From the NCBI GenBank assembly GCA_041480845.1, contig JBGPAU010000001.1, forward strand, positions 5,382 through 69,381: DNA of 64,000 bases. The letters are read 5' to 3'. The notes beneath the pieces are model-generated. The model was not told where the DNA came from. It did no database searches and saw nothing but the letters and a program-made list of their open reading frames with translations. The position numbers were made by a program, and so were the translations under genes. The DNA comes from Patescibacteria group bacterium (GTDB lineage Bacteria > Patescibacteriota > Microgenomatia > UBA8517). Positions 1 through 64,000 of the stretch are shown one piece after another. The stretch's first letter is position 1. Every line of letters begins with the position of its first letter.

Positions 1-20
1 CCAGGTTTTCTAAACGTTCC

Positions 21-1421
21 TTGATACTACTTGGTATTTTGGCTCTGGGTACTTTTTTGAGATTTTATATGTTGCAGAGAAACATGTATTTTAACGGGGA
101 GATGGGTTACGATTACATGACCATCCGTACTTTTGTGGAAAACCATCAAATTCCACTTATCGGACCCCGTACTTCTCACGAATGGTTTTTCATAGGCTCC
201 TTATTCTATTGGATATTTGGAATACTCTTGCCATTATTTAATTATAATGTCGCTGTAGGCACCTATTTTTTCGCCATAGTTGGCGTAGTCTCAATTCTTG
301 TTTGCTATTGGGTAGTTAAATCACTGTTTGGACAAAAACCGGCAATCATTTCTTCATTCCTGCTTTCTATCTCTCCGCTTTGGATACTCTTGACGCATCA
401 GGCCAGATTTAATGCGATGACGGCTTTACTTTTTTTCCCTTTCTATTATCTTCTTGTAAAAAGTACAAGAGATAAAGGAAAAAGTCTATTTTTGTTGGGT
501 ATTACCCTGGGGATTATGTTTAGCTTTTTCCCAAGCCCAATCCTGCTTTTACCGGGCTCGGTAGTTGTGATCTTTATTTATAGGAAAAAGGTTGACAAAA
601 AGTATTTTCTTCCCGGAATTTTGGGTTTTCTCATTCCCAATATTCCTTATCTTTATTATAACGCTACGCATAAATTTGAGATTCTGGGGAATCTTTTTGC
701 CTGGATTCCGTATAGAATTTTAGGTTTTTTCGGCTTGTATCCGAAAAATACTGTCAATGCTCAAATTTTACAAAGTAATATTACCGGTCTTTATACATTC
801 TTCCAGCAAAGCTACTCGCATGACAGCAATTTTTTGATTGCGGGGCTTTTTTTGGTGGTTGTGATTTATGCTATTGCCAAAGCTAGAAAGAACTTACCTC
901 TAACGATTCTTCTGATTCTCTCCGGTGTCAGCTACCTGGGCCTTTTTTTGCATGGAGACCCCCCTGAGCATTATTATCTGGTGATATTCCCGGTTCCGTT
1001 AATTCTATTGGGCCTATTTCTTGAGAAAACCAGCAAGAAATTTCTTTGGCTGACAATTTTGATTCTTGGCTATCTTTTGATTTTTAATCTTAGATTTTTA
1101 TTTTCAAAAAGTTGGTTTTTTGAGAATTCCGTGAGAATGTCGGATGACCGCACGTATGTTCCTTACAGTCTTCAGTTAAGGGTAGCTGATTTTATTGCAA
1201 AAGATGCAGGATCAAATAAATTCAGTCTTGCACGCGTAGGGCCGTGGGATTTTTTTGGCGAAAACTTTTCCTTAAATTATCAGTATTTACTTTGGAATTT
1301 GGATAAGAAACCAGACCAGTCAGTGGCGCTTCGGTATACGATTTATGAAGATACCTCTAATCTGCCCAAAAATGTAAAAGTATATTGGATTGAGAACATC
1401 GCAGTTTCCAAAAATGAGTAA
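21..1421 (+). CDS. Polytopic membrane glycosyltransferase, GT-C fold (ArnT/PMT-like dolichyl-phosphate-mannose/undecaprenyl-sugar transferase family). Starts on TTG and the frame is open to the window edge, so it may be 5'-partial.
   Basis: 466-aa ORF with more than 10 predicted hydrophobic helices and the aromatic-rich loops typical of GT-C/PMT-like proteins. It sits in a cluster with GT2 and O-antigen-ligase-like genes. Confidence 0.5.
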   Translation: MILLGILALGTFLRFYMLQRNMYFNGEMGYDYMTIRTFVENHQIPLIGPRTSHEWFFIGSLFYWIFGILLPLFNYNVAVGTYFFAIVGVVSILVCYWVVKSLFGQKPAIISSFLLSISPLWILLTHQARFNAMTALLFFPFYYLLVKSTRDKGKSLFLLGITLGIMFSFFPSPILLLPGSVVVIFIYRKKVDKKYFLPGILGFLIPNIPYLYYNATHKFEILGNLFAWIPYRILGFFGLYPKNTVNAQILQSNITGLYTFFQQSYSHDSNFLIAGLFLVVVIYAIAKARKNLPLTILLILSGVSYLGLFLHGDPPEHYYLVIFPVPLILLGLFLEKTSKKFLWLTILILGYLLIFNLRFLFSKSWFFENSVRMSDDRTYVPYSLQLRVADFIAKDAGSNKFSLARVGPWDFFGENFSLNYQYLLWNLDKKPDQSVALRYTIYEDTSNLPKNVKVYWIENIAVSKNE

Positions 1422-1986
1422 TCTGGAAATAATTACACTTCATACCCCTGGCGTCACTGATTTTGCTTCGGCGCGGAATTTACTTTTAAAAAAGTCAAAA
1501 GCCGAGTGGGTTTTATTTATCGATACCGATGAAAAATTGTCGGACGAATTAATAAAGGAAATATCAGCCTTAAATCCGAAAGACTGTAATGGATTTGTTA
1601 TTAAGAGAAAAATCGTGTTTTTGGGTAGAGAAATTGGGGAAGATCGTGTTCTAAGGCTGGCCAGGAAAAATTCCGGCAAGTGGGTTAGAAAAGTTCATGA
1701 AACATGGCAGATAAAAGGGCGAGTTGGGACGCTCAAAGGTCATATTATTCATAATACCGCAGATAACCTCCATGAATATATTGAGAAGATGAACAGATAC
1801 TCTTCTATTCATGCTGCAGAAAATTTGAAAGAAGGTAAACGTTCAAATCTTTTTAAGATGGTTTATTATCCAAAATTGAAATTTATCCAAAATATTTTAG
1901 CTCGTCGGGGATTTGTCTTCAGTGTGTTACAATCGTTTCATTCGTTTTTAGGCTGGGCCAAACAATGGGAATTGCAAAAAGACTAA
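1414..1986 (+). CDS. Glycosyltransferase family 2 (small LPS-core/KdtX-like GT2).
   Basis: Contains a DxD-type motif (FIDTDE) after a beta-strand, and has a GT2-like length. The start was chosen at MSNLEI, which overlaps the upstream stop by 8 bp; the ORF track starts 24 nt earlier. Confidence 0.5.
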   Translation: MSNLEIITLHTPGVTDFASARNLLLKKSKAEWVLFIDTDEKLSDELIKEISALNPKDCNGFVIKRKIVFLGREIGEDRVLRLARKNSGKWVRKVHETWQIKGRVGTLKGHIIHNTADNLHEYIEKMNRYSSIHAAENLKEGKRSNLFKMVYYPKLKFIQNILARRGFVFSVLQSFHSFLGWAKQWELQKD

Positions 1987-3134
1987 ATTGGCAGAATATT
2001 TTCATTTTTCTTTTCTTGGTTATTTTTCCTTTCGGGCAAATAATCAGAATAGGAATTTTACAGCCGATAGATTTTATTGTTGGTTTAGCAGCAATCTACA
2101 CCATTTTCAAAAAATTGGAGACGCCACAAGCGATGGTCACGCCTTCGGCGATAAAGTATTTTGGCTCATTCGTCCTTTTTGCTTTTGTGACATGGCTTTT
2201 CTCAATTGCCAATTTTCGAGAGATTAATGTTTTTTATGGACTCCTGTATTTGTTTCGTTTAGCGGCATATTATTTTTTTGGGGTTTACGTCTGGAATTTT
2301 GTCAAAAATAGGGTTGTTAATCAAAAGCTGCTTTTAGATTCTCTTCTGACAGTATCTGTCTTTTCAGGTCTTTTCGGTTGGATACAGTTTTTTATGGTTC
2401 CCGATATCAAACCCTTTTTTAAATTCGGTTGGGATATACATTTATTCCGTCTGGTCGGAACTTTTCTTGACCCGGCCTTTTTGGGTTTAATTATAGTTTT
2501 TGGATTACTCATTTCCATTGCCAGGATGATAGAAGCTAAAAATAAAAAATATATCGGTATTATTTTATTTTTGCTCTTGTCTTTGGCATTTACATACTCG
2601 AGGGGGAGCTATTTGGCACTATTTGCGGGACTAATCGTACTTGCCTTACATTACAAAATATTGAAGAAGGTTATATTTTTCATTTTGATATTTGTGATAT
2701 TCCTGTTTATATTGCCAACCTCAAGAAACCACAGCATTGAACTTTTTAGAAGCTTTTCAGCCATAGCCCGAATTGAAGATTATAAAACTACTTTACGGAT
2801 ATTTTCTAAGTCTCCTGTTTTTGGGGTTGGTTATAACAATATGTGTGTAGCTTATCAAAAGTATATTGGTGTACAGCCTTTTTCCTCCCATCACTGTTCA
2901 GGCTCTGATTCAAGCTTGCTTTTGGTTTTGGCAACAACCGGAGTTACCGGTTTTATGATTTTAGCGTATGGCGTACTGCGTATAGCAGCCAGCTTGAAGT
3001 ATTCTACTTACTACATTCTACTTTCCACATCTTTCGTGGCCCTTTTGGTACATAGTCTATTTTCAAATTCATTGTTTTACCCTTGGATAATAGGGTATTT
3101 AATAATCCTTCTTGCGGTTACAATCAAGAAGTAA
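1965..3134 (+). CDS. O-antigen ligase / Wzy-like polytopic membrane protein.
   Basis: About 12 TM helices, a large periplasmic loop, and WaaL/O-antigen-polymerase-like composition. Adjacent to GT2 and GT-C genes. Confidence 0.4.
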   Translation: MGIAKRLNWQNIFIFLFLVIFPFGQIIRIGILQPIDFIVGLAAIYTIFKKLETPQAMVTPSAIKYFGSFVLFAFVTWLFSIANFREINVFYGLLYLFRLAAYYFFGVYVWNFVKNRVVNQKLLLDSLLTVSVFSGLFGWIQFFMVPDIKPFFKFGWDIHLFRLVGTFLDPAFLGLIIVFGLLISIARMIEAKNKKYIGIILFLLLSLAFTYSRGSYLALFAGLIVLALHYKILKKVIFFILIFVIFLFILPTSRNHSIELFRSFSAIARIEDYKTTLRIFSKSPVFGVGYNNMCVAYQKYIGVQPFSSHHCSGSDSSLLLVLATTGVTGFMILAYGVLRIAASLKYSTYYILLSTSFVALLVHSLFSNSLFYPWIIGYLIILLAVTIKK

Positions 3135-3840
3135 AGTTTAGAGTAATATCTTTTTGGTTGGTGTTTCCTGCCTGGTCGGTTGACTTTATCATGAAAGGAT
3201 TTGCCCCGTCATTTAGGGTGGTCGTGTATTGGAAGCTACCATTATCGTCTACCGAGACGATTCTGTCGTTGATCAAAACCTGACAGCCAACTTCGGTAGT
3301 TCCCTGAATTGTGGCCTGGCGTTGGTTAGAACCAAAAAAATTGGATCCGTCGGTTGGTGAACTGACGGTGAGAGTCGGGGGTTTGTTGTCGAATGTTATT
3401 TTATATTCCTTGGATTTTTGGCTTTGATTTCCGGAAGGGTCCACGGCAATTGCCGAAAGATTATTCTCCCCATCTTTCAACTGCAAATTAAAAGTGAAAT
3501 TTCCGTCTTTATCCACAAGGACTTCTTGCGGATTTCCGTTAAAGGTAAGTTTTACGGTTGCCCCGGCCTCAGAGCCTCCAGTTATGTTTATGGTTTGTTG
3601 ATTGGTAAACGCCGGAAAATAGTTGAATCTGGGCTGTCCGGGTGGTATGGTGTCGTTTTTGCTAATAGCTTTACCTCCCCCGCGTAAATCTGAAAGAAAA
3701 ACTGTCAACCTTCCGAAAAGAGGGATGCCTATAAAAGCCAGCACTAAAACAGCCGCCGCAGTAAGCACTATCAAAAATAATGCCTTTCTTACATTCCTCT
3801 TTTCCTCAACCGATTGTAACCGTGAATATGTCTGCCTCAT
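3124..3840 (-). CDS. Membrane-anchored secreted protein with Ig-like/bacterial-Ig-like beta-rich repeats (hypothetical).
   Basis: N-terminal TM anchor (ALFLIVLTAAAVLVLAFIGIPLF) followed by a Thr/Asn/Gly-rich beta region. Start set at MRQTYS (3840); the longer track ORF (3873) runs into the tRNA-Thr 3'-end repeat copy. Confidence 0.45.
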   Translation of the reverse strand: MRQTYSRLQSVEEKRNVRKALFLIVLTAAAVLVLAFIGIPLFGRLTVFLSDLRGGGKAISKNDTIPPGQPRFNYFPAFTNQQTINITGGSEAGATVKLTFNGNPQEVLVDKDGNFTFNLQLKDGENNLSAIAVDPSGNQSQKSKEYKITFDNKPPTLTVSSPTDGSNFFGSNQRQATIQGTTEVGCQVLINDRIVSVDDNGSFQYTTTLNDGANPFMIKSTDQAGNTNQKDITLNFTS

Positions 3841-3846
3841 TTTACT

Positions 3847-3866
3847 TGAGCCGAGAGTGGGGATCG
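3847..3866 (-). repeat. Orphan direct copy (19/19) of the tRNA-Thr 3' end, 53 bp beyond the gene.
   Basis: GAGCCGAGAGTGGGGATCG is identical to 3918-3936. Confidence 0.7.
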
Positions 3867-3918
3867 TGTGCATATTCTATACCTGGCACTATCGATACCC
3901 AAGAACGGCGACTTATGG

Positions 3919-3991
3919 AGCCGAGAGTGGGGATCGAACCCACGACCTGCGGTTTACGATACCGCCGCTCTACCAGCTGAGCTACCTCGGC
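3919..3991 (-). tRNA. tRNA-Thr (anticodon CGU).
   Basis: Cloverleaf folded by hand. Acceptor GCCGAGG/TCTCGGC, D-arm GCTCAGCTGGTAGAGC, anticodon arm GCGGU-AUCGUAA-ACCGC, T-arm GUGGG-UUCGAUC-CCCAC. Confidence 0.8.
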
Positions 3992-4006
3992 ATGGGTTAA
4001 TTATAT

Positions 4007-4035
4007 CACTTGAGGCTGGTTTGGGGGATGTGTAT
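4007..4035 (+). promoter_or_regulatory. Sigma70-like promoter: TTGAGG, 17-nt spacer, TATAAT.
   Basis: -35 and -10 hexamers with 17-nt spacing, about 20 bp upstream of the methyltransferase start. Confidence 0.35.
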
Positions 4036-4053
4036 AATTACGAGATCAAGAAA

Positions 4054-4749
4054 ATGACACATTCGTCTATTAAATTAAAGGAAGTTAAATCTTGGGATCA
4101 TTATTGGGAAGGGAACGGTATAAAAAACAAGAGATTTGTTTATAATGTTGTTGCTTCATCTTATAGGAGATTTTTAATAAGGCCATACCTGAACTATTTT
4201 ATGAAAAAGTATTTTAGGCAGCATGCGAAAGTTTTGCATGCAGGTTGTGGAGGTGGAGAGGCGGATATGAATTTGCAAAATTATTTAGATATAACTGCCT
4301 TAGATTTTTCTCAAAATGCGCTTAAGAAATACCGAATCAGACACATGGGGAAATGCTCAATTCTAACGGGGGACGTGCGATCTCTCAAATTTAAATCCTC
4401 ATCTTTTGATGGGGTCTACAATTTAGGTGTATTAGAACACTTTCAGAAAGATGATATAGAAAAAATTCTGAAAGGTTTTCATAGAGTTTTAAAGAAAGAC
4501 GGGACTTTAGTTATATTTTGGCCTCCGGAATTTGGGATAAGTGTGTCATTTTTTAAGATCCTTGTTTTTATTTGTAGGGGCATCCTGAATATTAATAATG
4601 TAGAATTCCATCCGGTCGAGGTTTCCCGGTTGCGGTCAAAAGCTGAAGCCAGGAAGATTTTTAAAGATTCCGGATTTCGTGTAATCGAATGCTCCTACGG
4701 GTTGCGGGATCTTTTTACATACGTAGTCATAGTAGCCAAGAAGAAGTAG
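4054..4749 (+). CDS. Class I SAM-dependent methyltransferase.
   Basis: Motif I (VLHAGCGGGE), motif post-I (LDFSQNAL) and motif II (DGVYNLGVLEHF) are present. Start set at MTHSS; the upstream part of the track ORF overlaps tRNA-Thr. Confidence 0.6.
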   Translation: MTHSSIKLKEVKSWDHYWEGNGIKNKRFVYNVVASSYRRFLIRPYLNYFMKKYFRQHAKVLHAGCGGGEADMNLQNYLDITALDFSQNALKKYRIRHMGKCSILTGDVRSLKFKSSSFDGVYNLGVLEHFQKDDIEKILKGFHRVLKKDGTLVIFWPPEFGISVSFFKILVFICRGILNINNVEFHPVEVSRLRSKAEARKIFKDSGFRVIECSYGLRDLFTYVVIVAKKK

Positions 4750-4752
4750 GCG

Positions 4753-6012
4753 TCAATAAAGGACCTTTTTGTAGAAAAAGTAATTCAACCCCTTATCCTT
4801 AATAACCTCAAAGGCTTTTATCGGGCTTTCAAATTGTCCCCTGAAAAACATAGGAAAAGTCAAATTATTGTTATGAATCATATTCGGTTTGTCGGTATAA
4901 TAATGGAAAATTGTCAGTAAATTCCAAGAAAAAAGCAAAATAAATAAGATCGCGATCTTTTTGACGCTTATTTTCTTGATAAAACTCGCCAGGCCGAAAG
5001 CAAAATAGGGTATCCCTCCAATTATCCACCTTTGTCCAAATTCAACCGAAATACTTGCCCAGAAGGAACAAAGAAGTATTAGCAGTGTAAGAGAAAGTAA
5101 AAATAGGAATTTGCGAGATTTGACCAAACCGATAAAACTAAATATATAAATAGGGGTCCAGGTAAAAAGTCCCCGTCTGGCTGTGAATAAAAATTCCATG
5201 ACTTTTGTAATTGAAATAGTGAATTGACTGATCCCGGCGCCTTCAGTTAAATAAGGCATGTGGAAAGCATTTCCGGACATAACATAATAACTCCAAAAAA
5301 GGGGGGAGGAAAAAACAACTGCGGAAATAAATATAGTCGCCCAGTTTTTAATTGCTGGAGAACCTTTTAGTATTTGCCAGTAAATTGGAATTAACAGAAT
5401 TATGTCGGCAACCCGGGTGATAAATAGAAGTCCCGATAATGCGCCAAAAAGAAAATAGTTTATAAATTTTTTGTCAAATTTGTAAGTCATGTAGAGCAGG
5501 AATGAGATTATAAAAAATGATGGTTGATGGGAAAGAGCCGGTTCAAAGGAAGAGTAATAAAATAAGTTTGAGGCAAAGAAGAAGAAAAGGACTGAAAAGG
5601 ACGCAATTTTTTTGGAAAAAAAGTTTTGCAAATACCTTTCAAGAAAATATAAACCTCCCATGACGAGAAGTATTCCGGTTAAACCCGGGCCAGCCTCAAA
5701 AACCATACTGAACCTATCGGAGGAAAAAAGAGAAATCAGAGCAACCGAAGGGATCCAAATGATTCCCGTGCCTATCGGATAGGGATTTATAGTCCGGTCC
5801 CAGAAAAAACGGCTGAATTCGCCCTTCACACCTTGAAATGTTCCCAGAGAGTGGTAAATTGGGCCGAAATTCAGGCCTTTGTCAAAAAAGAGTGCTTGGG
5901 TATAAGCGTAGAAGCCATTACCGTCTCCATAAATTCCATGTCTGATCGAAATTAAGTGGATTATAAAGATCGTGAAGCAGATGATAAAAAGCAAGAAATA
6001 TTTTTTCATCAC
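4753..6012 (-). CDS. Polytopic membrane protein, GT-C-like glycosyltransferase family (hypothetical).
   Basis: 419 aa, about 12 hydrophobic helices and aromatic-rich loops. A paralogue-like gene lies at 53519-54778. Confidence 0.4.
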   Translation of the reverse strand: MMKKYFLLFIICFTIFIIHLISIRHGIYGDGNGFYAYTQALFFDKGLNFGPIYHSLGTFQGVKGEFSRFFWDRTINPYPIGTGIIWIPSVALISLFSSDRFSMVFEAGPGLTGILLVMGGLYFLERYLQNFFSKKIASFSVLFFFFASNLFYYSSFEPALSHQPSFFIISFLLYMTYKFDKKFINYFLFGALSGLLFITRVADIILLIPIYWQILKGSPAIKNWATIFISAVVFSSPLFWSYYVMSGNAFHMPYLTEGAGISQFTISITKVMEFLFTARRGLFTWTPIYIFSFIGLVKSRKFLFLLSLTLLILLCSFWASISVEFGQRWIIGGIPYFAFGLASFIKKISVKKIAILFILLFSWNLLTIFHYYTDKPNMIHNNNLTFPMFFRGQFESPIKAFEVIKDKGLNYFFYKKVLY

Positions 6013-6029
6013 CGATTATATAACTATTG

Positions 6030-6100
6030 AGCGGGTAAGGGGAGTCGAACCCCTATCTGTTCCTTGGGAAGGAACCATTAGGCCGTTTAACTATACCCGC
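6030..6100 (-). tRNA. tRNA-Gly (anticodon CCC).
   Basis: Hand fold: acceptor GCGGGUA, anticodon arm GUUCC-UUCCCAA-GGAAC, T-arm AGGGG-UUCGACU-CCCCU. Confidence 0.75.
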
Positions 6101-6142
6101 ATTTAAGCTTGCGAGCATAATTATAGCACTGGCTACGCTTTC

Positions 6143-6679
6143 TTATCTAGGAAGCACGAAAACATTCCCCGCATGAATTATCCCGGGATTTACCAACTTA
6201 TTTGCTTTGGCAATTTCTACCCACTTAAATCCGTCCCCGTATGCCTTAACTGCAATATTCCATAGGCAATCTCCCTTAACAACTGTATATGTATTACCCG
6301 TAACTGGTAACACTTTAGCAACAGTTGCCACTTTCTTGGTTGATGTTGGTTGTTTTGGCGAAACGTCAGGAATAACCAATTTTTGTCCGACTTCGATAGT
6401 ATCGATTTTAAGTCCGTTTACCTTTTTTATATCTACCCAGTTATAACCGCTCCCAAAAGAATCTTCCGCGATTGACCAAAGAGTCTCTCCTTTTACTACA
6501 ACATGCTCCTTCGTACTAGTTTGAGTGGAAGTTCCCGGAATTGTTCCCGCGCTTTTGTCTTTAAAATAGTTAACAATCAGAACACCAACGATAACAATAA
6601 CGACAGCACCTAAGACCATGCTGATAGTTTCTTCATTTAACTTAATTTTTTTGAGGAAATTTTTTAGATCAAAATTCAA
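6143..6679 (-). CDS. LysM peptidoglycan-binding protein: N-terminal TM anchor plus two LysM domains.
   Basis: Two LysM-like repeats, VVKGETLWSIAE...GQKLVIP and YTVVKGDCLWNIA...GNVFVLP, after a TM segment. Confidence 0.7.
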   Translation of the reverse strand: MNFDLKNFLKKIKLNEETISMVLGAVVIVIVGVLIVNYFKDKSAGTIPGTSTQTSTKEHVVVKGETLWSIAEDSFGSGYNWVDIKKVNGLKIDTIEVGQKLVIPDVSPKQPTSTKKVATVAKVLPVTGNTYTVVKGDCLWNIAVKAYGDGFKWVEIAKANKLVNPGIIHAGNVFVLPR

Positions 6680-6812
6680 ATTTACTCACCCCGCTTCTTC
6701 AGGGCAGAAGTAGCCTGAATGTAAAGGAAGAACCAATTGAAGTCAAGTGGCTATTTGTTTAGAGAGTGTACATAGCTTGCACCATGTCTAAAATTATGCA
6801 ATGATCATTTAA

Positions 6813-7223
6813 ATGAATATAACCTCAAACATTAAAGGACAATTGGCTGTAAGTAAAACCGAACTTAGAGCATTGGAATTAGGATTTTTACCCTCCAGGC
6901 CGCTCTTTGATACAAGATACGACTTGATTATTGATGATCACGAATCTTTGGTTCGTGTACAAATTAAGTATGCTGACGGGAAATCTGCAAATAGTACTGG
7001 AGTTGTTGTAACAAAATTGGAATATATTGACAGGCAAAAGAAAACTTTTACATATAGGGATGAGGAGGTAGATGCCTTAATTGTGTATATCCCGAAAGTT
7101 GACAAACTGTGTTATATACCCAAAAAGCTGTTTATTGGGAAAAGAAAATTAAATATTCGAATTTCAAAATCCAAAAATAACCAGAAAAAAGGCATAATTG
7201 CGGCAGAAGACTATTACTGGTAG
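6813..7223 (+). CDS. Hypothetical 136-aa protein, possibly with a PD-(D/E)xK-like nuclease fold. Lies immediately upstream of the intron-containing tRNA-Asp.
   Basis: Intact ORF, basic C-terminus. D...EVD...K spacing (RDEEVDALIVYIPK) is weakly reminiscent of a restriction-endonuclease-like fold. Confidence 0.3.
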   Translation: MNITSNIKGQLAVSKTELRALELGFLPSRPLFDTRYDLIIDDHESLVRVQIKYADGKSANSTGVVVTKLEYIDRQKKTFTYRDEEVDALIVYIPKVDKLCYIPKKLFIGKRKLNIRISKSKNNQKKGIIAAEDYYW

Positions 7224-7226
7224 AAT
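7198..7226 (+). promoter_or_regulatory. Sigma70-like promoter for tRNA-Asp: TTGCGG, 17-nt spacer, TAGAAT.
   Basis: The hexamers put +1 about 8 nt before the tRNA 5' end. Confidence 0.35.
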
Positions 7227-7234
7227 ACGCATGT

Positions 7235-7524
7235 GGGGTCGTAGCTCAATGGCTAGAGCGCTTCCCTGTCAAATGTGGCAGCGCCCCGGTGTGAATTGGG
7301 GTGTAAAACCAGGCTAATTCGGGGAACATCCGGAGTTTATCGAAGGACAATCCCGAGCTAAATTTCTAGATAACGTTTTGGGCTGTAAGTCCTGAGCGAA
7401 GTCGAAGGATAAATGTGTAGAGACTATATACCTGGCTCCTTTTAAAGGATGATGAGATAGTCCAAACTTTTTGAAATAAGAAGGAGCACGGAAGAGGTTG
7501 CGAGTCCGAATCTCGTCGACCCCG
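7235..7524 (+). tRNA. tRNA-Asp (anticodon GUC) interrupted by a group I intron. Exon 1 is 7235-7269, exon 2 is 7487-7524.
   Basis: The 5' half (GGGGUCG-UA-GCUCAAUGGCUAGAGC-G-CUUCC-CUGU) and 3' half (CAC-GGAAG-AGGUU-GCGAG-UCCGAAU-CUCGU-CGACCCC-G) assemble into a canonical cloverleaf with anticodon loop CUGUCAC. Confidence 0.75.
7270..7486 (+). ncRNA. Group I self-splicing intron (about 217 nt) in the tRNA-Asp anticodon loop, inserted between nt 35 and 36.
   Basis: 5' exon ends in U; intron ends in G. Guide sequence GUGGCAG near the intron 5' end pairs with 5' exon CUGU (P1) and with 3' exon CAC (P10). P-like AAUUGGGG, Q-like AAUCCCGAG, R-like GUAGAGACUAUA and S-like GAGAUAGUCC elements are present. 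Confidence 0.7.
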
Positions 7525-7539
7525 CCCACATTTAAAGGA

Positions 7540-7860
7540 ATGGAATCTTTTAAACCAAGATGTCATCGCACAGTTGGGGAGGTTATGGAGATAGCCAATA
7601 CAGGATACGCCTCAAAAGTATCTGAGTGTATTCTAAATGGGGATTTAGCTCAGCTCCCCGATGAAGAAGCTCAAGGTATTCTTCGATTAGCGATTACCAA
7701 AGCCAGGTCATATTCGGAGGATATGGTGGTTCCGATTACACAGCCAGGTTTTGAAATCGAATATAATTTTAGACAAAGACAAACCGAGCGTTTAGACACG
7801 TTGGATTTCCACCATGGACCACTTAAAGATATAGTGAAAACCCTTTATAATGATGGTTGA
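7540..7860 (+). CDS. Hypothetical protein (106 aa).
   Basis: ORF with AAAGGA upstream of ATG. It overlaps the next gene by 4 bp (ATGA). Start chosen after the tRNA 3' exon. Confidence 0.35.
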   Translation: MESFKPRCHRTVGEVMEIANTGYASKVSECILNGDLAQLPDEEAQGILRLAITKARSYSEDMVVPITQPGFEIEYNFRQRQTERLDTLDFHHGPLKDIVKTLYNDG

Positions 7861-9602
7861 TGTTACCAACTACTTCTCCTTTAACAAATCTTGAAATTGC
7901 GGAACTGCTGCGCGATGTTGCAGCCGCTTACCGGTTTAAAGATCAAATGAGATATAAGTTCCAAATAATTGCCTATGAGCGGGCGGCGGATGCAGTAGAG
8001 CATGCTACGAGTGAGCTTAAGGACCTTTGGGATGATAAAAAGCTTGAGGAAGTGCCGGGAATCGGGCCCGGCATTGCCGAGCATCTTGATGAAATTTTCC
8101 GTACAGGAAAATCAAAACATTTTGAAAGTTTGATGAAAGGAATCCCTAAAGATGCATTTAAATTAATGGAACTTCCCGGAATAGGCATTAAAACTGCCAT
8201 GAAATTGATTAATGAGGGGTCTCGGAAAGAAGTAGAAGAAAAACTAAAAGAAGTTAAGGCAAAAGAAAAGAAGGCAAAAAGACACCTTTTGCCGTACGCT
8301 TCGCTTATCGCCTCAGAATTAATGGAGTATTTGCTGAAAAATAAGGCAGTAATGCGTGTGGACCCGCTAGGAAGCCTTAGACGCCAGGCATCAACCATAG
8401 GAGACATAGACCTTGCAGTGGCTACACGTAACCCTCTGGAAGTTTTGGAGTACTTTACAAAATATCCGAAATCCCAACAAACAATAGAGAAAGGAGAACA
8501 TACGGCGTCAATCCTTCTGCCGGGAGGTGTTCAGGTCGATCTGATGGCCCAACTGTCGGAATCTTATGGATCACTTCTTCAACATTTTACGGGGTCAAAG
8601 CATCACAATATTGCCCTGCGTGAATATGCCCTCAAAAAAGGATTGAGTTTATCGGAGTACGGAATAAAAGAACTAAAAAGGAGTGCATCACTTCGTGGGA
8701 AAAGTGAAAGACTAAAAGCGTTTTCTGATGAGAAAAAATTTTATAATTTTCTCGGTTTGGATTATATCGAGCCGGAACTTAGGGAAGATACGGGAGAAAT
8801 TGAAGCGGCTAAAGAGCACAGACTGCCAAGTTTAGTTGAGTTGAAAGATATAAAAAGTGATTTGCAGATCCATTCGAACTTTGATATAGAAACAAGCCAT
8901 GATTTAGGTGAGAGTAGTATGGAGGAAATAGTAAAAAAGGCAAATGAACTTAAATACGAATACATTGCGTTTACGGAACACAACCCTAGCCAACAGGGAC
9001 ATTCGGATACCCAAATTGTGGAGATTTTAAAAAAGAAGCGTGAAAAAGTAGATCAATTAAATTACTCACTAAAAAAGGATAGTAATAATGGAATACAAAA
9101 AGTGTTCAACAGCCTTGAAATTGACATAAAACCCGACGGGAGCCTTCCTATACCCGATTTAGGTCTGGATACACTCGACTTTGCATTGGTGTCAATTCAT
9201 TCGAGTTTTGAGCTTGAACGCGATATTCAAACCAAAAGAGTTCTTTCAGCCTTATCTCATCCGAAAGTGAAAATATTTGCTCATCCTACCGGGCGAAAAT
9301 TGAACGAAAGGGAAGGTGCGGAACTGAATTGGCCGGAAATTTTTGAATTTTGCCTGAAAAATAATAAGTTGATCGAAATTAATTGCGATCCTATGCGTCT
9401 TGATCTTCCGGACACGCTTGTCCGCGAAGCCGTGAAACTTGGTGTAAAATTATCCTTTGGGACGGACGCACACCATGTTGACGGAATGAATAATATGATT
9501 TTTGGAGTTTCCGTTGCCCGTCGCGGGTGGGCAACAAAGAATGATATAATCAATACTCGAACTCTTAATGAGTTCGAGATGTTTTTGAAAGAAGGTGAAT
9601 AA
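7857..9602 (+). CDS. polX: Family X DNA polymerase (Pol beta-like) with C-terminal PHP phosphoesterase domain (PolX).
   Basis: HhH motifs (VPGIGPGIAEHL, LPGIGIKTAMKL), nucleotidyltransferase GDIDLAV, and PHP motifs (HSNFD..., FTEHNP, GTDAHH). Confidence 0.8.
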   Translation: MMLPTTSPLTNLEIAELLRDVAAAYRFKDQMRYKFQIIAYERAADAVEHATSELKDLWDDKKLEEVPGIGPGIAEHLDEIFRTGKSKHFESLMKGIPKDAFKLMELPGIGIKTAMKLINEGSRKEVEEKLKEVKAKEKKAKRHLLPYASLIASELMEYLLKNKAVMRVDPLGSLRRQASTIGDIDLAVATRNPLEVLEYFTKYPKSQQTIEKGEHTASILLPGGVQVDLMAQLSESYGSLLQHFTGSKHHNIALREYALKKGLSLSEYGIKELKRSASLRGKSERLKAFSDEKKFYNFLGLDYIEPELREDTGEIEAAKEHRLPSLVELKDIKSDLQIHSNFDIETSHDLGESSMEEIVKKANELKYEYIAFTEHNPSQQGHSDTQIVEILKKKREKVDQLNYSLKKDSNNGIQKVFNSLEIDIKPDGSLPIPDLGLDTLDFALVSIHSSFELERDIQTKRVLSALSHPKVKIFAHPTGRKLNEREGAELNWPEIFEFCLKNNKLIEINCDPMRLDLPDTLVREAVKLGVKLSFGTDAHHVDGMNNMIFGVSVARRGWATKNDIINTRTLNEFEMFLKEGE

Positions 9603-9605
9603 ATA

Positions 9606-10187
9606 ATGCCATATATTTTGTTAGTTATTGTTGCAATCTTAGTTCTTTGGATTATTTCTATTTATAATTTTTTTGTTTCCAGTAAAACAAGGGTTGGTGC
9701 GTCAATTCAGGAGATAGGTAACCAACTAAAGCGCCAGGCAGAGCTTATTCCGAATTTGGAGGCTTCGGCAAAAGGGTATCTTGCTCACGAAAAAGGTATA
9801 TTTAACGAACTTACGGCTGCAAGAAAAGCAATATCTTCGGCGGTAGATTCGGGAAATTTGAAGAAAATGGCCGATGCGGGCAAAATGTTGTCCGATGTTC
9901 TACCTAAAATTCAGGTAGTCGTTGAAAGCAATCCCGAAATAAAAGGAAGTGAGGTTGTTAAGAACTTAATGGATGAACTAAGAGACACCTCAGACAAAGT
10001 GATGTACGCCAGACGGCTTTTGATCGACTTAACAGCCGACTACAATGTCAGATTGGTTTCTTTTCCGAGTAGTGTGATCGCAGGGATATTTCATTTTGAA
10101 AAACTCAAAGGTTTTGAAACTCCTATGGAGGCAGATGAGTTGAAGGTTACCGGTGAGGAGATGAAAACACCTAAAATTAATCTGTGA
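9606..10187 (+). CDS. lemA: LemA family membrane protein.
   Basis: N-terminal TM plus the conserved LemA helix region (QLKRQAELIPNL...). Confidence 0.7.
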   Translation: MPYILLVIVAILVLWIISIYNFFVSSKTRVGASIQEIGNQLKRQAELIPNLEASAKGYLAHEKGIFNELTAARKAISSAVDSGNLKKMADAGKMLSDVLPKIQVVVESNPEIKGSEVVKNLMDELRDTSDKVMYARRLLIDLTADYNVRLVSFPSSVIAGIFHFEKLKGFETPMEADELKVTGEEMKTPKINL

Positions 10188-11113
10188 AGAATATTTACGA
10201 GGTGCAGTCGGCCAATAAGTTGAAAAGCGCAATTATAGTTGGGCTTTTTGTGGTCTTTGTATTTTTGGCCACTTATATTCTTACAAATGCTTACGGTTAC
10301 TATATGGGCTACCAACCGGGCGGACTTGGCTTTTTTGGAATTGCACTAATTGTTTCGGGAGTATCGAGTTTTATTAGTTATTATTATTCGGATAAAATTG
10401 TACTCGGAATATCAGGCGCAAGGCGGGCCAACCCCACGGAAGATAAACTTTTTACGCAAGTTATCGAAAATTTATGCATAGGGGCGGGTCTTTCCAAACC
10501 AGCCCTTTATGTGATTGATGATCCTTCTCCCAATGCCTTTGCCACGGGCCGCGATCCAAGTCATGCGGTAATCTGTGCAACGACCGGTCTTTTATCAAAA
10601 CTTGACAGAAGTGAGATGGAGGGAGTCTTTGCTCACGAATTAACTCATATTAAAAGTTACGATACGCGTCTTATGGCGGTAGTTGCCGTAATGGTGGGGC
10701 TTATAGCGCTTCTCGGGGATTGGTTTATGAGAAGTATGTGGTGGGGAGGTCGAAGGCGGAGCGACAATGAAGGAGAAGCGGCGACAATTTTTATTGTCCT
10801 AGGAATCATATTTGCAATACTTTCCCCTATTGTTGGCACCTTGATTCAGTTGGCGATTAGCAGACGCCGTGAATTTGTGGCTGATGCAGGGTCGGTGGCG
10901 ATTACGCGTCAACCCCAAGACTTAATTTCTGCCTTACAAAAAATTTCTGAAGATCCTGAAACACTCCGGAGCGCAAATAAAGCCACGGCTCACCTTTATA
11001 TAGAAAATCCTTTTAAAAAGAAAGGGCACGGAAAAGTCGGTTGGTTTTCTGGCATTTTTGATACCCATCCTCCTATCACTGAGAGAATTAAAGCTCTCAA
11101 AAGCATGGCTTAG
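10184..11113 (+). CDS. htpX: M48 zinc metalloprotease, HtpX-like.
   Basis: HExxH (FAHELTHI), TM helices flanking the catalytic domain, and a downstream E for the third ligand. Confidence 0.75.
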   Translation: MKNIYEVQSANKLKSAIIVGLFVVFVFLATYILTNAYGYYMGYQPGGLGFFGIALIVSGVSSFISYYYSDKIVLGISGARRANPTEDKLFTQVIENLCIGAGLSKPALYVIDDPSPNAFATGRDPSHAVICATTGLLSKLDRSEMEGVFAHELTHIKSYDTRLMAVVAVMVGLIALLGDWFMRSMWWGGRRRSDNEGEAATIFIVLGIIFAILSPIVGTLIQLAISRRREFVADAGSVAITRQPQDLISALQKISEDPETLRSANKATAHLYIENPFKKKGHGKVGWFSGIFDTHPPITERIKALKSMA

Positions 11114-11155
11114 CTTCTTGTGAAAATTCCTTTTTGGAATTATCATTACTAAAGT

Positions 11156-11467
11156 ATGGCAAAGCTAACAAAAGCAGACATTCTTCATGTCGCCAGTCTC
11201 GCGAAGATCGAAATAAGTGATGCAGAAGTAGAAAAATATTCTGAACAACTTTCCAAAGTGGTAGATTATTTTAGTGCCCTCTCGGAAGTAGATACGAAGA
11301 ATATTGAACCCACCAACCAAACCACAGGCCTGGAAAATGTTTTTAGACCGGATGAGGTAGCCGCGGAAAATTGTTTAACTCAGGATGCGGCAATTTCCGG
11401 AACCGACAATATCCATAACGGATATTTTAAGGTCAAGGCTATTTTGACCGAAAGGACGGACAAATAA
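11156..11467 (+). CDS. gatC: Asp/Glu-tRNA amidotransferase subunit C.
   Basis: Typical GatC N-terminus (VxHVAxLAKIxL...E) and genomic context with gatA. Confidence 0.8.
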   Translation: MAKLTKADILHVASLAKIEISDAEVEKYSEQLSKVVDYFSALSEVDTKNIEPTNQTTGLENVFRPDEVAAENCLTQDAAISGTDNIHNGYFKVKAILTERTDK

Positions 11468-12862
11468 ATGGACACTCCTCTTACCATCAAGAAAACAAGA
11501 GAAGGACTTTTGAAAAAGAAATATTCGGCGGTTGAGCTGGTGGATGAATATTTAAGCAGAATCAATAAACATAAAAATCTAAATGCCTTTTTAACGTTAT
11601 CAGATGAAGTTGCATATTCAGAGGCCAAGGAAATTGATAAGCTAGTCGGAGTTGGAATAGCCACGAATCAGTATCCTTTGCTCGGTTCGACGGTTGCACA
11701 TAAAGATCTTTTTCTAACGAAGGGGATAAGAACAACAGCCGGTTCAAAAGTTTTGGAATCTTATGTTCCAGAATACTCCGCAACTGTTGTCGAAAGAGAA
11801 AAAAGGGGTGGGGCTATTGCGATTGGTAAAACCAATTGTGATGCCTGGGCGCATGGGGCTAGCGGTGAAAACTCTGATTTCGGGCCAACTCTAAACCCGT
11901 GGAATAAAGGATTTGTTCCCGGAGGTTCTTCAAGCGGTTCTGCAGCGGCCGTTGCTGCGGGCTTGAGTTTGGTAGCAACAGGGACCGACACGGGCGGGTC
12001 GATACGACAGCCGGCGAATTTTTGCGGGGTTGTCGGACTTAAGCCTACTTATGGCGCAGTTTCGAGATATGGGGTAATAGCAATGGCCTCGTCGCTTGAC
12101 AGTATCGGCTGTTTTGGAATGACAGTCGAAGATGTCGAAATAATTTTCAATATTACAAAAGGTGAAGACGGTTTTGATTCAACAGTAAAGAATGTTGAAA
12201 GTGTGAAACCAAAGTCAAAACTGAAAATTGGAATTCCCAAAGAATACTTCAGCAAGGGACTCGATAAAGAAGTTGAAAAATCCATATTTGAGGCAATCAA
12301 TGTTCTGGAGAAAGCGGGCGTTGAGTTTATTGATATTTCTCTTCCAAATACAAAACACGCAATATCTGTTTACTATATTATTCAGCCTGCCGAAGTTTCT
12401 TCCAATTTGGGAAGGTATGACGGAATAAGGTTTGGAGGCGGCAGAAGCACATTCGGAGCCGAAGCAAAACGAAGGATTATGCTTGGGACTTACGTTCTTT
12501 CGGCCGGATATTACGACGCATATTATCTTAAAGCACAAAAAGTCAGATCAAAAATGATAAATGATTTTGACAATGTTTTTGGCAAAGTTGACGCGCTTAT
12601 TACACCGGTATCCCCAACTGCCGCGTTTAGGATTGGGGAGAAAAAGGAAGATCCGTTACAAATGTATTTAGCCGATATTTATACAGCCAGTGCAAATTTG
12701 GCAGGGATTCCCGGGTTGGCAATTCCCTCCGGGTTTAACAAAATTGGTTTACCTCTGGGGTTCCAATTAATGGGACCAAGATTTTCTGAAAATACACTTT
12801 TTGAACTTGGAAAACTTTACCACCATGTGGTTGGTTACCAGCCTAAAGTAGCATTGGAATAA
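11468..12862 (+). CDS. gatA: Asp/Glu-tRNA amidotransferase subunit A (amidase signature enzyme).
   Basis: Amidase signature GGSSSGSAAAVAAG...TDTGGSIRQPA. Confidence 0.9.
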   Translation: MDTPLTIKKTREGLLKKKYSAVELVDEYLSRINKHKNLNAFLTLSDEVAYSEAKEIDKLVGVGIATNQYPLLGSTVAHKDLFLTKGIRTTAGSKVLESYVPEYSATVVEREKRGGAIAIGKTNCDAWAHGASGENSDFGPTLNPWNKGFVPGGSSSGSAAAVAAGLSLVATGTDTGGSIRQPANFCGVVGLKPTYGAVSRYGVIAMASSLDSIGCFGMTVEDVEIIFNITKGEDGFDSTVKNVESVKPKSKLKIGIPKEYFSKGLDKEVEKSIFEAINVLEKAGVEFIDISLPNTKHAISVYYIIQPAEVSSNLGRYDGIRFGGGRSTFGAEAKRRIMLGTYVLSAGYYDAYYLKAQKVRSKMINDFDNVFGKVDALITPVSPTAAFRIGEKKEDPLQMYLADIYTASANLAGIPGLAIPSGFNKIGLPLGFQLMGPRFSENTLFELGKLYHHVVGYQPKVALE

Positions 12863-12863
12863 C

Positions 12864-14117
12864 ATGTTGCAGGAATTTAAACCGGTTTTAAAAAATAGAA
12901 ACTTTGTTTATTTGTGGACTTCGCAAATTACGTCCCAGTTGACGATAAACATCATGAATTTTGTTTTTCTTATTTGGCTCTTTGGTAAAACAGGTTCCGC
13001 CATTTCTACTTCATTTCTTTGGGTTGCTTACTCGCTCCCGGCTATTCTAGTCGGACCGTTTGCTTCCGCCACTGTGGATCTCGTCGACAGGCGGAAAATG
13101 CTTATTGCTACCAACCTGCTTCAGAGCTTGACCATTCTTTTTTATGCATTGGCTCACCCGGGAAATATTTTTGTGCTTTTTGAGGTAGTTTTTATTTACT
13201 CGCTTTTAAACCAATTTTATGTGCCGGCAGAAAGCGCCAGTTTACCTTCCCTTTTACCCAAGGATAGATTGCCCCAAGGCAATAGTCTCTTTTTACTCAC
13301 ACAGCAGGGATCTCTCGTTTTGGGTTTTGGTGTTGCAGGATTTATGCTTGCATTACTTGGTTTTGAAGACACCCTTTTACTTTGTTCGTTTTTACTTTTT
13401 GTGGCTTTTTTGAGTACCTTATTTCTTCCTAAACTTACAACAGGCAATGATGTTCCGCGGACATTCGAACTGGCCGTTACCGGATTTTTTGACAAAATTA
13501 TAGAGGGATATAAATTTATTAAAGGCGAACGCAAGGTTTTGGCACCATTTTTATTGTTAATAATTTTTCAGGTTTTGGTTCAGGTAGCGACAGTTGCAGT
13601 TCCTTCCATCGCCAGGGATCTTCTCAGATTATCCCTGAATACCGCGGGTATATTTATACTTGTGCCTGCCGGGATCGGTGCAATTTTAGGAATTCTCGTT
13701 CTACCCAGACTGATAGAAAGAGGCTGGCGCAAGAAAAAAGTCATAGAAAGATGCTTGATGCTTGTCGGTGTTTTTCTTTTCCTCTTCACTTTTATAATTC
13801 CGCTTCTGCCTTTCGTTTTGAGGGTTGTATCAACTTTTGTATCATTTGTAATACTGGGCATATCATTTGTGGGAGTAACCATTCCCTCGCAAACTTTCTT
13901 GCAGGAATCTACGCCTAAAGAACTAAGGGGAAGAGTTTTTGGCAATTACTGGTTTTTGGTTACGGTTGCCTCGGTTCTTCCTGTTATTTTCTCCGGTTCA
14001 ATTATTGAAGTTCTTGGAATAAGGATTTTACTTTTGATATTTTCACTTTTGGGAATTTTCGGGTTTCTATTGTCAAGAAGGTTTGGAGATAATTTTTTAA
14101 ATAATGGAACAACGTAA
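12864..14117 (+). CDS. MFS-type transporter, inserted between gatA and gatB.
   Basis: 12 predicted TM helices and MFS-like loop motifs. Confidence 0.55.
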
Positions 14118-15411
14118 ATATATACCGGTTATAGGACTGGAGGTGCACATTGAGCTTTCCACAAAATCTAAACTTTTTTGTGGGTGCTCTGCGGATCATT
14201 TTGGGAAAAAGCCGAATACACAGGTTTGTCCCGTGTGTTTGGGACTTCCGGGGGCGCTTCCCTCTACAAACCGAGAGGCAGTGGAATCTGTAATAAAATT
14301 CGGATTGGCACTCGGATGCAAAATAAACAGTTTTTCAAAATTTGACCGGAAACATTACTTTTATCCCGATTTGCCGAAGGGTTATCAAATTTCCCAGTAC
14401 GACCTTCCAATTTGTGGAAGCGGAAAATTCCAAATTAATATCAGGAGAATTCATTTGGAAGAAGACACAGGAAAACTTGTTCACGAGAAGGTTGACGGGG
14501 TTAAATCGTCTTTAATTGATTTCAACAGGAGTTCTGTTCCTTTAATGGAAATGGTAACTGAGCCGGAATTTCATGATACTGAAAGTATTATTTCGTTTCT
14601 CAAGGAAATTCAGCTAATCGCAAGATATTTGGAAATCAGCAATGCCGATATGGAGAAAGGCAGCATGAGACTGGAGGCAAACATCTCGCTTTCGGCTGAC
14701 GGGACGCTTCCTAATTACAAAGTGGAGCTTAAGAATATTAACTCTTTCAGATTTTTGGGAAAAGCAATAAAGGCGGAAATAGTCAGGCAGGAAGAAATTC
14801 TTATTAAAGGCGGGAAAATTGATCTGGAAACACGGGGTTATGACGAAGTGAAGCAAGTAACGTTCCTGCAAAGAAGTAAAGAGGAAGCCCATGATTACCG
14901 CTATTTTCCGGAACCGGATTTGCCTCCAATAAAATTGGAACAATTAACAATTAACAATTTACAATTAACAATTCCGGAATTGCCTAAGAAAAAAAGAGAC
15001 AGATTTGAAAAAGATTTTGTGTTGCCCAAAGATTTTGCGGAAATTTTAGTTTCGGATAAAAACCGTGCAGATTATTTCGAAGAAGTTATCAAACTTGGAA
15101 GCGGGAAGGCATTTTCGGCAAAAACTGTTGCTGACCTCATGATTAATAAAAGACTTGATTCAGGGTTTCCCGAGCCGGCAGGTTTTGTCAGAAAGATATT
15201 AGAAATGACCTCTGTTGAGTATGCATCCCAACAGGGAACAGAAATTGCTATTATTGAGGTTATGGCGGAGAATCAGAAGGCCGTAAGTGATTATAAAAAC
15301 GGCAAGGGAGAAGTTGTTGGTTTTCTTATCGGAATGGTACAGAAAAAGTTGAAAGGCAAAGGGAACCCCGGAATTATTCGTGAATCAGTTTTAAAATATT
15401 TACAAAAATGA
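14104..15411 (+). CDS. gatB: Asp/Glu-tRNA amidotransferase subunit B (short form).
   Basis: GatB N-terminus with Zn-binding Cys (LEVHIELST...FCGC...[12 protein letters not shown]). Carries an in-frame heptamer repeat insert in the C-terminal linker. Confidence 0.85.
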
Positions 15412-16052
15412 CAGATAAGGTTAAAGAAGATTTTCAATTCGAAGGCGCCAAAACCGCTCATGAAGACCTGGGGAATACCGATGAGGGGAGAAGAATTTTA
15501 TCTAGTGAAAAAGGAGCAACTATTCTTGATACCTATGAGCGCGAGGCAAAATTAAAATCCGAGAACATACGTGATGCGATGACCGGACTATTCAATTACG
15601 GGTATTTGATGAATGAGTTGGATGCCAAAACTAAAGAACATGATAATAAACTGGCACTAATTTGGGTTGATATGGATAATCTTAAAGTTACAAACGACTC
15701 GATTGGTCATGAAGCGGGTACCGATGTTGTCAAGGGGGTGGCAAGAGTGGTTGCAAACAAAATAAGGTCAAATGAAAACGGACTCGCAGCAAGATACGGC
15801 GGGGATGAGTTTGTAATTTTACTTCCGGGAAATATGAACGTTGAAAGCCTAAGACAAAGGGGAGAGGAAATTAGGAAAGCGGTGTTTGATGCAAAATTTA
15901 GAGCGGGTGGGACCAATGTTCATCAAACAGTTAGCATTGGCGTAGGTTTGTGGAATGGAGTCGAGACAGCCAAGCAATTTTTGGAAAGGGTTGACAAGGC
16001 CATGTATGAGGCTAAGAAAAAAGGCCGAAATCTTGTTGTAGAAGCAGAATAA
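15408..16052 (+). CDS. GGDEF-domain protein (putative diguanylate cyclase), with no sensor or TM domain.
   Basis: [12 protein letters not shown] active-site motif and GGDEF fold motifs ([22 protein letters not shown]). Confidence 0.75.
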
Positions 16053-19000
16053 TGTCAAAATTTGTTCATCTTCACGTTCACACGGAATACTCGCTTCTTG
16101 ATGGACTTTCAAATATAAAAAAACTCTTAAGTCACGTCAAAGAAAACGGGATGGATTCCGTCGCCATAACCGATCATGGGGTGATGTATGGCGAGATAGA
16201 ATTTTACAAGGAGGCTAAAAAGCAGGAAGTCAAACCTATTTTGGGGATGGAAGGCTATATTACGCAGGGATTATTGACGGATAGGCCGGGAAGGGGCGAA
16301 CTTCATAATTACCATTTAATACTTTTGGCAAAAGATAATGAAGGCTACCAGAATTTAATGAAGCTCACCTCAATTGCGCATCTCATGGGGTATTATTACA
16401 AGCCAAGGTTTGATAGAGAAACTCTGCAAAAATATTCAAAAGGTCTAATCTGCACATCGGCCTGCCCACTGGGAGAGGTCGGTCAGGCAATATTAGATAA
16501 TGAACCTGCGAAAGCAAAGAAAATTGTCGAGTGGTACCTTGATGTTTTCGGTAAAGACTACTTCCTGGAAATTCAAAGACATGAATTTGGCAGCTGGGTT
16601 GAAAAGGCCCAAAATCAGGAAATTAAGACTTCTCTAATCGAAATGGCCGAGAATGAAAAAAAGTGGAATCAGGGGATTTTAAAACTGAGCAGGGAAATGG
16701 GGGTGCCGGTAGTGGCAACAAACGATGCACATTATATAAAGTCTGTTGACGCTTTGGCACAGGATATTTTGGTTTGTGTTTCTACGGGTAAAGTTGTTAC
16801 TGATATCAAAAGGATGCGCTATATCGACGCGCAGACCTTCTATGTAAGAAGTCCAGAAGAAATGACAGGTCTTTTTTCTGACGTTCCCGATGCTTTGGAA
16901 AATACAGTTAAGATTGCAGATAAATGCAATGTTGAAATTACCCTGGGAAAGTGGTCTTTTCCCAAGTTTCCACTACCTGAAGGAGTAACGTCAAACGATC
17001 AACTTAAAACCCTTGCCAGAGAAAGTCTTAAAAAAGTGATTCCAAAACCCGATAAAGAAACTAGGCAACGCCTGGAGCATGAACTTGAAATTATTTGCAG
17101 CAAAGGCTACGCACCTTATTTTTTGATCGTCCGCGATTTAGCCAATTGGACGAATTCACGAGGAATTATCACTAATACAAGAGGTTCGGCTGCGGGGAGC
17201 TTGGTTTCTTATGTATTGGGGATTACAACCGTTAATCCCCTTAAATATTATTTACCTTTTGAACGTTTCTTAAATCCTTTTAGGCCAAGTCCCCCGGATA
17301 TTGACTTTGATGTGGCTGATGACCGGAGAGAGGAGATAATCGGTTATATTACGGAAAAATATGGTAGAGAAAAAGTGGCTCAGGTTTGCACTTTCGGTAG
17401 AATGTTGAGTAGGGCAGCAGTACGGGATGTTGCCAGGGTTTTGGGATATCCTTATTCTACCGGAGACAGGATTGCCAAAATAATCCCGCCTCCAAAACAG
17501 GGTTTCCCGATTACAATTCCAAACGCACTCGAAGAGGTGCTTGATCTTAGAAATCTTTATGACACGGACCCCGATACTAAAAAGGTTTTGGATTTGGCTA
17601 TTCAAATCGAAGGGAATGCCAGACATGTTTCGGTGCACGCCGCAGGTGTAGTTGTTGCTCCCAGCGCAATTACTGATTATTCTCCGGTGCAGAAGGAACC
17701 TTCAGGAGAAAAAATAATAACACAGTACGAAATGCATGCTTGCGAAGATGTCGGTCTCATTAAATTTGATATTCTCGGAATCAGAAATTTGTCCATTCTC
17801 GGTGCGGCTGTTGACATAGTCAAGACGCGTTTGGGAATTAATGTTGACCTTCATACAATTCCCCTTGATGACAAAAAAACTTTTGAGATGCTGGCCAAAG
17901 GAGAAACAATGGGAGTATTTCAATTTGCCAGCGGTGGAATGACAAAATATCTGACCGAACTAAAACCCACTCAAATTGAAGATTTGATGGTAATGGTTGC
18001 ACTTTATAGGCCGGGACCGATATCACAGATACCGGAATATATCAGAAGGAAACACAATCCCAAATTAATTAAATATTTGGATCCGAGAATGGAAAAGTTT
18101 TTAGGAAAATCGTTCGGGTTAATCGTTTATCAGGATGATTTGCTTTTTTGCGCCCTCGACCTTGCCGGCTATACTTGGGAGGAAGCAGATAAATTTAGAA
18201 AAGCTGTGGGTAAAAAAATTCCCGAAGAAATGGCAGCCCAGAAAGAGAAGTTTAAGAAAGGGATAGTGGCTAATGGGCAAACGGAGGAATTTGCCGAACA
18301 TCTTTGGGAACTTTTTGAGCCCTTCCAGTCATACGGGTTTAACAAAGCCCATGCCGCCTCATATGGGATGGTTGCTTATCAGACAGCTTATATGAAGGCA
18401 AATTATTCGGTTGAGTATATGACCGCACTTCTTACCGCCGAATCTGACGATAAAGATAAAGTGACAGCTGCAATAAATGAATGTGTCAGGATGAAGATAA
18501 AAGTTCTCCCGCCCGATATTAACGAGTCGGAAGTCGGTTTTACCATTGTTCCCGAACAGAATTCTTTGAACGGAAAAGGTATCAGGTTTGGTCTTTCTGC
18601 AATTAAGAATGTGGGCGAAGCGGCAATCGGGGCAATTCTTTCAGCCAGGGAGGGTAAAAAGTTTTTGTCCTTTGCTGATTTTTTGTCAAAAGTTGACGGC
18701 AGAAAAGTAAATAAGAAGGTTCTTGAAAGCTTAATTAAAGTTGGTGCAATGTCAGCATTTGGTTCACGGGCTGCACTTTTGGCTTCGGTAGACTCCATTC
18801 GCGAAAAAGTTACAAAACCAAAAGGGGATGATAACCAACAAGGACTTTTTGCTACGGGAGAAATTAAAAAGACCGAAGCTGCATCGGTAATTACAATTTC
18901 CAATGTTCAGGAGTTTTCGGACGATGAGCTCGAATCTTTAGAGCGTCAACTTTTGGGATTTTCCCTTTCCGCAAAGCCCATCTCGGAACTTATCGGCCCC

Positions 19001-19528
19001 TTGATGTTTCAGTCAACCCACAAAATTTTTGAAATAACCTCGACCGAAACTTATTCGGAAATGGTTAGGGTTGCCGGGGTGGTAACCGAAGTAAGAGTAA
19101 TAACAACCCGGAAAACCGGGGCCGAAATGGCTTTTGCCAAGTTCGACGACGGTACGGGAACTTTGGAACTTGTGATATTCCCGAAAGTATTTAAAGCGTC
19201 ACGGGATTTTTGGACAGAAGGACAACCTCTTTTGATAGTAGGCAAGGTAGACAGCCGGGATGAAACCCCTGCAATTCTGGTTGAATCGATAGAAACACTA
19301 TCAAGCTTAGCTCAGGAGAAAGAAAGGGAAGTTTTTGTGAAAATACCTAAAGACACCGACTCAAATTCCCTCAAAAGATTAAAAACTCTTCTTACCCAGA
19401 ATTTGGGTGCCCAGGCGGGGTATTTGGTATTTGAAGGAGGCAAAAAAATAAAATTACCGTTTAAAATTATCTGGAATGAAACTCTGGCCAAGCAAATTAC
19501 TGAAATTCTTGAGAATAAAGAGCATTAA
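16052..19528 (+). CDS. dnaE: DNA polymerase III alpha subunit.
   Basis: N-terminal PHP domain (HLHVHTEYSLLDG), polymerase core, and OB domain. Confidence 0.9.
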   Translation: MSKFVHLHVHTEYSLLDGLSNIKKLLSHVKENGMDSVAITDHGVMYGEIEFYKEAKKQEVKPILGMEGYITQGLLTDRPGRGELHNYHLILLAKDNEGYQNLMKLTSIAHLMGYYYKPRFDRETLQKYSKGLICTSACPLGEVGQAILDNEPAKAKKIVEWYLDVFGKDYFLEIQRHEFGSWVEKAQNQEIKTSLIEMAENEKKWNQGILKLSREMGVPVVATNDAHYIKSVDALAQDILVCVSTGKVVTDIKRMRYIDAQTFYVRSPEEMTGLFSDVPDALENTVKIADKCNVEITLGKWSFPKFPLPEGVTSNDQLKTLARESLKKVIPKPDKETRQRLEHELEIICSKGYAPYFLIVRDLANWTNSRGIITNTRGSAAGSLVSYVLGITTVNPLKYYLPFERFLNPFRPSPPDIDFDVADDRREEIIGYITEKYGREKVAQVCTFGRMLSRAAVRDVARVLGYPYSTGDRIAKIIPPPKQGFPITIPNALEEVLDLRNLYDTDPDTKKVLDLAIQIEGNARHVSVHAAGVVVAPSAITDYSPVQKEPSGEKIITQYEMHACEDVGLIKFDILGIRNLSILGAAVDIVKTRLGINVDLHTIPLDDKKTFEMLAKGETMGVFQFASGGMTKYLTELKPTQIEDLMVMVALYRPGPISQIPEYIRRKHNPKLIKYLDPRMEKFLGKSFGLIVYQDDLLFCALDLAGYTWEEADKFRKAVGKKIPEEMAAQKEKFKKGIVANGQTEEFAEHLWELFEPFQSYGFNKAHAASYGMVAYQTAYMKANYSVEYMTALLTAESDDKDKVTAAINECVRMKIKVLPPDINESEVGFTIVPEQNSLNGKGIRFGLSAIKNVGEAAIGAILSAREGKKFLSFADFLSKVDGRKVNKKVLESLIKVGAMSAFGSRAALLASVDSIREKVTKPKGDDNQQGLFATGEIKKTEAASVITISNVQEFSDDELESLERQLLGFSLSAKPISELIGPLMFQSTHKIFEITSTETYSEMVRVAGVVTEVRVITTRKTGAEMAFAKFDDGTGTLELVIFPKVFKASRDFWTEGQPLLIVGKVDSRDETPAILVESIETLSSLAQEKEREVFVKIPKDTDSNSLKRLKTLLTQNLGAQAGYLVFEGGKKIKLPFKIIWNETLAKQITEILENKEH

Positions 19529-19574
19529 TTGCATCTCTTGAAGCTGGCCGTATTTTTCTGTACAATATCGGGTT

Positions 19575-19982
19575 ATGGCTCTAAAAATTACACTTAAAGA
19601 CGTTGAGTTTGGAGTTGGGGACAGGGTTCGCGTTGTTCAAAAAATTAGCGAAGGTGATGCCTCGTCTGGTTCCGGAAAATCACGTGAGGCTATTTTTGAG
19701 GGAATGGTGATTGGAATTAAAGGCAGGAATCCCGGGAAAACCTTTGTTGTAAGGAGGATTGGGGAGGCAGGAATTGGTATTGAAAGAATCTTTCCGCTTA
19801 ATCTACCAACAATAGATAAAGTCACCGTTGTCAAAAGGGGTATTGAAGGAGTCAAAAGAGCCAAGCTTTACTACACTCGCGAGAAAGCCCCAACCGAGGT
19901 CGAGATGATTTTTAAAAAAGCCGCTGTTAGAATAAAGAGTGGAGAAAAAAGCCCAATCAAGCACGCAAGGAAAACTGGCTGA
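19575..19982 (+). CDS. rplS: 50S ribosomal protein L19, with a Gly/Ser insert and a C-terminal extension.
   Basis: Conserved L19 core (VRVVQKI...FEGMVIGIKGR...TFVVRRI..GIERIFPLN.P.IDKVTVV.RG...RAKLYY). Confidence 0.8.
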   Translation: MALKITLKDVEFGVGDRVRVVQKISEGDASSGSGKSREAIFEGMVIGIKGRNPGKTFVVRRIGEAGIGIERIFPLNLPTIDKVTVVKRGIEGVKRAKLYYTREKAPTEVEMIFKKAAVRIKSGEKSPIKHARKTG

Positions 19983-20301
19983 GGACTTTGCGGTTAAACT
20001 TCTTACCGATGAAGGCTACAGGGTGATTGAAAGAAACTTCAGAAGCAGGTTTGGCGAAATAGACATTATTGCAATCAAAGACGGAACCTTGATTTTTATT
20101 GAAGTTAAGGCCCGATGGAGTACAAAATTCGGTAAACCCGAAGAAGCGGTGACGCCTTCAAAACTCTGGAAAATAGGCCGGACCGGCGAATATTATTCAT
20201 TATTACATCCGGACTTGCCGAAAAAATTGAGAATCGATGTAGTGGCTTTGGAAATTGAAAACGGAAAACTTTCTACTGCCAGAATTATATCGGTTGACTG
20301 A
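19939..20301 (+). CDS. yraN: YraN/UPF0102 family endonuclease-like protein.
   Basis: GExLAxxxLxxxGYxIIERNFR...GEIDIIA...LIFIEVKAR motif. Overlaps the rplS 3' end by 44 bp. Confidence 0.65.
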   Translation: MEKKAQSSTQGKLAEDFAVKLLTDEGYRVIERNFRSRFGEIDIIAIKDGTLIFIEVKARWSTKFGKPEEAVTPSKLWKIGRTGEYYSLLHPDLPKKLRIDVVALEIENGKLSTARIISVD

Positions 20302-20359
20302 AATATTCTTGAAGAATCTTTTTACATGTATTAAAGTTAATTAAAGGGGGTGATTAACA

Positions 20360-20614
20360 ATGATGTATAACAATTGGGGGTTAAATCCTACCAACCTATT
20401 ATTTCCGGGAATTTTGGCCGGATGGCTGGGCGTTTTATTAATTCCCATCGCAATTTGGAGCGTTTTTTGGATGGGATGGGCTCTTTGGAGGGCAGCCAAG
20501 GATGACAACAAAGTCTGGTTTATAATTTTACTATTGGTTCACACAGTGGGAATCTTAGATATTATATATATTTTCCTTGTCTCCAAAAAAACGGGAAGAA
20601 AAGGTAGAAAATAA
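20360..20614 (+). CDS. Small membrane protein (2 TM), hypothetical.
   Basis: 84-aa ORF with two hydrophobic helices. Confidence 0.35.
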   Translation: MMYNNWGLNPTNLLFPGILAGWLGVLLIPIAIWSVFWMGWALWRAAKDDNKVWFIILLLVHTVGILDIIYIFLVSKKTGRKGRK

Positions 20615-20635
20615 GATTTCAATTTTAACCGGAGT

Positions 20636-20670
20636 CGTTGACAATATTGGGTTTGTTGGTAAAATATGCG
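20636..20670 (+). promoter_or_regulatory. Strong sigma70-like promoter upstream of the tRNA pair: TTGACA, 16-nt spacer, TAAAAT.
   Basis: Near-consensus -35 and -10 hexamers about 25 nt upstream of the first tRNA. Confidence 0.45.
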
Positions 20671-20695
20671 TCTGTTCTTTGAATTTTTTGTTTAT

Positions 20696-20769
20696 GGCGC
20701 TGTAGACAAGCCGGGCAAGTCACTCCTGAGCAACAGGAGAGATCCCAGGTTCAAATCCTGGCGGCGCCT
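20696..20769 (+). tRNA. tRNA-like gene with an atypical anticodon arm (CUCCU-GAGCAAC-AGGAG). Positional anticodon GCA suggests Cys, but positions 32-33 are G-A rather than Y-U.
   Basis: Good acceptor stem (GGCGCUG/CGGCGCC), D-arm with GG, and T-arm CCAGG-UUCAAAU-CCUGG. The anticodon loop is non-canonical. Confidence 0.45.
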
Positions 20770-20805
20770 TTGTTCTTTTACTTTTCGTATGCGGGTGTAG
20801 CTTAT

Positions 20806-20880
20806 AGGCTGGTGGCTCAGTCCGGTTAGAGCGCCGCAGTTTAAATGCGGAGGTCGGAGGTTCAAGTCCTTCCCAGCCTA
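20806..20880 (+). tRNA. Class I tRNA with anticodon UUA (ochre-suppressor-like; derived from tRNA-Lys or similar).
   Basis: Acceptor AGGCUGG/CCAGCCU, D-arm GCUCAGUCCGGUUAGAGC, anticodon arm CCGCA-GUUUAAA-UGCGG (positions 34-36 = UUA), 5-nt variable loop, T-arm GGAGG-UUCAAGU-CCUUC. Confidence 0.5.
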
Positions 20881-20881
20881 T

Positions 20882-21040
20882 TAGGGTGTCGTGAACTAAT
20901 CTAGGGTTATTAACCCATGTTTGCTTTCGAGCACTCAGTTCTACGACACCCGACTAAAATTCCGGGCAGGTTACTGTCTATTTCAATTAACATTTTGAAA
21001 AGATAAGTACCTGCCCGTTTCATTTAACTCAATTGTTATA
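20882..21040 (+). ncRNA. Structured region after the tRNA pair: two nested long-range hairpins (GGGUGUCGUGAACU...AGUUCUACGACACCC with inner GGGUUAUUAACCC, then CGGGCAGGU...ACCUGCCCG). Function unknown; terminator or small RNA.
   Basis: Inverted repeats read directly from the sequence. Confidence 0.3.
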
Positions 21041-21051
21041 TAATTGGCTAA

Positions 21052-21561
21052 ATGCTTATTCTAGGAATTGACCCCGGAACAGCTACAACCGGATACGGTC
21101 TTGTTAATTTAAATGGAAAAGGTAATGAGGTTGTTACCTGGGGGCTTATTGAAACGGATAAGAAACTTCTTAAGGAAACCCGACTTGACTTCATATTTGA
21201 GGAAACTCTCCGTCTTATTAATAAACATAAACCGGATGTTTTTGTTTTTGAAAAGATCTTTTTTGCTACAAACGCCAAAACCGTAATTGCGGTTGGACAA
21301 GCTCAGGGGGTAATGCTTCTTGCGGCTTCCAAGGCAAAAGTTAAAGTTGAAGAATACGCGCCGGGAACGATTAAAAAGATGATAACCGGTAGCGGCCGTG
21401 CAAACAAAAAAGATGTACAAGTGGCAATCAGGAAAATTTTGGGCAGCCGTGTTAAAAGCGAAGTTCATAAAAAGACCCATTTTGATAATGCGGCTGACGC
21501 GCTTGCGGTTGCGTTGACACACGCGTTTAAAATAGGGGAGGGGGTGAAAGAAATTGTTTAA
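21052..21561 (+). CDS. ruvC: Crossover junction endodeoxyribonuclease RuvC.
   Basis: ILGIDPGTATTGYGL start and RNase-H-like catalytic residues (D7, E66, H/D at C-terminus). Confidence 0.85.
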   Translation: MLILGIDPGTATTGYGLVNLNGKGNEVVTWGLIETDKKLLKETRLDFIFEETLRLINKHKPDVFVFEKIFFATNAKTVIAVGQAQGVMLLAASKAKVKVEEYAPGTIKKMITGSGRANKKDVQVAIRKILGSRVKSEVHKKTHFDNAADALAVALTHAFKIGEGVKEIV

Positions 21562-21799
21562 GGTCGGAAAAGTTTCTCATTATTATGATAAGTTGAGCGT
21601 TGCCATAATTGATTTGGATGGAACCCTGAGTGTTGGCGACAAGGTTAAGTTTACCCGTGGTGGTGAGGACCTGTTTGAACAAAAAGTTGAATCTATTCAA
21701 ATCGAACACGAAAAGAAGGATTCCGCTGGTAAAGGAGATGTGGTAGGATTGAAGACTAATGAGGCGGTTAAGGAAGGGACGGAAGTATTCAAAATTTGA
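21554..21799 (+). CDS. Small beta-barrel protein, EF-Tu domain-2-like/TRAM-like (hypothetical).
   Basis: 81-aa ORF with alternating beta pattern and a GDVVGL motif. Confidence 0.3.
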   Translation: MFKVGKVSHYYDKLSVAIIDLDGTLSVGDKVKFTRGGEDLFEQKVESIQIEHEKKDSAGKGDVVGLKTNEAVKEGTEVFKI

Positions 21800-22193
21800 T
21801 TGGCAGGAAGCGCCTGATATAAAAGCCCGCGTTCTTCGTTTGATGGAGAGTCTTCGTCTTGATTATGTTTTGGGAGAAAGATTGTTTTTCTATAGGTCTG
21901 TTGGATCAAAATCCCACGCGTATGCCAGAACCTGGGGACTTCCCGCTCTTTGGCAAAACGCATTAAAAGTTGAACCTGCATATATTATTGAGGTGATCTC
22001 GCATTATTTTGATAAATTGTCCACTAAAGATCAGGATAAGGTGCTTCTCCACGAGATAGGGCACATTCCCAAAAATTTCTCCGGAGCTCTCCTGCCGCAT
22101 ACTAGACACGGCAAAGGAAGTTTCCGTGGTAAAGTTGACGAGTTAATACAAAGATACTTTGAAAATGCTAAGAAGGTAAAGACACGGTCTTGA
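21759..22193 (+). CDS. Putative zinc metallopeptidase (SprT/DUF45-like, HExxH).
   Basis: LLHEIGHI motif. True start may be the internal M at 21843 (MESLRL), which would remove the overlap with the upstream ORF. Confidence 0.4.
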   Translation: MRRLRKGRKYSKFDWQEAPDIKARVLRLMESLRLDYVLGERLFFYRSVGSKSHAYARTWGLPALWQNALKVEPAYIIEVISHYFDKLSTKDQDKVLLHEIGHIPKNFSGALLPHTRHGKGSFRGKVDELIQRYFENAKKVKTRS

Positions 22194-22209
22194 CGTTGGC
22201 CGCATAATT

Positions 22210-22884
22210 ATGAAAATTATTGCTTTACATGGAGATGACGAGAGGAAATTATACGAGAGGCTTTCTAAATTTATTGAAACTGCCAAGGGTCGAAGTTGGG
22301 AAGTAGCTTATCTAGACGATGCGGCCGTCTCTATTCAGGAGCAATTAAGTTCTTCATCGCTTTTTGGAAGCGAAAGATTTTTTGTTGTTAGAGATATCAC
22401 CAGACTTGGGAAGAAAGAACTTGGCTGGATTAATAGAAAATCCGGTGACCTGTCGGGAAATTTAATTATCTATCATGAAGGTTATATTTCTCAGACAATT
22501 TTAAAATCTCTACCGAAAGAAACCAAAATCGAGGAGTTTAAATTGCCCGTGGTTCTTTGGAGTTTTTTGGATAATTTATATCCGGGAAATTCTGGAAAGA
22601 GTATTGTACAGTTTCATCAGCTAATCGAGAAAGAAGCACCTGAGTTTATTTTTACACTTATTGCGAAACTATTCAGGGATTTGTATTGGGCTAAAGTTGA
22701 CTCCTTGACTCTCCCCTACCCAAATTGGAGAGTAGGGAAGTTGAAGGCGCAAGCATCAAAATTTACTATCGATCAATTGAAATATTTAATTGGAAAACTG
22801 GCAGAAATTGACATAAAAGTCAAAACTTCTAAGTCAGACTTGGTTTCCGAACTTGACCTCCTCATAATTAAACAATTAGAATGA
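22210..22884 (+). CDS. holA: DNA polymerase III delta subunit-like (HolA, short).
   Basis: N-terminal clamp-loader delta-like pattern (ALHGDDE...LFGSERFFVV) and a C-terminal helical domain. Confidence 0.45.
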   Translation: MKIIALHGDDERKLYERLSKFIETAKGRSWEVAYLDDAAVSIQEQLSSSSLFGSERFFVVRDITRLGKKELGWINRKSGDLSGNLIIYHEGYISQTILKSLPKETKIEEFKLPVVLWSFLDNLYPGNSGKSIVQFHQLIEKEAPEFIFTLIAKLFRDLYWAKVDSLTLPYPNWRVGKLKAQASKFTIDQLKYLIGKLAEIDIKVKTSKSDLVSELDLLIIKQLE

Positions 22885-22894
22885 TTCAATAGGA

Positions 22895-24250
22895 ATGACA
22901 ATCGATCCTTCAGTTTTCAAAGCATATGACATAAGAGGAATTTACCCTGATAATATAACTCCGGGCCTTGCCTATAAAATTGGTCAGGCATACGCAGAAT
23001 TTATAAAGCCCAAAGGAGAAGTGGTTGTGGGTAATGACGTCCGGCTTCATTCGGAAGAGTTAAAGAAAAAGGTGGCGGAGGGACTTATGGATTCAGGGAT
23101 TGACGTTGTTGACATCGGCTTAATCTCAACAGATATGTATTATTTTGCTGTCGGCAAATATGGTTTTGCCGGAGGCATCCAATCCTCAGCTTCTCATAAC
23201 CCTCCCGAATTTCACGGATTCAAAATGATAAGGGAAAAGGTAATTCCTTTAACGTTTGAAGACGGAATTTCACAGATACGTGATCTTATAAAAAAGGATT
23301 CTTTTGTAAAATCTAAAACCAGAGGAAAAATTCGAACTCTTAATATCGACAACGATTACGTAGATTATATATTAAGTTGGCTTAAGGTCGAGAAAATCAA
23401 ACCCTTTAAAGTTGTTATAAACCCCAATTTCGGCTACGCGGGTGTGATGTTTAGGAAAATTGTAGAACGGGGGAAACTTCCGATCGAAATAATCGGACTT
23501 AATGATAAACCGGACGGAACTTTTCCGAAAGGCAGACCCGATCCTTTTATACCCGAAAACAGAGTTGAAATATCTGAACTTGTAAAATCGACCGGAAGCG
23601 ATCTTGGAATCGCCTGGGATGCGGATGCCGACCGCGTTTTTTTCTGTGCGGACGGAGGGCTGTTTGCGGAACCATATTATTTAAACACGGTTTTAATCAA
23701 ACAAATGCTGAAAAAATACCCCAAAGAAAAGATTATTTACGATCCGCGCTACACCTGGGCTTTAATTGACGCCATAAAAGAAAACGGAGGCACTCCGGTT
23801 ATTTGTAAAGTCGGTCATTCGTATATAAAAGAGAAAATGCGCGAAGTGAACGCGCTTTATGCAACAGAAAGCAGCGGTCATGCATATTTTAGGGATTTTT
23901 GGTACGCGGATAATGGAATGATTCCCGTGATGCAAATACTTGAGTTTTTGACTGAAAATGACGTCAAACTTTCTGATGTAATAACGCCCGTAATGAATAA
24001 ATATTTTATCTCGGGAGAGATTAATACCGACGTTGCCGATAAGGTTGGTAAAATGGAAGAGATTGCCAAGAAATATTCGGGTGGAGCCATTTCCCGGTTA
24101 GATGGCGTGGCTGTAGAATATGAAAATTACCGGTTTGTAGTAAGGCCTTCCAATACCGAATCTCTTTTGCGTCTGACGCTTGAAGCGAAATCGAAGAAAT
24201 TAATGGAGGAGAAAAGAGATGAAGTTTTAAGTATAATTAGAACTAAATGA
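22895..24250 (+). CDS. Phosphoglucomutase/phosphomannomutase.
   Basis: Active-site Ser loop (SASHNPPEFHGFK) and metal-binding loop (DADADR). Confidence 0.85.
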   Translation: MTIDPSVFKAYDIRGIYPDNITPGLAYKIGQAYAEFIKPKGEVVVGNDVRLHSEELKKKVAEGLMDSGIDVVDIGLISTDMYYFAVGKYGFAGGIQSSASHNPPEFHGFKMIREKVIPLTFEDGISQIRDLIKKDSFVKSKTRGKIRTLNIDNDYVDYILSWLKVEKIKPFKVVINPNFGYAGVMFRKIVERGKLPIEIIGLNDKPDGTFPKGRPDPFIPENRVEISELVKSTGSDLGIAWDADADRVFFCADGGLFAEPYYLNTVLIKQMLKKYPKEKIIYDPRYTWALIDAIKENGGTPVICKVGHSYIKEKMREVNALYATESSGHAYFRDFWYADNGMIPVMQILEFLTENDVKLSDVITPVMNKYFISGEINTDVADKVGKMEEIAKKYSGGAISRLDGVAVEYENYRFVVRPSNTESLLRLTLEAKSKKLMEEKRDEVLSIIRTK

Positions 24251-25260
24251 AAGATACTCTTGGAATTGAAAAAGCATTGACACTTTTTCCTGATCAGCTT
24301 AGGGAGGCGTGGGGTCAGGCATATGCCGTGAATCTGCCTCAGTTTGCTTCGAAAAAAGTTGTAATTAGTGGGATGGGAGGGTCTTCTCTTGCCGGAAGAA
24401 TTCTTGCAGGAATTTTTGAAGGAGAATCAGATACGGAAATTGTAGTTTATAACGATTACGGTTTGCCAGCGTTTATTGATAAAGGTTGGGTCTTAATTGC
24501 CAACAGCTATTCAGGCAACACGGAAGAAACATTGTCGGGAATTAAGGCCGGTAAAGAATTGGGAATGCAGATTGTCGGAATTGCCACAGGAGGCAAAATC
24601 GGTGAAATGATAGGTAGCGGAGAAATTCCGGGTGTAATTTTAACTCCATTAACCAATCCTTCAAATTATCCTAAATCGGCCTTGGGCGTTTCTCTTGGGG
24701 GCTTGGCTGGCCTTATGGCAAAAATGGGACTGATTAATCTTACAGCGGAACAGTTTAATCAATCAGTCGATGAACTGATAGAAATTCGTAAAAGTTGGGA
24801 CGCAAAGTCAGTTGCCTCAAACTTTACCTCAACAATCCCTGTTTTGATCGGAGCCAGGCCGCTTTTGGGGTCGGTTCATGCAGGGCGAAATGTCATCAAC
24901 GAAATTGGCCGAACTTTCGCGGTTTATTTTGATCTGCCCGAACTTGATCATCATTTAGTGGAAGCAACGGGGTATCCTAAAAATCTTTTTCAAAATCTTT
25001 ATTATCTATTTTTGGAAAGCGATTTATATAATGAAAGAGTCAAAACCAGAATTAATGTAACCAAAGAGCTTTTTGATACGCAAAAACTGAAATACGAAGA
25101 ATTTAAACTTCAGGGAAAAACAAAGCTAACTCAAGCTTTGGAAATTCCTCATTTTTGCGCTTGGGTCGCTTTAAATCTTTCGTTTTTAAACGGTGAAGAC
25201 CCCGGCCCTGAGCCCTGGATCATAAAACTTAAAGAAAAATTATCGCAACCCCTGCACTAA
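24247..25260 (+). CDS. Bifunctional phosphoglucose/phosphomannose isomerase (SIS domain, archaeal-type PGI/PMI).
   Basis: SIS-domain motifs (VISGMGGSSLAGRIL, ANSYSGNTEE). Adjacent to the PGM gene. Confidence 0.65.
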   Translation: MKDTLGIEKALTLFPDQLREAWGQAYAVNLPQFASKKVVISGMGGSSLAGRILAGIFEGESDTEIVVYNDYGLPAFIDKGWVLIANSYSGNTEETLSGIKAGKELGMQIVGIATGGKIGEMIGSGEIPGVILTPLTNPSNYPKSALGVSLGGLAGLMAKMGLINLTAEQFNQSVDELIEIRKSWDAKSVASNFTSTIPVLIGARPLLGSVHAGRNVINEIGRTFAVYFDLPELDHHLVEATGYPKNLFQNLYYLFLESDLYNERVKTRINVTKELFDTQKLKYEEFKLQGKTKLTQALEIPHFCAWVALNLSFLNGEDPGPEPWIIKLKEKLSQPLH

Positions 25261-25302
25261 CCCCCTTTACCTTTTAGCTTTTACCTTTTAACATGTATTA
25301 GT

Positions 25303-27576
25303 ATGTCTGCCCAACCGATTATTGCTTTCTTCAAGGATATTGACAAAAACGATACTCCTCTTGTAGGCGGTAAATGTGCAAATTTGGGTGAAATGACGCA
25401 TGCAGGTTTTCCCGTTCCTCCCGGTTTTGCAATTACCATAAAGGCATATGACCTTTTTTTAAAAGAGAACGGTATCGTTAAGAAAATTTACGATATTTTA
25501 TCTTCAGTTGATGCCAACGATCCTGCCCAGTTAAACAGTGCTTCTGTAAGAATTGAAAAAATGATTATGAGCGGCAAAATACCCGATGAAGTCGTTCAGG
25601 ATGTGATTTTATCTTACAAAAAACTTTCGGGCCGTCTAAAAAAGGCGGTTGTCGCGGTCCGTACTTCCGCCACAGCCGAGGATCTTGCACAAAGCTCATT
25701 TGCCGGAATGGGGACTACAGTTTTAAATGTTAAGGGAGAAGCAAATCTTCTCAATGCGGTCCGCGCCTGCTGGGCGTCACTTTTTACCGGCAGGTCTATT
25801 TATTACCGTGTCGAAAACAAAATTCCTCACGAAAAAGTGAAGATTTCTGTGGCAGTACAAAAAATGGTAGATTCGGAGGTTTCCGGTGTGATGTTCTCTA
25901 TTGATCCGGTCAGAGGCGATAAGGATAGAATTGTCATTCAATCGGTTTGGGGTTTGGGTGAAATGATTGTCCAGGGTTCGGTGCTTCCTGATACATACGT
26001 AGTGCAAAAGGACACATTTGCCATTCTTTCGAAGGAGATTTCCGATCAGTCGGTACAATTACTTAAATTTAAAGGAGAGACTAAAGAATTTGAAGTTCCT
26101 AAAAAGATTCGGCAAAACCAAAAGATAACCGATGAAGAAATAATAACTTTAGCTAAATATTCGGATAAACTCCAAAGACACTATTATTTCCCCCAAGATA
26201 CTGAGTGGGCAAAGGAAAAAGGAAAACTGTATATAGTCCAGACGAGGCCTGTCACGGGAACGGCGTTGACCGAAAAAGAAAGAGTCAAGATTGGTAAAGA
26301 CGATATCAAAATTGCGACGGTACCGGTTCTTACGGGAAGCCCTGCTTCTCCGGGAATCGGGACAGGCCCGGTCAAGATTTTAAAAAGTCCTAAGGAAATC
26401 GAAAAAGTCAGAAAGGGTGACGTTCTGGTTGCGCCAATGACCTCACCGGACTATGTTCCTGCGATGAAAAAGTCCGCAGCTATTATTACCGATGAAGGAG
26501 GGCAAACTTCTCACGCGGCTATTGTTTCTAGGGAGCTCGGAATTCCTTGCGTTGTCGGAACCAAGGATGCAACCCAAAAATTAAAAGATGGCCAGATCGT
26601 GACTGTTAACGGTGAAGAGGGACAAATTTTTATGGGGGCAAATGTTAAAGAAGTAAAAAATCAAAAGTTAGAAAGCAAAAGTGAACAAAAATTTAAAAAT
26701 ATTAAAACAGCAACAAAGCTTTATGTGAATTTAGCAGAACCGGAAAGGGCTAAAGAGATTGCAAAAAGAAATGTTGACGGAGTGGGACTACTTAGAGCCG
26801 AATTTATAATTGCCGATATTGGAATTCATCCAAAAGAGGCGATAAAAAGAAAAGTGCAGGGGAAATTTGTGGAAAAACTTGCTCACGACCTGGAAACTTT
26901 CTGTAAAGCATTTTATCCTAGACCGGTTACCTACCGGGCTACGGATTTTAAAACTAATGAGTATAGAAGTTTACTTGGCGGAAAATACTGGGAGCCGGTT
27001 GAACCCAATCCCATGCTTGGGTTTAGAGGAGCTTTTAGATATGTCTCAAATCCGGAAGTTTTTAACTTGGAACTTCAGGCGATTAAAACGGTTCGCGAAA
27101 AGTATGATAACTTGTACCTGATGATTCCTTTTGTCAGATCTCCCGATGAATTGGCAAGAGTTAGAAGACTTGTCGCAACCGAGGGACTTTTTGAAAAAGC
27201 GTCCTTTAAATTTTTAATGATGGTTGAAATTCCCGTTAATGTAATTCAAATTGAAGATTTTATCAAAGTAGGGATTGATGGGGTTTCTATCGGCAGTAAC
27301 GATTTAACCATGCTTATCGAAGGGACCGACAGAGACAATTCGGAAGTTGCACGGGAATTTAGTGAAAGAACTCCTGCTGTTTTATGGGCGCTACGGCGTG
27401 TTATAAGAAAGTGCTCGGCGGCAGGGGTCACTAGTTCGATTTGCGGGCAAGCCCCAAGTGAATATGAAGATTTGGTCAAAAAACTGGTAAGATGGGGTAT
27501 AACGAGTATTTCAATTAATCCCGATTCAATTGACAGGGTGCGCGGTGTAATAGCGGAAGCTGAGAGAGATATATGA
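25303..27576 (+). CDS. ppsA: Phosphoenolpyruvate synthase (PEP-utilising enzyme; pyruvate, water dikinase).
   Basis: ATP-grasp N-terminal domain, phospho-His domain (GGQTSHAAIVSRELGIPCVVG), and C-terminal PEP-binding TIM-barrel motifs. Confidence 0.85.
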   Translation: MSAQPIIAFFKDIDKNDTPLVGGKCANLGEMTHAGFPVPPGFAITIKAYDLFLKENGIVKKIYDILSSVDANDPAQLNSASVRIEKMIMSGKIPDEVVQDVILSYKKLSGRLKKAVVAVRTSATAEDLAQSSFAGMGTTVLNVKGEANLLNAVRACWASLFTGRSIYYRVENKIPHEKVKISVAVQKMVDSEVSGVMFSIDPVRGDKDRIVIQSVWGLGEMIVQGSVLPDTYVVQKDTFAILSKEISDQSVQLLKFKGETKEFEVPKKIRQNQKITDEEIITLAKYSDKLQRHYYFPQDTEWAKEKGKLYIVQTRPVTGTALTEKERVKIGKDDIKIATVPVLTGSPASPGIGTGPVKILKSPKEIEKVRKGDVLVAPMTSPDYVPAMKKSAAIITDEGGQTSHAAIVSRELGIPCVVGTKDATQKLKDGQIVTVNGEEGQIFMGANVKEVKNQKLESKSEQKFKNIKTATKLYVNLAEPERAKEIAKRNVDGVGLLRAEFIIADIGIHPKEAIKRKVQGKFVEKLAHDLETFCKAFYPRPVTYRATDFKTNEYRSLLGGKYWEPVEPNPMLGFRGAFRYVSNPEVFNLELQAIKTVREKYDNLYLMIPFVRSPDELARVRRLVATEGLFEKASFKFLMMVEIPVNVIQIEDFIKVGIDGVSIGSNDLTMLIEGTDRDNSEVAREFSERTPAVLWALRRVIRKCSAAGVTSSICGQAPSEYEDLVKKLVRWGITSISINPDSIDRVRGVIAEAERDI

Positions 27577-28841
27577 GCAAGATAAAACACATTTGGGCAA
27601 GGGAAATTCTTGATTCAAGAGGGATTCCCACCGTGGAGACGGCTTGTATGCTGGAAGATGGTCAAGTTTGCGTATCATCTGTTCCGGCAGGAACTTCGAC
27701 AGGTACTCATGAGGCACTTGAACTTAGAGATACAAATAACCCGAGATATTTGGGTCAGGGTGTTGCCCAGGCGGTTGATAACGTTAATTCGGTATTAGGA
27801 CCGGCCATAATCGGCCTGGACCCCGTTGATCAATTCGGAATTGACAAAAAACTTATAGATTTGGACGGAACTGAAAATAAATCAAAATATGGCGCGAATG
27901 CGATTCTTTCTGTTTCGGAAGTTATTACAAAATGCGGAGCAGTTTCTTCCGGTCAGGCGCTCTATGCGTGGATATACGCGCTCGCTTCAAAAGCCGGTGT
28001 TACTCAAAAAGTAAAAATTCCGATTCCTCTTTTCAATATGATTAACGGAGGCAAGCATGGCGCGGGCAACCTTGATTTTCAGGAATTTTGGGTTGTGCCG
28101 GCAAGTAATAAAAGTTTTATTGACGGCCTCCAGATGGGTGCGGAAATTTATCAAACAATCGGTCAAAACCTTTCCCATAGAGGCGCAATTCACTCAGTCG
28201 GCCAGGAAGGGGGTTATGCTCCAAATCTTTTTACAAACACTGATGCTTTTGAAGTTTTTGTGGAATCGATTAAAGAAACACAATATTCTCTCGGACGCGA
28301 TGTTTTTCTTGGGTTAGACGTTGCCGCGAACTCATTTTACAAAGATGGTCAATATTTAATCAAAGATAAAAGTAGCGGCATGGATGATTACCAATTTCTT
28401 GAATTTTACAAATCATTGTTTGATCAGTACAAATTGGCAATTGTAGAAGACGCATTTTATGAGGACGCTTGGGATAGTTGGAAAAAACTTACCGCGGAAC
28501 TTTCAACTGAATTGATAATTGTAGGGGACGATTTGCTGGCTACGAATCTTAAGCGTGTTCAGAAGGCGATTCAGGAAAAAGCCTGTAACGCTGTTGTAAT
28601 AAAGCCCAATCAGATCGGTACGGTTTCGGAAACTTTAAATGTTGTCAAAGCCGCAAAAGACGTTATGTGGAAGATTGTTGTTTCTCACCGGTCAGGGGAA
28701 ACAAACGATAGTTTCATAGCTGATTTTGCCGTGGGTGTTGCTGCAGATTATATAAAGTCGGGTGCACCTGCAAGGGGTGAACGCGTGGCTAAATACAACC
28801 GCCTTTCCGCAATTGAAATGGAATTGGCACAAATGAAATAA
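27573..28841 (+). CDS. eno: Enolase.
   Basis: N-terminus IxAREILDSRG.PTVE and enolase signature regions. Confidence 0.95.
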   Translation: MSKIKHIWAREILDSRGIPTVETACMLEDGQVCVSSVPAGTSTGTHEALELRDTNNPRYLGQGVAQAVDNVNSVLGPAIIGLDPVDQFGIDKKLIDLDGTENKSKYGANAILSVSEVITKCGAVSSGQALYAWIYALASKAGVTQKVKIPIPLFNMINGGKHGAGNLDFQEFWVVPASNKSFIDGLQMGAEIYQTIGQNLSHRGAIHSVGQEGGYAPNLFTNTDAFEVFVESIKETQYSLGRDVFLGLDVAANSFYKDGQYLIKDKSSGMDDYQFLEFYKSLFDQYKLAIVEDAFYEDAWDSWKKLTAELSTELIIVGDDLLATNLKRVQKAIQEKACNAVVIKPNQIGTVSETLNVVKAAKDVMWKIVVSHRSGETNDSFIADFAVGVAADYIKSGAPARGERVAKYNRLSAIEMELAQMK

Positions 28842-28842
28842 A

Positions 28843-30510
28843 ATGGAGCAAGGTTCTTCAAATTTTGTTCTTCTTGTAGTTTTAGACGGATGGGGAATGG
28901 CTGCCCCGGGACCGGGTAATGCAATTACCCAATCCGAAACTCCCAATATGAATAAATTCTTTGCATCATATCCTCACACTTCCTTGCAGGCATCCGGAGA
29001 GGCCGCGGGTCTTCCACGGGGAGAAAACGGCAACACCGAGACGGGACATCTTAACCTTGGAGCCGGCAGGATTGTTTATCAAGATTTACAAAGAATTAAT
29101 ATGAGTATAGCGGACGGTGGTTTTTATCAAAACCAGGTTTTAATAGGGGCGATAGAACACGCAAAAGCAAACGGCAGCAATTTACATTTAATGGGCCTCG
29201 TTGGTGCAGGCGGTGTTCATAGTAATTTAGAACATCTGTTTGCTTTAATAGAACTGTGCAAACGTAATAATTTTGACAGAGTTTATTTGCATCTTTTTAC
29301 CGACGGAAGAGATTCTCCGCCAACCGCGGCCAAAATTTATATCAGCCAGCTTAGGGAAGTTTTGACAAGACAGAATATAGGCAAAATTGCAAGTGTAATG
29401 GGCAGATATTGGGCGATGGATAGGGACATGAGATGGGAAAGAACGGCTAAGGCGTATTTCGCTATAACGAAGGGTGTTGGGCAGCTTGTCAAAACACCTG
29501 AGGAGGGGATTGATGCCTCATACACTGAAGGTAAAACAGACGAATTTATCGAGCCGTGTATAGTATCGGGAGCCGACGGACAACCGTTGTGTTTGATAAA
29601 AGATAATGATTCAGTCATTTTCTTCAATTTCAGAATAGACAGGCCCAGACAGCTGTCGCGCGCTTTTGTTTTTGAAGACTTTTCAAAAGCCAATCTTCCC
29701 GTGGGTTTTGATCCCTACCTTATCAAGTATCAAAAATCTCATCTCGCACAGCCCGTAGTAGGGATTAAAGAACCTTTTATCCGGGGTCCAAGACTTAATA
29801 ACCTCTATTTTGCCACCATGACTGAATATGAAAAGGCAATTGTTGAAGCCGAGGCTAAAATCGCCTTCCCGCCGGAGGTTGTGAAACTGCCTTTGGGCAG
29901 GGTTATTTCGGAAGCGGGATATAAACAATTAAGAGTTGCAGAAAGTGAGAAAGAAAGATTTGTTACATTTTATTTTAACGGACAGCAGGAAGCCGCTTTT
30001 GATGGTGAAGAACGTTTAATTATTCCCTCTCCCAAAATTGCGACTTACGACCTTAAACCTGAAATGAGTGCCAGGGAAGTAACCGAAAAAGTTTTATTAA
30101 AGTTGAAAGAGTCTCCCGATTATAAATTTGTTCTTATAAATTTTGCCAATCCCGATATGGTCGGGCATACGGGAAATATTGGTGCGGCGGTCAAGGCATG
30201 CCAGGTAGTTGATGAATGTTTGGGTAAGCTCAGTGACTGGGTATTCGCGTACGGCGGCAATATGATTGTTACTGCCGATCATGGGAATTGTGAGGAAATG
30301 ATTAATAATGAGACGGGTGCAATCGATACGGAACATAGCCGGAATCCTGTTCCCTTTATCGCGATTTCGCAAAAACTTGTTGGAAAATCCGTTACTCTTA
30401 CGGCTGGAATTTTAGCTGACATTGCCCCGACAGTATTAAAACTCTTAAACATTGATATCCCCTCAAGTATGACCGGGCACAACTTACTGGATTCTCAGTT
30501 TGATTTGTAA
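28843..30510 (+). CDS. gpmI: 2,3-bisphosphoglycerate-independent phosphoglycerate mutase.
   Basis: LVVLDGWG N-terminus, Ser phosphotransfer region, and metal-binding motifs (DGRD, ADHGN). Confidence 0.9.
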   Translation: MEQGSSNFVLLVVLDGWGMAAPGPGNAITQSETPNMNKFFASYPHTSLQASGEAAGLPRGENGNTETGHLNLGAGRIVYQDLQRINMSIADGGFYQNQVLIGAIEHAKANGSNLHLMGLVGAGGVHSNLEHLFALIELCKRNNFDRVYLHLFTDGRDSPPTAAKIYISQLREVLTRQNIGKIASVMGRYWAMDRDMRWERTAKAYFAITKGVGQLVKTPEEGIDASYTEGKTDEFIEPCIVSGADGQPLCLIKDNDSVIFFNFRIDRPRQLSRAFVFEDFSKANLPVGFDPYLIKYQKSHLAQPVVGIKEPFIRGPRLNNLYFATMTEYEKAIVEAEAKIAFPPEVVKLPLGRVISEAGYKQLRVAESEKERFVTFYFNGQQEAAFDGEERLIIPSPKIATYDLKPEMSAREVTEKVLLKLKESPDYKFVLINFANPDMVGHTGNIGAAVKACQVVDECLGKLSDWVFAYGGNMIVTADHGNCEEMINNETGAIDTEHSRNPVPFIAISQKLVGKSVTLTAGILADIAPTVLKLLNIDIPSSMTGHNLLDSQFDL

Positions 30511-30525
30511 AGAAAAAGAAGAAAA

Positions 30526-31149
30526 TTAGTTTTGGTATCTTCGCACTAAGCCCACAACCTTTCCCTGAATTCTTACATTTTTTACAAAAATCGGCTGCAT
30601 CTTGGCATTCGCCGGCTCAAGTCTGATTCTTGTAGTTTCTCTGAAAAATCTTTTAAGAGTAGCCATACCATTATCAAGAAGTGCAACAACTATTTCACCG
30701 TTTGTTGCGGCTTCTGCTTGCTCAATAATTACATGATCTCCATCCATTATTCCGTCTTCTATCATGCTTTCCCCGCGTACTTGCAAAACGTAAGTTCTTT
30801 TCTTTCCGCTGACGAAAGCTGCCGGAATATTCATGGTAGCATTGGGGTCGGTATACGGTTCAATTGGAGCCCCTGCTGCAATAAACCCCAAAATGGGAGC
30901 GTCAAACCCTTCGGGTGCTCCCAGGTTAACATCGCTTTGTGCCAAATCGATAGACCTCATTTTACCGGATTTACGGATAATAAGACCCTTAGCTTCCAAA
31001 GCCTGGAGATGCTCATGGACGGTAGCAAGAGATGAAACACCAATCGACTCTGCTATTTGTTTTAATGTCGGAGCTGTTCCGTTTGACTGAATATATTGCT
31101 TAATAAAACCAAGTATCTGTTTTTGTCTTTTATATATGATGATCGGCAT
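30526..31149 (-). CDS. lexA: LexA repressor (S24 peptidase).
   Basis: wHTH N-terminus, Ala-Gly cleavage site (AAGAP), and catalytic S (GESM) and K (TLKRF). Confidence 0.85.
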   Translation of the reverse strand: MPIIIYKRQKQILGFIKQYIQSNGTAPTLKQIAESIGVSSLATVHEHLQALEAKGLIIRKSGKMRSIDLAQSDVNLGAPEGFDAPILGFIAAGAPIEPYTDPNATMNIPAAFVSGKKRTYVLQVRGESMIEDGIMDGDHVIIEQAEAATNGEIVVALLDNGMATLKRFFRETTRIRLEPANAKMQPIFVKNVRIQGKVVGLVRRYQN

Positions 31150-31212
31150 GGTTCGATGTTGCTCACCATCAATATACGAAGATTACCCGAAGTGGTCAAG
31201 TACATCTTTCTA

Positions 31213-31268
31213 TATATAAATAGCACGCGATCCTGAGCCAAGTCGAAGGATCAACTGGATCTTTCTGT
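31213..31268 (+). promoter_or_regulatory. Conserved about 55-bp element in the lexA/uvrB divergent intergenic region. It has the form TATAYAAATAGCRCGC + hairpin GATCCUGAGCCAAGUCGAAGGAUC + ATCTTTCT. Candidate SOS operator or 5'-UTR structure; a near-identical copy lies at 59876-59930.
   Basis: Direct sequence comparison of the two copies. Stem bases covary (GATCCT/AGGATC versus GTCCT/AGGAC). Confidence 0.4.
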
Positions 31269-31280
31269 TACAATGTATCC

Positions 31281-33302
31281 ATGATGTTTAGACTTTCATC
31301 AAAATTTCAACCAATTCCCGACCAGGATAAAGCTATTTCGACTTTGTCTAATCGGATTTTGCTTGGAGAAAAATATCAAACACTGTTGGGTGTAACGGGA
31401 TCCGGTAAAACTTTTGCCATGGCAGGGGTAATTGAAAATGTTCAGCGTCCCACGCTTATTATTTCCCACAACAAAACATTGGCAGCCCAACTTTATCAGG
31501 AACTGAGAGATTTTTTTCCGAATAATGCCGTCAGCTATTTTGTATCTTATTATGATTATTACCAGCCGGAAGCTTATATCCCTTCAACTGATACATATAT
31601 TGAAAAGGACGCAGATATTAATGAAACCATTGATAAACTCCGTCTTGCGGCAACCACAAATCTTTTAACCCGTTCCGACACTATAGTCGTTGCTTCGGTT
31701 TCTTGTATTTATAACATAGGTTCGCCCCGTGAATACGGCCATTTTGTCTTGGAGTTTACGGAAGGAATGAAAATCGGTAGGGAGCAGATTATCGATCGGC
31801 TGGTGGACCTGCAGTACGAGCGGAGTGATTTTGGCTTTAACCGGGGAACTTTCAGGGTCCGCGGAAACGCAATCGACATTTATCCTGCTTATCTTGATCA
31901 GGGAGTTCATATTGAATTTGGCCAGGAAAAAATTGAGAAAGTCGAACTGATTAATCCGGTTACCGGAAATAAATCAGAGAAAAAAGAGGGTTTTGACCCC
32001 TCAAATTTTGTTTTATACCCGGCCAAACATTTTATGACAGATCCTTCTGCACACACCGATGCCTTTGATGCAATTAAAAAGGATTTGATGACCCGTGTGG
32101 CCCAACTTAAGAAAGAGGGAAAGATTTTGGAAGCTCATAGGATTGCTCAAAAGGTCACATATGACCTTGAAATGATAAAAGAGGTCGGCTACGTTAAAGG
32201 AATTGAAAATTATTCCAGATATTTTGACGGAAGAAAGGCCGGAGACGTACCGTTTTCTCTTTTGGATTATTTCAACGAGCCATATAAAGATAAGTGGTTG
32301 CTTTTGGTTGACGAATCCCATATGACTTTTCCCCAAATCCGTGGGATGTTTAACGGGGATCTTGCCCGGAAACAAACGTTAATCGATTACGGTTTTCGCT
32401 TACCTTCCGCACTTGATAATAGACCTTTGAGATTTGAGGAATTTATGCGCAGGGTTCCGAATTTCATTGCCAGCTCGGCAACACCTAACGAATGGGAAAT
32501 AAGCATGAGCGGCGGGAAAACCGTAGAACTATTGGTTCGCCCTACGGGAATTCCGGATCCCTTGGTAGAAATCCGACCGGTTAAAAATCAAGTAGCTGAC
32601 ATTATTGAGGAAATCAAAAAAACAGTAGGCAAAAAACAAAGAACTTTAGTTACAACTTTGACCAAAAGAACTGCCGAAGATTTAACAACTTACTTAAACG
32701 AGCAGGGATTAAATGTTCAGTACCTGCATTCGGATGTGGCAACTCTTGACCGGACGGATATTCTTGACGACCTAAGAAACGGCAAATATGACGTGCTTGT
32801 CGGTATCAATTTGCTTAGGGAGGGACTGGATCTGCCGGAAGTGAGCCTGGTAGCGATTTTGGATGCCGATAAAGAGGGTTTTTTACGAAGTGACGTAACA
32901 CTTATTCAAACGATGGGTAGGGCTGCCAGACACGTTGAGGGGCGTGTAATCATGTATGCCGACCATGTAACAGGGTCAATGGAAAGAGCCTTACACGAGG
33001 TTAAAAGGCGTCGTAAGTATCAGCTCGCGTACAACAAAAAGCACAATATAACTCCTGTTAGTGTCGAAAAGCCCATCCGTGGAAAATTGGTAGATAGGGA
33101 AGAAGGAGAGAAAGCCCCCTGGGTATTTGGTTCCAAAGAACCGATCTATGACAGTCTGCCTCATTTGGAAGTTGATTCCATGACGCCGATGGAGAAAAAG
33201 AGATTGATTAAGAATTTGACTACCGAAATGCGCATGTCTGCACAAGATTTAAATTTCGAACTGGCAGCAAAAATACGTGATACAATACTATCTCTTCAAT
33301 GA
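31281..33302 (+). CDS. uvrB: Excinuclease ABC subunit B.
   Basis: Helicase motifs (GVTGSGKT, DESH), beta-hairpin region, and C-terminal UvrB/UvrC interaction motif. Confidence 0.95.
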   Translation: MMFRLSSKFQPIPDQDKAISTLSNRILLGEKYQTLLGVTGSGKTFAMAGVIENVQRPTLIISHNKTLAAQLYQELRDFFPNNAVSYFVSYYDYYQPEAYIPSTDTYIEKDADINETIDKLRLAATTNLLTRSDTIVVASVSCIYNIGSPREYGHFVLEFTEGMKIGREQIIDRLVDLQYERSDFGFNRGTFRVRGNAIDIYPAYLDQGVHIEFGQEKIEKVELINPVTGNKSEKKEGFDPSNFVLYPAKHFMTDPSAHTDAFDAIKKDLMTRVAQLKKEGKILEAHRIAQKVTYDLEMIKEVGYVKGIENYSRYFDGRKAGDVPFSLLDYFNEPYKDKWLLLVDESHMTFPQIRGMFNGDLARKQTLIDYGFRLPSALDNRPLRFEEFMRRVPNFIASSATPNEWEISMSGGKTVELLVRPTGIPDPLVEIRPVKNQVADIIEEIKKTVGKKQRTLVTTLTKRTAEDLTTYLNEQGLNVQYLHSDVATLDRTDILDDLRNGKYDVLVGINLLREGLDLPEVSLVAILDADKEGFLRSDVTLIQTMGRAARHVEGRVIMYADHVTGSMERALHEVKRRRKYQLAYNKKHNITPVSVEKPIRGKLVDREEGEKAPWVFGSKEPIYDSLPHLEVDSMTPMEKKRLIKNLTTEMRMSAQDLNFELAAKIRDTILSLQ

Positions 33303-33529
33303 ACGAAAACGAAAGAAAATGTGATTTTAAAATCGTTGCGTTTGTTAATGGGAAAAGACAGGATATTATTTGTAATCAGGAAACCGGATGCCTAAGTAAA
33401 CTGGCTTGGTGTGGAATCGGGGTTAATCGGGCAGCTGCTCTCGTACTTGGGCGAAGTGTTAAGGGTGTTGAAGCATATGTTGATGGTGATTGCGAGGGCC
33501 GGACTTCTTCAGATTCTCCAAAGAGGTGA
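33299..33529 (+). CDS. Questionable small Cys-containing ORF between uvrB and uvrA.
   Basis: 76-aa ORF overlapping the uvrB stop (ATGA). No recognisable motif. The uvrA -10 (TATAAT at about 33527) lies at its end. Confidence 0.15.
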   Translation: MNENERKCDFKIVAFVNGKRQDIICNQETGCLSKLAWCGIGVNRAAALVLGRSVKGVEAYVDGDCEGRTSSDSPKR

Positions 33530-33571
33530 TATAATATTTCGTCCACCGGATAGAACCGGCGGGTACATTGC

Positions 33572-36484
33572 ATGGATAACTATATTAAAATTCGTGGTGC
33601 CCGACAGCACAATTTAAAAAATATTGATTTGGATATTCCCAAGAACAAACTTGTAGTTTTAACGGGGGTTTCCGGCAGTGGAAAAAGTTCGTTGGCTTTT
33701 GACACTCTTTACGCGGAAGGGCAAAGAAGGTATGTGGAATCACTTTCTTCCTATGCCAGACAATTCCTGGGTATTATGCAAAAACCTGACGTGGATTCAA
33801 TTGAAGGCCTTTCGCCTGCAATTTCCATTGATCAGAAGACCACTTCCCACAATCCCAGGAGTACGGTTGGCACAGTTACCGAAATTTACGATTACTTAAG
33901 GCTTCTATTTGCCAGAATTGGGCATCCTCATTGTCCGATTTGCGGACGGGAAATATCTCATCAAACACTTGATCAAATTGTTGATCAGGCGCTCGATTTG
34001 ATAGAGGCGACTGCAAAAAGCGATAGAAAAGCTTGGTTTCTGTTACTTTCCCCCATGGTTCAGGAACGAAAAGGCGAATTTTCCCAACTTTTTGAAAATT
34101 TAAAATCAAAAGGTTATCGTCAAGTTCGTATTGACGGATATATTCACGATTTGTCGGAAGATTTGGTTTTAATCAAGACAAACAAACACACAATTGAAGC
34201 CGTAATCGATCGGATAGCTCTTACTATAGATAGCTTAAGAGGACTGTCCTCTAAAGCTGAGGTAAAAAACAGATTGGCCGATTCGATACAACAAGCTCTT
34301 AATTTATCGGAAGGAATGGTGGTTTTAGCCCAAGTTCTTGATAAAGAGTTTAGTATGCCGTCTTCACCCAAAAAATTTGAGGACCATCTTTTTTCGGAAA
34401 GGTTTGCTTGTCCCGTTGATAACATTAACCTCCCAGAAATTGAACCGCGTTCGTTTTCTTTCAATTCACCTCAAGGGGCTTGCCCAACTTGCACAGGTTT
34501 GGGGAAAATTCTTAAAGTAGATTCCAATTTGGTATTTTCTCCGGAATTAACAATTATGGAAGGCGGGATTTTACCTTTTTCCAACATGTTTGAACACGAA
34601 ACCTGGTACGGCAGGCTGATCAAAAAAATGTGTGAAGAAAATAATATCAATATGCATATTGCGATTGGCGAATTGTCCGCCGATCAGATCAACATTCTCC
34701 TAAAAGGAACAGGAGATAGACAATATCATGTTTACGGAACAAACAGATTTGGGAGAGAAACTTATATTTGGGAGAAGTTTATTGGATTTACCGCGGAATT
34801 GGAAAGAAGATACTCCGAAAGTGAAAGTGATTGGGTTAAGGAGGAAATCAGAAAATATATGAGGGAAAAGATTTGTCCGCAGTGTGGGGGAACAAGACTC
34901 AAAAAAGAGGCGCTTTCTATCACGGTTGCAGATTTGTCTATCTCCGATGTAACCGAGTTTTCGATATTGACATGTATTGGTTGGATCGAGAAACTAGATA
35001 AAATTTTAAACGCGAGAGAAAAAGAAATAAGCCGACTTGTCATTAAGGAAACTTTGGGAAGACTAAAGTTTTTAATTTCGGTTGGTTTGGAATATTTAAC
35101 TCTAAACCGTGTTGCGGGATCACTGTCAGGAGGGGAGGCACAAAGAATAAGGTTGGCTTCCCAAATCGGATCCGGCTTAACAGGAGTTTTATATGTTCTG
35201 GATGAACCTACAATCGGACTTCACCCGCGGGATGATCAAAAACTGATTGATACTCTCAAAAATTTAAGGGATTTGGGAAATACAGTAGTAGTTGTAGAAC
35301 ATGATGCAACCATGATGCGACAAAGCGACTTTATTGCTGATTTTGGGCCGGGAGCGGGTAAACATGGCGGTGAAGTTGTTGCCACGGGATCACCTAAAGA
35401 AATCGAAAAAAATCCAAAATCACTTACCGGTAAATATTTATCTGGTAAGAAAGTAATTCAGTTAATCAGTAATTCAGTAAGTCAGTTGCCTATTAAAAAC
35501 GAAACGTTGAAAATATTTGGCGCAGACATGTATAATCTAAAAAATATTGATGTTGCCTTTCCCCTGGGAAAATTAATTGCAATTACAGGGGTCTCCGGTT
35601 CCGGCAAATCAACTTTATTGGTTGAGACTTTGTATCCGGCTCTCCAAAAAGAATTGTATACAAATTACCGCGGAGAGGCGGGAGGATATAAAAAAATTGA
35701 AGGATTGGAAAATGTAGATAAAGCGATTCTAATCGACCAAAGCCCCATCGGAAGGACACCAAGAAGTAATCCCGCTACATATACGGGGCTTTTTGACCCA
35801 ATTCGCGATGTTTACACCTTAACTCATGATGCCAAAACCGCAGGTTATAAAAAGGGCAGATTTTCTTTTAACGTCAGAGGAGGGAGGTGTGAAGCTTGCG
35901 AAGGACAGGGACAAATAAAGATTGAAATGCAGTTTATGAGCGATATTTGGGTAACTTGCGATGTTTGTCACGGAAGAAGGTATAACGCTCAGACTTTGGA
36001 AATTACCTACCGCGGTAAAAATATTGCGGAGGTGTTGGGTATGACCGTTGATGATGCGCTTGAGTTTTTTCATGCTCACCCGCAAATTGAAAGTAAACTT
36101 GAAACTTTGGATCTAGTTGGACTTGGATATATGGAACTCGGGCAACCCGCAACCACTCTTTCCGGAGGAGAAGCGCAGAGGGTTAAATTGGCAACCGAAC
36201 TTTCAAGGCGTTCTACAGGTAGAACAATTTATATTCTGGACGAACCCACAACAGGACTACATTTTGCCGACGTTGAGCGTCTAATGCGGGTACTAAAACT
36301 ACTCGTTCAAAAAGGTAACTCAGTTTTTGTAATTGAACACAATTTGGACGTGATTAAAAATTGCGATTATATTATCGATTTGGGACCCGAAGGGGGAGAC
36401 GCCGGGGGAGAGGTTGTGGCAATCGGAAAGCCACAGGATATTATTAAAAATAAGGCTTCATATACAGGAGAATATTTAAGGTAA
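33572..36484 (+). CDS. uvrA: Excinuclease ABC subunit A.
   Basis: Two ABC ATPase modules (GVSGSGKSS twice, LSGGE signature twice) and Zn-finger Cys clusters. Confidence 0.95.
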   Translation: MDNYIKIRGARQHNLKNIDLDIPKNKLVVLTGVSGSGKSSLAFDTLYAEGQRRYVESLSSYARQFLGIMQKPDVDSIEGLSPAISIDQKTTSHNPRSTVGTVTEIYDYLRLLFARIGHPHCPICGREISHQTLDQIVDQALDLIEATAKSDRKAWFLLLSPMVQERKGEFSQLFENLKSKGYRQVRIDGYIHDLSEDLVLIKTNKHTIEAVIDRIALTIDSLRGLSSKAEVKNRLADSIQQALNLSEGMVVLAQVLDKEFSMPSSPKKFEDHLFSERFACPVDNINLPEIEPRSFSFNSPQGACPTCTGLGKILKVDSNLVFSPELTIMEGGILPFSNMFEHETWYGRLIKKMCEENNINMHIAIGELSADQINILLKGTGDRQYHVYGTNRFGRETYIWEKFIGFTAELERRYSESESDWVKEEIRKYMREKICPQCGGTRLKKEALSITVADLSISDVTEFSILTCIGWIEKLDKILNAREKEISRLVIKETLGRLKFLISVGLEYLTLNRVAGSLSGGEAQRIRLASQIGSGLTGVLYVLDEPTIGLHPRDDQKLIDTLKNLRDLGNTVVVVEHDATMMRQSDFIADFGPGAGKHGGEVVATGSPKEIEKNPKSLTGKYLSGKKVIQLISNSVSQLPIKNETLKIFGADMYNLKNIDVAFPLGKLIAITGVSGSGKSTLLVETLYPALQKELYTNYRGEAGGYKKIEGLENVDKAILIDQSPIGRTPRSNPATYTGLFDPIRDVYTLTHDAKTAGYKKGRFSFNVRGGRCEACEGQGQIKIEMQFMSDIWVTCDVCHGRRYNAQTLEITYRGKNIAEVLGMTVDDALEFFHAHPQIESKLETLDLVGLGYMELGQPATTLSGGEAQRVKLATELSRRSTGRTIYILDEPTTGLHFADVERLMRVLKLLVQKGNSVFVIEHNLDVIKNCDYIIDLGPEGGDAGGEVVAIGKPQDIIKNKASYTGEYLR

Positions 36485-36503
36485 TTTCAGCTATACTAAA
36501 TAT

Positions 36504-38429
36504 ATGAAGATTTTGAGGATTTTTTTTGCCATTTTTCTAACTACTCTGTACTTTGTGCTAAGTACATGCGTAGTACACGCTCAAAGCGAATTCTCGGTTG
36601 ACGCCACGGTTTCATACGATGTTCAAGATTCCGGCAAGACCATTGTGACGCACAATATCACCCTTGAAAACAACTTCTCCACACTTTACGCCACGACTTA
36701 CTCATTGGGTCTGGAAAACATTGACACACAAAACATAATTGCCCTCGATGAAAAAGGTAAACTAATTCCTGTTGATGTCCAAAAAGATGGCGCAGCAACA
36801 AAAATTATTATTAAATTTTCTGATGCCGTGGTCGGCAAAGGGGCACAAAGGCATTTTTCCGTTTCTTATGAGAACGGTAGTTTTGCCGTGAGAACCGGCG
36901 AGATTTGGGAAGTTTCTGTACCAAGGCTCAGCGAAGGAAACTCATTCAGGAGCTATAAAATAATTTTGAAGATCCCTTCGAGTTTTGGACTTGAGGCATA
37001 TATTTCTCCAAAACCCAAAAGCAGTCAGTCTGACTACAATGGACTTCTTTATACATTTGACAGAAGCAGTGTTGCCGAAACAGGTATTTCGGGAGGATTC
37101 GGACAGTTCCAGGTATTTGCATATTCACTTTCTTATCATCTGGAAAATCCATTAGGGAAAAGTGCCCAAACTCAAATTGCTCTTCCCCCCGATACCGCTT
37201 TTCAGAAAGTATATTTGCAGAAAATAGACCCTAAACCGAGCAGTGTTAATGTCGACACAGATGGGAATTGGCTGGCTACATATATTTTGTCTCCAAGGCA
37301 AAGGGTTGATGTTACTGTAGCCGGTGCGGTTCAAATTTTTGCGGGATTTCGGACTTTTCCTAAACCGACGGACGCAGAATTAAGTGATAATTTACGCGAA
37401 ACCGAGTATTGGCAGGTAGGCAATCCCCAAATAAAGTCTTTGGCTGCCGAACTTAAAACTCCTAAAGCTATTTATGATTATGTCGTTAAGACACTGAAGT
37501 ACGACTTTAACCGCGTGCAGCCCAATGTCCAAAGAATGGGTGCGGTAAATGCATTGCAAAATCCCTCTCAGGCGATTTGCATGGAGTTTACCGACCTCTT
37601 TATTGCAATCGCGCGTGCAGCCGGAATTCCCGCCCGCGAGATTAACGGCTACGCTTATACAGAAAATCCGGAACTTCAACCTCTTAGCTTGGTTGCCGAT
37701 CTTTTGCATGCCTGGCCGGAATACTACGATAAAGCTAAGGGTATATGGATTCCGGTAGACCCAACTTGGGCCTCAACTAGCGGAGGCATTAATTATTTTG
37801 ACAAATTGGATCTTAGGCATTTTGCCTTTGTGATTCATGGAGAAAGCCCTGTAATGCCTTATCCTCCGGGTTCATATAAACTTGGCCCGAATCCGCAAAA
37901 AGACGTATATGTTTCTTTCGGAAAGTTGCCCGAAAATAGAATCAGCAGTTTGAATATTTCTATAATTCCGGTGAGAATATTGCCTTTTCTTAACTCTATA
38001 TATACCGTTAAAATTTATAATGCCGGGCCTCAAGCTATGTACTCCGTTTATTCGATAGCCTATTTTGATAACAAAGAGTCCAGCCGCGATTTTATAGAAG
38101 TCCTTCCTCCTTATTCTACATATAAAGTTAACATAACAGTGCCCTTTAGTATTTTGGGAAAGGGTTCACCAAATATAGTTGAGGTAAAAGCCGGCGGCAG
38201 TTTGGCCCGCATCACAACCAATAAAACTCAGGTTATTATCCATAGTCTTCTGGCGATTTCAGCATTCCTAATAATTTTGGTAATTTTCATATTGATTAAG
38301 CTTAAGAAGATAACTTTCGGAAGATTTTTTGCTACAATAGCCTCTGGTAAGCAAAAAATTCATGAAAGATTTACTAGAAAAACTGCCAAAAGTCAAAATA
38401 ACCCCCCAAATCCTCCGGAAGCTTCCTGA
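36504..38429 (+). CDS. Secreted transglutaminase-like (papain-fold Cys/His/Asp) domain protein with C-terminal TM anchor.
   Basis: Signal peptide, catalytic C (AICMEFTDLF), H (LHAWPEYY), D (VDPTW), and a C-terminal hydrophobic helix. Confidence 0.6.
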   Translation: MKILRIFFAIFLTTLYFVLSTCVVHAQSEFSVDATVSYDVQDSGKTIVTHNITLENNFSTLYATTYSLGLENIDTQNIIALDEKGKLIPVDVQKDGAATKIIIKFSDAVVGKGAQRHFSVSYENGSFAVRTGEIWEVSVPRLSEGNSFRSYKIILKIPSSFGLEAYISPKPKSSQSDYNGLLYTFDRSSVAETGISGGFGQFQVFAYSLSYHLENPLGKSAQTQIALPPDTAFQKVYLQKIDPKPSSVNVDTDGNWLATYILSPRQRVDVTVAGAVQIFAGFRTFPKPTDAELSDNLRETEYWQVGNPQIKSLAAELKTPKAIYDYVVKTLKYDFNRVQPNVQRMGAVNALQNPSQAICMEFTDLFIAIARAAGIPAREINGYAYTENPELQPLSLVADLLHAWPEYYDKAKGIWIPVDPTWASTSGGINYFDKLDLRHFAFVIHGESPVMPYPPGSYKLGPNPQKDVYVSFGKLPENRISSLNISIIPVRILPFLNSIYTVKIYNAGPQAMYSVYSIAYFDNKESSRDFIEVLPPYSTYKVNITVPFSILGKGSPNIVEVKAGGSLARITTNKTQVIIHSLLAISAFLIILVIFILIKLKKITFGRFFATIASGKQKIHERFTRKTAKSQNNPPNPPEAS

Positions 38430-39693
38430 AAGCGCAGGAATATACGTGTTCTTTAAAGAAGGTATACCGATATATATTGGCAAAGCTATTAATTTGAAAA
38501 GAAGGGTTTCTTCATATTTTGAAATGGACCTTGAAATGAAAACGGCCAGGATGATAAGTTCGGCGCAGGAATTGTCTTTTATTCAGGTTGCCTCTGAACT
38601 TGAAGCTCTTCTTTTGGAAGCTAAATTGATCCGCTTGTATTTGCCAAAATATAATGTTTCGGCAAAAGATGACAAGCACCCACTTTATATTCTGATAACG
38701 GATGAAAAATACCCGAGGGTTATTACTGTCCGAAAAATAGATTTAAATAAATGTCCGGCTATTGCGAATTATGGACCATTTCCGTCTTCGGGTAATGTCC
38801 AAACTGTACTTAAAATGATCAGACGCATTTTCCCCTATGCTGATCACAAATTGGGGAAACGGGGTTGTCTATATTCCCATATCGGGTTATGTAACCCATG
38901 CCCTTCGGAAATTGAAGCAATTAAGAATTGTGAATTAAGAATTAAAAAGAGAAACCAGTATTTAAAAAACATAAAGATGGTCAAAGATGTACTTTCGTCC
39001 AAATTTGATGGGGTAAGGAAGGAATTATTAAAAGAAATGGAAGACGCCTCTGAAAGCGAGAACTACGAAGTTGCGGGACAGATTCGCGACCAGATAGAAA
39101 AAATCGAGTATATCACCCGTCCGCAGATCCCCACAGATTTTTATATGCAAAACCCAGATCTTTACGAGGATCTTCGAAACAAAGAGCTGAGAGAATTTCA
39201 ACATATTCTTAATTCTTACTTCTTAAATCTTAAATCTCTAACAAGAATCGAGTGTTTTGATGTTGCCCATTTGGCAGGAAGCAGCGCCGCAGCGTCAATG
39301 GTGACATTCATAAAAGGAGAACCTGACAAAATCTTCTACAGACATTTTAAAATTAGGCAGGACAAAAGGCAGAGTGACATCGATTCTTTGAAAGAAGTTA
39401 TTAAAAGGAGACTAAAGCATATAGAAGACTGGGGTAAGCCAAATCTAATTATCGTAGACGGAGGTACTGCACAGGTAAATTCTTTTCACACAATACTTTT
39501 AGCCATCAACGCTGATATTCCGGTTGTAGGGATTGCAAAAAACCCCGACAGACTTATTATCGGAACAAGAAAGATCAGATTGAAGGGACCCGCTTTAAAT
39601 TTGGTGGCCCGAGTACGTGACGAGGCCCACAGGTTTGCAAGAAGATATCACCACCTTTTAATTTCAAAGGATTTAATCAAAAAAGATTTGTAA
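38362..39693 (+). CDS. uvrC: Excinuclease ABC subunit C, short form: GIY-YIG plus RNase-H-like endonuclease domain, apparently lacking the C-terminal HhH.
   Basis: GIY-YIG motif (GIYVFF...IYIGKAINLKRRVSSYF). 443 aa, versus about 600 for canonical UvrC. Overlaps the upstream gene by 68 bp. Confidence 0.65.
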   Translation: MKDLLEKLPKVKITPQILRKLPESAGIYVFFKEGIPIYIGKAINLKRRVSSYFEMDLEMKTARMISSAQELSFIQVASELEALLLEAKLIRLYLPKYNVSAKDDKHPLYILITDEKYPRVITVRKIDLNKCPAIANYGPFPSSGNVQTVLKMIRRIFPYADHKLGKRGCLYSHIGLCNPCPSEIEAIKNCELRIKKRNQYLKNIKMVKDVLSSKFDGVRKELLKEMEDASESENYEVAGQIRDQIEKIEYITRPQIPTDFYMQNPDLYEDLRNKELREFQHILNSYFLNLKSLTRIECFDVAHLAGSSAAASMVTFIKGEPDKIFYRHFKIRQDKRQSDIDSLKEVIKRRLKHIEDWGKPNLIIVDGGTAQVNSFHTILLAINADIPVVGIAKNPDRLIIGTRKIRLKGPALNLVARVRDEAHRFARRYHHLLISKDLIKKDL

Positions 39694-39723
39694 ATATAGG
39701 TAAAATCTGCATATACTTGTTAA

Positions 39724-40125
39724 ATGAAAACTATTATAAAACACTTCATAATAAATACGGTTTCTCTCTATGCAGTTTCTCTTGTCGTCTCAGGAATTGT
39801 ATTTGCCCAAGGAACATATTCCCTTCTCTTAGCAGGCATAGTATTAACTCTTACTACACTTATAATAAAACCCATTATAAATATTCTTCTTTTACCTCTG
39901 AATCTCATCACATTCGGCCTTTTCCGCTGGGCGGGATTTGCCATAACACTCTACCTGGTAACCTTAATTGTTCCTGGATTCAAACTTATGGATTTTGTTT
40001 TTAAAGGTTTTTATTCATATTGGTTTTCAATTCCGGTTATTTCCCTTTCGGGACTTTCAGCTTTTGTCGCATTCTCATTTTTGATCTCAATTATTGCCTC
40101 CATAGGTTATTGGATCTTCAAGTGA
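39724..40125 (+). CDS. Small 4-TM membrane protein (YvlD/DUF360-like).
   Basis: Four hydrophobic helices and no other motif. Confidence 0.35.
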   Translation: MKTIIKHFIINTVSLYAVSLVVSGIVFAQGTYSLLLAGIVLTLTTLIIKPIINILLLPLNLITFGLFRWAGFAITLYLVTLIVPGFKLMDFVFKGFYSYWFSIPVISLSGLSAFVAFSFLISIIASIGYWIFK

Positions 40126-40147
40126 ATTTTAAGGTATAATTACGCGT

Positions 40148-40363
40148 ATGAAACAACTTTTAACGATCACCCAGATCGTCTCTTCGGTTATTCTTGTTTT
40201 TCTAATACTAATTCAGGCGCGTGGAACTGGTTTCGGCAGGTCAGGCAGTTTTGGCGGGGGCACATCCTTCAGCAGGCGTGGCCTGGAAAAACTTATTTTC
40301 AGACTTACCTTTATTATCGCTTTAGTATTTGTAGTTATATCAATCCTTACCCTGGTTTTTTAA
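40148..40363 (+). CDS. secG: Preprotein translocase subunit SecG.
   Basis: 71 aa, two TM helices flanking a Gly-rich loop (RGTGFGRSGSFGGG). Confidence 0.7.
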   Translation: MKQLLTITQIVSSVILVFLILIQARGTGFGRSGSFGGGTSFSRRGLEKLIFRLTFIIALVFVVISILTLVF

Positions 40364-40370
40364 TTTTTCA

Positions 40371-41696
40371 ATGATAAATCTCCGCTATATATTCAGACTT
40401 ATTGGAGCGTTTATTGGCCGGTTTAGAGTGTTAATTTTAATAAGCATTGGTGTAGGGATAGCGTTTTTTTTCATTCTCAGATTTTTTTTGCCTCTTTTGA
40501 TTGAATCACAATCTTTAAGAATCGGAATAACCGGTAGGTACACGCTCTCTACTCTGCCTAACGCAATTCTGGACATGGTAGGCGACGGACTTACCAAACT
40601 TGACGCTAACGGAAACGTAGAACCTAATTTGGCCTCTTCCTGGGAAACTTCCGACAAAGGTAAAACCTGGACTTTTACTTTGAAAGACAATTTATACTGG
40701 CAAGACGGTAAAAAGGTTGTGAGTTCGGGAATTTCCTATCAATTTTCTGATGTCACGATTGAAAGACCCGATACCAAAACCATAACATTTAAACTACAAA
40801 ATCCCTATTCCGCATTTCCGACAGTTGTTTCGAGACCGGCGTTTAAATCCGGCCTTTTAGGTACGGGAGAATACCGTGTGACCGGCATTTCCCTCAACGG
40901 GTCCGTTGTTGAAGAGCTAAGTATGAAGAATAAGAATGCGGGAATAGTTATTTATAAATTTTATCCTACGGAAGAAAAGACCAAACTGGCTCTTGAGCTT
41001 GGTCAAGTTGACAGGATTCAGGATATTTTGGAACCTTCCCCCCTGGACAGCTGGAATAAAATGAAAATCACCGAAAAATCCAATACAGGCCAATATGTTG
41101 GCGTTTTTTATAATATTCAAGATAAACTTCTTGCAGAAAAAAATATTCGTCAGGCTCTCTCGTATGCAATTGATAAAGACACCTTAAGTGGAAAGCGTGC
41201 AATAAGCCCGATCTCTATCGACTCATGGGCATATAACCCGCAGGTTAAACCTTATGATTATGATCCTGTCAAGGCAAAAACAATGATAGATGATTATAAA
41301 AAAAGTGCCAAACTTACCGATATTTCAGTTAATCTTTCAACTACCCCTATTCTTTTAAATAGTGCCGAAAAAATTGCTAAAAACTGGCAGGCCGCAGGGG
41401 TTAACGTAAATTTGCAGGTAATTTCGCAAGTACCTTCCGATTATCAGGCATTTCTGGCTATTTTTGATATACCGGACGATCCGGACCAATATTCCATGTG
41501 GCATTCCACACAAACCGCAACAAATATCACTCATTATCAAAACCCCAGAATTGACAAACTTTTGGAAGACGGCAGAAGTGAGATCAATATAGACGCACGG
41601 AAAAAAATATATTTTGACTTTCAAAGATTTCTGGTTGAAGACTCTCCTGCAGCTTTTCTCTTTTACCCGACAACTTATACAATCGGCAGAAAATAA
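40371..41696 (+). CDS. ABC transporter substrate-binding protein, family 5 (peptide/nickel type).
   Basis: N-terminal TM/signal and an SBP_bac_5-like core (LTKLDANGNVEPNLASSWE.S.DGKTWTFTLK). Confidence 0.6.
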   Translation: MINLRYIFRLIGAFIGRFRVLILISIGVGIAFFFILRFFLPLLIESQSLRIGITGRYTLSTLPNAILDMVGDGLTKLDANGNVEPNLASSWETSDKGKTWTFTLKDNLYWQDGKKVVSSGISYQFSDVTIERPDTKTITFKLQNPYSAFPTVVSRPAFKSGLLGTGEYRVTGISLNGSVVEELSMKNKNAGIVIYKFYPTEEKTKLALELGQVDRIQDILEPSPLDSWNKMKITEKSNTGQYVGVFYNIQDKLLAEKNIRQALSYAIDKDTLSGKRAISPISIDSWAYNPQVKPYDYDPVKAKTMIDDYKKSAKLTDISVNLSTTPILLNSAEKIAKNWQAAGVNVNLQVISQVPSDYQAFLAIFDIPDDPDQYSMWHSTQTATNITHYQNPRIDKLLEDGRSEINIDARKKIYFDFQRFLVEDSPAAFLFYPTTYTIGRK

Positions 41697-41712
41697 GGGA
41701 CTGGTGTATTTG

Positions 41713-42399
41713 CTACTTGTTCAGAACGGATTGAACAAGACTCTTCAATTGGTCATATGAACCGGCCGGTGTAATTTTTTGCCCGTTTAGATAAAACGTG
41801 GGTGTTTCGTTTATCCCGATTGTTGTCCCGTCATTAACGTCATTTTGAATTTTATCCTTAACAACAGACGAGTTCATATCCGCACTAAATTTATTTAAAT
41901 CCATGTTCAAATCTTTTGCGTAACCGACAAATACGCTTGTGGGATCGTCTAAATTTGACCAGTCGCCTTGAGTGGCATAAACCTTTTCATGCATTTGCCA
42001 GAACTTTCCTTGCAAGCCGGCAGCCTCAACGGCGGAAGAAGATACGGGTGCATTTTTGTGCTGGGCGAGTGGAAAATTCCTGAAAACATAATTTATTTTG
42101 CCGGCAAAATCGGTTAAAAGCTGCTTTACAAACGGACTATATACGCTACAGGCCGGGCATTCATAGTCCCCGAACTCGACAAGGGTAGCCGTAGCAGAAG
42201 TAGAAGCCGGCAGGTAGTTTCCGTTTACAAAGCCTGAAGTCACAATTGCATTTTGAGGGATTAAGAGCGAAGAATTTACAACTTTTGTCGAAACATTGGT
42301 ATTGCCTCTGGAAAAAAGGAATATTCCGCCAACGAATATAACCAAAGTCATTAAGCCAATTATTAAAAATGTTTTGTTTTTTTGAAGAAAATCCTTCAT
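41713..42399 (-). CDS. DsbA-like thiol:disulfide oxidoreductase (thioredoxin fold, CPAC).
   Basis: Signal anchor plus FGDYECPACSVY active site. Confidence 0.7.
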   Translation of the reverse strand: MKDFLQKNKTFLIIGLMTLVIFVGGIFLFSRGNTNVSTKVVNSSLLIPQNAIVTSGFVNGNYLPASTSATATLVEFGDYECPACSVYSPFVKQLLTDFAGKINYVFRNFPLAQHKNAPVSSSAVEAAGLQGKFWQMHEKVYATQGDWSNLDDPTSVFVGYAKDLNMDLNKFSADMNSSVVKDKIQNDVNDGTTIGINETPTFYLNGQKITPAGSYDQLKSLVQSVLNK

Positions 42400-42487
42400 T
42401 TCTTTTTACGATTATAGCAGATTTGAATTCGGCTAATGCGGGATTTTAGTTGGTCTTCATGGTAAAATATGCATGTCCAATTTACTT

Positions 42488-42564
42488 GGTGGGTGTAGCT
42501 CAACGGTTAGAGCGCTTCCCTGTGGAGGAAGAGGCTGGCGGTTCGAATCCGCTCTCCCACCCCA
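42488..42564 (+). tRNA. tRNA-His (anticodon GUG), with G-1 and encoded CCA.
   Basis: Extra 5' G, anticodon arm CUUCC-CUGUGGA-GGAAG, T-arm GGCGG-UUCGAAU-CCGCU, 3' CCA. Confidence 0.8.
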
Positions 42565-42573
42565 ACACAATAT

Positions 42574-43206
42574 TTGTCTCCTTATAGTTTGACAAAAGCC
42601 CCCTTCAGAACTACTATTGGCGCATATATGGGATCAGAGTCCGAAAAAAAACAAGATCACGTTGAGCCAGCTGAAAGAGAAAAAAAATGGGAGATTTGGA
42701 AAACCATTGAAGTTGGCGGCAAAAGTGTTCAGGTTTTAGAAGCAGAACTTAAGCAAAAAGGGATTTATTTCCATAAATATGCTCAAAAAATGATGCGAAG
42801 TGAGAATTTTGTTACCCTAAAGCATTCGGAGCGGATCAGCCTAGTTCGCTTGAAAGTATCTGATTTGGGTTATACTTTTTTAAATCCAACCAGAGATCAA
42901 ACCTATCAAAAAGCCCAAGATTTAGGTTTAGACCTTTGTCCCCATGAGGTTGGCCCGGAACTTAGGCTAAAGTATGATGGTCCCCCTTCAGGAGAATGGC
43001 TTTATGTGGGAATGAAACAGATTGATCTTCCCGAAGAAGAATATGGGAATATACCTGAGCCATATGTGTTTGTGCTCGAACGCGACAAGTATAATAGTAA
43101 AAAGGATGGTATTAAGTTGATTGGTCTTTTTGCTCTTTCGTCCCATCTCATGCAGCTAGACGATGAGTTAGTTTTCCGTCTTCGCAATGAAAATAAAGTT
43201 GTTTAA
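42574..43206 (+). CDS. Hypothetical protein.
   Basis: 210-aa ORF with no recognisable motif. Confidence 0.35.
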   Translation: MSPYSLTKAPFRTTIGAYMGSESEKKQDHVEPAEREKKWEIWKTIEVGGKSVQVLEAELKQKGIYFHKYAQKMMRSENFVTLKHSERISLVRLKVSDLGYTFLNPTRDQTYQKAQDLGLDLCPHEVGPELRLKYDGPPSGEWLYVGMKQIDLPEEEYGNIPEPYVFVLERDKYNSKKDGIKLIGLFALSSHLMQLDDELVFRLRNENKVV

Positions 43207-43223
43207 AATCAGGGCATAAAATA

Positions 43224-43270
43224 TGTTCGAAGACAAGTCGTTAAGTTACCCCACCTTCGAATTTTTAGGC
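43224..43270 (+). terminator. Rho-independent terminator: stem UUCGAAG/CUUCGAA followed by U-run.
   Basis: 7-bp inverted repeat followed by TTTTTA. Confidence 0.4.
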
Positions 43271-43271
43271 A

Positions 43272-43330
43272 AAAAAAAAGGGAAACCATTTAAACTGCTA
43301 AAGTAGCCAGTAAAAATAGTTTCCCTTATG
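43272..43330 (-). terminator. Rho-independent terminator for the minus-strand lipoprotein gene: stem AAGGGAAAC/GUUUCCCUU followed by U9 on the minus strand.
   Basis: 9-bp inverted repeat flanked by A9 on the plus strand. Confidence 0.45.
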
Positions 43331-43342
43331 GAAATACTTAGT

Positions 43343-44503
43343 TCATCTTTCCGAACAGGTGGTGAATAACGCGTATTCATCGGGTGTGTGTGCAGAGTCG
43401 GTTACAACAAAATATCCCCCATAGGGAATAAAAAAGTGTTGTTCACCGAAACTGACCACAAAATCGATACCATGTTCGAAGACGAAACCGCCGTCGATAT
43501 CTACCCAACGCGGGCTTTCGTAAGCGGTTCCAGTCATGCCGTTTGGCAAACTGACTTGTCCTCCGGGACAAATCTCTTCGTGAGCACGTATAAGATTAAA
43601 CACACCTGGTAGCATACCGCTGGCATAACTGTAGTAGCGGGCAAAATCCCCCAAGACTTTGTTACCATTACCTGTGAAATCAATCGCTAGTCCTCTATAG
43701 GGATCACTCCATCCATATAAGGAAAGCATGTCGTCTTCAAAACCACACATTTGTCTGAGAGCGGTGTATTGTTCCCAATCGATTCCCCATTCTTTATAGG
43801 ATCTGGTTATCATCCAACATTGAACTCCGGGGATAACAAACTCCCATTCGCTCAGGCTGTTTTCAAGCAGTGAGTAATAGTGGAAATCGTTATCAGGGTT
43901 ATTTGGCTCAATCAATTGTGCATTATGTAAGGCTCTTGCGCCTAGCACTTCTGCTTTGGCCGATCGACTTTTTTCATAGTTGTTAACCAGGCCCTGAATA
44001 TAAATATCGTTTTCCGTTGCGGTAAAAAGTCCGGTTACAGCAATAAGGTTAAAGCCGTCGCCAATTCGACAATATACGGATCCTGTAGAGTTTGACGGAA
44101 AATCAAACCTTTCATAAGAAAGATCCGGAGGATATTCTATCCCTCCCGTCATATTGAATTGCGTCAATGTGTCCGTTGGACGATATCCGCTTGTTACTCC
44201 GTTTTCAACCCTTAGGGGCATATAGTAAAAAATTGTTACTTTGGCGGCAACCAGACTTCCTGAATCACGTTCCCGCATAACAAGAGACAATTTATTATCG
44301 GTTGTTCTTTGATATGACAACAGATCAACCTCCTTATCTCTTAGTTCACAGGGGTCGCGTAATTCAAGCGGGGAGACGGTTTCGGCAGGCGGCACTGGGG
44401 AAAATTCCTCAAGTGCAAGAGTTGGCGTTTGCGTCAATGCTTTTGGCGCACAGCCGGATACAAGAACAAGCACAAAGAGCACGTACAAAACTTTTTTGAA
44501 CAT
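43343..44503 (-). CDS. Lipoprotein (LVSGC lipobox), possibly with a C-terminal papain-like domain.
   Basis: Signal peptide with lipobox, and a Cys-containing core (PGVQCWMITRS). Adjacent to the C39-like peptidase gene. Confidence 0.4.
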   Translation of the reverse strand: MFKKVLYVLFVLVLVSGCAPKALTQTPTLALEEFSPVPPAETVSPLELRDPCELRDKEVDLLSYQRTTDNKLSLVMRERDSGSLVAAKVTIFYYMPLRVENGVTSGYRPTDTLTQFNMTGGIEYPPDLSYERFDFPSNSTGSVYCRIGDGFNLIAVTGLFTATENDIYIQGLVNNYEKSRSAKAEVLGARALHNAQLIEPNNPDNDFHYYSLLENSLSEWEFVIPGVQCWMITRSYKEWGIDWEQYTALRQMCGFEDDMLSLYGWSDPYRGLAIDFTGNGNKVLGDFARYYSYASGMLPGVFNLIRAHEEICPGGQVSLPNGMTGTAYESPRWVDIDGGFVFEHGIDFVVSFGEQHFFIPYGGYFVVTDSAHTPDEYALFTTCSER

Positions 44504-44601
44504 GTTTTCTCCTTTTGAATGAAAAAGAATATTAAGATTTTAGAGTGCGAACTAAGCAAACGGTATTATAACGTAAACTATAGGTTTGTCAAGCCTGAGG
44601 G

Positions 44602-45120
44602 TTAAATTTTTGAGGCGGGGTCAATCCAGAGCATCCAACCGTCAATCCAAGTTCTGTCATGAACATCCAATGTATCGTACCAGTTTTTGTTAAATTCATT
44701 GTCCGAGATTGTCCAAATCCCAGGCCTGCTGTTTGAAGGGTCCACAAGGGTTAATCCCTTCAATTTGTAGTCGTAATCTCCGGCTATGGCATAATGTCCA
44801 CCTGGTTCATCTTCTTTGTCAATGTTATCCCACCAGTCCAAAATCACTATGTGACCCATTTTTAGGTGGGTTGAGATGTCTTTCATTGTCGCATTATGTT
44901 TGTAGTTAACTATTTTAAAAAAGCGACTAAAGTACGCCATCATTATTTGTTGTGTAGTGCCCCACCACTCCTTATAAACCTCTTTGGCAATTTCGCTTTG
45001 GGACTTTCTTATTCCACAGGCTCTTAGCGCCATTTGTATAACGGCCGGCCCGCACCAACCGGGTTTTTCCTGAAATTTGTGAAATTTTTTCCATTCAGCC
45101 AGAGTAATTTGCATGTACAA
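44602..45120 (-). CDS. Peptidase C39-like (papain-fold) domain protein.
   Basis: GWCGPAVIQMAL catalytic-Cys motif and a downstream His (GGHYAI). Confidence 0.5.
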   Translation of the reverse strand: MYMQITLAEWKKFHKFQEKPGWCGPAVIQMALRACGIRKSQSEIAKEVYKEWWGTTQQIMMAYFSRFFKIVNYKHNATMKDISTHLKMGHIVILDWWDNIDKEDEPGGHYAIAGDYDYKLKGLTLVDPSNSRPGIWTISDNEFNKNWYDTLDVHDRTWIDGWMLWIDPASKI

Positions 45121-45174
45121 ATTATATCATCCATATTGCTATTGTTGGAATTTTGTATATATACTAATCTAGAA

Positions 45175-45831
45175 ATGCCAAACGAAGAAAAATCTAAAAG
45201 AAAAAGGATGGTTGTTGAGGAAGTTAAATCCGAAGAAACTCCAAAAGCGGAAGAAGCTTCAAAAAAGGAAGAAAATGCAGCCGAAGCTGTAATTGAACCA
45301 AAAATACTTGACGAGGCCGCCACAGATACGGTTTCCATCGAGCCACAACTTGAAACTAAAAAATCATCTTTGATTGCTCTTTGGATAATTATCCCCGGAA
45401 TTTTCCTTCTTGGTGCAATTTTGGGAGGAATTGTTTTCTACCAAAGAGGGGTTAGCAGCAGTCAGGAAGTAACTCCGACTCCGACAGCCGCTCCGACTTC
45501 GGCTCCGGTCGTGTCCGCAAGTCCTTCTGCTTCCGCCGTCTTGACCAAATATACAATCAACATTTTTAACGGATCAGGAATTGCCGGAGAGGCAGCCAAA
45601 GCAAAAACTTTATTGACTACCGCGGGATTCAAAGTGGGTTCTACCGCAAATGCGGCGAGTTATGACTACACAAAAACCATTATTAAAGCCAAAATTACGG
45701 TAGAAGCCTCATTTGTAGCTGCGCTTTCTACGGCGCTTGCAAAAAGTTACTCTGTCGATACCGCCCAAACTCTTGCAAGTACTTCAGCCGATACCGTTCA
45801 GGTTGTCATCGGAAGCTCCAAGGCCCAATAA
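45175..45831 (+). CDS. Membrane protein with LytR C-terminal (LytR_C) domain.
   Basis: TM helix, Pro/Thr/Ala-rich linker, and the LytR_C pattern (YTINIFNGSGIAGEAAKA...GFKVG). Confidence 0.5.
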   Translation: MPNEEKSKRKRMVVEEVKSEETPKAEEASKKEENAAEAVIEPKILDEAATDTVSIEPQLETKKSSLIALWIIIPGIFLLGAILGGIVFYQRGVSSSQEVTPTPTAAPTSAPVVSASPSASAVLTKYTINIFNGSGIAGEAAKAKTLLTTAGFKVGSTANAASYDYTKTIIKAKITVEASFVAALSTALAKSYSVDTAQTLASTSADTVQVVIGSSKAQ

Positions 45832-45833
45832 TT

Positions 45834-45870
45834 TAATTTTGAGCGGGATAGTCGTGGAGCGGGATAAGCA
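45834..45870 (-). repeat. Two orphan direct copies of the tRNA-Gly(UCC) 3' end plus flank: AATTTTGAGCGGGATAG at 45834-45851 and GAGCGGGATAAG at 45858-45869.
   Basis: Exact 17-nt match to 45894-45910 (the tRNA 3' end plus 7 nt of flank). Confidence 0.7.
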
Positions 45871-45900
45871 AAGCTTGTCCCTCTCAAAATCAGAATTTTG

Positions 45901-45971
45901 AGCGGGATAGGGGAGTCGAACCCCTCTTCACAGCTTGGAAAGCTGTTGTTAAGCCGATTAACTAATCCCGC
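45901..45971 (-). tRNA. tRNA-Gly (anticodon UCC).
   Basis: Acceptor GCGGGAU/AUCCCGC, anticodon arm ACAGC-UUUCCAA-GCUGU, T-arm AGGGG-UUCGACU-CCCCU. Confidence 0.75.
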
Positions 45972-45988
45972 ACTGACGTATTTTAACA

Positions 45989-46600
45989 TTATTTTCTGAA
46001 CTGATCGAGAACAGCAGGGTCATCATCGGGGTGAAGCATGACCAAGGCCCAATGATCATTTAAGGATCCGTCCTTTTTGTCATCGACCCAGAGTTTGTCA
46101 AGAACATCATACGGAATATAATAAACATTTTCCTCCCTAGTATTTATTACCCCGTAATTACCCTCTACCACTATTTCGTCTTTAGAAGGATCAATTATAA
46201 GTGCATATGGGACCTTTTGTATTTCTTTCAGTTGGGCCAAAATTATATAGTGGCCGTCAACCCCATCCACTTTTTTGCCCAAAACTTTATCCACACGTTC
46301 CAAACAATCTGTCACGTCGAGAACCATAACAACTCGTGCACTGGAAAGCAATTTTTCTACTTCTTCCTGCTTCCAATGCTCTCTAACAAGAATATGGGAG
46401 TCTGGAAGAAAACTTCTAGGCATTTCCGCAAGCTCATCAGGTTCGGTTCCCCATTCTGGATCCAAAACATGTATGTGAAGATCTTTTTGTTTAATGTGTT
46501 TTATTTCAAAAGCTTGTGCACCTGATTCGATTGTCCCATGAGCACATTTCCCGGCTTCGTTAAGTGGAATTCTTGGAATGTAAAAATATGTCTCTCTCAT
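45989..46600 (-). CDS. Hypothetical protein.
   Basis: ORF; start moved to MRETYF (46600) because the 16 codons upstream are encoded by the tRNA-Pro 3'-end repeat copy. Confidence 0.35.
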   Translation of the reverse strand: MRETYFYIPRIPLNEAGKCAHGTIESGAQAFEIKHIKQKDLHIHVLDPEWGTEPDELAEMPRSFLPDSHILVREHWKQEEVEKLLSSARVVMVLDVTDCLERVDKVLGKKVDGVDGHYIILAQLKEIQKVPYALIIDPSKDEIVVEGNYGVINTREENVYYIPYDVLDKLWVDDKKDGSLNDHWALVMLHPDDDPAVLDQFRK

Positions 46601-46605
46601 ATAAT

Positions 46606-46625
46606 AGTCGGAGTGCCCGGGCTCG
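46606..46625 (-). repeat. Orphan direct copy (20/20) of the tRNA-Pro 3' end plus 1 nt of flank.
   Basis: AGTCGGAGTGCCCGGGCTCG is identical to 46679-46698. Confidence 0.7.
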
Positions 46626-46679
46626 CCGTGCACATGCCAAGTTAGCACTATCGCGACCGAAACTCTGACGAATCATCGA

Positions 46680-46755
46680 GTCGGAGTGCCCGGGCTCGAA
46701 CCGGGGACCTCCACGTCCCAAACGTGGCGCTCTAACCAACTGAGCTACACTCCGA
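46680..46755 (-). tRNA. tRNA-Pro (anticodon UGG).
   Basis: Acceptor CGGAGUG, anticodon arm CCACG-UUUGGGA-CGUGG, T-arm CCCGG-UUCGAGC-CCGGG. Confidence 0.8.
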
Positions 46756-46847
46756 TATATGTATTTTACCATTTCGTCGAGAAATGGCCAAGCTTAGCTT
46801 CTCATTATTAATAGACCTTTTTCCCTTAATTATCGTAAAATGGCTAT

Positions 46848-47636
46848 ATGGAGGGAATATCAAAAGCATTTTTGTTAATAGCACTTTTTATCTTAGCCTT
46901 AGGTTTATACATTTTTTATAATTGGTATTACCGATCGGTTCCTCAATCGGTAATTTACACACTTCCGCAAGTTCCGGAACCTAAATCAACCGACACAATT
47001 CTCATTTTTTCCCCCCACCCTGACGATGAAACTATTGCGGCCGGAGGTTATATAAAAGCTACTACATACGTTGGTGCTAAAGTCTGGATAGTTTTGGTAA
47101 CGGATGGGAATAAGCACCGTCTGGAAAAAATCAGATATAACGAATTTGAGACTGCAACAAATGAACTAGGTGTTAGTTTTGACCATCTTATTTATTTAAA
47201 TTATCCGGACGGTTCATTGAAAAATGAAAACCAGGCAAGTGTTCAGGAGGCACTTAATAAGATTATTTTGCAGGTCAATCCTAATATAATTTTTATCCCT
47301 CATCCGAAAGATACCCATCCTGATCATGCAACAACAGGAATTGATGCTGAGAAGGTTATTGCTGATTTAAAGAATGGGTCTCAAGTTTATTATTTTCTTG
47401 TTCATTTTCCGCATTTTCCAAGCCAGAAGGGTTTGAAAGAAAGGTTGTACGTAACACCTCCGCTAAAATTGCTGGAATTTTCAAAAGAGTGGGTAAGCTT
47501 TCCACTAACTCAACAAATGGAGGATTCTAAACAGGCTGCACTTTTGTCGTATAAATCCCAGCTTAAATACCCACCATTACGGTCACTTATTGAAGCATTC
47601 CCCAGACGTAATGAACTGTTTGAAGTAAACAGATAG
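46848..47636 (+). CDS. LmbE/PIG-L family N-acetylglucosaminyl deacetylase.
   Basis: HPDDE motif (ILIFSPHPDDETIAAGG), downstream HPDH, and an N-terminal TM. Confidence 0.7.
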   Translation: MEGISKAFLLIALFILALGLYIFYNWYYRSVPQSVIYTLPQVPEPKSTDTILIFSPHPDDETIAAGGYIKATTYVGAKVWIVLVTDGNKHRLEKIRYNEFETATNELGVSFDHLIYLNYPDGSLKNENQASVQEALNKIILQVNPNIIFIPHPKDTHPDHATTGIDAEKVIADLKNGSQVYYFLVHFPHFPSQKGLKERLYVTPPLKLLEFSKEWVSFPLTQQMEDSKQAALLSYKSQLKYPPLRSLIEAFPRRNELFEVNR

Positions 47637-47643
47637 CGAAGTA

Positions 47644-47680
47644 GTGCCGAGGGCGGTACTATACTCGGACTTACTCGGAT
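47644..47680 (-). repeat. Orphan copy of the tRNA-Leu(UAA) 3' end (GTGCCGAGGGCGG, 13/13) followed by scrambled T-loop-like ACTCGGA x2. Lies about 590 bp beyond the tRNA 3' end.
   Basis: Matches 48248-48260. Segment 47681-48247 contains a single ORF. Confidence 0.55.
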
Positions 47681-47792
47681 ATTTCAATGATACCTCAAAT
47701 GAGGCTGTAATTCTGGCCGGCCAACTGGAGTTACTAAAAGACCACTTGAAAGAAACAAAACTCCACGTTAACCTTTGGGCGTGAAGTAAAAT

Positions 47793-48206
47793 TTAACCCT
47801 TTTTCTCTCCTCCAAATAAAGTAGTGAGTGATAAAGCAGCCCACAAAGAAATTAATGTTTCAGTTTCAACTTCATTAAAACCTGCTTTCCTGGCAGCATT
47901 ATCTAAATTCTTTTTCTTTTCTGCTTCACTTACCCCTTTTGGTAAATTGTCTTGGATCGAACCGATAGCTTCACCGACAGCAAGCATCACAATTTTATCT
48001 GTTCGGCTAATGGATTCTCTAAGAAATTCTCTTGATAAAGAACTTTTAACTATATGGTCTGGAGTTGCATATAAATTTCTTAGCTTTTCCCAAAGCATTG
48101 CATAGCTGTTACCATCAGCGTCAACTTTTACAAATGTTTCATTCTTTGCATTATCAATAAATTCAATTTGATTAACGACCATCCCATTTGGAAGCTTTAT
48201 ATTCAT
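47793..48206 (-). CDS. Hypothetical protein encoded inside the segment bounded by tRNA-Leu(UAA) and its orphan 3'-end copy.
   Basis: 137-aa ORF with no recognisable motif. Confidence 0.35.
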   Translation of the reverse strand: MNIKLPNGMVVNQIEFIDNAKNETFVKVDADGNSYAMLWEKLRNLYATPDHIVKSSLSREFLRESISRTDKIVMLAVGEAIGSIQDNLPKGVSEAEKKKNLDNAARKAGFNEVETETLISLWAALSLTTLFGGEKKG

Positions 48207-48247
48207 TATTTAAAGTAAAATTTGTTTAAATTTATATATGAAAAATG

Positions 48248-48331
48248 TGCCGAGGGCGGGACTCGGACCCGCATGAGTTATGCACTCGAGGGCTCTTAAG
48301 GCCCTTGCGTATACCATTTCGCCACCTCGGC
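48248..48331 (-). tRNA. tRNA-Leu (anticodon UAA), class II.
   Basis: Acceptor GCCGAGG, anticodon arm AGGGC-CUUAAGA-GCCCU, long variable arm, T-arm GCGGG-UCCGAGU-CCCGC. Confidence 0.8.
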
Positions 48332-48584
48332 TAATTAAATTCGTTAAAGATCTCTTTTTTCATCCACACCCTCCCTGATCTAGACTTAAGATATTTCTCT
48401 TTCTTTAGTGCATCAATTTTATTAGAATAACTCTCAAGATAAATTAAAATCCAAGGTTTATATCTCTTAGTAAAATAACTTCTTCCATCATTATGTTCAT
48501 TCAATCTCCGTTCAGGGTTGTCTGTAATACCTACTTAACTTTTAATCTTGATTGTGCTTAACAGCACATAAATGTAATACATTT

Positions 48585-48633
48585 ACCATTTCGTCCGCCT
48601 AGGCTCGCGCCTAGCGAGACTGGCCACCTCGGC
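48585..48633 (-). pseudogene. tRNA-Leu 5' fragment: 20-nt copy of GCCGAGGUGGC|GAAAUGGUA interrupted after nt 11 by a 30-nt palindromic insert (CAGTCTCGCTAGGCGCGAGCCTAGGCGGAC). Lies 5 bp downstream of tRNA-Arg.
   Basis: Aligns to 48312-48331 of the intact tRNA-Leu(UAA). No matching 3' half nearby. Confidence 0.5.
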
Positions 48634-48638
48634 TCGGG

Positions 48639-48710
48639 TGCGCCTGGGGGGAATCGAACCCACATCAATAGTTCCGAAGACTATTGCTTTGTCCGTTAAG
48701 CTACAGGCGC
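48639..48710 (-). tRNA. tRNA-Arg (anticodon UCG).
   Basis: Acceptor GCGCCUG/CAGGCGC, anticodon arm AUAGU-CUUCGGA-ACUAU, T-arm GUGGG-UUCGAUU-CCCCC. Confidence 0.75.
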
Positions 48711-48745
48711 AATTTTAACCACTCTCGGGTATAATTGTATCAAAT

Positions 48746-49825
48746 ATGCTCACAATTGACGAACAAATCGCCCGAATTGAAGAAGTTTTGCGTAAAACTC
48801 CCCATCACAAAGCCACAAACGGGTTTATCGGAGCCATGAGGGCAAAAATCGCCAGATTAAAAGACAGGGAGATAGAAATGTCCGGAAAATCGGGTGGCGG
48901 AGGCGGTACTTCCTTCTCAGTTAAAAAGCAGGGCGACGCTACGGTTGTTCTTGTTGGACCTCCTTCTGCGGGAAAATCTACTTTAATTAACCAAATGACT
49001 AACGCAGAAAGCAAAGTTGCCCCCTACGCTTTTACCACAGTCACAGTTGTTCCGGGAATGCTCAAATACAAGGAAGCCTATATACAAATACTGGATATTC
49101 CCGGTTTAATTGAAGGGGCTAATGAAGGTAAAGGTAAGGGTAAAGAAGTTCTTTCTGTGGCCAGAAACGCAGACTTGCTGATTGTTATGACAGATGTCAA
49201 AAGAGTCGGTTTCATGACTAAAATGGTTACGGAACTTGAAGGGGCCGGTATAAGAATCAATCAGGGAAAACCTAAGGTAATTGTTGAAAAAAAGACCGAG
49301 GGAGGCTTGGAAATATTTTCCAATATAAAACAGGTGATCGATAAGGAAACGATTAAAGAAATTGCCCGTGAATACGGCATAATAAATGGTAATATTACGA
49401 TTAAGGAAAAATTGTCATTTAACCGTCTTTTTGATGCATTTTCGTCAAACCGTGTTTATGTCCCCACAATTTTTGTAATTAACAAAGTGGATATGGAACC
49501 AAATTACCAGAATTTGATCGACGGAGAATATGTAGGCATTAGTGCAGACAGAGGGAAAGGAATAGGTGAATTAATAAACGAAATGTGGAAGGCTTTAAAG
49601 TTTGTTACGGTTTATTTGGTCAAACCCGATGAAAATTTGGAGGATGGAAATCCGATCATAATGAGACATGGGGAAACTCTTAGGGATGTTGCCCTTAAAA
49701 TCGGTCCTGATTTTGCCGAAAGAGTCAATCTTGTTAAAATTTGGGGGTCCGCAGCTAAATTTCCCGGTCAGGAAGTTTCATTCGATACAGAAGTTTTGGA
49801 AGGGATGCGGATAAGATTCGTGTAA
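48746..49825 (+). CDS. DRG/Rbg-family GTP-binding protein with C-terminal TGS domain (archaeal/eukaryal-type developmentally regulated GTPase).
   Basis: N-terminus KATNGFIGAMRAKIARLK, Gly-run, G1 GPPSAGKST, FTTVTVVPG, DIPGLIEGA, and a TGS-like C-terminus. Co-linear with DRG proteins. Confidence 0.7.
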   Translation: MLTIDEQIARIEEVLRKTPHHKATNGFIGAMRAKIARLKDREIEMSGKSGGGGGTSFSVKKQGDATVVLVGPPSAGKSTLINQMTNAESKVAPYAFTTVTVVPGMLKYKEAYIQILDIPGLIEGANEGKGKGKEVLSVARNADLLIVMTDVKRVGFMTKMVTELEGAGIRINQGKPKVIVEKKTEGGLEIFSNIKQVIDKETIKEIAREYGIINGNITIKEKLSFNRLFDAFSSNRVYVPTIFVINKVDMEPNYQNLIDGEYVGISADRGKGIGELINEMWKALKFVTVYLVKPDENLEDGNPIIMRHGETLRDVALKIGPDFAERVNLVKIWGSAAKFPGQEVSFDTEVLEGMRIRFV

Positions 49826-49827
49826 AA

Positions 49828-50646
49828 ATGCAAGATTATGAATTAATTGACAGCGGAGACGGAAGGCGTCTGGAACGTTTTGGTAAGTATGTTTTGGACC
49901 GGCCTGATCCTGAAGTTTTGTGGCAGAAGAAATTATCCGAGTCAGACTGGAAAAAGGCAGATGCTGTTTTTAGAGGCCGGTGGATCAATGTTAATAAAAT
50001 TCCGGAAAGATGGGAACTATCATATCATGACATTAAATTTTGGGCCAAGCTTGCACCATTCAAACATACGGGTGTATTTCCCGAACAGTGTGGACAGTGG
50101 GATTACATTTTAGAAACGTTAAAAGGCAAAAATACAAACGTGTTAAATCTTTTTGCCTATACCGGCATCGCCTCTCTTTTTGCAGCTAAAGCAGGAGCAA
50201 AAGTTACACATCTTGATGCCAGTAAACCGGCAATAACCTGGGCCAATGAAAACCGCAATTTAAACGGCATGCAGGACGCGCCGATTAGGTGGATTGTTGA
50301 CGATGCTATAAAATTTACTGAAAGGGAAGCCAAAAGGGGAGTCAAATATGATGCCATAATTATGGATCCTCCGGTATATGGCCACGGTCCCGCTGGTGAA
50401 ATTTGGGATTTTAACAAGGATTTTCCAAAATTACTTCAAAACTGCCGGCTAATAATTTCCGACAGCCCCATGTTCGTATTGGTCAACGCTTATGCGGTTT
50501 CCTCCTCTTCGACTACATTGGCAAATACGCTGCAGGGATATTTTGGGAGTTTCGGCGGCCAAATTGAAAATGGAGAGTTAAATTTGAAAGAAAAATCCGC
50601 CGGCCGTCTTCTTTCAACCGGAATCTGGGCAAGATGGAATAAATAA
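49828..50646 (+). CDS. Class I SAM-dependent RNA methyltransferase (RlmI/RlmK-like, no PUA).
   Basis: LDASKPAI, IMDPPVYGHG (DPP motif) and NAY motif. Confidence 0.55.
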   Translation: MQDYELIDSGDGRRLERFGKYVLDRPDPEVLWQKKLSESDWKKADAVFRGRWINVNKIPERWELSYHDIKFWAKLAPFKHTGVFPEQCGQWDYILETLKGKNTNVLNLFAYTGIASLFAAKAGAKVTHLDASKPAITWANENRNLNGMQDAPIRWIVDDAIKFTEREAKRGVKYDAIIMDPPVYGHGPAGEIWDFNKDFPKLLQNCRLIISDSPMFVLVNAYAVSSSSTTLANTLQGYFGSFGGQIENGELNLKEKSAGRLLSTGIWARWNK

Positions 50647-50667
50647 TGGTAAAATGGCTTCGTGAGC

Positions 50668-50739
50668 GGGCCTGTAGCTCAACGGTAGAGCAATTCCCTC
50701 TTAAGGAAGAGGTTGATGGTTCGAATCCATCCAGGCTCA
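50668..50739 (+). tRNA. tRNA-Lys (anticodon CUU).
   Basis: Acceptor GGGCCUG/CAGGCUC, anticodon arm AUUCC-CUCUUAA-GGAAG, T-arm GAUGG-UUCGAAU-CCAUC. Confidence 0.75.
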
Positions 50740-50749
50740 CTTAGAATTT

Positions 50750-52135
50750 TTATCTCAACGCGCTTTGTAAGTACGATCCTATTTTGGAAAAAAACGAGCC
50801 GACTTGCACTTTATCGATTTTAGTTATAAGACCTTCAATCGGAAAACTGTTAGTTACTCTCTTCCCGTTTTTGTCACCCAAAAATAATGATTTACTGTAA
50901 ATTCCGGACGTCCCGGGGGCTGCAATCTTAAATAGAATTAAACCAAGCTTTGTTGGCTCAATATTCGGGAACGTATAACTTTTAATCTCAACATCTTTTG
51001 TGTCACCTGAGACAAAAATATCGTTTGTGTTCCAAATGGATTGTCCCGTATTTTTGGCCAATATTGCACCACCAAAATCGCTTCCGGAAAGAATCAAGGG
51101 TTGCGCGATTGCTCCAAGGATTTGTCCGCTGACTATTTGAACGGGTTCGCCGGCCTCCTTGGAAATTGCTTGCATTCCCGAATAATAAGGATAGAAAGTT
51201 CCTTCGCTTTTCTTCCAGGAAAATTCGGAAAAAGGGGCTTGAGGATAGTTTAGAATAAACGGAGTCACGGCCGTGATACGAGAATCGTTCCAGACATTTT
51301 TAAATGCATATTCATACTTTGCTGAAATTTTGCCGGGGTCGATTTGTTGATTTGACCAGCCGGTTTCGGTAATAAATACAGGTAAATATTTATTTATCCC
51401 AAGAGTTTTTAGATAATTTAACTCCCACGAAAATGTATCGATTGTTCCCTTGCCTTTATCCGTTTCTTTCCCCGAAAATGCAGGATTTGGATAGGAGTGC
51501 GAAACCCAGCCGTCAAGATTGTCAAAAAGTTTCGGCTCGGCAAGAAGCATTTTTTTAAGAAAAATTGTTTCATCCATCGTTGATGGGGTATTTTTAGCAG
51601 AGGCGTCTAACCCGGCAGGAAGTACAAAATAATCGGGAGAGGTCTGATGAAGTTTCTGCGCAAATTTGTTCAAATAAGTCGCATAACCGGCAGGATCAAT
51701 TTTGTCACCCCATTCTGTTGCATGATTGGGTTCGTTGGCAATTATTATATACCGGTTTTTTATAACCCAGTTTAAGGAATTTAAAAAAGCTACCCAATTA
51801 TTTATTTCTGCATCATTCGGGGCTTCCCATGTGCTTCCGTTGGCTTTGGTGGCAATTCTTACAATGGGAATCAAATGCAGCCTTCTCATCTGATCAAATA
51901 CCTGCTGGAAACGTTCGTAATTTCTTTCTGCCTCGGTTATGACAAGTGTTACATAGCCCCAATCTCCTCCTGAGGAGTTAACCAAAGCGGTAGCATCAGG
52001 TAAATCTTTTTCATCGGTAATGTGGATTCCGAATTTATTATTTGGGGGCGATATGGACAAATTTTCAGCAAAAACACAGGAATGTATGCTAAAAAATACC
52101 ATAACCGAGAAGATAATTGAAAATAACTTTTTCAT
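50750..52135 (-). CDS. Secreted glycoside hydrolase, GH5-like (clan GH-A).
   Basis: Signal peptide, NEP acid/base motif (IIANEPNHATEWG), and nucleophile region (FITETGW). Confidence 0.55.
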   Translation of the reverse strand: MKKLFSIIFSVMVFFSIHSCVFAENLSISPPNNKFGIHITDEKDLPDATALVNSSGGDWGYVTLVITEAERNYERFQQVFDQMRRLHLIPIVRIATKANGSTWEAPNDAEINNWVAFLNSLNWVIKNRYIIIANEPNHATEWGDKIDPAGYATYLNKFAQKLHQTSPDYFVLPAGLDASAKNTPSTMDETIFLKKMLLAEPKLFDNLDGWVSHSYPNPAFSGKETDKGKGTIDTFSWELNYLKTLGINKYLPVFITETGWSNQQIDPGKISAKYEYAFKNVWNDSRITAVTPFILNYPQAPFSEFSWKKSEGTFYPYYSGMQAISKEAGEPVQIVSGQILGAIAQPLILSGSDFGGAILAKNTGQSIWNTNDIFVSGDTKDVEIKSYTFPNIEPTKLGLILFKIAAPGTSGIYSKSLFLGDKNGKRVTNSFPIEGLITKIDKVQVGSFFSKIGSYLQSALR

Positions 52136-52204
52136 TCCAAGTATTCATTGTACCAATTAATTTGACGTACTTGAAATCTTATATATAATGAAGAACTTAC
52201 ATAA

Positions 52205-52552
52205 ATGCCGAGCAATAAAACAAAAACAATAAAATCGCCCTTCAGTAAGGAAGTATATAGAAAAAATGCCGAACTATATAAAGTTATGGCCAATGCAAAA
52301 CGCCTTGAAATATTGAATTGTATTGTGGATAAAGAAGCCACCGTCAACGAACTTTCCAAAATGCTGGGTACGAGAAAGTCCAATACTTCCCAGCATTTGG
52401 CATACCTAAGATATGTCGGTCTTGTTACAACCAGAAGACAAGGAAAAAATGTTTTTTACAAAATTACGGACCCCAGAATTGTTGAGCCCTGCAAAATATT
52501 TAATGACCTTCGTGCAAGTAGAACCTTCATCAAAGCCTCCCAGATTATTTAA
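52205..52552 (+). CDS. ArsR/SmtB family transcriptional regulator.
   Basis: wHTH (AKRLEILNCIV...ATVNELSKMLGTRKSNTSQHLAYLRYVGLV). Confidence 0.7.
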   Translation: MPSNKTKTIKSPFSKEVYRKNAELYKVMANAKRLEILNCIVDKEATVNELSKMLGTRKSNTSQHLAYLRYVGLVTTRRQGKNVFYKITDPRIVEPCKIFNDLRASRTFIKASQII

Positions 52553-52568
52553 ATTCTGAGCACATCCT

Positions 52569-52623
52569 TGTGTCCCTGGACAGAATCGAACTGTCATCTC
52601 CTCCTTAGAAGGGAGATGCTCTA
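52569..52623 (-). repeat. Orphan 55-nt direct copy of the 3' two-thirds of tRNA-Arg(UCU) (3' end through anticodon arm), 97 bp beyond the intact gene.
   Basis: Identical to 52666-52720. Confidence 0.7.
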
Positions 52624-52667
52624 CCTCGTTGGACGCGGCAAGCTACGCTTATCCGTTGACCTCGCTG

Positions 52668-52739
52668 TGTCCCTGGACAGAATCGAACTGTCATCTCCTC
52701 CTTAGAAGGGAGATGCTCTATCCGTTGAGCTACAGGGAC
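52668..52739 (-). tRNA. tRNA-Arg (anticodon UCU).
   Basis: Acceptor GUCCCUG, anticodon arm UCUCC-CUUCUAA-GGAGG, T-arm GACAG-UUCGAUU-CUGUC. Confidence 0.8.
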
Positions 52740-52756
52740 ATTTTCAGAAGGTCTTG

Positions 52757-52828
52757 AGCGGCGGACGGGAATTGAACCCGCTACATTCTCCTTGGCAAGG
52801 AGACATTCTACCGATGAATTACCGCCGC
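52757..52828 (-). tRNA. tRNA-Gly (anticodon GCC).
   Basis: Acceptor GCGGCGG, anticodon arm UCUCC-UUGCCAA-GGAGA, T-arm GCGGG-UUCAAUU-CCCGU. Confidence 0.8.
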
Positions 52829-52903
52829 GACAGCCTTAATGATACAGCAAATGAGGGTAAAACTCTAGGTTTTACTTCATATATGAGCTAGAATACCTTA
52901 AAT

Positions 52904-53578
52904 ATGCGTATTCATAAGATAACGGTTATTATTCCGACAAAGAATGAAGGAGAAGGTCTTGAAGGGGTCATAAATTCCGTAAAAAAGTATTGCAGTGAAG
53001 TAATAGTTATTGACGGACACTCAAATGATAACACAAAAGAAATTTCCTTAAGAACCGGTGCGCGGTTTTTCCTGGATCACGGGGAAGGCAAGGGTGATGC
53101 CGTAAGACTGGGGTTGAGCAAGGCCACGGGTGATATTGTTGTAATATTTGACTCGGATGGCTCCCCCAATTCTTCCGATATACCAAAATTAATTAGTGAA
53201 ATAGAAAAAGGTGCCGACATGGTGATCACTTCAAGAAGAACCGGCGGAAGTTTTGATTTTGAGCTTACCCCCAATGGAATCTTACGTACTTTCGGATCGG
53301 ATCTCATGGTTTATCTTGTAAATAAAAAATTTCACACACGTCTAAGCGATATTTTATATAATTTTCGGGCAATTAGAAAAAATGTCGGACAGAAATTGGA
53401 TCTTAAGGCTGATGGGTTTGATATTGAGCAGGAGATGCTCATCCGCGCTCTCCAAGGAGGTTACAAAGTCATCGAAATTCCTTCACGCGAGAACGCCAGA
53501 AAATGGGGTAAATCAAAATTAAATACGTTTACGGGAGTATCTCTCCTTTATAAACTCATAAAGCTTCTTTATTTTTGA
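52904..53578 (+). CDS. Glycosyltransferase family 2 (dolichyl/polyprenyl-phosphate sugar synthase-like).
   Basis: VIIPTKNE start and DxD (VIFDSDG). DPM-synthase-like length. Confidence 0.7.
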   Translation: MRIHKITVIIPTKNEGEGLEGVINSVKKYCSEVIVIDGHSNDNTKEISLRTGARFFLDHGEGKGDAVRLGLSKATGDIVVIFDSDGSPNSSDIPKLISEIEKGADMVITSRRTGGSFDFELTPNGILRTFGSDLMVYLVNKKFHTRLSDILYNFRAIRKNVGQKLDLKADGFDIEQEMLIRALQGGYKVIEIPSRENARKWGKSKLNTFTGVSLLYKLIKLLYF

Positions 53579-54778
53579 CGGATAAAAAATAGCCAAAGCG
53601 ACAGGCACAAGCGCGATAAGGATTTTCGGATGATAGCTTAGCTCAGGCACTATGAGCATGTTGGTTACGGCAATTACCGCTAAAAATTCTTCTTTTGCAA
53701 ACTTTTTGGCATAAATAAATAGAGCAAGTATGCAAGGTATAAATGCGGGGTAGGTATATCTAAATACGGAGGTAATCAGACTTGGTGTTGGCCCTGAGGG
53801 TAGAAAAAGGTAAACAGTAAAGCTTAAAAGCGCCAGAAATATGAGCTTTTGTATCCCAAGACGGAAGATCCTGTTCACATTCTTGAAGGTTAAAAAGTAT
53901 AATATCGGGACGACCAGAACTACCAGGCACCAGACGGTATATTCCGAAATAAAGGCGTGTAGCCAGATAATTGGCCCGTTTCTAAAGTATATAAACATTT
54001 TCCAAACTGCCTCATCTAATATGTGATAATCAATTCCTTTGAAAAAAGGTATTGTTTGTGGAAAATATGGATCGCCGGTTAGTACGTAATTACGGATATA
54101 CCAAGAAAGCCCCAAAACAGAAAACGGAGTCAAAAACGCGAGCAAACGGCGTAAATTTAAAAGTTTAAAGGTTTCTTTTCCGTAAAGAATTAATAAAAAC
54201 ATTGTATATGCAGGACCTGTATATTTACTGCCAAAAAGCATTCCCAACGTGATTCCTAAAATGAGAAAATGTTTATAACTTTTTACAGGTCTTCGAAGGA
54301 AAACTATTGATAATCCGAAAAAGGCTGCCAGCCAGACATCAATTGTTTGCGACATAATCCAGCGTATTACTGTATGAAGCGTGGCTAGACTTGTAGCAAA
54401 AATTATTGATAAATTATCAGATAAATCGTAGCTTTTTGCTAGTGCGCGCATGGCAAAAAAGAATAAAATGACTCCCGCGACACCAAATAAATTAAGGGGA
54501 ATTTTGAGAAAGTTGAAAATGCTTAAAATAATTTCAGAACTTCCGGGTTGATACAGCCTATATGGATCTGCAAAGAGATCGATATTGGGACGGAATGAAT
54601 ATGATCCTGGATTTAAAATTTTACCCGATAAAATTAGTCTGGATATTGGAATGTGATAACCGATGCTATCTACTTCCCAAACTTTAGTTGTTACTCCCTG
54701 TACAAAATAATATAAAAGAAGGAAAGCGAAAATAACAAGTGAAATTTTTGCGAGAAAAGAGAGAAGGTTATTCTTCAT
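53519..54778 (-). CDS. Polytopic membrane protein, GT-C-like (hypothetical). Likely partner of the GT2 gene at 52904.
   Basis: 419 aa, about 12 TM helices. Similar in size and composition to 4753-6012. Confidence 0.4.
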   Translation of the reverse strand: MKNNLLSFLAKISLVIFAFLLLYYFVQGVTTKVWEVDSIGYHIPISRLILSGKILNPGSYSFRPNIDLFADPYRLYQPGSSEIILSIFNFLKIPLNLFGVAGVILFFFAMRALAKSYDLSDNLSIIFATSLATLHTVIRWIMSQTIDVWLAAFFGLSIVFLRRPVKSYKHFLILGITLGMLFGSKYTGPAYTMFLLILYGKETFKLLNLRRLLAFLTPFSVLGLSWYIRNYVLTGDPYFPQTIPFFKGIDYHILDEAVWKMFIYFRNGPIIWLHAFISEYTVWCLVVLVVPILYFLTFKNVNRIFRLGIQKLIFLALLSFTVYLFLPSGPTPSLITSVFRYTYPAFIPCILALFIYAKKFAKEEFLAVIAVTNMLIVPELSYHPKILIALVPVALAIFYPSKIKKLYEFIKERYSRKRI

Positions 54779-54785
54779 ACTAATG

Positions 54786-54858
54786 TGCCGAGAGGCTGAG
54801 TCGAACAGCCATTTGACGCTCTTCAGGCGCCCGCCGTGACCACCTTGGCTATCTCGGC
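54786..54858 (-). tRNA. tRNA-Phe (anticodon GAA).
   Basis: Acceptor GCCGAGA/UCUCGGC, anticodon arm GGCGC-CUGAAGA-GCGUC, T-arm GGCUG-UUCGACU-CAGCC. Confidence 0.7.
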
Positions 54859-54866
54859 AAAATCAT

Positions 54867-55000
54867 ATTTTGACGAGACAAGATTCCTCTTATCTCGGCA
54901 TGAACGAAGTGAATGCGGAGACAAGCTCTGCTTATCTCGGCGCTTCACCATTATTTTGCCGAGACAAGGTTCTAGCGAAGCCAGGTTCATATCTCGGCAT
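54867..55000. repeat. Tandem array of three extra imperfect hairpin units (about 40-59 bp each). Each unit is GRCGAGACAAG...YTATCTCGGC, where the 3' arm is a copy of the tRNA-Phe 5' end (TATCTCGGC).
   Basis: TATCTCGGC occurs at 54850, 54892, 54933 and 54992. GNCGAGACAAG occurs at 54872, 54915 and 54958. The arms are mutually complementary. Confidence 0.6.
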
Positions 55001-55009
55001 GTATTTTAG

Positions 55010-55083
55010 TGGTCGCTGGAGGGCTCGAACCCCCGACCTCATCGATGTAAACGATGCGCTCTAACCAACTGAGCTAAGCGACC
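55010..55083 (-). tRNA. tRNA-Val (anticodon UAC).
   Basis: Acceptor GGUCGCU, anticodon arm CAUCG-UUUACAU-CGAUG, T-arm GGGGG-UUCGAGC-CCUCC. Confidence 0.8.
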
Positions 55084-55089
55084 TTACTG

Positions 55090-55171
55090 TGCGGACGAGA
55101 GGAGTTGAACCTCCACGCCTTTCGGCACAGCCTCCTCAAGACTGCGCGTATACCAATTCCGCCACGTCCGC
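55090..55171 (-). tRNA. tRNA-Leu (anticodon GAG), class II.
   Basis: Acceptor GCGGACG, anticodon arm CAGUC-UUGAGGA-GGCUG, long variable arm, T-arm GGAGG-UUCAACU-CCUCU. Confidence 0.75.
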
Positions 55172-55208
55172 TTAGACTCCTGCTATTATACCTAATGCTT
55201 TAAGAAAA

Positions 55209-55228
55209 TGTGCCAAGGGCGGGAGTTG
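55209..55228 (-). repeat. Orphan copy (18/20) of the tRNA-Leu(CAG) 3' end, 50 bp beyond the gene. Forms a 7-bp hairpin with a downstream complement (TGCCAAG...CTTGGCA).
   Basis: TGTGCCAAGGGCGGGAGTTG versus AGTGCCGAGAGCGGGAGTTG at 55278-55297. Confidence 0.55.
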
Positions 55229-55279
55229 TATGCAAGACATATACAATGCTTGGCATTATCAAGCCCCGATCGAGGCAAG

Positions 55280-55363
55280 TGCCGAGAGCGGGAGTTGAAC
55301 CCGCACGCTCTTTCGAGCACACGCTCCTGAAGCGTGCCTGTCTGCCAATTCCAGCACCTCGGC
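55280..55363 (-). tRNA. tRNA-Leu (anticodon CAG), class II.
   Basis: Acceptor GCCGAGG, anticodon arm CACGC-UUCAGGA-GCGUG, long variable arm, T-arm GCGGG-UUCAACU-CCCGC. Confidence 0.8.
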
Positions 55364-55433
55364 TCGCTTACGATTATATCAAAACCGCTCCAAACTTGAC
55401 AGATTATACTCATTTGTGGCATTCTGAAAAATA

Positions 55434-56072
55434 ATGGAAAGTACGGAATTTAGCAGGGAAGAGAATATTGGTTTTTGGAAAAATTTAATTCTGGTAACTG
55501 TTTTTTTTGTGGTAACTCCCTTGGCCCTTGGAATTAGCCTATTTTCGCTTTTCTCACTTAAATCAAGTGTCACGGCTAAGCAAAATTTAAATTCATCCCC
55601 CAATTTAATTGTTTCTCCTCAATCGGGCGTAAGAGTTTATGCCTCATTACCCTTGAAATTTCCCTTGATCACCGAGCAAATTACCTCTTCGGACGCCAGA
55701 CCTGAAATTTTACGGCAATACATGGAAAGTTTGGGTTCCCCCCTAGCACCTTATGCCGGTCTAATTGTGCAAGTAGCTGATAAATATTCTTTGGATTTCC
55801 GCCTAATTATTGCGATTGCAAGGCAAGAATCCAATATTTGTAAGGTAATACCCCCCGGATCATATAACTGTTGGGGGTGGGGAATTACCGGTCAGGATTC
55901 GCTCGGATTTACTTCATTCCAAGACGGAATTGAAGCGGTTTCGAAAGGACTTAGGCAAAATTATCTTAATAAAGGTTATATCACAGTTGAAGATATAATG
56001 AACAAGTACACGCCTCTTAGTAACGGCTCCTGGGCCCAGGGAGTTAGTAACTTCATGACAGAGATGCAGTAA
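55434..56072 (+). CDS. Membrane-anchored protein with lysozyme-like/SLT-like (lytic transglycosylase-type) domain. Paralogue of 56243-56767.
   Basis: N-terminal TM, then AIARQESNICK...NCWGWGI (ES catalytic-motif-like). The C-terminal domain aligns with the next gene. Confidence 0.4.
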   Translation: MESTEFSREENIGFWKNLILVTVFFVVTPLALGISLFSLFSLKSSVTAKQNLNSSPNLIVSPQSGVRVYASLPLKFPLITEQITSSDARPEILRQYMESLGSPLAPYAGLIVQVADKYSLDFRLIIAIARQESNICKVIPPGSYNCWGWGITGQDSLGFTSFQDGIEAVSKGLRQNYLNKGYITVEDIMNKYTPLSNGSWAQGVSNFMTEMQ

Positions 56073-56195
56073 CCCTTTTATTGACAATCTTACGTCGAAA
56101 AATGAGGTTTGTTTGACAAACCTATAATACTATGCTATAGTACGCACAGATTCCGAGGCTTAAGCATGGAAACATGACTTCGGCGTTGGAATACA

Positions 56196-56230
56196 TATTT
56201 GGGGCTTACCGTAAGGTAGGCCCCTTCTTT
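56196..56230 (+). terminator. Rho-independent terminator: GGGGCUUACC-GUAA-GGUAGGCCCC followed by UUCUUUU.
   Basis: About 10-bp stem with a GNRA-type tetraloop followed by a T-run. Confidence 0.5.
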
Positions 56231-56242
56231 TACTAAACGGGC

Positions 56243-56767
56243 ATGAAAAAAATAATAATTTATATCCTAATTTGTATCATATTGATTGTCTTTAACACGG
56301 CCAATGTCCGTGCAGAGACTCTATCCGCTTCTTCGGCCACTTTTAAAAAAGATGCGGAAGAACCAGGATTTGATTACCGTGCAGAAAATCTTAGGCGATT
56401 TTTGGAAAAATATGACTCTCCGCTGGCCGTTTATGCGGAAGATTTTGTTACATATGCAGATACTAACAGCCTGGATTACAGACTTGTCCCTGCAATTACG
56501 GGTGTAGAATCAACATTTGGCAAGAAAATTCCTGCAAATTCATATAACGCCTATGGCTGGGCAAATGGGGAATATGCTTTTGCCTCATGGGAAGATTCAA
56601 TTTCTCACGTCTCTGAGACGATAAAAAAGTCCTATATCGATAAAGGGGCCCCTACAATCGCCAAAATTGCAAAAAGGTATGCTCCCCCCTCCACGACTTG
56701 GGGAAGTGGTGTTAAATTTTTTGTTTCTAAAATCGACTCCCTGCCTCTAAACTTTGATATAATCTAA
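56243..56767 (+). CDS. Secreted lysozyme-like/SLT-like domain protein (paralogue of 55434-56072).
   Basis: Signal peptide, then AITGVESTFGKK...NAYGWANGE, homologous to the preceding gene. Confidence 0.4.
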   Translation: MKKIIIYILICIILIVFNTANVRAETLSASSATFKKDAEEPGFDYRAENLRRFLEKYDSPLAVYAEDFVTYADTNSLDYRLVPAITGVESTFGKKIPANSYNAYGWANGEYAFASWEDSISHVSETIKKSYIDKGAPTIAKIAKRYAPPSTTWGSGVKFFVSKIDSLPLNFDII

Positions 56768-56772
56768 CATAT

Positions 56773-56854
56773 GCCCTCGTGGCGCAATTGGTAGACGCGT
56801 ACGCTTTAGGAGCGTATTCCTTACGGATTAGAGGTTCGAGTCCTCTCGAGGGCA
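56773..56854 (+). tRNA. tRNA-Leu (anticodon UAG), class II.
   Basis: Acceptor GCCCUCG/CGAGGGC, anticodon arm UACGC-UUUAGGA-GCGUA, long variable arm, T-arm AGAGG-UUCGAGU-CCUCU. Confidence 0.8.
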
Positions 56855-57095
56855 CAAGTTGGGGCTACGGTCCTGAGCTTGTCGAAGGATTCGACTCCTC
56901 CCCTCGGCACACTTCTTGACTTTAATTTGTAGCCAACTATACTTCTTTCTGATTCTCAATTAAGCCAGTTTTGTTGGCTAAAAAAGGAATTATTTCGCTC
57001 ATTTACACATAAAAGGAGGTGGTGAGAAAGGTAAACCGTTTGTTTACGCCACGGGAACTTTCCCGACTCTGTTCATTCCCTAAAGGAGGGAATAA

Positions 57096-57662
57096 ATGAA
57101 AACAAAATGTTCGTTGATACTTGCAGTTGTTGTACTTGTAATGGCCACGTTGGCATGTGACGCATCATCGTTACCGTTTTTCCCAACACCGACGCCGCTG
57201 CCAACCTACACACCGTTACCGACGTACACTTTGCAACCGACATTCACACCTGTTCCGACCGCAACGCTCGTACCGACGTTTACGCCACTTCCACAGATAC
57301 TTGGTATTGACTCGCCCGTATCGGTTTTGGATGTCGATTTCACTTTTTTTGCGGTTGCAATTACTGATGTCCCAACCAATAACGGAGCAAATCTTATGAC
57401 GCCAAACGCCGGCTATTCTGTTTTAATAGCCAGTGCATATTATACCGGCGACATAAGTTCTCTTTTTAACGACTCCTATCAGGGAGTTGGTGTCTTATAC
57501 ATCGATGACGGAGTTTACGCTATGAACGATTGGTCGAGCGTATCCTGGAGTAACTTTATTGTGTACATCGGGTTTTATGTGAAGACGGAGGCAAACTCCT
57601 ATATTCTGCACAACACTGTTGGTCAAGCCTGGTCAATCGACCTTGGTAGTTTGATCCCGTAA
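57096..57662 (+). CDS. Secreted protein with Pro/Thr-rich repeats (PTxTPLPTYTP...), hypothetical.
   Basis: Signal peptide and Cys-anchored start (LAC), a Pro/Thr repeat region, and AAGGAGGG RBS. Confidence 0.5.
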   Translation: MKTKCSLILAVVVLVMATLACDASSLPFFPTPTPLPTYTPLPTYTLQPTFTPVPTATLVPTFTPLPQILGIDSPVSVLDVDFTFFAVAITDVPTNNGANLMTPNAGYSVLIASAYYTGDISSLFNDSYQGVGVLYIDDGVYAMNDWSSVSWSNFIVYIGFYVKTEANSYILHNTVGQAWSIDLGSLIP

Positions 57663-57688
57663 TCAGAAATAAGTAAATTTAAGTAAGG

Positions 57689-57730
57689 GGAGACTTTTAT
57701 CTATTAGAGATAGGTCTCCCCGTTTTTTTT
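57689..57730 (+). terminator. Strong Rho-independent terminator: GGGGAGAC...GGUCUCCCC followed by U8.
   Basis: 9-bp GC-rich inverted repeat followed by TTTTTTTT. Confidence 0.65.
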
Positions 57731-57866
57731 GGCTTTGTGTTAATATAAATTATGGAGTCTAAACTTCTTCACATCCATAAAATGAATCGATCCACCCTCG
57801 ATCACGTTCTGTTTATGGTGATCCCGATTTTGGTCTTTTTTGCGGCCTTGGCACTACTTCTAAGAT

Positions 57867-58373
57867 ATGTTTAAACAAATTATTCTTCCCATTCTGGCTG
57901 TTGTGATATTTATCATCATCGTCGGACTTTTTGTCCAAAAATCCTCTTCCTTGGGTCTTTCAGGTTTAAAAACTCCGACTCCGATAGCAAAGTCCGAAAA
58001 AACTATTACGGTTGGAGCCAAAAAAATTCAAGTTCAAATCGCCGATAACGCAGAGAAAAGGGCCAAAGGCCTTTCGGGCGTAGCTTCCCTCAAAGCGGAT
58101 AGCGGTATGCTTTTTGTGTTTGACACTAAAGACCTTGCTCCAATTTTTTGGATGAAAGACATGCTGATTCCACTTGACATGATTTGGATACGAGACGGGA
58201 AAATCGTAAAGATCGATAAAAATGTTCTGATTCCGTCTCCCGGCACTCCCGACAGTAATTTAAAGACATACTCTGCCGGACAAACCGTTGACTACGTGCT
58301 TGAGGTGAACGCAGGCTTCTCAAATCAAAACAATATTAAAGTGGGTGACAGCGTTGATCTATCCGGAATTTAA
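57867..58373 (+). CDS. DUF192 (COG1430) domain protein, membrane-anchored.
   Basis: N-terminal TM and the conserved DUF192 core (GLSG...MLFVF......FWMKDMLIPLDMIWI). Confidence 0.6.
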   Translation: MFKQIILPILAVVIFIIIVGLFVQKSSSLGLSGLKTPTPIAKSEKTITVGAKKIQVQIADNAEKRAKGLSGVASLKADSGMLFVFDTKDLAPIFWMKDMLIPLDMIWIRDGKIVKIDKNVLIPSPGTPDSNLKTYSAGQTVDYVLEVNAGFSNQNNIKVGDSVDLSGI

Positions 58374-59606
58374 TGTAAATTCTTCCAACTCCTTAACTCC
58401 TCCGAAAGCAATTCTGTCCATTACTATTTTAGCTCCGCCGAAGCTTCTGGCGCTTCCTACGGTAAACCCTCCCCATCTTTCGTTTACGGAGTCGAGAGCG
58501 GTAACCAAATCACGCTTTTTGTCTACATCCTCAAAAAGTCCAAGTTGCAGGCACCGATTCCTTGTTAAGCCGAAGCAGGAAACCGCAATATTTAGGACCG
58601 GAGTTTTAGGGTCTGCCTCGATCAGGAGCTTGAAGGCGGCTTTATAGAAATCCCTTGAATCAAAATAGGGCTGAATCAAAAGCCTACCCTTGTGCCACCA
58701 TGAGCCGTTTTTAAAGGTCAGCATAAGGTGAATGCCGCCTGCGCAGTACCGCGCCCCTCTTAGCCTGCCACACATCTTCTCCGTGAGTCTGGCGAGGATG
58801 GGGGAGAGTTCCTCAATTTTACTCAAATTTTTGCCCAAGGCTACCGAATTGCCGTAGCTTCGTCTTCCGAACTCAATATCGTCAACCTCGTAGCCGGAAA
58901 GGCGTGCGTGCCAGTAAAAGCCTGTAATAGAATGGAAAGCCGCCTTAAGCCTCCAAATTGGTGCTTGGTAGAAATCCAAGACAGAGTAAATCCCCATTCC
59001 ATTGAGTCTGGCGGCATTTCGCGCCTTTATCCCGGTCAAGTCAGTCAGCTTCAATTTGGAATATACGCTCAAAAAATTGTCTTTATTTATTTCATCAAGC
59101 CCGTCGGGTTTTCTTAAACCCGCAGCGATTTTTGCCAAGTACCGGTTTGGCGCAATCCCGATAGAAACCGTAAGCCATTCCCCAATTTCGCTTCTTATTC
59201 TGTCTTTTATTTCTTGTGCGACTACCTTTATAGGACTGTCCTCTAAAGCTGGATAGTCTTTTAAATTTAAAACAAACTCATCGATGGATTTTGGAGAAAA
59301 ATCATTGGTATAATCGGCAATCAGTTTCCGAAGCTTCAGGTGAACGTTACGATATTTCCAGGGGTCGGAAGGAAGCACTATGAGTCCGGAGTAAATTGCA
59401 CGGCCGTCACGGACTCTCATTCCTGTTTTTATCCCTAATCTTTTGGCTTCAACGGATGCAGCCAGAATACAACCTCCGGGGGAAGTAAAAGCCGCAACGG
59501 CAACGGGTTTTCCCCTCAAAAACGGATTTGCCTGCTGTTCAATAGTCGCAAAGCAGGAATTAAGGTCAATATGCATTATGTATGAGGGGGAGGAATTAAA
59601 TTCCAT
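58359..59606 (-). CDS. dinB: DNA polymerase IV (Y-family).
   Basis: IMHIDLNSCFATIE start, Y-family palm/finger motifs, and a little-finger domain. Confidence 0.85.
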   Translation of the reverse strand: MEFNSSPSYIMHIDLNSCFATIEQQANPFLRGKPVAVAAFTSPGGCILAASVEAKRLGIKTGMRVRDGRAIYSGLIVLPSDPWKYRNVHLKLRKLIADYTNDFSPKSIDEFVLNLKDYPALEDSPIKVVAQEIKDRIRSEIGEWLTVSIGIAPNRYLAKIAAGLRKPDGLDEINKDNFLSVYSKLKLTDLTGIKARNAARLNGMGIYSVLDFYQAPIWRLKAAFHSITGFYWHARLSGYEVDDIEFGRRSYGNSVALGKNLSKIEELSPILARLTEKMCGRLRGARYCAGGIHLMLTFKNGSWWHKGRLLIQPYFDSRDFYKAAFKLLIEADPKTPVLNIAVSCFGLTRNRCLQLGLFEDVDKKRDLVTALDSVNERWGGFTVGSARSFGGAKIVMDRIAFGGVKELEEFTLNSG

Positions 59607-59829
59607 CGCTTACTTCCTCCAACCTCCACCCCAAAGTTTCGGTATCAAATCGAAGTTTCATGGCTAAAGTTTTTGTGGAGACAGAAAAGATATGATAGAG
59701 GACTCGGCCCTCGCGAAAGGTATAGTGCAGACCGACTTTTTCAATTTTATGAACACGGGCCCGCCATTTAACCCACTTTGGAAAATCACTCATTCCGACT
59801 GTTACTTTTTCGTCAATCGCCTCTGCCAT
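59596..59829 (-). CDS. Small hypothetical protein upstream of, and overlapping, dinB. Probably co-transcribed.
   Basis: 77-aa ORF with an 11-bp overlap with the dinB start. Confidence 0.35.
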   Translation of the reverse strand: MAEAIDEKVTVGMSDFPKWVKWRARVHKIEKVGLHYTFREGRVLYHIFSVSTKTLAMKLRFDTETLGWRLEEVSDGI

Positions 59830-59875
59830 ACTTACTTGTAACCCGAATAAAATACGAAGTCAAGCACTATTATTT

Positions 59876-59930
59876 TATACAAATAGCGCGCAGTCCTGAG
59901 TGAAATCGAAGGACAAGTATATCTTTCTAT
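59876..59930 (+). promoter_or_regulatory. Second copy of the conserved element (TATACAAATAGCGCGC + hairpin AGUCCUGAGUGAAAUCGAAGGAC + ATCTTTCT), in the divergent region upstream of the dinB operon.
   Basis: About 40/55 identity to 31213-31268, with compensatory stem changes. Confidence 0.4.
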
Positions 59931-59963
59931 TGATATTTTCAAAATTTAAAATAATATAAGATT

Positions 59964-60185
59964 GTGACATTACAAGGAGGTTTTGCTAAAGGACAATTAA
60001 GAGATGTCGTAGGAGTCGGCAGTGTTATAAATGCGGAGGGGCATCAGGGTGTCTCTAAGGCGCATAAAATAGAAGATATTATTATTAACGTAGAAGAAAA
60101 AGGGTTGGTAAAGAAAAAGTCCATTGGTGAGGCACCTATGAATAATCCCAGCTTTGGAACGAGTCCTTCCGAAAAAAAAGCCTGA
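59964..60185 (+). CDS. Small hypothetical ORF (73 aa).
   Basis: ORF only. Confidence 0.2.
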   Translation: MTLQGGFAKGQLRDVVGVGSVINAEGHQGVSKAHKIEDIIINVEEKGLVKKKSIGEAPMNNPSFGTSPSEKKA

Positions 60186-60213
60186 AGTCTTCTTTTTGTG
60201 CTACAGTTAATAT

Positions 60214-60558
60214 ATGCCCTTTCTATATATTGCAATCGTAACGCCGATTAGCTACAAGATTTGGAATTATCTTAGCCATCCTGATTCCAAGATTTGGAAA
60301 AAACTGCCTCAAATAGGAGTGAGGTGGTTCCAGTTATTTCCGAGTATCAGAATTTTCATTAAAGGAAGAGTAATACATTTTCATCACTGGTTCAGTCTTT
60401 CAATTCTGCTTTGTATTTCAATATTCGTGACGGGAGGAATACTCGATTCCTGGATTACAAGGGGAGCCCTTATGGGTGGAATCATACAAGGTCTTACGAT
60501 AAAAAGCCCAACTGCCAGAAAAATATTTTATCGTAAAATAATAGATGTCAAGCTTTAA
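60214..60558 (+). CDS. Small membrane protein, hypothetical.
   Basis: 114 aa with 3 hydrophobic helices. Confidence 0.3.
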   Translation: MPFLYIAIVTPISYKIWNYLSHPDSKIWKKLPQIGVRWFQLFPSIRIFIKGRVIHFHHWFSLSILLCISIFVTGGILDSWITRGALMGGIIQGLTIKSPTARKIFYRKIIDVKL

Positions 60559-61573
60559 AAGTTTTATTTATTATTTTCTAATTGCCTTAGTTTTTGTTTT
60601 TATAGGTTGGTACGGAAATACAGCATACCATCTTCCTAAAAATTCCAATCCGATATCTCAGATTAAGCCGACACCTCTTCTTAAATATATGATTGAGAAT
60701 CTTTCGGCGGCAACATTTAAACCCTCAACAATTGAGATCGGCAAAGTTCTTAAAGATGATCCTAAATATACTTCGTATGAATTTACCATGAAGTTTTCTC
60801 CCGATTTTTCCGAAAATCTCAAAACCACATCGGGCATGATCAATATTCCCAAAGGAACCGGTCCCTTTCCTGTAATAATCATGTTCAGAGGTTATGTGGA
60901 TCAAAAACTTTATGTAATCGGGGAGGGGACCGCCCCTTCCGCCAAAGTTTTTGCTCAAAACGGATTTATTACAATTGCACCTGACTTTTTGGGATACGGA
61001 GAAAGTGACACTGAGGCAGGAAACATTTTTGAATCCCGTTTCCAAACATATGTAACAGCGGCTACTTTATTGAAATCTATTTCCGACCCAGCCTTCGCTA
61101 AAGCTACGGCGGGCAAATCGGACTTGAAAAATATTTTCATCTGGGGACATAGTAACGGCGGGCAAGTCGCTTTAACAACGCTTGAAATAACCGGGGTTAC
61201 CTATCCAACAGTTCTTTGGGCTCCCGTATCTAAACCTTTTCCTTTTTCAATTCTTGCATATCTTGACGAAGCTTCAGACAGTGGAAAACTCATAATCGGT
61301 AAGCTTGCCGAATTTAACGAAACATATGACGCTTCCAAATTTTCACTAACCGAATATTTTGACAAAATTAAGGCTCCGATTCTGTTAAATCAGGGTACGG
61401 CAGATACCTCGGTTCCTTACTGGTGGAGCGATTCTTTAGTCAAAACAATGAAAGCGACTGGCGTTGACATCACTTACATAAAATATCCGGGTGCCAATCA
61501 TAACCTCGTTCCTTTCTGGAACCAAACAGTGGAGAATTCGATAAACTACTTCAAGTCACACCTTACAAAGTAA
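60545..61573 (+). CDS. Alpha/beta hydrolase (dienelactone hydrolase/S9 peptidase-like).
   Basis: Signal anchor, GxSxG nucleophile elbow (WGHSNGG), and a downstream D/H. Confidence 0.6.
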   Translation: MSSFKSFIYYFLIALVFVFIGWYGNTAYHLPKNSNPISQIKPTPLLKYMIENLSAATFKPSTIEIGKVLKDDPKYTSYEFTMKFSPDFSENLKTTSGMINIPKGTGPFPVIIMFRGYVDQKLYVIGEGTAPSAKVFAQNGFITIAPDFLGYGESDTEAGNIFESRFQTYVTAATLLKSISDPAFAKATAGKSDLKNIFIWGHSNGGQVALTTLEITGVTYPTVLWAPVSKPFPFSILAYLDEASDSGKLIIGKLAEFNETYDASKFSLTEYFDKIKAPILLNQGTADTSVPYWWSDSLVKTMKATGVDITYIKYPGANHNLVPFWNQTVENSINYFKSHLTK

Positions 61574-61707
61574 AGATAGCAACTCTTTCAAAATCCGCTA
61601 CAACTAGCTTATTTATACACATGATATTTCTTTAGCAAACATCATATCTACTATCTTTTGAAACTTTTAGACAATTACCATTTCGTTTCGAAATGGCCAA
61701 GCTTTGC

Positions 61708-61968
61708 TTATTGTCTTGGTTCCATCGGGCGGGCTATGTTGACATTAATCTTGCGGCCTTTAAGGTCTGCTTGATTAAACATCTCAATAGATTTCTTGGC
61801 CTCTTCGTCGCTTGACATGGTTACAAAACCAAATCCGCGGCTTCTTCCGGTCATTTTGTCGCTTATTACGGCGGCATCAACAACTGCTCCGGCACCTGCA
61901 AAGAGGGCCTTAAGGTCATCTGCCGTGACTTCCCACGACAAATTTCCTACAAAAAGTTTAGATTGCAT
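61708..61968 (-). CDS. RNA-binding protein with single RRM.
   Basis: RNP-2 (LFVGNL) and RNP-1 (RGFGFVTM). Confidence 0.8.
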   Translation of the reverse strand: MQSKLFVGNLSWEVTADDLKALFAGAGAVVDAAVISDKMTGRSRGFGFVTMSSDEEAKKSIEMFNQADLKGRKINVNIARPMEPRQ

Positions 61969-62310
61969 TTAAATTAAAAATTCACCTCCTCTCATGTCGA
62001 AGTCGGTCAAAGGCGAAGCTCAAAAAATTGAAGCTCACTATCCCTTGAAAACTCTGGTGATAGTATATAATATTCTTAGTCAAATGGCAAATAGTACCAA
62101 GAAAGAGGCAGTTGTTCCCAAAATCCCGACTTTGAGCTTTGGCGGTGGAAGGCCGTCTATATTCTCGGCAAATAAGGGATTTATACCCAAAGGGGCCCAA
62201 AGGGGAAAATTTAATCAGGCCACGTTTCACACCCAACACAAAGGGGGACCCTCGGGCGGGAAGTAAATTCCCCAATTGCCAATTTACAATTAACAATTTA
62301 CAATTGCAGC

Positions 62311-63192
62311 ATGCCTGATAAAATTACCTCCGTAATTGCCCGCGAAAGCGACGGAAACATCCAAATTACTTTTACGATTCCTTTCTCCGTGGTAAAGGCC
62401 GCAAACGAAGAAACCATAAAGGAATTTGCAAAAGACACCGAAATTCCGGGATTCAGGAAAGGCATGGCTCCTCTTGATAAAGTTGCCGAAAAAATTCCCC
62501 AAAATAAGCTTATTGAACGCTCCCTCAGCCATATTTTACCAAAGGCTCTTGCCGAATCGGTCAACGAAAACAAGCTCAAGATTGCCGTTTATCCCAAATT
62601 TGAATTAATTAGTGCAGAGGAAGGAAAAGATTGGCAAATAAGAGGAATTACCTGCGAGCTTCCCGAAGTTGCCTTGGGTGATTACAAAAAGGCAATCGGG
62701 GGCGCCTCACATGCTTCTGCCATTTGGACTCCCGATAAAGGTAAACCGGAAGAAAAGAAGGAGCCGACCCGCGAAGAGAGGGAACAGGTAGTCGTAAAGG
62801 CACTTCTTGACAACGTAAAAGTAACTATTCCAAAAATACTCATTGAAGAAGAGGCAGATAGCCGTCTTTCAAATCTTCTGGCACGGCTTGAAAAGCTCGG
62901 CCTTGCTCTTGAAAACTATCTTGCTTCCATAGGCAAAAAAGCCGAAGATCTTCGCGCCGATTATGCCAATCAGGCAAAAGATGCTATTTCGCTCGATTTG
63001 ATCTTATCTAAAGTCGCCGAAAGCGAAGGAATTAAAATTGATCCAAAAGAAGTGGATACCGCCCTCAATATGTCCCAAGCCGCAAAACCGGATAATAATG
63101 CGCACACGGAAGACAACGAAAGCCGAAAGCGTCTTATTGAATCCATTCTTAAACGACGCGCCGCTCTGGACTTTCTAATTAAGTTGAGTTAA
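62311..63192 (+). CDS. tig: Trigger factor, short form: ribosome-binding N-domain plus C-domain, with no obvious FKBP PPIase domain.
   Basis: Signature GFRKGMAPL in the N-domain. 293 aa, versus about 430 for canonical trigger factor. Confidence 0.6.
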   Translation: MPDKITSVIARESDGNIQITFTIPFSVVKAANEETIKEFAKDTEIPGFRKGMAPLDKVAEKIPQNKLIERSLSHILPKALAESVNENKLKIAVYPKFELISAEEGKDWQIRGITCELPEVALGDYKKAIGGASHASAIWTPDKGKPEEKKEPTREEREQVVVKALLDNVKVTIPKILIEEEADSRLSNLLARLEKLGLALENYLASIGKKAEDLRADYANQAKDAISLDLILSKVAESEGIKIDPKEVDTALNMSQAAKPDNNAHTEDNESRKRLIESILKRRAALDFLIKLS

Positions 63193-63204
63193 ACTCGGCC
63201 CATA

Positions 63205-63834
63205 ATGACAGACCAAAAGAAAAAGACGCGGGAGCTCCGCACAAAGCAGAATGTACTCGAATCCCTTAAAGACTTAGGGATTGGCGCCGGTTCCCAAACC
63301 GGAGATTTTCTAAAAAATACTTCCGAAGACTTTTTCAAGGAATTAATGGGTTTTTCCGTGCCCAAAGTCAAAAGAAGCGGAGAACTTTCCGCAGGACAAT
63401 CTCTTCAGATGAGTGAAGTAATGAGCGGAAAAGAAGAGGAAAATAAGCACCTTCGTGCTCAAATCTCTCTGGAAAGACAGCTTTCGAGTGATGAAAAACG
63501 CGTCTCGCAGGAAAAAGGCAACGAACTCAGGGTCCAACTTCAGGCTTTGATGCAGGAAGTTCAAAAAGTTGCCGCCAGTACCCAAAACCTTGCAGAAGTT
63601 ACTCAGGTGTCCATGATGACTGCTCCTGTCGAGCCCGGAGTCTATCATATTACTTTTTTCCAAAATGTTTTGGAATTTTTACAGTCTTTCAGAAAGAGAA
63701 TAGATTACACCGTAGCCTGGCTTCAAAGTTCCAATAAGCGTGCCGAAAAGAAAAACTACTGGGCTATGTACAAAAAGAAGGGCAGTTCTTTCCTTCTTTC
63801 CCCCGACCATTATCTTCAAAGATCGGCCGGATAA
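63205..63834 (+). CDS. Hypothetical protein (coiled-coil-rich).
   Basis: 209-aa ORF with no recognisable motif. Confidence 0.35.
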   Translation: MTDQKKKTRELRTKQNVLESLKDLGIGAGSQTGDFLKNTSEDFFKELMGFSVPKVKRSGELSAGQSLQMSEVMSGKEEENKHLRAQISLERQLSSDEKRVSQEKGNELRVQLQALMQEVQKVAASTQNLAEVTQVSMMTAPVEPGVYHITFFQNVLEFLQSFRKRIDYTVAWLQSSNKRAEKKNYWAMYKKKGSSFLLSPDHYLQRSAG

Positions 63835-63844
63835 TCCGTTTCGA

Positions 63845-63866
63845 CGAGTGGACGCTGGAGGGCTCG
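63845..63866 (-). repeat. Orphan direct copy (22/22) of the tRNA-Val(GAC) 3' end plus 4 nt of flank, 53 bp beyond the gene.
   Basis: CGAGTGGACGCTGGAGGGCTCG is identical to 63919-63940. Confidence 0.7.
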
Positions 63867-63922
63867 TGCGCACAACCATAACACGAGCGCTATTGAGACC
63901 CCACGGACACGAGCGAAGCGAG

Positions 63923-63996
63923 TGGACGCTGGAGGGCTCGAACCCCCGACCTCATTCACGTCAAGAATGCGCTCTAACCAACTGAGCTAAGCGTCC
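63923..63996 (-). tRNA. tRNA-Val (anticodon GAC).
   Basis: Acceptor GGACGCU, anticodon arm CAUUC-UUGACGU-GAAUG, T-arm GGGGG-UUCGAGC-CCUCC. Confidence 0.8.
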
Positions 63997-64000
63997 AATA

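What the first reader, a model, noticed from the sequence alone, without database searches (positions are those of the whole stretch)
20806..20880. tRNA with anticodon UUA (ochre-suppressor-like) behind a consensus promoter
A well-folded class I tRNA has anticodon stem CCGCA/UGCGG and loop GUUUAAA, so positions 34-36 are UUA. That would decode UAA.

Yet UAA is clearly used as a terminator by many conserved genes in this window: gatC, eno, dnaE and others. The gene sits 60 bp after another odd tRNA and is driven by a near-consensus TTGACA-16-TAAAAT promoter.

Possibilities include a genuine suppressor, for example of phage origin or used for low-level readthrough; a tRNA whose wobble base is modified to change specificity; or a tRNA-Lys(UUU) derivative. 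G at position 32 is also unusual.
Basis: seen in the sequence. Interest (0 to 1): 0.6.

Follow-up and report, generated by a model that had tools for sequence, protein, structure and literature searches.

The report
Stop-reading tRNA in a variable tRNA-mimic operon
The tRNA gene with a UAA-reading anticodon is real, but it is one interchangeable version of a fast-changing, dispensable set of tRNA look-alikes found in some Woesebacteria, so it is probably not a dedicated stop-codon suppressor.

Summary
Bases 20806-20880 (+) encode a canonical 7/5 class I cloverleaf with loop GUUUAAA and anticodon UUA (ARAGORN; Rfam tRNA 66.8 bits). UAA is nevertheless the main stop codon here (35 of 59 genes), and nothing indicates recoding.

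The gene is not a stand-alone suppressor. It is the second tRNA-shaped unit of one non-coding operon:
- promoter TTGACA-16-TAAAAT
- odd tRNA-Cys-like unit
- UUA tRNA
- structured small RNA
- long terminator, followed by ruvC

Only about 25% of 140 related Woesebacteria loci carry such an array, and its content differs between species. More than half of about 65 distinct elements have anticodon loops of 5, 6, 8, 9, 11 or 20-65 nt.

In the window's family, the acceptor and T arms stay constant. The D/anticodon core is an island of divergence inside blocks that are otherwise 95-100% identical. Anticodons on the same body include CGA, GGG, AGG, AUU, GUA and UUA.

UUA still recurs, on four or five different bodies (5 of 39 seven-nt loops; 0.7-1.5 expected).

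Best reading: a processed tRNA mimic with an exchangeable anticodon module, giving at most weak readthrough. A genuine low-level ochre suppressor is not excluded.

The parts
20638..20665 (+). Sigma-70-type promoter of the non-coding operon (TTGACA, 16 nt, TG-n-TAAAAT)
   Evidence: The consensus scan gives 11 of 12 matches with TG before the -10 hexamer. Equivalent strong promoters precede the arrays of relatives L004, L017, L090 and L103.
20696..20769 (+). First tRNA-shaped unit: tRNA-Cys-like (family A). It has U73 and GCA, but the loop is GAGCAAC with A33, and G32 can pair with C38.
   Evidence: ARAGORN calls tRNA-Cys(gca); Rfam tRNA scores 47 bits. Homologues in relatives keep GCA inside non-canonical loops: GCGCAGC, GCGCAAC and 6-8 nt loops.
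20791..20802 (+). Remnant of the 5' end of a family-B (tRNA-Gly-like) unit, GCGGGTGTAGCT, left by a deletion
   Evidence: Read from the sequence. L090 has the same upstream context (cttttacttttcgt) followed by an intact GCGGGCGTAGTTCAG... tRNA-like gene.
20806..20880 (+). The finding itself: a class I tRNA-shaped gene with anticodon UUA (20841-20843) and loop GUUUAAA. It has the family-C body. No CCA is encoded, and T follows the discriminator.
   Evidence: The family-C cloverleaf is supported by covariation: 99% of cells paired and 12 pairs with double changes. L096 has the identical anticodon arm on an 89% identical body.
20884..20951 (+). Structured small RNA. A long closing stem GGGUGUCGUGAAC/GUUCUACGACACCC encloses two small hairpins. 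RNase Z cleavage after the UUA tRNA would set its 5' end.
   Evidence: Fold energy is -29.3 kcal/mol, z=-5.1. The closing stem is kept through compensatory changes in L090, L093, L096 and L141. It has no Rfam family.
20963..21025 (+). Intrinsic terminator of the operon: a long hairpin CGGGCAGG...CCUGCCCG followed by UUUCAUUU
   Evidence: Fold energy is -28 kcal/mol, z=-8.05. The base of the hairpin (GGGCAGG/CCTGCCC) and the T tract are conserved at the end of every array examined.

Best explanation
The UUA tRNA is one allele of a tRNA-shaped module in an accessory, horizontally shuffled non-coding operon found in some Woesebacteria (candidate-phyla-radiation bacteria, Microgenomates).

The operon is transcribed from a strong promoter as one RNA of about 360 nt: tRNA-Cys-like unit, UUA tRNA, structured small RNA, terminator.

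RNase P and RNase Z are expected to cut out the tRNA-shaped units and so release the small RNA. This is inferred from three things: the conserved acceptor/T-arm halves, the absence of encoded CCA, and a U after the discriminator.

The acceptor/T-arm half is kept constant. The D-loop/anticodon-arm core is an exchangeable, rapidly diversifying cassette. In sister species the same body carries CGA, GGG, AGG, AUU, GUA or UUA, or loops of the wrong length.

The operon as a whole is therefore not a set of faithful decoders.

UUA is a recurrent allele. I infer that it is favoured because a stop anticodon is the least harmful triplet for a tRNA mimic that may be charged and may enter the ribosome. Release factors outcompete it, and misreading adds only short C-terminal tails.

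The copy is thus at most a weak by-product ochre suppressor.

The selective agent on the anticodon-arm cassette is most likely a fast-evolving partner that contacts that arm. Candidates are a tRNA-targeting nuclease or toxin, or a phage factor. This last step is inference only.
For: Shown:
1. Operon anatomy: promoter, two tRNA-shaped units, structured RNA and terminator.
2. The array is dispensable. Only 35 of 140 related loci with enough upstream sequence have any tRNA-like gene before ruvC. Close relatives such as L011 (91% RuvC identity) have a 15-50 bp gap instead.
3. Of about 65 distinct elements only 30 have a 7-nt loop. The rest have 6, 8, 9, 11 or 19-65 nt. Of 39 seven-nt loops only 18 are Y32-U33-R37.
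4. Family C keeps its cloverleaf by covariation. All 5 anticodon-stem pairs change on both sides, and 99% of cells are paired. Meanwhile the anticodon changes between species.
5. Islands of divergence:
   - L012 vs L017: tRNA positions 12-52 are 61% identical. Positions 1-11 and 53-74, the spacer, the small RNA and even the terminator loop are 95-100% identical.
   - L023 (AUU) vs L247 (UUA): 9 differences in the 74-nt tRNA against 7 in about 480 flanking nt.
   - L111 vs L106 show the same pattern.
   - In these pairs ruvC four-fold sites differ by 42-67%.
6. There is no adaptation to suppression. TAA is the commonest stop, tandem stops are not enriched, several TAA genes run in frame into unrelated neighbours, and no gene is split by TAA.
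7. All 16 canonical tRNA genes of the window have C at position 74. Both array units have T, and 37 of 63 array elements have T.
8. UUA is over-represented: 5 of 39 observed against 0.7-1.5 expected.
Against: - This UUA tRNA is the most canonical-looking member of the arrays. It has all tertiary-interaction nucleotides, U33 and the A36-A37-A38 context.
- The L090 and L103 UUA tRNAs keep the loop CUUUAAA while all their stems have changed. That is what purifying selection on a decoding anticodon would look like.
- No partner protein, nuclease or toxin gene is linked to the array.
- Processing, charging and expression were not measured.
- The 'least harmful anticodon' idea predicts CUA and UCA as well. 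These appear only in odd-length loops (L109, L106).
- The high identity of array flanks could reflect strong constraint rather than recent exchange. In that case the core's divergence does not exceed the neutral rate.
Confidence: 0.45

Rival explanations
1. Genuine ochre suppressor. The tRNA is processed, CCA-tailed and charged; the amino acid is unknown (Lys for the L090-type copy). It reads UAA, and UAG by wobble, at low efficiency in competition with RF1/RF2. The result is regulated or background C-terminal extension.
For: - Fully canonical cloverleaf, 66.8 Rfam bits.
- U33, plus the A36A37A38 context that favours i6A37 in other bacteria (established knowledge).
- Strong promoter.
- The UUA loop is retained on four or five different bodies: window/L096, L103, L090, L247, and L004 in an 11-nt loop.
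- UUA is enriched, 5 of 39.
- L090's copy is 79% identical to tRNA-Lys(CUU). That mirrors the classical E. coli lysT-derived ochre suppressors (knowledge).
Against: - TAA ends 59% of genes, with no tandem-stop or context adaptation.
- The array is absent from 75% of relatives.
- L247 (UUA) and L023 (AUU) carry otherwise almost identical arrays. The anticodon therefore flips without any genome-wide adjustment.
- L247's copy has a shortened T loop.
- G32 in the window copy is rare in decoding tRNAs (knowledge).
- The co-transcribed neighbours cannot decode.
Confidence: 0.3
2. Pure processing scaffold. The tRNA shapes serve only as RNase P / RNase Z cleavage signals that excise the intervening small RNAs. 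This resembles mascRNA at the MALAT1 3' end, or the tRNA-like units of gammaherpesvirus 68 tRNA-miRNA transcripts. The anticodon arm only has to fold, its sequence drifts, and UUA is an accident.
For: - Acceptor and T arms are conserved while the D/anticodon core is free.
- Structured RNAs follow the tRNA-like units: the window small RNA, and the L017 and L103 spacers.
- Core divergence (20-39%) does not exceed ruvC four-fold-site divergence (42-67%).
- The first unit gives a sub-threshold mascRNA model hit.
Against: - UUA recurs more often than drift predicts.
- GCA is retained in family A despite deformed loops.
- The UUA loop is kept across bodies whose stems have all changed.
- Terminator loops and spacers of the same blocks are 98-100% identical. 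The blocks therefore look recently shared, and the core is truly more divergent than its surroundings.
Confidence: 0.13
3. DNA-level battleground. Free-standing GIY-YIG (homing-endonuclease-like) genes that frequent tRNA neighbourhoods cut within or near the tRNA-like genes. Cleavage-resistant variants and co-conversion tracts would produce the mosaic, patchy arrays. The RNA's anticodon has no function.
For: - Small GIY-YIG ORFs flank ruvC in L247-250, L253, L102, L023 and L140.
- A degraded copy lies between two tRNA genes in the window, at about 48331-48582 on the minus strand.
- High-identity blocks have sharp boundaries.
Against: - Most arrays, including the window's, have no GIY-YIG gene nearby.
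- These short YhbQ-like proteins are not shown to be homing enzymes.
- The idea does not explain the retention of the cloverleaf, the strong promoter or the recurrence of UUA.
Confidence: 0.05
4. Decaying pseudogene, or a change of genetic code: either a dead tRNA duplicate with a mutated anticodon, or UAA being read as sense.
For: - A tRNA remnant lies 4 nt upstream (20791-20802).
- Some relatives carry degenerate copies: L093 has a mismatched stem, and L095 and L247 have damaged T loops.
Against: - The window copy has a perfect cloverleaf with every stem paired.
- The family shows compensatory evolution.
- The promoter and terminator are conserved.
- UAA terminates dnaE, gatC, ruvC and 32 other genes at their expected lengths.
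Confidence: 0.04

Closest known systems
Polycistrons of irregular tRNA sequences from soil metatranscriptomes (Mukai et al. 2017, Nucleic Acids Res, PMC5389517)
   Same: - Several non-canonical tRNA-like units are co-transcribed.
- Some carry nonsense- or missense-suppressor anticodons.
- Members include units with U73 and GCU and units with an 'extra loop'. Compare family B here, e.g. L010 2658-2730 with GCU, and the long-insert members.
- Some of those RNAs were charged in vitro yet did not decode. The authors suggested roles outside translation.
   Different: - Those were attributed to acidobacteria, partly have 8/4 acceptor/T architecture and G-1, and lay near toxin-antitoxin genes.
- Here the units are 7/5 and sit at a fixed chromosomal site upstream of ruvC in Woesebacteria, with no toxin-antitoxin genes.
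- The island-of-divergence pattern and the co-transcribed small RNA were not described there.
allo-tRNAs with diverse anticodons, including UUA (Mukai et al. 2017; review PMC7609411)
   Same: One tRNA scaffold carries many different anticodons, among them the ochre anticodon. Active members are toxic because they mistranslate.
   Different: allo-tRNAs are defined by 8/4 or 9/3 acceptor/T stems, a long variable arm and Ser (or Ala) identity. The window tRNA is 7/5 with a 5-nt variable loop and no G3:U70.
Classical E. coli ochre suppressors (lysT-derived supG/supL with U36A; tyrT-derived supC with G34U) - from established knowledge
   Same: Anticodon UUA on an otherwise normal elongator tRNA. 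L090's UUA tRNA looks like a tRNA-Lys with that very change: loop CUUUAAA, 79% identical to tRNA-Lys(CUU). L109 carries GUA on the window-type body.
   Different: Those are laboratory mutations of essential multicopy genes. Here the genes are natural extra copies in an accessory operon, and the window copy has no Lys- or Tyr-like body.
Suppressor tRNAs of stop-codon-recoded phages (Borges et al., bioRxiv 10.1101/2021.08.26.457843) and of code-25 Patescibacteria and their phage (PMC13059738)
   Same: Natural tRNAs with stop anticodons in or around candidate-phyla-radiation bacteria.
   Different: Those read UAG or UGA and go with a real reassignment of the codon. Here the anticodon is UUA, the genome uses UAA as its main stop, the locus is chromosomal, and no viral contig carries the arm.
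Phage tRNAs with anticodon-loop mutations that evade anticodon nucleases (van den Berg et al. 2023, eLife, PMC10264068)
   Same: Extra tRNA copies whose anticodon loops depart from the host consensus at positions 32, 33, 37 and 38 while the anticodon is kept. Family A here keeps GCA. The anticodon arm is the battleground of a conflict.
   Different: Those tRNAs still decode and are phage-borne. Here many loops cannot decode, the anticodon itself changes in family C, and the genes are chromosomal.
tRNA-like processing modules (mascRNA at the MALAT1 3' end; gammaherpesvirus 68 tRNA-miRNA transcripts) - from established knowledge
   Same: A tRNA shape is used by RNase P/Z to define the ends of an adjoining structured RNA, and it is not used in translation.
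   Different: Those are eukaryotic or viral systems. The resemblance here is architectural only; the sole computed link is a sub-threshold mascRNA hit for the first unit.

Membership tests
Canonical elongator tRNA (class I cloverleaf) | 7-bp acceptor, 4-bp D, 5-bp anticodon and 5-bp T stems; 7-nt anticodon loop with U33 and purine 37 | tested here: met
   Rfam tRNA scores 66.8 bits across the full model; ARAGORN agrees; read directly from the sequence. The only oddity is G32.
Canonical elongator tRNA (class I cloverleaf) | Tertiary-interaction nucleotides: U8, A14, G15-C48, G18G19, G53-C61, U54-A58, U55, C56 | tested here: met
   All are present in 20806-20880 (read).
Canonical elongator tRNA (class I cloverleaf) | Anticodon conserved among orthologues at the same locus | tested here: not met
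   Family-C genes at the same position carry CGA, GGG, AGG, AUU, GUA, GGU, odd-length loops or UUA.
Canonical elongator tRNA (class I cloverleaf) | 3' end context like that of the genome's other tRNA genes | tested here: not met
   16 of 16 canonical tRNA genes in the window have C74. This gene and its neighbour have T74.
Functional ochre suppressor tRNA | Anticodon UUA in a decoding-competent loop | tested here: met
   Loop GUUUAAA with U33, A37 and A38.
Functional ochre suppressor tRNA | Aminoacylated by some synthetase (recognisable identity set) | tested here: inconclusive
   The best canonical neighbours are only 66-73% identical: Val(UAC), Pro(UGG) and E. coli tRNA-Ile. The discriminator varies within the family (A, G, U). 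There are no charging data.
Functional ochre suppressor tRNA | Measurable readthrough of UAA, or a genome that tolerates it (tandem stops, TAA avoidance) | tested here: not met
   TAA ends 35 of 59 genes, and the next in-frame stop is no closer after TAA than after TGA. Readthrough itself is not testable with these tools.
Reassigned genetic code (UAA as sense) | Conserved genes contain in-frame UAA and end at other stops | tested here: not met
   dnaE, gatC, ruvC and others end at TAA at full family length. No gene is split by TAA.
allo-tRNA (Mukai et al. 2017) | 8/4 or 9/3 acceptor/T-stem configuration with a long variable arm | tested here: not met
   The configuration is 7/5, with the 5-nt variable loop AGGUC.
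Polycistronic irregular tRNAs (Mukai et al. 2017) | Several irregular tRNA-like sequences in one transcription unit, some with nonsense or missense suppressor anticodons | tested here: met
   One promoter and one terminator enclose two tRNA-shaped units here and up to four in relatives. Co-transcription is inferred, not measured.
Polycistronic irregular tRNAs (Mukai et al. 2017) | Association with toxin-antitoxin genes | tested here: not met
   The neighbours are rplS, a UPF0102 gene, a DUF5652 gene, ruvC, an 81-aa ORF and a putative metallopeptidase gene.
Phage-borne suppressor tRNA | Encoded on a phage or prophage | tested here: not met
   The chromosomal context is syntenic in more than 150 loci. 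The UUA arm has 0 hits in IMG/VR. The phage collection gives only generic tRNA-level similarity.
tRNA-Lys(UUU)-derived suppressor (supG/supL type) | tRNA-Lys body with U36A | tested here: not met
   The window copy's best canonical matches are Val(UAC), Pro(UGG), Val(GAC) and Thr(CGU) at 63-71%; tRNA-Lys(CUU) is not among the best four. The relative L090 does meet the feature (79%).

The most novel reading that the evidence does not exclude
The ruvC-upstream arrays are a previously undescribed kind of conflict or diversity locus built from RNA alone.

They consist of tRNA mimics with a constant acceptor/T-arm 'handle' and a swappable D/anticodon-arm 'cassette'. Many divergent cassette alleles, the ochre UUA allele among them, are maintained by balancing selection and shuffled between species.

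In this reading the UUA tRNAs are the first naturally maintained UAA-reading tRNAs in standard-code bacteria. They would act as programmable mistranslation or decoy RNAs.
Probability: 0.25. Interest if true: 0.85.

Novelty: new variant of a known kind. Interest (0 to 1): 0.65.

Why it matters
No natural UAA-reading tRNA is known to be maintained in a bacterium that still uses UAA as its main stop codon. If this one decodes, it shows how far a cell can tolerate ochre suppression. It would also supply a natural scaffold for genetic-code engineering.

If it does not decode, the locus is a clean example of tRNA shapes recruited for something other than translation. One half of the molecule is frozen and the other half is an exchangeable cassette.

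That pattern points to an unrecognised arms race centred on the anticodon arm in ultra-small symbiotic bacteria. It also gives a concrete, testable case for the unexplained 'irregular tRNA polycistrons' seen in soil metatranscriptomes.

There is a practical lesson too: 'tRNA-Sup' calls in metagenome-assembled genomes should be read in comparative context before a code change or suppressor is inferred.

Tried and rejected
- Alternative fold or register giving a sense anticodon: rejected. ARAGORN, the Rfam model and the free-energy fold all agree.
- Recoding of UAA, or a gene needing suppression: rejected. The stop usage and tandem-stop analysis show nothing. The four TAA genes that run in frame into the next gene are unrelated pairs: PolX|LemA, GatC|GatA, PGI|PPDK, trigger factor|DUF5660.
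- Phage origin: rejected. The exact arm gives nothing in IMG/VR. The T-arm pattern hits 77 viral contigs, but these are ordinary Met, Trp, Tyr, Asn and Ile tRNAs, so the pattern is uninformative. BLAST against annotated phages gives only generic tRNA similarity.
- Isotype assignment by similarity: inconclusive.
- Known RNA families for the spacers, the small RNA or the long-insert tRNA-likes: Rfam finds only 'tRNA'.
- Diversity-generating retroelement as the cause of the variable core: rejected. The substitutions are not adenine-specific, and no reverse transcriptase is nearby.
- Pairing between the variable anticodon loop and the co-transcribed small RNA: rejected. L012 and L017 have different loops but nearly identical small RNAs.
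- My first impression of 'faster than neutral' evolution of the core: had to be softened. ruvC four-fold sites turned out to be 42-67% diverged in the same pairs. The core is an island of divergence relative to its own operon, not demonstrably faster than genome-wide neutral sites.
- Literature searches for natural ochre suppressors or tRNA arrays in Woesebacteria or candidate-phyla-radiation bacteria: found nothing specific.
- Whole-genome tRNA inventories of relatives: could not be made with the tools.
Full report
**1. The observation**

ARAGORN finds 18 tRNA genes in the window. One is a 'tRNA-Stop' with anticodon tta at 20805-20881 on the plus strand. The Rfam tRNA covariance model aligns 20806-20880 from first to last model position at 66.8 bits, E=5.7e-14, against a gathering score of 29.

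Read from the sequence, the RNA is:
- acceptor AGGCUGG
- U8, G9
- D arm GCUC-AGUCCGGUUA-GAGC
- G26
- anticodon arm CCGCA-GUUUAAA-UGCGG
- variable loop AGGUC
- T arm GGAGG-UUCAAGU-CCUUC
- acceptor 3' strand CCAGCCU, then A73

All the usual tertiary-interaction nucleotides are present. The free-energy fold keeps the same anticodon hairpin. The only irregular position is G32. The anticodon is U34-U35-A36 (20841-20843), which pairs with UAA.

The same DNA occurs in three independent assemblies.

**2. The genome and its code**

Neighbouring genes and their best homologues place the window in Candidatus Woesebacteria (Microgenomates, candidate phyla radiation). G+C content is 41%.

TAA ends 35 of 59 long ORFs, including dnaE, gatC and ruvC at normal family lengths. 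The distance to the next in-frame stop is the same after TAA (median 12 codons) as after TGA (10.5 codons).

Four TAA-terminated genes run in frame straight into unrelated downstream genes. No gene is interrupted by TAA. UAA is an ordinary stop here, and the genome shows no adaptation to an efficient suppressor.

**3. Local anatomy**

The elements, in order:
- A TTGACA-16-(TG)TAAAAT promoter at 20638-20665.
- A tRNA-Cys-like gene at 20696-20769. It has U73 and GCA, but loop GAGCAAC with A33.
- A 36-nt spacer. It holds a 12-nt remnant of a third tRNA-like gene at 20791-20802; compare L090.
- The UUA tRNA at 20806-20880.
- A strongly structured RNA at 20884-20951, z=-5.1. Its closing stem is kept by compensatory changes in relatives.
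- A long hairpin terminator at 20963-21025, z=-8.
- ruvC, starting at 21052.

This is one non-coding transcription unit; that is inferred from the promoter and terminator, not measured. Neither tRNA-shaped unit encodes CCA, and both have T after the discriminator. All 16 canonical tRNA genes of the window have C there.

**4. Relatives**

The order dnaE-rplS-UPF0102-(sodA)-(DUF5652)-[gap]-ruvC is conserved. I collected 80 species-level genome loci and 80 metagenome loci around ruvC, plus seven more through exact-protein look-ups.

Only 35 of 140 loci with at least 600 nt upstream of ruvC carry any tRNA-like gene there. The others have a gap of 15-50 bp, including relatives with 91% RuvC identity. 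The array is therefore accessory.

I found 33 different arrays and about 65 different tRNA-shaped elements. A covariance model built from the window's family found several that ARAGORN had missed. The elements fall into body families that look like diverged paralogues of real tRNAs:
- Family A is Cys-like.
- Family B is Gly(GCC)-like. It has the same anticodon stem UCUCC/GGAGA as the window's tRNA-Gly and is 76% identical to it.
- Family D is Lys-like (79%).
- Family C includes the window's UUA tRNA. Its best E. coli match is tRNA-Ile at 73%.

Their anticodon loops are mostly unfit for decoding:
- Only 30 of about 65 have 7 nt. The rest have 6, 8, 9, 11 or 19-65 nt, the long ones carrying hairpin insertions.
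- Among 39 seven-nt loops, 28 have U33.
- Only 18 are Y32-U33-R37.

**5. The family of the UUA tRNA**

Family-C genes occupy the last tRNA position before the small RNA. They share the acceptor stem type and the T arm G(G/A)AGG-UUCAA(A/G)U-CCUUC. Their cloverleaf is supported by covariation:
- 99% of cells are paired.
- 12 of 21 pairs have changes on both sides.
- All five anticodon-stem pairs covary.
- 0 of 500 shuffles reach the observed values, and slid controls collapse.

The anticodon arm, however, differs almost completely between species:

| Locus | Anticodon arm |
|---|---|
| L012 | CUCGA-CGCGAAA-UCGAG |
| L017 | UCUGG-GUGGGAC-CCAGA |
| L018 | CUCAG-AUAGGAU-CUGAG |
| L252 | UCUGG-AUAGGAU-CCAGA |
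| L023 | UCUGA-GUAUUAA-UCAGA |
| L109 | CCAGA-CUGUAAA-UCUGG |
| L251 | CUGCG-AUGGUAU-CGCAG |
| L032 | 8-nt loop |
| L141 | 21-nt loop |
| window, L096 | CCGCA-GUUUAAA-UGCGG |
| L247 | UCUGG-UUUUAAA-UCAGA |

. The discriminator also varies. A tRNA whose body stays the same while its anticodon jumps between Ser, Pro, Asn, Tyr, Thr and stop cannot be a faithful adaptor in all these species.

**6. Islands of divergence**

- L012 vs L017: the family-B tRNA, the 84-nt spacer, the small RNA and even the long terminator loop are 95-100% identical. So are positions 1-11 and 53-74 of the family-C tRNA. Positions 12-52 are only 61% identical.
- L023 vs L247: a 101-nt tRNA-like gene is 101/101 identical, and the small RNA plus terminator is 165/170 identical. 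The family-C tRNA differs at 9 of 74 positions, clustered in the D loop and anticodon loop. These changes turn AUU into UUA.
- L111 vs L106 repeat the pattern.

In the same pairs ruvC four-fold degenerate sites differ by 42-67%. The operon blocks are thus far more alike than neutral sites. That means either recent exchange between species or very strong constraint. Within them the D/anticodon core stands out as divergent.

L247's core shares the D loop AGUCCGGU(U)A and the UUUAAA loop with the window's allele, but it keeps L023's stem. That looks like mosaic recombination between alleles.

I cannot claim that the core evolves faster than genome-wide neutral sites. I can claim only that it is released from, or selected against, the conservation that holds the rest of the operon.

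**7. UUA recurs**

A UUA anticodon occurs on the following bodies:
- the window/L096 body, with an identical arm and an 89% identical body
- L103: UCGCA-CUUUAAA-UGCGG, with different acceptor and T stems
- L090: UUGCC-CUUUAAA-GGCGA, a Lys-like body at the same position before the homologous small RNA
- L247-250, as described above
- L004/L020/L111-114, inside an 11-nt loop

. That is 5 of 39 seven-nt loops against 0.7-1.5 expected from composition. The naive P is 6e-4. It is 0.03-0.005 if only three or four occurrences are independent.

L090 and L103 keep the loop while all their stems have changed. The UUA loop therefore seems to be favoured, not a one-off accident.

**8. Interpretation**

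Two readings survive.

(a) The arrays are tRNA mimics whose constant half serves processing and handling: RNase P, RNase Z and the CCA-adding enzyme. Their variable half is contacted by something that drives diversification. Within that frame, UUA is a recurrent allele, perhaps because a stop anticodon does the least damage if such an RNA is charged and reaches the ribosome.

(b) The UUA tRNAs are real, weak ochre suppressors that happen to live in this operon.

I favour (a), at 0.45 against 0.30, for these reasons:
- The array is dispensable.
- Its co-transcribed partners cannot decode.
- The anticodon changes on the same body.
- The UUA/AUU switch occurs between almost identical arrays.
- The 3' context is non-canonical.
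- The genome shows no adaptation to suppression.

The canonical quality of this particular tRNA and the retention of its loop are genuine points for (b).

Lesser possibilities are a pure processing-scaffold role with a drifting arm, and a DNA-level conflict with the small GIY-YIG genes seen at some of these loci. Pseudogene and code-change readings are essentially excluded.

**9. Relation to known systems**

The closest precedent is the 'polycistrons of irregular tRNA sequences', together with the anticodon-diverse allo-tRNAs, of Mukai et al. 2017 (PMC5389517). There:
- Some irregular tRNAs were charged but did not decode.
- Some carried nonsense-suppressor anticodons.
- A non-translational role was suspected.

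The window tRNA is not an allo-tRNA, because it is 7/5 with a short variable loop. The arrays here are not next to toxin-antitoxin genes.

Classical lysT- and tyrT-derived ochre suppressors, phage suppressor tRNAs of recoded phages, and phage tRNAs with nuclease-evading anticodon loops (PMC10264068) are each similar in one respect and different in others; see the comparison list.

To my knowledge, and within the searched literature, four things are new:
- the fixed chromosomal site in Woesebacteria
- the co-transcribed structured small RNA
- the constant-handle / variable-core pattern
- the recurrence of UUA

**10. Verdict**

The finding is real and more interesting than an isolated suppressor call. 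The simple interpretation, a dedicated ochre suppressor, is only partly supported. The function remains inferred. The experiments that would decide it are listed separately.

Noticed in passing
window 20696-20769 (+); homologues L017 2449-2521, L018 2443-2515, L029 2374-2446, L095 1029-1101, L010 2562-2636, L094 1092-1166: The 'odd tRNA' upstream is a tRNA-Cys-like family with U73. It keeps GCA, but in deformed loops: GAGCAAC, GCGCAGC, GCGCAAC and 6-8 nt loops. Position 33 is A, C or G, and 32 can pair with 38. Only distant relatives (L078, L084) have the canonical CUGCAAA. Keeping GCA while losing a decoding loop would fit recognition by CysRS without ribosomal use.
   Followed up: partly
L094 1188-1278, L033 2514-2613, L097 743-849, L095 940-1025, L109 896-986, L018 2633-2731, L023 2557-2657: These tRNA-Gly-like genes carry hairpin insertions of roughly 20-45 nt in place of the anticodon loop. 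Several contain a conserved Shine-Dalgarno-like GAGGAGGGU(G/A)A paired with a CCUNCUC / CACCUCC (anti-SD-like) strand. ARAGORN missed or mis-called them.
   Followed up: no
window 20884-20951 (+); L090 1305-1396; L093, L096, L141; a second type in L010, L012, L017, L018, L094, L097, L109, L120: Structured small RNAs lie between the last tRNA-like gene and the terminator. They come in at least two sequence types with covarying closing stems, and they have no Rfam family. Hairpin-closed spacers of 70-115 nt also separate tRNA-like units (L017 2366-2437 and 2633-2708; L090 1114-1228; L103 286-393).
   Followed up: partly
L247-L250 1232-1507 and 2021-2359; L253 1232-1507; L102 130-405; L023 3521-3859; L140 2006-2341; window about 48331-48582 (-): Small GIY-YIG (YhbQ-like, 90-126 aa) ORFs are inserted on either side of ruvC in some relatives. 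The window has a shortened copy, a 57-aa ORF, wedged between tRNA-Leu(UAA) and tRNA-Arg(UCG). They may be mobile endonuclease genes that favour tRNA neighbourhoods.
   Followed up: partly
window 52578-52646 (-), next to tRNA-Arg(UCU) 52667-52739 (-): About 20 nt downstream of the intact gene is a direct duplicate of the 3' two-thirds of tRNA-Arg(UCU) (TAGAGCATCTCCCTTCTAAGGAGGAGATGACAGTTCGATTCTGTCCAGGGACA). It looks like the scar of an old integration or excision at the tRNA.
   Followed up: no
window, all 16 canonical tRNA genes: Every canonical tRNA gene encodes C at position 74. Only Thr(CGU) and His(GUG) encode a full CCA, and Arg(UCG) has CCC. This uniform partial 3' end contrasts with T74 in the array units.
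   Followed up: partly
window 21554-21799 (+), overlapping the end of ruvC; conserved in L001-L009, L252, L253: An 81-aa ORF with weak similarity to EF-Tu domain 2 (PF03144, 27.2 bits, just under the 30.3 cut-off) always follows ruvC. It is present whether or not the tRNA-like array is there.
   Followed up: no
L012 vs L017 (2535-2955), L023 vs L247 (2459-2968 of L023): The non-coding operon blocks are 95-100% identical between species whose ruvC four-fold sites differ by 42-67%. The boundaries are sharp; in L023/L247 the block extends about 44 nt into the upstream coding sequence. This suggests recent exchange of the whole cassette between species.
   Followed up: partly

What the first reader, a model, noticed from the sequence alone, without database searches (positions are those of the whole stretch)
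31213..31268. Conserved hairpin-containing element in both SOS divergent promoter regions (lexA/uvrB and dinB operon)
The two elements are:
- 31213-31268: TATATAAATAGCACGCGATCCTGAGCCAAGTCGAAGGATCAACTGGATCTTTCT
- 59876-59930: TATACAAATAGCGCGCAGTCCTGAGTGAAATCGAAGGACAAGTATATCTTTCT

They share a TATAYAAATAGCRCGC block and a hairpin (N)TCCT-GAGYNNNRTCGA-AGGA(N) whose stem shows compensatory changes (GATCCT/AGGATC versus GTCCT/AGGAC). They also share a trailing ATCTTTCT.

Both lie between a minus-strand SOS gene (lexA; the small-ORF/dinB operon) and a plus-strand gene (uvrB; a small ORF). That makes the element a candidate LexA operator/promoter module, or a conserved 5'-UTR RNA structure of the damage regulon in this lineage. 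It does not resemble the known LexA box families (CTGT-N8-ACAG, CGAAC-N4-GTTCG, GTTC-N7-GTTC).
Basis: partly seen in the sequence, partly recalled or inferred. Interest (0 to 1): 0.6.

Follow-up and report, generated by a model that had tools for sequence, protein, structure and literature searches.

The report
Hairpin cassette beside SOS promoters
The two look-alike blocks are real, but they are an optional two-hairpin DNA cassette lodged beside the damage-response promoters of this tiny bacterium, and the likely LexA repressor site is a different, conserved repeat just next to it.

Summary
The two blocks exist at the stated coordinates and are far beyond chance (2 matches against 0.06 expected). 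Pfam confirms lexA/uvrB/uvrA and a small ORF plus a Y-family polymerase as the flanking genes.

The LexA-operator reading fails. Strains with 98-99% identical LexA have clean empty sites at lexA-uvrB. All four distinct dinB-side relatives lack the block. What every relative keeps is a direct repeat, CGAA-N7-CGAA (GTTC-N7-GTTC type on the gene strand).

The block is a cassette of two hairpins bracketed by an imperfect 16-nt duplication of the promoter segment TCAAnnnnATCTTTCT. Diverged versions sit at the same spot upstream of lexA in six other Microgenomates lineages.

Its second hairpin belongs to a family found across phyla: variable stem, TGAGC, variable centre, GTCGAA, stem. The family shows stem covariation, is not in Rfam, and is highly repeated in some Proteobacteria. 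This window holds five copies against 0.085 expected, including one in a tRNA group I intron and one over the lexA start codon.

The most likely reading is a REP-like or mobile structured spacer. A regulatory RNA role is not excluded.

The parts
31212..31250 (+). Core of cassette copy 1 (39 nt), ATATATAAATAGCACGCGATCCTGAGCCAAGTCGAAGGA. It comprises a degenerate hairpin A, the linker CGCGA, and hairpin B.
   Evidence: Sequence read. Absent from the empty sites in L133/L134 and present in L132 and in same-strain contigs. Model R1 match at 36.3 bits.
31229..31252 (+). Hairpin B of copy 1, GATCC-TGAGC-CAA-GTCGAA-GGATC. It is a member of the cross-phylum TGAGC...GTCGAA hairpin family.
31196..31211 (+). 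Left copy of the 16-nt direct repeat, TCAAGTACATCTTTCT. Its TCAA is part of the lexA -35 box (TTGACC on the minus strand).
   Evidence: The same variant occurs as a single copy in L004.
31251..31266 (+). Right copy of the direct repeat, TCAACTGGATCTTTCT. It is identical to the single copy in the empty-site alleles and is followed by the uvrB -10 box TACAAT (31269-31274). GATCTTTC within it can pair with GAAGGATC of hairpin B, forming an alternative hairpin.
   Evidence: L017 has the perfect version, GAAGGATC/GATCCTTC.
31176..31192 (-). Probable LexA operator of the lexA promoter. It reads ACGAAGATTACCCGAAG on the + strand, which is CTTCGGGTAATCTTCGT on the gene strand (a TTCG-N7-TTCG direct repeat). 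It lies between the -35 box TTGACC (31199-31194) and the -10 box TATATT (31176-31171).
31148..31169 (-). Family-type hairpin in the lexA 5' leader, AUGG-UGAGC-AACA-UCGAA-CCAU, read on the minus strand. The AUGG arm is in the leader (31169-31166); the CCAU arm (31151-31148) overlaps the first two bases, A and U, of the lexA start codon (31149-31147). It is absent from close relatives. Related versions occur in L017 and L038.
59876..59913 (+). Core of cassette copy 2 (38 nt), TATACAAATAGCGCGCAGTCCTGAGTGAAATCGAAGGA. Hairpin A is GCACTATT (59864-59871) paired with AATAGCGC (59882-59889). Hairpin B is 59893-59914.
   Evidence: Absent from the same site in L137, L139, L141 and L143.
59860..59875 (+). 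Left flank of copy 2, TCAAGCACTATTATTT. Its TCAAG is the conserved -35 region of the dinB-operon promoter (TTGACT on the minus strand).
59914..59928 (+). Right flank of copy 2, CAAGTATATCTTTCT. It resembles the lexA-type module and is not found at the dinB locus of relatives.
59842..59859 (-). Probable LexA operator of the small-ORF/dinB operon. It reads CCCGAATAAAATACGAAG on the + strand (CGAA-N7-CGAA) and is almost invariant in all four distinct relatives (six contigs).
59929..60190 (+). Remainder of the roughly 335-nt strain-specific segment that carries copy 2. It holds a promoter-like TTGATA-16-TAATAT and a 73-aa ORF (59964-60185).
7389..7410 (+). Family hairpin GTCC-TGAGC-GAA-GTCGAA-GGAT inside the P6 region of the group I intron of a tRNA gene.
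   Evidence: In the matching intron of L148 the family hairpin is P6 itself; L146/L147 carry a different hairpin there.
56869..56891 (+). Family hairpin GGTCC-TGAGC-TT-GTCGAA-GGATT, 14 nt after tRNA-Leu(TAG) and next to a degenerate copy of a tRNA 3' end.
   Evidence: (18 bits, E = 0.028).

Best explanation
The shared block is an accessory cassette of two hairpins. Hairpin A is followed by the linker CGNRGA and then hairpin B. The cassette sits immediately distal to the -35 TTGAC box of LexA-controlled promoters and is bracketed by an imperfect duplication of the local 16-19 nt promoter segment. It is not the LexA operator.

The probable operator is the neighbouring direct repeat CGAA-N7-CGAA, between the -35 and -10 boxes of the lexA and dinB-operon promoters.

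Hairpin B is a copy of a repeat-hairpin family found across phyla: a variable stem closing a conserved U-A, G.A, A.G, G-C, bulged U, C-G core. That family behaves like REP-type extragenic palindromes, and it has multiplied in this strain.

Shown:
- The cassette is dispensable and polymorphic.
- It travels between strains as a short recombination patch.
- It occurs only beside LexA-box promoters in the DNA examined.

Inferred:
- It arose by insertion or duplication at the TCAA of the -35 box.
- Its main effect is structural. It adds about 55 bp (five helical turns) between the divergent core promoters, which moves the uvrB -10 box away from the single LexA box.
- If it is transcribed rightward, it places a stem-loop in the leader.
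For: Empty and filled sites:
- L133/L134 (LexA 99/98% identical) read ...CCCGAACTCGTCAACTGGATCTTTCTGTTACAAT... with no cassette.
- L123-L127 also lack it.
- L137, L139, L141 and L143 lack copy 2, and the window has about 335 extra nt there.

Flanking direct repeats appear in every occurrence: the window, L023, L035 and L039, with two tandem units in L033.

Mosaic structure (spacer and uvrB comparison read from the sequences printed):
- lexA nucleotide identity is 94.6% between the window and the empty L133, but 88.6% between the window and the filled L132.
- I count only four differences, all inside the core, between the window and L132 across the roughly 125-nt cassette-bearing spacer.
- The first ~45 nt of uvrB also follow L132.

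Hairpin family:
- 42 IMG/VR stretches carry the exact core.
- 68 cores were found in those loci plus the window (65 in the viral loci), and all but one have paired flanks of 4-9 bp.
- Pairs 7-26 and 8-25 are paired in every sequence and show compensatory changes. The covariation score is 0.278 against 0.135 for shuffles, with 0 of 500 shuffles reaching it.
- Host G+C ranges from 24 to 72%, and most copies are intergenic.
- Several Sphingomonas replicons carry 20 or more copies each, and Comamonas has tandem arrays.
- No Rfam family matches.

Copy number: five copies in the window against 0.085 expected, versus 2 in 1.08 Mb of relatives.

Operator: the direct repeat is conserved next to GTCAA in most of the 54 of 80 lexA loci that carry GTCAA upstream, and in all dinB-side relatives. 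PMC7739468 cites the Patescibacteria study among the cases in which LexA evolved to recognise a direct-repeat motif.
Against: - No transposase, terminal inverted repeats or standard-length target duplication were found. A 16-19 nt duplication fits no known transposition chemistry.
- The composite cassette was found only upstream of lexA or dinB promoters, and never elsewhere in about 1 Mb of relatives. A 17-nt stretch (ATATAAATAGCACGCGA) is identical between the window and L023, although their LexA proteins are only 77% identical. Both facts suggest constraint or site specificity rather than a neutral repeat.
- All five window hairpins are in the sense orientation of the local transcript.
- An alternative hairpin (GAAGGATC with GATCYTTC) is kept in the window, L132 and L017.
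- The metagenome scan for the composite pattern returned only two chance hits. It did not recover even this strain, so it carries little weight for or against multi-copy mobility.
Confidence: 0.5

Rival explanations
1. The cassette is a cis-regulatory RNA: a structured 5' leader or small RNA of rightward, LexA-controlled transcripts. Hairpin B and the alternative hairpin (GAAGGATC with GATCYTTC) would act as mutually exclusive conformers, or as a protein-binding module that tunes uvrB, ORF73 and lexA expression after transcription.
For: - All five window copies are sense to the local transcript.
- The lexA-leader copy pairs with the first two bases of the lexA start codon.
- The family hairpin serves as P6 of a self-splicing intron in L148 and in the window, so it folds as RNA there.
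- The alternative pairing is kept with a compensating difference between the window and L017.
- Hairpin A covaries between lineages, GCACTATT/AATAGCGC against GGGCCAAA/TTTGGCCC.
- The cassette recurs at SOS promoters in seven lineages.
Against: - uvrB, lexA and the dinB operon look leaderless in relatives, with the -10 box 6-8 nt before the ATG, so the cassette may lie upstream of the transcription start.
- No convincing rightward promoter lies to its left.
- Folding z-scores for the window copies are weak, from -0.5 to -1.7.
- Across the family, G-U and A-C mismatches in the stems are equally frequent, 11 against 11, which gives no strand signal.
- The conserved loop has decayed in L132 and L039.
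- Close relatives do without the cassette.
Confidence: 0.25
2. The cassette is a DNA-level promoter accessory. It could be a binding site for a second regulator, an UP-like or curved element, or a cruciform that absorbs the negative supercoiling generated between divergent promoters.
For: - Its position relative to the -35 TTGAC box is fixed in all occurrences.
- The TCAAnnnnATCTTTCT module is duplicated at a spacing of 55 bp.
- The stems show no strand asymmetry.
- The loop of hairpin A is AT-rich (TATAAAT).
Against: - No candidate regulator is known.
- Hairpin sequences differ widely between lineages, so only the architecture is conserved.
- The cassette is dispensable in the nearest relatives.
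Confidence: 0.15
3. The block is the LexA operator of this lineage, or a second one.
For: - It lies in both SOS intergenic regions.
- Hairpin B contains one CGAAG that resembles an operator half-site.
Against: - It is absent from the lexA and dinB promoters of strains with nearly identical LexA.
- It has no dyad and no 11-nt-spaced direct repeat.
- The same hairpin occurs in a tRNA intron, after a tRNA gene, and in unrelated phyla with other LexA motifs.
- A conserved operator-type repeat lies next to it.
Confidence: 0.04

Closest known systems
REP / BIME extragenic palindromes of Proteobacteria
   Same: Short imperfect palindromes that are extragenic and multi-copy. They cluster in both orientations in some genomes (Sphingomonas, Comamonas). 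The stems vary while a short motif is kept.
   Different: - The conserved part is an asymmetric loop (TGAGC...GTCGAA) shared across phyla. REPs instead have a lineage-specific palindrome with a 5' GTAG.
- No RAYT gene was seen.
- In this window the copies are few and all sense-oriented.
IS200/IS605-derived miniature elements (PATEs)
   Same: No terminal inverted repeats, two internal hairpins, and the same tetranucleotide (TCAA) at the left flank and the right end. From memory, IS608 ends in TCAA and inserts 3' of a fixed tetranucleotide.
   Different: - Only about 55 nt long.
- The two hairpins are unlike each other.
- The flanks carry a 16-19 nt duplication, which IS200/IS605 elements do not make.
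- No tnpA or tnpB is linked.
Direct-repeat LexA boxes (GTTC-N7-GTTC of Alphaproteobacteria; the Patescibacteria motif of Sanchez-Osuna et al. 2017, cited in PMC7739468)
   Same: The neighbouring CGAA-N7-CGAA repeat has this form. It lies between the -35 and -10 boxes of lexA and of the dinB operon.
   Different: The 2017 paper could not be read here, so identity with its motif is unverified.
Peripheral P6 hairpins of bacterial tRNA group I introns
   Same: The same hairpin forms, or extends, P6 in the tRNA intron of this window and of L148.
   Different: In the SOS regions there is no intron core around the hairpin.
5' stem-loop stabilisers and attenuator-type leaders
   Same: A hairpin close to a promoter, with an alternative pairing partner downstream.
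   Different: There is no U-tract terminator. No evidence shows that the cassette is transcribed.

Membership tests
LexA operator (SOS box) | Two half-sites, as a dyad or a direct repeat, spaced to fit a LexA dimer | tested here: not met
   The core is asymmetric. It has a single CGAAG and no partner at 11 nt. The adjacent CGAA-N7-CGAA repeat does meet this feature.
LexA operator (SOS box) | Conserved upstream of lexA and other SOS genes in relatives with the same LexA | tested here: not met
   Absent in L133, L134, L123-L127, L001-L016 and others, and in the dinB-side loci L137-L143. Present in 7 of about 85 lexA loci.
LexA operator (SOS box) | Overlaps the core promoter of the repressed gene | tested here: not met
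   The block lies distal to the -35 box of the lexA and dinB-operon promoters. For uvrB it lies upstream of the -10 box, but it is not needed there, as the empty alleles show.
LexA operator (SOS box) | Bound by LexA | not testable with these tools
   Requires a gel-shift or footprint.
REP / BIME | Imperfect palindrome of 20-40 nt with stem covariation | tested here: met
   pairs 7-26 and 8-25 are paired in every sequence and show compensatory changes.
REP / BIME | Many extragenic copies per genome | tested here: inconclusive
   Five copies in 64 kb here, against 0.085 expected. Several Sphingomonas replicons carry 20 or more. The whole genome of this strain was not available.
REP / BIME | 5' GTAG tetranucleotide and a cognate RAYT transposase | tested here: not met
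   GTAG is seen at only 2 of 65 copies in the viral loci (L086, L092). The window was not scanned systematically for a RAYT gene.
MITE | Terminal inverted repeats plus a short, fixed-length target duplication | tested here: not met
   The hairpins are internal and the ends are not inverted repeats. The flanking repeats are 16-19 nt and imperfect.
IS200/IS605-type miniature element | Subterminal hairpins at both ends, insertion 3' of a fixed tetranucleotide, no target duplication | tested here: inconclusive
   Two hairpins and TCAA on both sides are present. But the hairpins are dissimilar, and a long duplication is present.
Any Rfam family | Match to a curated covariance model | tested here: not met
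   Only tRNAs and the group I intron were found.
TGAGC...GTCGAA repeat-hairpin family (defined here) | Paired flanks closing U-A, G.A, A.G, G-C, bulged U and C-G, with a short loop or an inserted helix | tested here: met
   Both SOS copies score 36 bits with model R1. Copy 2 carries U-A in place of the inner C-G pair.

The most novel reading that the evidence does not exclude
The UGAGC...GUCGAA hairpin may be an uncatalogued nucleic-acid module, found across phyla, that a conserved protein or enzyme recognises. In this Woesebacteria lineage it would have been recruited into the SOS regulon. It would act as a hairpin overlapping the lexA start codon in the lexA leader, and as a two-hairpin cassette with alternative pairing beside the lexA/uvrB and dinB promoters. 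That would give the damage response a second, LexA-independent layer of control.
Probability: 0.15. Interest if true: 0.75.

Novelty: new variant of a known kind. Interest (0 to 1): 0.5.

Why it matters
First, it prevents a mis-annotation. The operator of this candidate-phyla-radiation SOS regulon is the direct repeat next to the block, not the block itself.

Second, it exposes two things that appear to be uncatalogued:
- A structured cassette that keeps reappearing at one exact position beside LexA-controlled promoters in Microgenomates.
- A hairpin with a nearly invariant asymmetric core that is shared by genomes from 24 to 72% G+C and is absent from Rfam.

If the hairpin turns out to be recognised by a conserved factor, it would be a broadly distributed element with no assigned function. 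If it is simply a repeat, this locus is a clean natural experiment, with filled and empty alleles at 94.6% flanking identity, on how small insertions rewire divergent promoters.

Tried and rejected
- Rfam at permissive thresholds on both SOS regions and on the expanded L023 element found nothing relevant. Rfam at gathering thresholds on 17 hairpin-bearing loci found only tRNAs.
- I compared the core by eye with hammerhead, kink-turn, sarcin-ricin and 11-nt-receptor motifs. The defining nucleotides do not fit any of them.
- The resemblance of ATCCTG to the IncP nick-site consensus was judged coincidental.
- Literature searches by sequence and by typical translated peptides found nothing relevant. 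The 2017 Patescibacteria SOS paper is not held.
- The metagenome scan with a composite pattern returned two chance hits in GC-rich coding DNA, so it gave no information on spread.
- The count of CGAA-N7-CGAA in the window alone is not significant, 4 against 2.6 expected. Its support comes from conservation at matching positions in relatives.
- The idea that the 335-nt dinB-side segment is a copy of the lexA locus rests only on a weak similarity between ORF73 and the LexA helix-turn-helix (9 of 25 residues, pairwise E = 0.014). It remains an unconfirmed lead.
- The G-U against A-C strand test on the family gave no asymmetry.

Full report
**1. The observation**

- AAATAGCRCGCNNTCCTGAG occurs exactly twice, against 0.06 expected in shuffles.
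- The alignment of the two intergenic regions extends leftward into ATACGAAG...TCAAGYAC.
- Pfam confirms the flanking genes: lexA (30526-31149, -), uvrB (31281-33302, +), uvrA (33572-36484, +), and a Y-family polymerase (58359-59606, -) preceded by an overlapping 77-aa ORF (59596-59829, -).
- The stem differences are compensatory as claimed. One outer pair is A-T against G-C, and one inner pair is C-G against U-A.

**2. Organism and comparison set**

LexA homologues place the window in the Microgenomates/Woesebacteria, part of the candidate phyla radiation. I collected:
- 80 lexA loci from species-representative genomes;
- lexA contigs of very close strains;
- dinB-operon loci of relatives;
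- matching tRNA-intron loci.

**3. The likely LexA operator is the neighbour, not the block**

In relatives the lexA upstream region reads CAT..ATATACGAAnATTACCCGAAnn-GTCAA....
- On the gene strand this is a -35 TTGAC box, then TTCGGGTAATnTTCG (a TTCG-N7-TTCG direct repeat of the GTTC-N7-GTTC type), then a -10 box.
- The consensus scan finds TTGACC-17-TATATT for lexA in the window, with the repeat filling the spacer.
- The dinB operon has the same layout. CCCGAAnAAAATACGAAG-TCAAG is almost invariant in L137, L139, L141 and L143, while everything beyond it diverges.
- In the window the repeats lie at 31176-31192 and 59842-59859.
- The count in the window alone is not significant (4 against 2.6 expected). 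The support comes from conservation at matching positions.
- PMC7739468 cites the Patescibacteria study among the cases in which LexA evolved to recognise a direct-repeat motif. I could not read the primary paper.

**4. The block is dispensable**

At lexA-uvrB:
- L133 and L134 (LexA 99% and 98% identical; lexA nucleotides 94.6% and 94.1% identical to the window) read ...CCCGAACTCGTCAACTGGATCTTTCTGTTACAATATG..., a clean empty site.
- The window and L132 read ...GTCAAGTACATCTTTCT[ATATATAAATAGCACGCGATCCTGAGCCAAGTCGAAGGA]TCAACTGGATCTTTCTGTTACAAT....
- So the 39-nt core (31212-31250) is bracketed by a 16-nt direct repeat with 12 of 16 positions identical.
- Other close strains (L123-L127) also lack the block. 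They carry a second operator-like repeat before uvrB instead.

At the dinB locus:
- Every relative goes from TCAAGTAC into a short spacer, or into unrelated DNA.
- The window has about 335 extra nucleotides. They contain copy 2, an ATCTTTCT module, a promoter-like site and a 73-aa ORF.

An operator would not be missing from the promoters of strains with the same repressor.

**5. Mosaic structure**

By lexA nucleotides the window is closer to the empty L133 (94.6%) than to the filled L132 (88.6%). Reading the sequences printed, I count only four differences, all inside the core, between the window and L132 across the roughly 125-nt cassette-bearing spacer. The first ~45 nt of uvrB follow L132 before switching to an L133-like sequence. 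The filled allele therefore moves between strains as a short patch of homologous recombination, or the spacer is under strong constraint.

**6. The cassette recurs at the same place**

Diverged versions lie directly after the GTCAAG of the lexA -35 box in L017, L023, L033 (two tandem units), L035 and L039. Comparing them shows the architecture:
- Hairpin A: GCACTATT/AATAGCGC in window copy 2, GTGCCATTTA/TAAATAGCAC in L023, and GGGCCAAA/TTTGGCCC in L035 and L039.
- A linker, CGNRGA.
- Hairpin B.
- A second TCAA(G/C), followed by a copy of the lineage's own promoter segment.

Folding supports both hairpins in L023 (z = -2.3) and L039 (z = -2.7), and more weakly in window copy 2 (z = -1.7). In the L035 stretch folded (z = -3.3) only hairpin A lies inside the stretch. 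Hairpin A of copy 1 is degenerate.

In about 1 Mb of relatives, the composite occurs only upstream of lexA.

**7. Hairpin B belongs to a family found across phyla**

- The exact core TCCTGAGYNAARTCGAAGGA occurs in 42 IMG/VR stretches.
- Those loci plus the window hold 68 cores (65 in the viral loci), and all but one have paired flanks of 4-9 bp.
- In an alignment of 55 distinct copies, pairs 7-26 and 8-25 are paired in every sequence, with 7 and 11 double changes. The covariation score is 0.278 against 0.135 for shuffles, and 0 of 500 shuffles reach it.
- One caveat applies. The search pattern fixed the innermost stem of the primary hits, so the variation comes mostly from secondary copies.
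- Host G+C ranges from 24 to 72%, and most copies are intergenic.
- Several Sphingomonas parapaucimobilis replicons carry 20 or more copies each. A Comamonas plasmid has tandem ~130-nt units containing the hairpin in both orientations, some with long insertions between TGAGC and GTCGAA.
- The consensus is: stem, UGAGC, variable centre (a GAA triloop or a whole helix), GUCGAA, stem.
- That consensus is compatible with U-A, tandem G.A/A.G, G-C, a bulged U and C-G.
- No Rfam model matches it, and I found no paper on it.
- G-U and A-C mismatches in the stems are equally frequent, so the family gives no sign of which strand matters.

**8. This strain is enriched for the family**

A structure-aware pattern finds five copies in the window against 0.085 expected. 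It finds only 2 in 1.08 Mb of relatives, and model R1 confirms four of the five window copies. The five copies are:
- 7389-7410, inside the tRNA group I intron;
- 31148-31169 (minus strand), in the lexA leader, where the CCAU arm overlaps the first two bases of the lexA start codon;
- 31229-31252, cassette copy 1;
- 56869-56891, just after tRNA-Leu;
- 59893-59914, cassette copy 2.

All five are sense to the local transcript.

In the matching intron of L148 the family hairpin is P6 itself. In the closest relatives, L146 and L147, P6 is a different hairpin. Hairpins of the lexA-leader type also occur in L017 and L038.

**9. Interpretation**

What is shown:
- The block is real.
- It is not the operator.
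- It is an optional, structured cassette with a fixed position beside LexA-box promoters.
- Its second hairpin is a member of a widespread repeat family.

What is inferred:
- It arose by insertion or duplication at the TCAA of the -35 box.
- It spreads by recombination.
- It mainly changes promoter geometry. In the empty allele the single LexA box sits about 25 nt from the uvrB -10 box. In the filled allele it sits about 80 nt away.

I put this reading at about 0.5.

A regulatory RNA reading (0.25) is kept alive by four things: the sense orientation of all five copies, the overlap of the leader hairpin with the lexA start codon, the alternative pairing conserved between the window and L017, and the site specificity. 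A role as a DNA-level promoter accessory gets 0.15. The operator reading gets 0.04.

**10. Novelty**

The LexA-box part is ordinary. The cassette and the hairpin family appear uncatalogued, but they resemble known kinds of element (REP-like repeats and promoter-proximal stem-loops). I therefore class the finding as a new variant of a known kind, of moderate interest.

Noticed in passing
window 7234-7530 and 6813-7223: A tRNA gene is interrupted in the anticodon loop by a group I intron (Rfam RF00028, 54.7 bits). ARAGORN does not call this tRNA. The ORF just upstream is a group I intron-associated PD-(D/E)XK endonuclease (PF11645). The intron's P6 differs between close relatives.
   Followed up: partly
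window 20805-20881: A well-scoring tRNA (66.8 bits) has the anticodon loop GUUUAAA, giving anticodon UUA. That would read the UAA stop codon. It sits next to tRNA-Cys.
   Followed up: partly
window 56856-56915; L137 and L141 after their tRNA-Leu: tRNA-Leu(TAG) is followed by a degenerate duplicate of a tRNA 3' end. The duplicate resembles the tRNA-Leu allele of other strains more than the window's own. Beyond it lies a strain-specific 188-aa ORF (57096-57662) with no Pfam match. Relatives show similar partial duplicates. It looks like an integration or gene-replacement scar.
   Followed up: partly
window 59964-60185: A strain-specific 73-aa ORF lies downstream of cassette copy 2. It has a weak similarity to the recognition-helix region of LexA (residues 37-61; 9 of 25 identical, pairwise E = 0.014) and no Pfam match.
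   Followed up: partly
window 59596-59829: A 77-aa ORF overlaps the start of the Y-family polymerase gene. It is conserved (118 homologues, no Pfam domain) and always precedes that gene in relatives. It is an uncharacterised partner in the SOS operon.
   Followed up: no
window 31269-31283; relatives L010, L023, L123, L133: The -10 boxes of uvrB, lexA and the dinB operon lie only 6-8 nt before the start codon in most relatives. This implies leaderless mRNAs. The window's lexA is an exception because of the inserted leader hairpin.
   Followed up: partly
L145 1100-2100 (Comamonas antarctica plasmid) and L144 680-1240 (Sphingomonas plasmid): The Comamonas locus has a tandem array of ~130-nt units, each holding two family hairpins in opposite orientation. 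The Sphingomonas locus has four identical tandem tRNA genes just upstream of family hairpins.
   Followed up: no
L006, L007, L010, L011 and many others (record titles): Many of the retrieved lexA loci, whose LexA is 59-83% identical to this Woesebacteria protein, come from records titled 'uncultured Gammaproteobacteria' or 'Pseudomonadales'. The titles appear to be mislabelled.
   Followed up: no

What the first reader, a model, noticed from the sequence alone, without database searches (positions are those of the whole stretch)
45834..45971. tRNA-Gly(UCC) 3' end present three times in 140 bp
AATTTTGAGCGGGATAG occurs at 45834-45851 and again at 45894-45910 (the real 3' end). A shorter GAGCGGGATAAG lies between them at 45858-45869. 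Nested or multiple att-like cores at one tRNA suggest successive integration events at the same site.
Basis: seen in the sequence. Interest (0 to 1): 0.5.

Follow-up and report, generated by a model that had tools for sequence, protein, structure and literature searches.

The report
Small hairpin insert beside tRNA-Gly gene
The three copies of the tRNA-Gly 3' end are real, but they are the arms and flanking repeat of a 59-bp hairpin-forming insert with no genes, one of many such units beside tRNA genes in this Woesebacteria genome, not the scars of successive prophage integrations.

Summary
AATTTTGAGCGGGATAG lies at 45835-45851 and 45894-45910, and GAGCGGGATA lies at 45857-45866. The tRNA-Gly(UCC) gene is on the minus strand (45971..45900). 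Two independent Logan assemblies and an NCBI MAG give the identical sequence, so it is not a misassembly.

Copy 2 is the 3' arm of a 29-nt hairpin (45857-45885). That hairpin also follows tRNA-Gly in about ten other CPR lineages. Copies 1 and 3 are a 17-nt direct repeat around 42 nt. A relative with the same gene order (L169) has the exact empty site. No integrase, transposase or cargo lies between or near the copies.

The same layout recurs at 8 of the window's 18 tRNA genes and sporadically in related Woesebacteria. Reading outward from the gene, each unit has the tRNA end, an imperfect inverted copy, a shared apical module and a perfect direct copy. Orthologous sites are filled, empty or half-deleted.

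Best reading: a family of small palindromic insertion units with no cargo, formed at the DNA level at tRNA termini. The enzyme is unknown, and local template-switching remains a serious rival. Interest is moderate. I found no description of such units in Rfam or in four literature searches.

The parts
45900..45971 (-). tRNA-Gly(UCC) gene, intact, with no encoded CCA (ends ...TATCCCGCTC, then AAAATT)
   Evidence: ARAGORN. Rfam tRNA, 56.8 bits at 45901-45971.
45894..45910 (-). Copy 1: the real 3' end (last 11 nt of the tRNA) plus 6 nt of trailer. In tRNA sense it reads CTATCCCGCTCAAAATT.
45886..45899 (-). AT-rich mini-palindrome AAAAT-TCTG-ATTTT between the tRNA and the hairpin. Other lineages have CGAG-N5-CGAG at this position. 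A similar AAAAT-ATG-ATTTT lies next to tRNA-Phe.
45878..45890 (-). Inverted copy A' (ATTTTGAGAGGGA in tRNA sense). It is 12/13 complementary to copy 1 plus trailer and can pair with copy 1, 2 or 3.
   Evidence: the repeat finder pairs I3 and I1. Folds.
45857..45885 (.). 29-nt imperfect hairpin GAGAGGGACAAGC-TTT-GCTTATCCCGCTC (tRNA sense). On the + strand it reads GAGCGGGATAAGC-AAA-GCTTGTCCCTCTC. It has orthologues after tRNA-Gly in about 10 other lineages.
   Evidence: Pair counts: 76% of cells paired, 2 compensatory pairs at the top, 2 mismatches conserved in 6-7 of 7 rows.
45857..45867 (-). Copy 2 (TTATCCCGCTC), the 3' arm of the hairpin. It is followed by CACGA, a trailer that differs from the gene's own.
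45835..45854 (-). Copy 3: CGACT (T-loop C56-U60), then ATCCCGCTC, then AAAATT. This is a displaced tRNA 3' end lacking the 5-nt T-stem strand. It is contiguous with the ancestral trailer and lies 4 nt from the LytR_C stop codon.
   Evidence: Alignment with the empty site in L169.
45175..45831 (+). Convergent LytR_C-domain gene (stop codon TAA at 45829-45831). In L169 its orthologue ends 8 nt from the tRNA-Gly 3' end.
   Evidence: Pfam PF13399. Gene call. Alignment.
46606..46679 (-). Sister unit after tRNA-Pro(UGG): imperfect inverted arm, apical module GATAGTGCT...GTGCACGG, and a perfect 20-nt copy of the tRNA from C56 (46606-46625).
   Evidence: Identical in Logan contig L060.
3848..3915 (-). 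Sister unit after tRNA-Thr(CGU); the 19-nt copy starting at C56 is at 3848-3866.
63845..63921 (-). Sister unit after tRNA-Val(GAC); 22-nt copy starting at C56.
55210..55278 (-). Sister unit after tRNA-Leu(CAG); the copy is decayed (17/19). Its apical module GATAATGCCAAGCA...TTGCATA is shared with the tRNA-Lys unit of relative L005.
52579..52666 (-). After tRNA-Arg(UCU): hairpin TCAACGGATAAGC-GTA-GCTTGCC, then a 54-nt second copy of the tRNA (positions 20-73).
   Evidence: Rfam partial tRNA at 52579-52634.
54859..55008 (-). Three tandem hairpins upstream of tRNA-Phe(GAA). The 5' arm of each is a perfect copy of the tRNA 5' end (GCCGAGATA). This is the mirror image of the Gly unit.

Best explanation
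The three copies belong to one compact, non-coding palindromic unit between the 3' end of tRNA-Gly(UCC) and the stop codon of a convergent LytR_C gene. Read in tRNA sense, the order is: tRNA end plus trailer (copy 1); a 4-nt turn; an inverted copy of that end (A'); an AAGC-TTT-GCTT cap; a direct copy (copy 2, which pairs with A' in a 29-nt hairpin); 5 nt; and copy 3, a displaced older tRNA end that starts at T-loop C56 and is still attached to the original trailer. The unit belongs to a family of tRNA-terminus palindromic units. Each unit has a gene-proximal, imperfect inverted copy of the tRNA terminus. Each has a short apical module shared between units at different tRNAs: GATAAGC-NNN-GCTTGTC here, and AT-AGTGCC...GCACA in the sister type. 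Each has a distal, perfect direct copy joined to the ancestral flank. I infer that these units arise at the DNA level by insertion of a small hairpin-forming sequence at a fixed point of the tRNA gene. That point is after GATA in this type and between T55 and C56 of the T-loop in the sister type. The insertion duplicates the stretch from that point to a few nt past the gene end, so the tRNA stays intact and the old end is pushed 45-80 bp away. The units carry no cargo and no enzyme, so whatever moves them acts in trans and is unidentified. Once in place, the perfect direct repeats allow slippage, which explains the exact empty sites, half-deleted units and tandem arrays seen in relatives. Shown: the anatomy, the recurrence, the presence/absence polymorphism and the shared apical modules. 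Inferred: mobility, the target-duplication step, and any role of the hairpin as a barrier between the convergent genes.
For: Anatomy. Recurrence: 7 of 18 tRNAs in the window have a copy of their 3' end 36-80 nt downstream and tRNA-Phe has three copies of its 5' end upstream. In total 12 of 127 tRNAs in the window plus 13 related loci have at least 13/16 matches downstream, against my analytical estimate of about 0.08 by chance. Fixed junction: in all 7 sister-type units the copy starts exactly at C56, and copy 3 does too if the 5-nt gap is allowed. In the Gly, Phe and Arg(UCU) units the perfect arm leaves the tRNA sequence right after GATA. Shared apical modules: GATAAGCNNNGCTTG has 5 hits against 0.22 expected, four of them next to tRNAs. 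GATAATGCCAAGCA...TTGCATA is shared by the window's tRNA-Leu(CAG) unit and L005's tRNA-Lys unit. The apical stem co-varies as GTGC/GCAC, ATGC/GCAT and GCGC/GCGC. Polymorphism with exact empty sites: for tRNA-Gly, L169 is empty while the window and L010 are filled. For tRNA-Lys, L004 is empty, L001 and L005 are filled and L008 is half-deleted, and the flank after the distal copy equals the ancestral flank. The Val-Phe spacer ranges from 13 to 475 nt. Tandem arrays occur in L103 and L158. The layout is mirror-symmetric at 5' and 3' termini (distal perfect arm, proximal imperfect arm), which argues for a DNA process rather than a function within the transcript. No integrase or transposase was found nearby. 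There was no Rfam match.
Against: No enzyme is identified, and only 64 kb of this genome was examined. The arms are specific to each tRNA. A simple mobile element would not show this, and it needs an unexplained step that copies the target in inverted orientation. The inverted arm is only about 65-92% complementary while the direct copy is perfect, which neutral decay from a single event does not predict. Duplication lengths vary (17, 19, 20, 22, 54 nt), unlike a fixed-stagger transposase. The inserts have no terminal inverted repeats of their own. The apical modules within this genome are diverged, so there is no sign of very recent transposition. The Gly hairpin is found only next to tRNA-Gly, which also fits vertical inheritance plus loss. 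The viral-contig scan for the sister-type module gave only chance hits.
Confidence: 0.45

Rival explanations
1. Local replication error without mobility. A fold-back (snap-back) template switch just past the tRNA end copies the terminus backwards (A') and then forwards again (copy 2 or 3). This gives an A-A'-A triplet in one step. Survivors are those in which the distal copy sequesters the inverted arm so that tRNA folding is not disturbed. Later slippage between the direct repeats adds or removes units.
For: The inverted copy includes the complement of the trailer (ATTTT), so it was copied from the gene locus and not from mature tRNA. It follows a 4-nt turn, as snap-back synthesis would give; in L158 the match is a perfect 13/13. 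Copy 2 tracks each lineage's own tRNA sequence (TATCCCGCTC in the window, TACCCGCTC in L010), whereas A' does not. A' can pair with all three copies. A Y-family polymerase gene is present in the window, which is weak support.
Against: It does not explain apical modules of 20 nt or more that are shared between units at different tRNAs and in different genomes. It does not explain the fixed junctions (C56; GATA^G). It does not explain why the two mismatches in A' are conserved in 6-7 of the 7 aligned hairpins.
Confidence: 0.25
2. A functional RNA structure in the 3' trailer of the tRNA-Gly precursor, conserved by selection. It could be a processing or termination signal, or a shield between the convergent genes. 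The copies would exist because the structure has to pair with, or mimic, the acceptor strand.
For: The hairpin is conserved after tRNA-Gly in about 10 lineages with different gene neighbours, with compensatory changes at the top pairs (AAGC/GCTT, AAAC/GTTT, AAGA/TCTT). In five lineages the linker CGAG-N4/5-CGAG could form tandem G.A pairs only on the tRNA-sense strand, and in the window it is replaced by a Watson-Crick AAAAT/ATTTT helix. The folding z-score is -2.5.
Against: No U-tract follows the hairpin, and terminator-like sites are not enriched (13 found, 14.2 expected). In L142 the hairpin sits between two tRNAs 4 nt apart. About 90% of tRNA-Gly genes with the same 3' end lack it, including the same-synteny relative L169. 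The loop and wobble orientation flips between 5' and 3' units. The + (antisense) strand folds at least as well. There is no Rfam family. This reading does not explain copy 3.
Confidence: 0.15
3. Classical nested att sites. Two integrative elements (prophage, plasmid or island) entered the tRNA-Gly 3' end in succession and were later lost by deletion, leaving attL/attR cores close together.
For: Direct repeats of a tRNA 3' end, with the distal copy joined to the ancestral flank and an intact empty site in a relative, are the hallmark of tRNA-targeted integration. The displaced copies start in the T-loop, a known integrase sublocation (my own knowledge: Williams 2002). In L011 and L113 the downstream fragments come from different tRNA alleles. 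Relative to other Woesebacteria, genes have been inserted between tRNA-Leu, tRNA-Pro and tRNA-Gly here.
Against: Nothing lies between the copies but 42 and 5 nt. There are no distant copies in 64 kb and no integrase. Independent deletions would not leave the same 45-60-nt remnant with the same apical motif at seven or more tRNAs. The inserted 219-aa ORF lies outside the tRNA-Pro repeat pair, not between the repeats. The repeat includes trailer nucleotides.
Confidence: 0.1
4. Assembly artefact: collapse or chimera at a repeated tRNA end.
For: None found.
Against: Three assemblies made by different pipelines from at least two sequencing runs are 100% identical over 3.8-8.8 kb spanning the site.
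Confidence: 0.01

Closest known systems
attL/attR repeats of integrative elements at tRNA genes (T-loop sublocation)
   Same: There is a direct repeat of the tRNA 3' segment. The tRNA is regenerated and the old end displaced but still joined to the ancestral flank. Relatives have an empty site. In the sister units the boundary lies in the T-loop.
   Different: No element, cargo or integrase lies between the repeats; only 42-60 nt does. An inverted copy of the target is present. The repeat here covers only 11 nt of tRNA plus trailer. Mirror-image units occur at a tRNA 5' end.
REP/BIME and REPIN extragenic palindromes (RAYT-associated)
   Same: They are short imperfect palindromes in intergenic DNA, sometimes in tandem or alternating arrays, with no coding capacity. 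They are presumed to be mobilised in trans as folded single strands.
   Different: REPs share one sequence genome-wide and carry a GTAG or CGTC head. Here only the apical 15-30 nt is shared, and the stems are copies of whichever tRNA is adjacent. No RAYT was seen, although only 64 kb was examined.
Folded single-strand recombination sites (integron attC; CTX phage attP hairpin)
   Same: Both are imperfect hairpins with conserved mismatches, in which one arm matches the chromosomal target. After integration, an inverted imperfect copy, a loop and a direct copy lie next to the target. Cassettes that consist of a bare attC site with no ORF are known.
   Different: No IntI or Xer-type recombinase has been linked to these units. 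The target is a tRNA gene rather than attI or dif. This comparison rests on my own knowledge and could not be tested here.
Small-scale inverted triplication by template switching (quasipalindrome or fold-back replication errors)
   Same: The A - A' - A arrangement has short turns. The inverted copy includes flanking (trailer) bases.
   Different: Template switching predicts neither shared apical modules nor fixed junction positions.

Membership tests
Integrative-element att sites at a tRNA gene | Direct repeat of the tRNA 3' segment, with the distal copy joined to the ancestral flank | tested here: met
   Copies 1 and 3. The empty site in L169 aligns with the flank after copy 3.
Integrative-element att sites at a tRNA gene | The repeats bracket an element that carries an integrase or cargo | tested here: not met
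   Only 42 nt and 5 nt lie between the copies. No other copy exists in 64 kb. No recombinase domain was found in the ORFs tested within 7 kb.
Integrative-element att sites at a tRNA gene | The identity block runs from the anticodon loop or T-loop to the 3' end of the tRNA | tested here: inconclusive
   The exact identity covers only the last 11 nt plus 6 nt of trailer. It reaches C56 only if a 5-nt gap is allowed. The feature is met in the seven sister units.
REP/BIME (RAYT-associated palindromes) | The same palindrome sequence at many loci, with a GTAG or CGTC head | tested here: not met
   The stems are locus-specific copies of the adjacent tRNA. Only the motif GATAAGCNNNGCTTG recurs (5 hits). 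No GTAG or CGTC head is visible. The head motif definition is from PMC3733652.
REP/BIME (RAYT-associated palindromes) | A RAYT (Y1 HUH transposase) gene in the genome | not testable with these tools
   Only the 64-kb window and a 23-kb contig of this genome were available. None was found among the 30 ORFs scanned.
MITE / insertion sequence with target-site duplication | Terminal inverted repeats on the insert and a fixed duplication length | tested here: not met
   The 42-nt insert has no terminal inverted repeats. Duplications across the units are 17, 19, 20, 22 and 54 nt.
Intrinsic (Rho-independent) terminator | A G+C-rich hairpin followed directly by a U-tract | tested here: not met
   The scan reports no terminator at 45830-45900 on either strand. 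Sites are not enriched in the region (13 found, 14.2 expected).
Decayed tandem tRNA gene copy (pseudogene) | The spacer is homologous to the 5' two-thirds of the same tRNA | tested here: not met
   Alignment scores of the spacers of the seven sister-type units against the cognate tRNA 5' part fall within shuffled controls and are no better than against non-cognate tRNAs. The Gly spacer itself was not aligned this way; by eye it consists of the inverted copy and the hairpin. The feature is met only for the tRNA-Arg(UCU) second copy.
Known structured RNA family (Rfam 15) | A covariance-model match at or near the gathering score | tested here: not met
   Only the tRNAs match. The best other hit is Tymo_tRNA-like at 17.3 bits against a gathering score of 40, and it overlaps the tRNA itself.
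CRISPR or neo-CRISPR array | Regularly spaced identical repeats with unrelated spacers, plus cas genes | tested here: not met
   The spacings are 16 and 43 nt. The 'spacer' contains an inverted copy of the repeat. No cas domains were found in the ORFs tested.

The most novel reading that the evidence does not exclude
These are a previously undescribed class of cargo-less, hairpin-forming mobile DNA in CPR bacteria. They would home to the termini of tRNA genes (T-loop T55^C56, or GATA^G). They would probably act as folded single strands, in the manner of integron attC or CTX attP sites, and regenerate the tRNA end as they insert. That would make tRNA flanks hotspots of small structural variation in these reduced genomes.
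Probability: 0.3. Interest if true: 0.75.

Novelty: new variant of a known kind. Interest (0 to 1): 0.55.

Why it matters
Short repeats of tRNA 3' ends are routinely read as boundaries of prophages and genomic islands. In this lineage most of them bound nothing but a 45-80-bp hairpin. Island-finding and att-site tools would therefore over-call integrations in CPR genomes, and tRNA finders can report the fragments as partial genes; Rfam scores one of them (52579-52634) just above the tRNA gathering threshold. If the units are mobile, they would be among the smallest target-specific mobile DNAs known. They would also point to an unidentified enzyme in Woesebacteria that recognises tRNA-gene hairpins. 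If they are replication errors retained by selection, they show how tRNA termini seed new hairpins between tightly packed genes.

Tried and rejected
1. A larger element bounded by distant copies. No further copy of the Gly or Pro 3' end exists in 64 kb.

2. An integrase or transposase nearby. Pfam scans of 30 ORFs around all the units found none.

3. A known RNA family. Rfam gave nothing at gathering scores or at E<=5.

4. A canonical terminator. None was reported at the site.

5. The sister-type module as a phage or plasmid attP. A scan of viral contigs with GATAGTGCC-N10-22-GCACACRA returned 45 loci, none in a tRNA-like context. I judge the number to be of the order expected by chance.

6. 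The unit as a decayed full tandem tRNA copy. Rejected for the seven sister-type units by alignment against cognate and non-cognate tRNAs and shuffles.

7. The CCA after copy 2 as a sign of an RNA-derived (mature tRNA) copy. Rejected because GCTC followed by CATACGG or CACGA is a common genomic trailer of this tRNA in lineages without the hairpin.

8. The motif ACTTCGTTC as a shared end of the units. It is not enriched (10 hits, 14.4 expected).

9. My first null for 3'-end copies was contaminated by neighbouring real tRNA genes, so I used an analytical expectation instead.

10. Four literature searches found no description of such units. The closest paper, PMC9897764, treats tRNA fragments as integration or CRISPR by-products.

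Full report
OBSERVATION. The sequence is as described, apart from 1-nt shifts. AATTTTGAGCGGGATAG lies at 45835-45851 and at 45894-45910, and GAGCGGGATA lies a third time at 45857-45866. The tRNA-Gly(UCC) gene is on the minus strand at 45971..45900. On the + strand the repeats are therefore the antisense of the last 11 nt of the tRNA plus 6 nt of 3' trailer. In tRNA sense the region reads: tRNA...CTATCCCGCTC AAAATT CTG ATTTTGAGAGGGA CAAGC TTT GCT TATCCCGCTC CACGA CTATCCCGCTC AAAATT AAAT, followed by the reverse complement of a stop codon. CTATCCCGCTC with at most one mismatch occurs three times in 64 kb, all here, against 0.63 expected. The region is 100% identical in NCBI MAG GCA_041489295.1 and in two Logan assemblies from different runs. 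That removes the misassembly objection.

An inverted copy of the tRNA end plus trailer lies 4 nt downstream of the gene at 45878-45890, with 12 of 13 positions complementary (pair I3). With copy 2 it forms a 29-nt imperfect hairpin at 45857-45885. It can also pair with copy 1 or copy 3. Copy 3 continues upstream as CGACT, which is the T-loop from C56, if the 5-nt T-stem strand CCCCT is skipped.

ORGANISM AND GENE CONTEXT. The window comes from a Candidatus Woesebacteria genome (CPR/Patescibacteria). In several relatives tRNA-Leu(UAA), tRNA-Pro and tRNA-Gly(UCC) form a tight cluster. Here they are separated by inserted ORFs. None of the 30 ORFs scanned around the units has an integrase or transposase domain.

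THE HAIRPIN IS OLD AND THE OUTER REPEAT IS YOUNG. I scanned metagenomes with the 3' end of this tRNA and obtained 104 distinct downstream contexts. About ten of them, plus genome locus L010, carry the same arrangement directly after tRNA-Gly. That arrangement is a small linker (CGAG-N5-CGAG, or AAAAT-N4-ATTTT) followed by GAGAGGGACAAGC-TTT-GCTTATCCCGCTC.
- Two mismatches are conserved in 6-7 of the 7 aligned hairpins.
- The two top pairs change in a compensatory way.
- The 3' arm follows each lineage's own tRNA sequence (TACCCGCTC in L010). The 5' arm does not.
- L103 and L158 have two or three units in tandem.
- None of these loci has the outer 17-nt repeat.
- L169 has the orthologous LytR_C gene converging on tRNA-Gly, and its tRNA end lies 8 nt from the stop codon. 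The window equals that empty site plus 59 nt bounded by copies 1 and 3.
These facts fit either an insertion in the window's lineage or a repeat-mediated deletion in L169.

THE PATTERN IS SYSTEMATIC. Seven of the window's 18 tRNA genes have a copy of their 3' end 36-80 nt downstream: Thr, Gly-UCC, Pro, Val-GAC, Leu-CAG, Leu-UAG and Arg-UCU. tRNA-Phe has three upstream hairpins whose outer arm is a perfect copy of its 5' end. In the window plus 13 related loci, 12 of 127 tRNAs show at least 13/16 matches downstream. My analytical estimate for chance is about 0.08.

A 'sister type' occurs at seven tRNAs: Thr, Pro, Val and Leu-CAG in the window, Lys in L001 and L005, and Gly-GCC in L011. Its fixed architecture is as follows.
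- The tRNA end comes first.
- An arm 65-70% complementary to that end follows.
- Next comes AT-AGTGCC, 12-18 variable nt, then GCACA. The short stem co-varies as GTGC/GCAC, ATGC/GCAT or GCGC/GCGC.
- Last comes a perfect 19-22-nt copy of the tRNA that always begins at C56.
The modules of the window's Leu-CAG unit and of L005's Lys unit share 14 + 7 identical flanking bases, although they sit at different tRNAs in different genomes.

The type found at tRNA-Gly shares its cap GATAAGC-NNN-GCTTGTC with the Phe and Arg(UCU) units (5 hits against 0.22 expected). In all three, the perfect arm departs from the tRNA sequence immediately after GATA.

Orthologous sites are polymorphic. For tRNA-Lys, L004 is empty, L001 and L005 are filled, and L008 is half-deleted. 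The sequence after the distal copy matches the ancestral flank. The Val-Phe spacer ranges from 13 to 475 nt.

INTERPRETATION. The layout is mirror-symmetric at 5' and 3' termini: the perfect copy is always distal and the imperfect inverted copy always proximal. The loop and wobble orientation therefore flips relative to transcription. The inverted copy also includes trailer bases. Both points indicate a process acting on the gene's DNA, not on mature tRNA, and not a function within the transcript.

The shared apical modules and fixed junctions indicate copy-and-paste spread rather than independent local accidents. I therefore favour a family of small, cargo-less palindromic insertion units that duplicate the tRNA terminus and leave the gene intact (confidence 0.45). 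Subsequent slippage between the direct repeats would produce empty sites, half-units and arrays.

A filter probably shapes what survives; this is inference. An inverted copy next to a tRNA would compete with the acceptor stem unless a second direct copy sequesters it, and mismatches in the inverted arm weaken any such competition.

The main weaknesses are these:
- The enzyme is unknown.
- The arms are tRNA-specific.
- The duplication length varies.
- The inverted arm is imperfect while the direct copy is perfect.

RIVALS.
- Local fold-back template switching (0.25) explains the A-A'-A order, the 4-nt turn and the copied trailer. It does not explain the shared modules or the fixed junctions.
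- A selected RNA structure (0.15) is supported by conservation, by compensatory top pairs and by a possible tandem G.A linker on the sense strand. It fails on the lack of a U-tract, on the patchy distribution, on the flipped orientation, and on copy 3.
- Classical nested att scars (0.1) fail for lack of any element or integrase. Independent deletions would also not leave the same small remnant at many tRNAs.
- Artefact (0.01) is excluded by three concordant assemblies.

COMPARISON WITH KNOWN SYSTEMS. The units behave like att duplications at tRNA genes, but they bracket nothing. They look like REP/BIME palindromes, but their stems are target-derived and they lack the GTAG or CGTC head (PMC3733652). 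In layout they resemble folded single-strand sites such as integron attC or the CTX attP hairpin. That comparison rests on my own knowledge and could not be tested. Rfam has no matching family. Four literature searches found no description. PMC9897764 discusses tRNA fragments only as products of integration or CRISPR activity.

VERDICT. I rate the finding as a new variant of a known kind, with interest 0.55.

Noticed in passing
window 20805-20881 (+): A well-scoring tRNA (Rfam 66.8 bits) has anticodon UUA, which would read the stop codon UAA. It lies 36 nt after tRNA-Cys. TAA is the commonest stop of long ORFs in the window (26 of 41), so this would be an ochre suppressor. It is preceded by a fragment resembling a tRNA 5' end (GCGGGTGTAGCTTA) and followed by a strong hairpin.
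   Followed up: partly
window 7234-7525 (+); intron 7254-7483: A group I intron (Rfam 54.7 bits) interrupts the anticodon loop of a tRNA that I read by eye as tRNA-Asp(GUC). ARAGORN did not call this tRNA. A PD-(D/E)XK endonuclease ORF (6813-7223, PF11645) lies immediately upstream and could be a homing endonuclease.
   Followed up: partly
window 46606-46679, 3848-3915, 63845-63921, 55210-55278 (all -): Sister units lie after tRNA-Pro, Thr, Val(GAC) and Leu(CAG). Each has an imperfect inverted arm, the module AT-AGTGCC...GCACA with a co-varying stem, and a copy of the tRNA from T-loop C56 to 1-4 nt past the gene end (perfect in Pro, Thr and Val; 17/19 in Leu-CAG).
   Followed up: yes
window 54859-55008 (-): Three tandem hairpins lie between tRNA-Val(UAC) and tRNA-Phe. 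The 5' arm of each is a copy of the tRNA-Phe 5' end. The ancestral 15-nt leader is trapped between hairpins 2 and 3. In relatives this spacer is 13-475 nt long.
   Followed up: yes
L009 17194-17668 (Val-Phe spacer): In this relative the same spacer holds an ORF with HNH-endonuclease-like motifs (DFDH...CANCH). It is a free-standing selfish gene at the hotspot where other genomes have hairpins.
   Followed up: no
window 52579-52666 (-): A second, 5'-truncated copy of tRNA-Arg(UCU) (positions 20-73) follows the gene after a hairpin insert. Rfam scores it just above the tRNA gathering threshold (30.4 bits against 29), so it could be mis-annotated as a gene.
   Followed up: partly
window ~48584-48633 (-): A 5' fragment of tRNA-Leu(UAA), positions 1-20, is split by a 29-nt hairpin insert. 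It lies about 250 nt upstream of the real gene and directly after tRNA-Arg(UCG).
   Followed up: no
L001-L013, tRNA-Lys(CUU) next to the GTPase gene; L011 7070-7130: tRNA-Lys is inverted relative to its neighbours in about half of the related genomes. L011 keeps an inverted 12-nt 5' fragment of tRNA-Lys next to a 35-nt 3' fragment of a different tRNA-Lys allele. This suggests recombination within the gene.
   Followed up: partly
window 46763-46803 (-) and 61675-61712 (-): The conserved module AAGC-NAA-GCTTGGCCATTTC-N4/5-CGAAATGGTAA occurs twice. Upstream of tRNA-Pro it reads as a promoter (TTGGCC, 17 nt, TGGTAAAAT). The extended -10 sequence TGGTAAAAT also precedes tRNA-Lys.
   Followed up: no
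window 45989-46648 (-) and 46848-48206: ORFs are inserted here into what is a compact tRNA-Leu/Pro/Gly cluster in relatives. They are a 219-aa ORF and a 137-aa ORF, neither with a Pfam match, and a PIG-L deacetylase gene. None is bracketed by the tRNA repeats.
   Followed up: partly
L079, L110, L176 (downstream of tRNA-Gly): A third unit type occurs in other CPR metagenome contigs. It has an arm ACGGGAGGAG, the module AAGTTTACCCTGA, a variable hairpin, GAAGGGA (AGGGA in L176), and then a copy of the tRNA starting at ACTCCCC or ATTCCCG. The module could form tandem G.A pairs.
   Followed up: no
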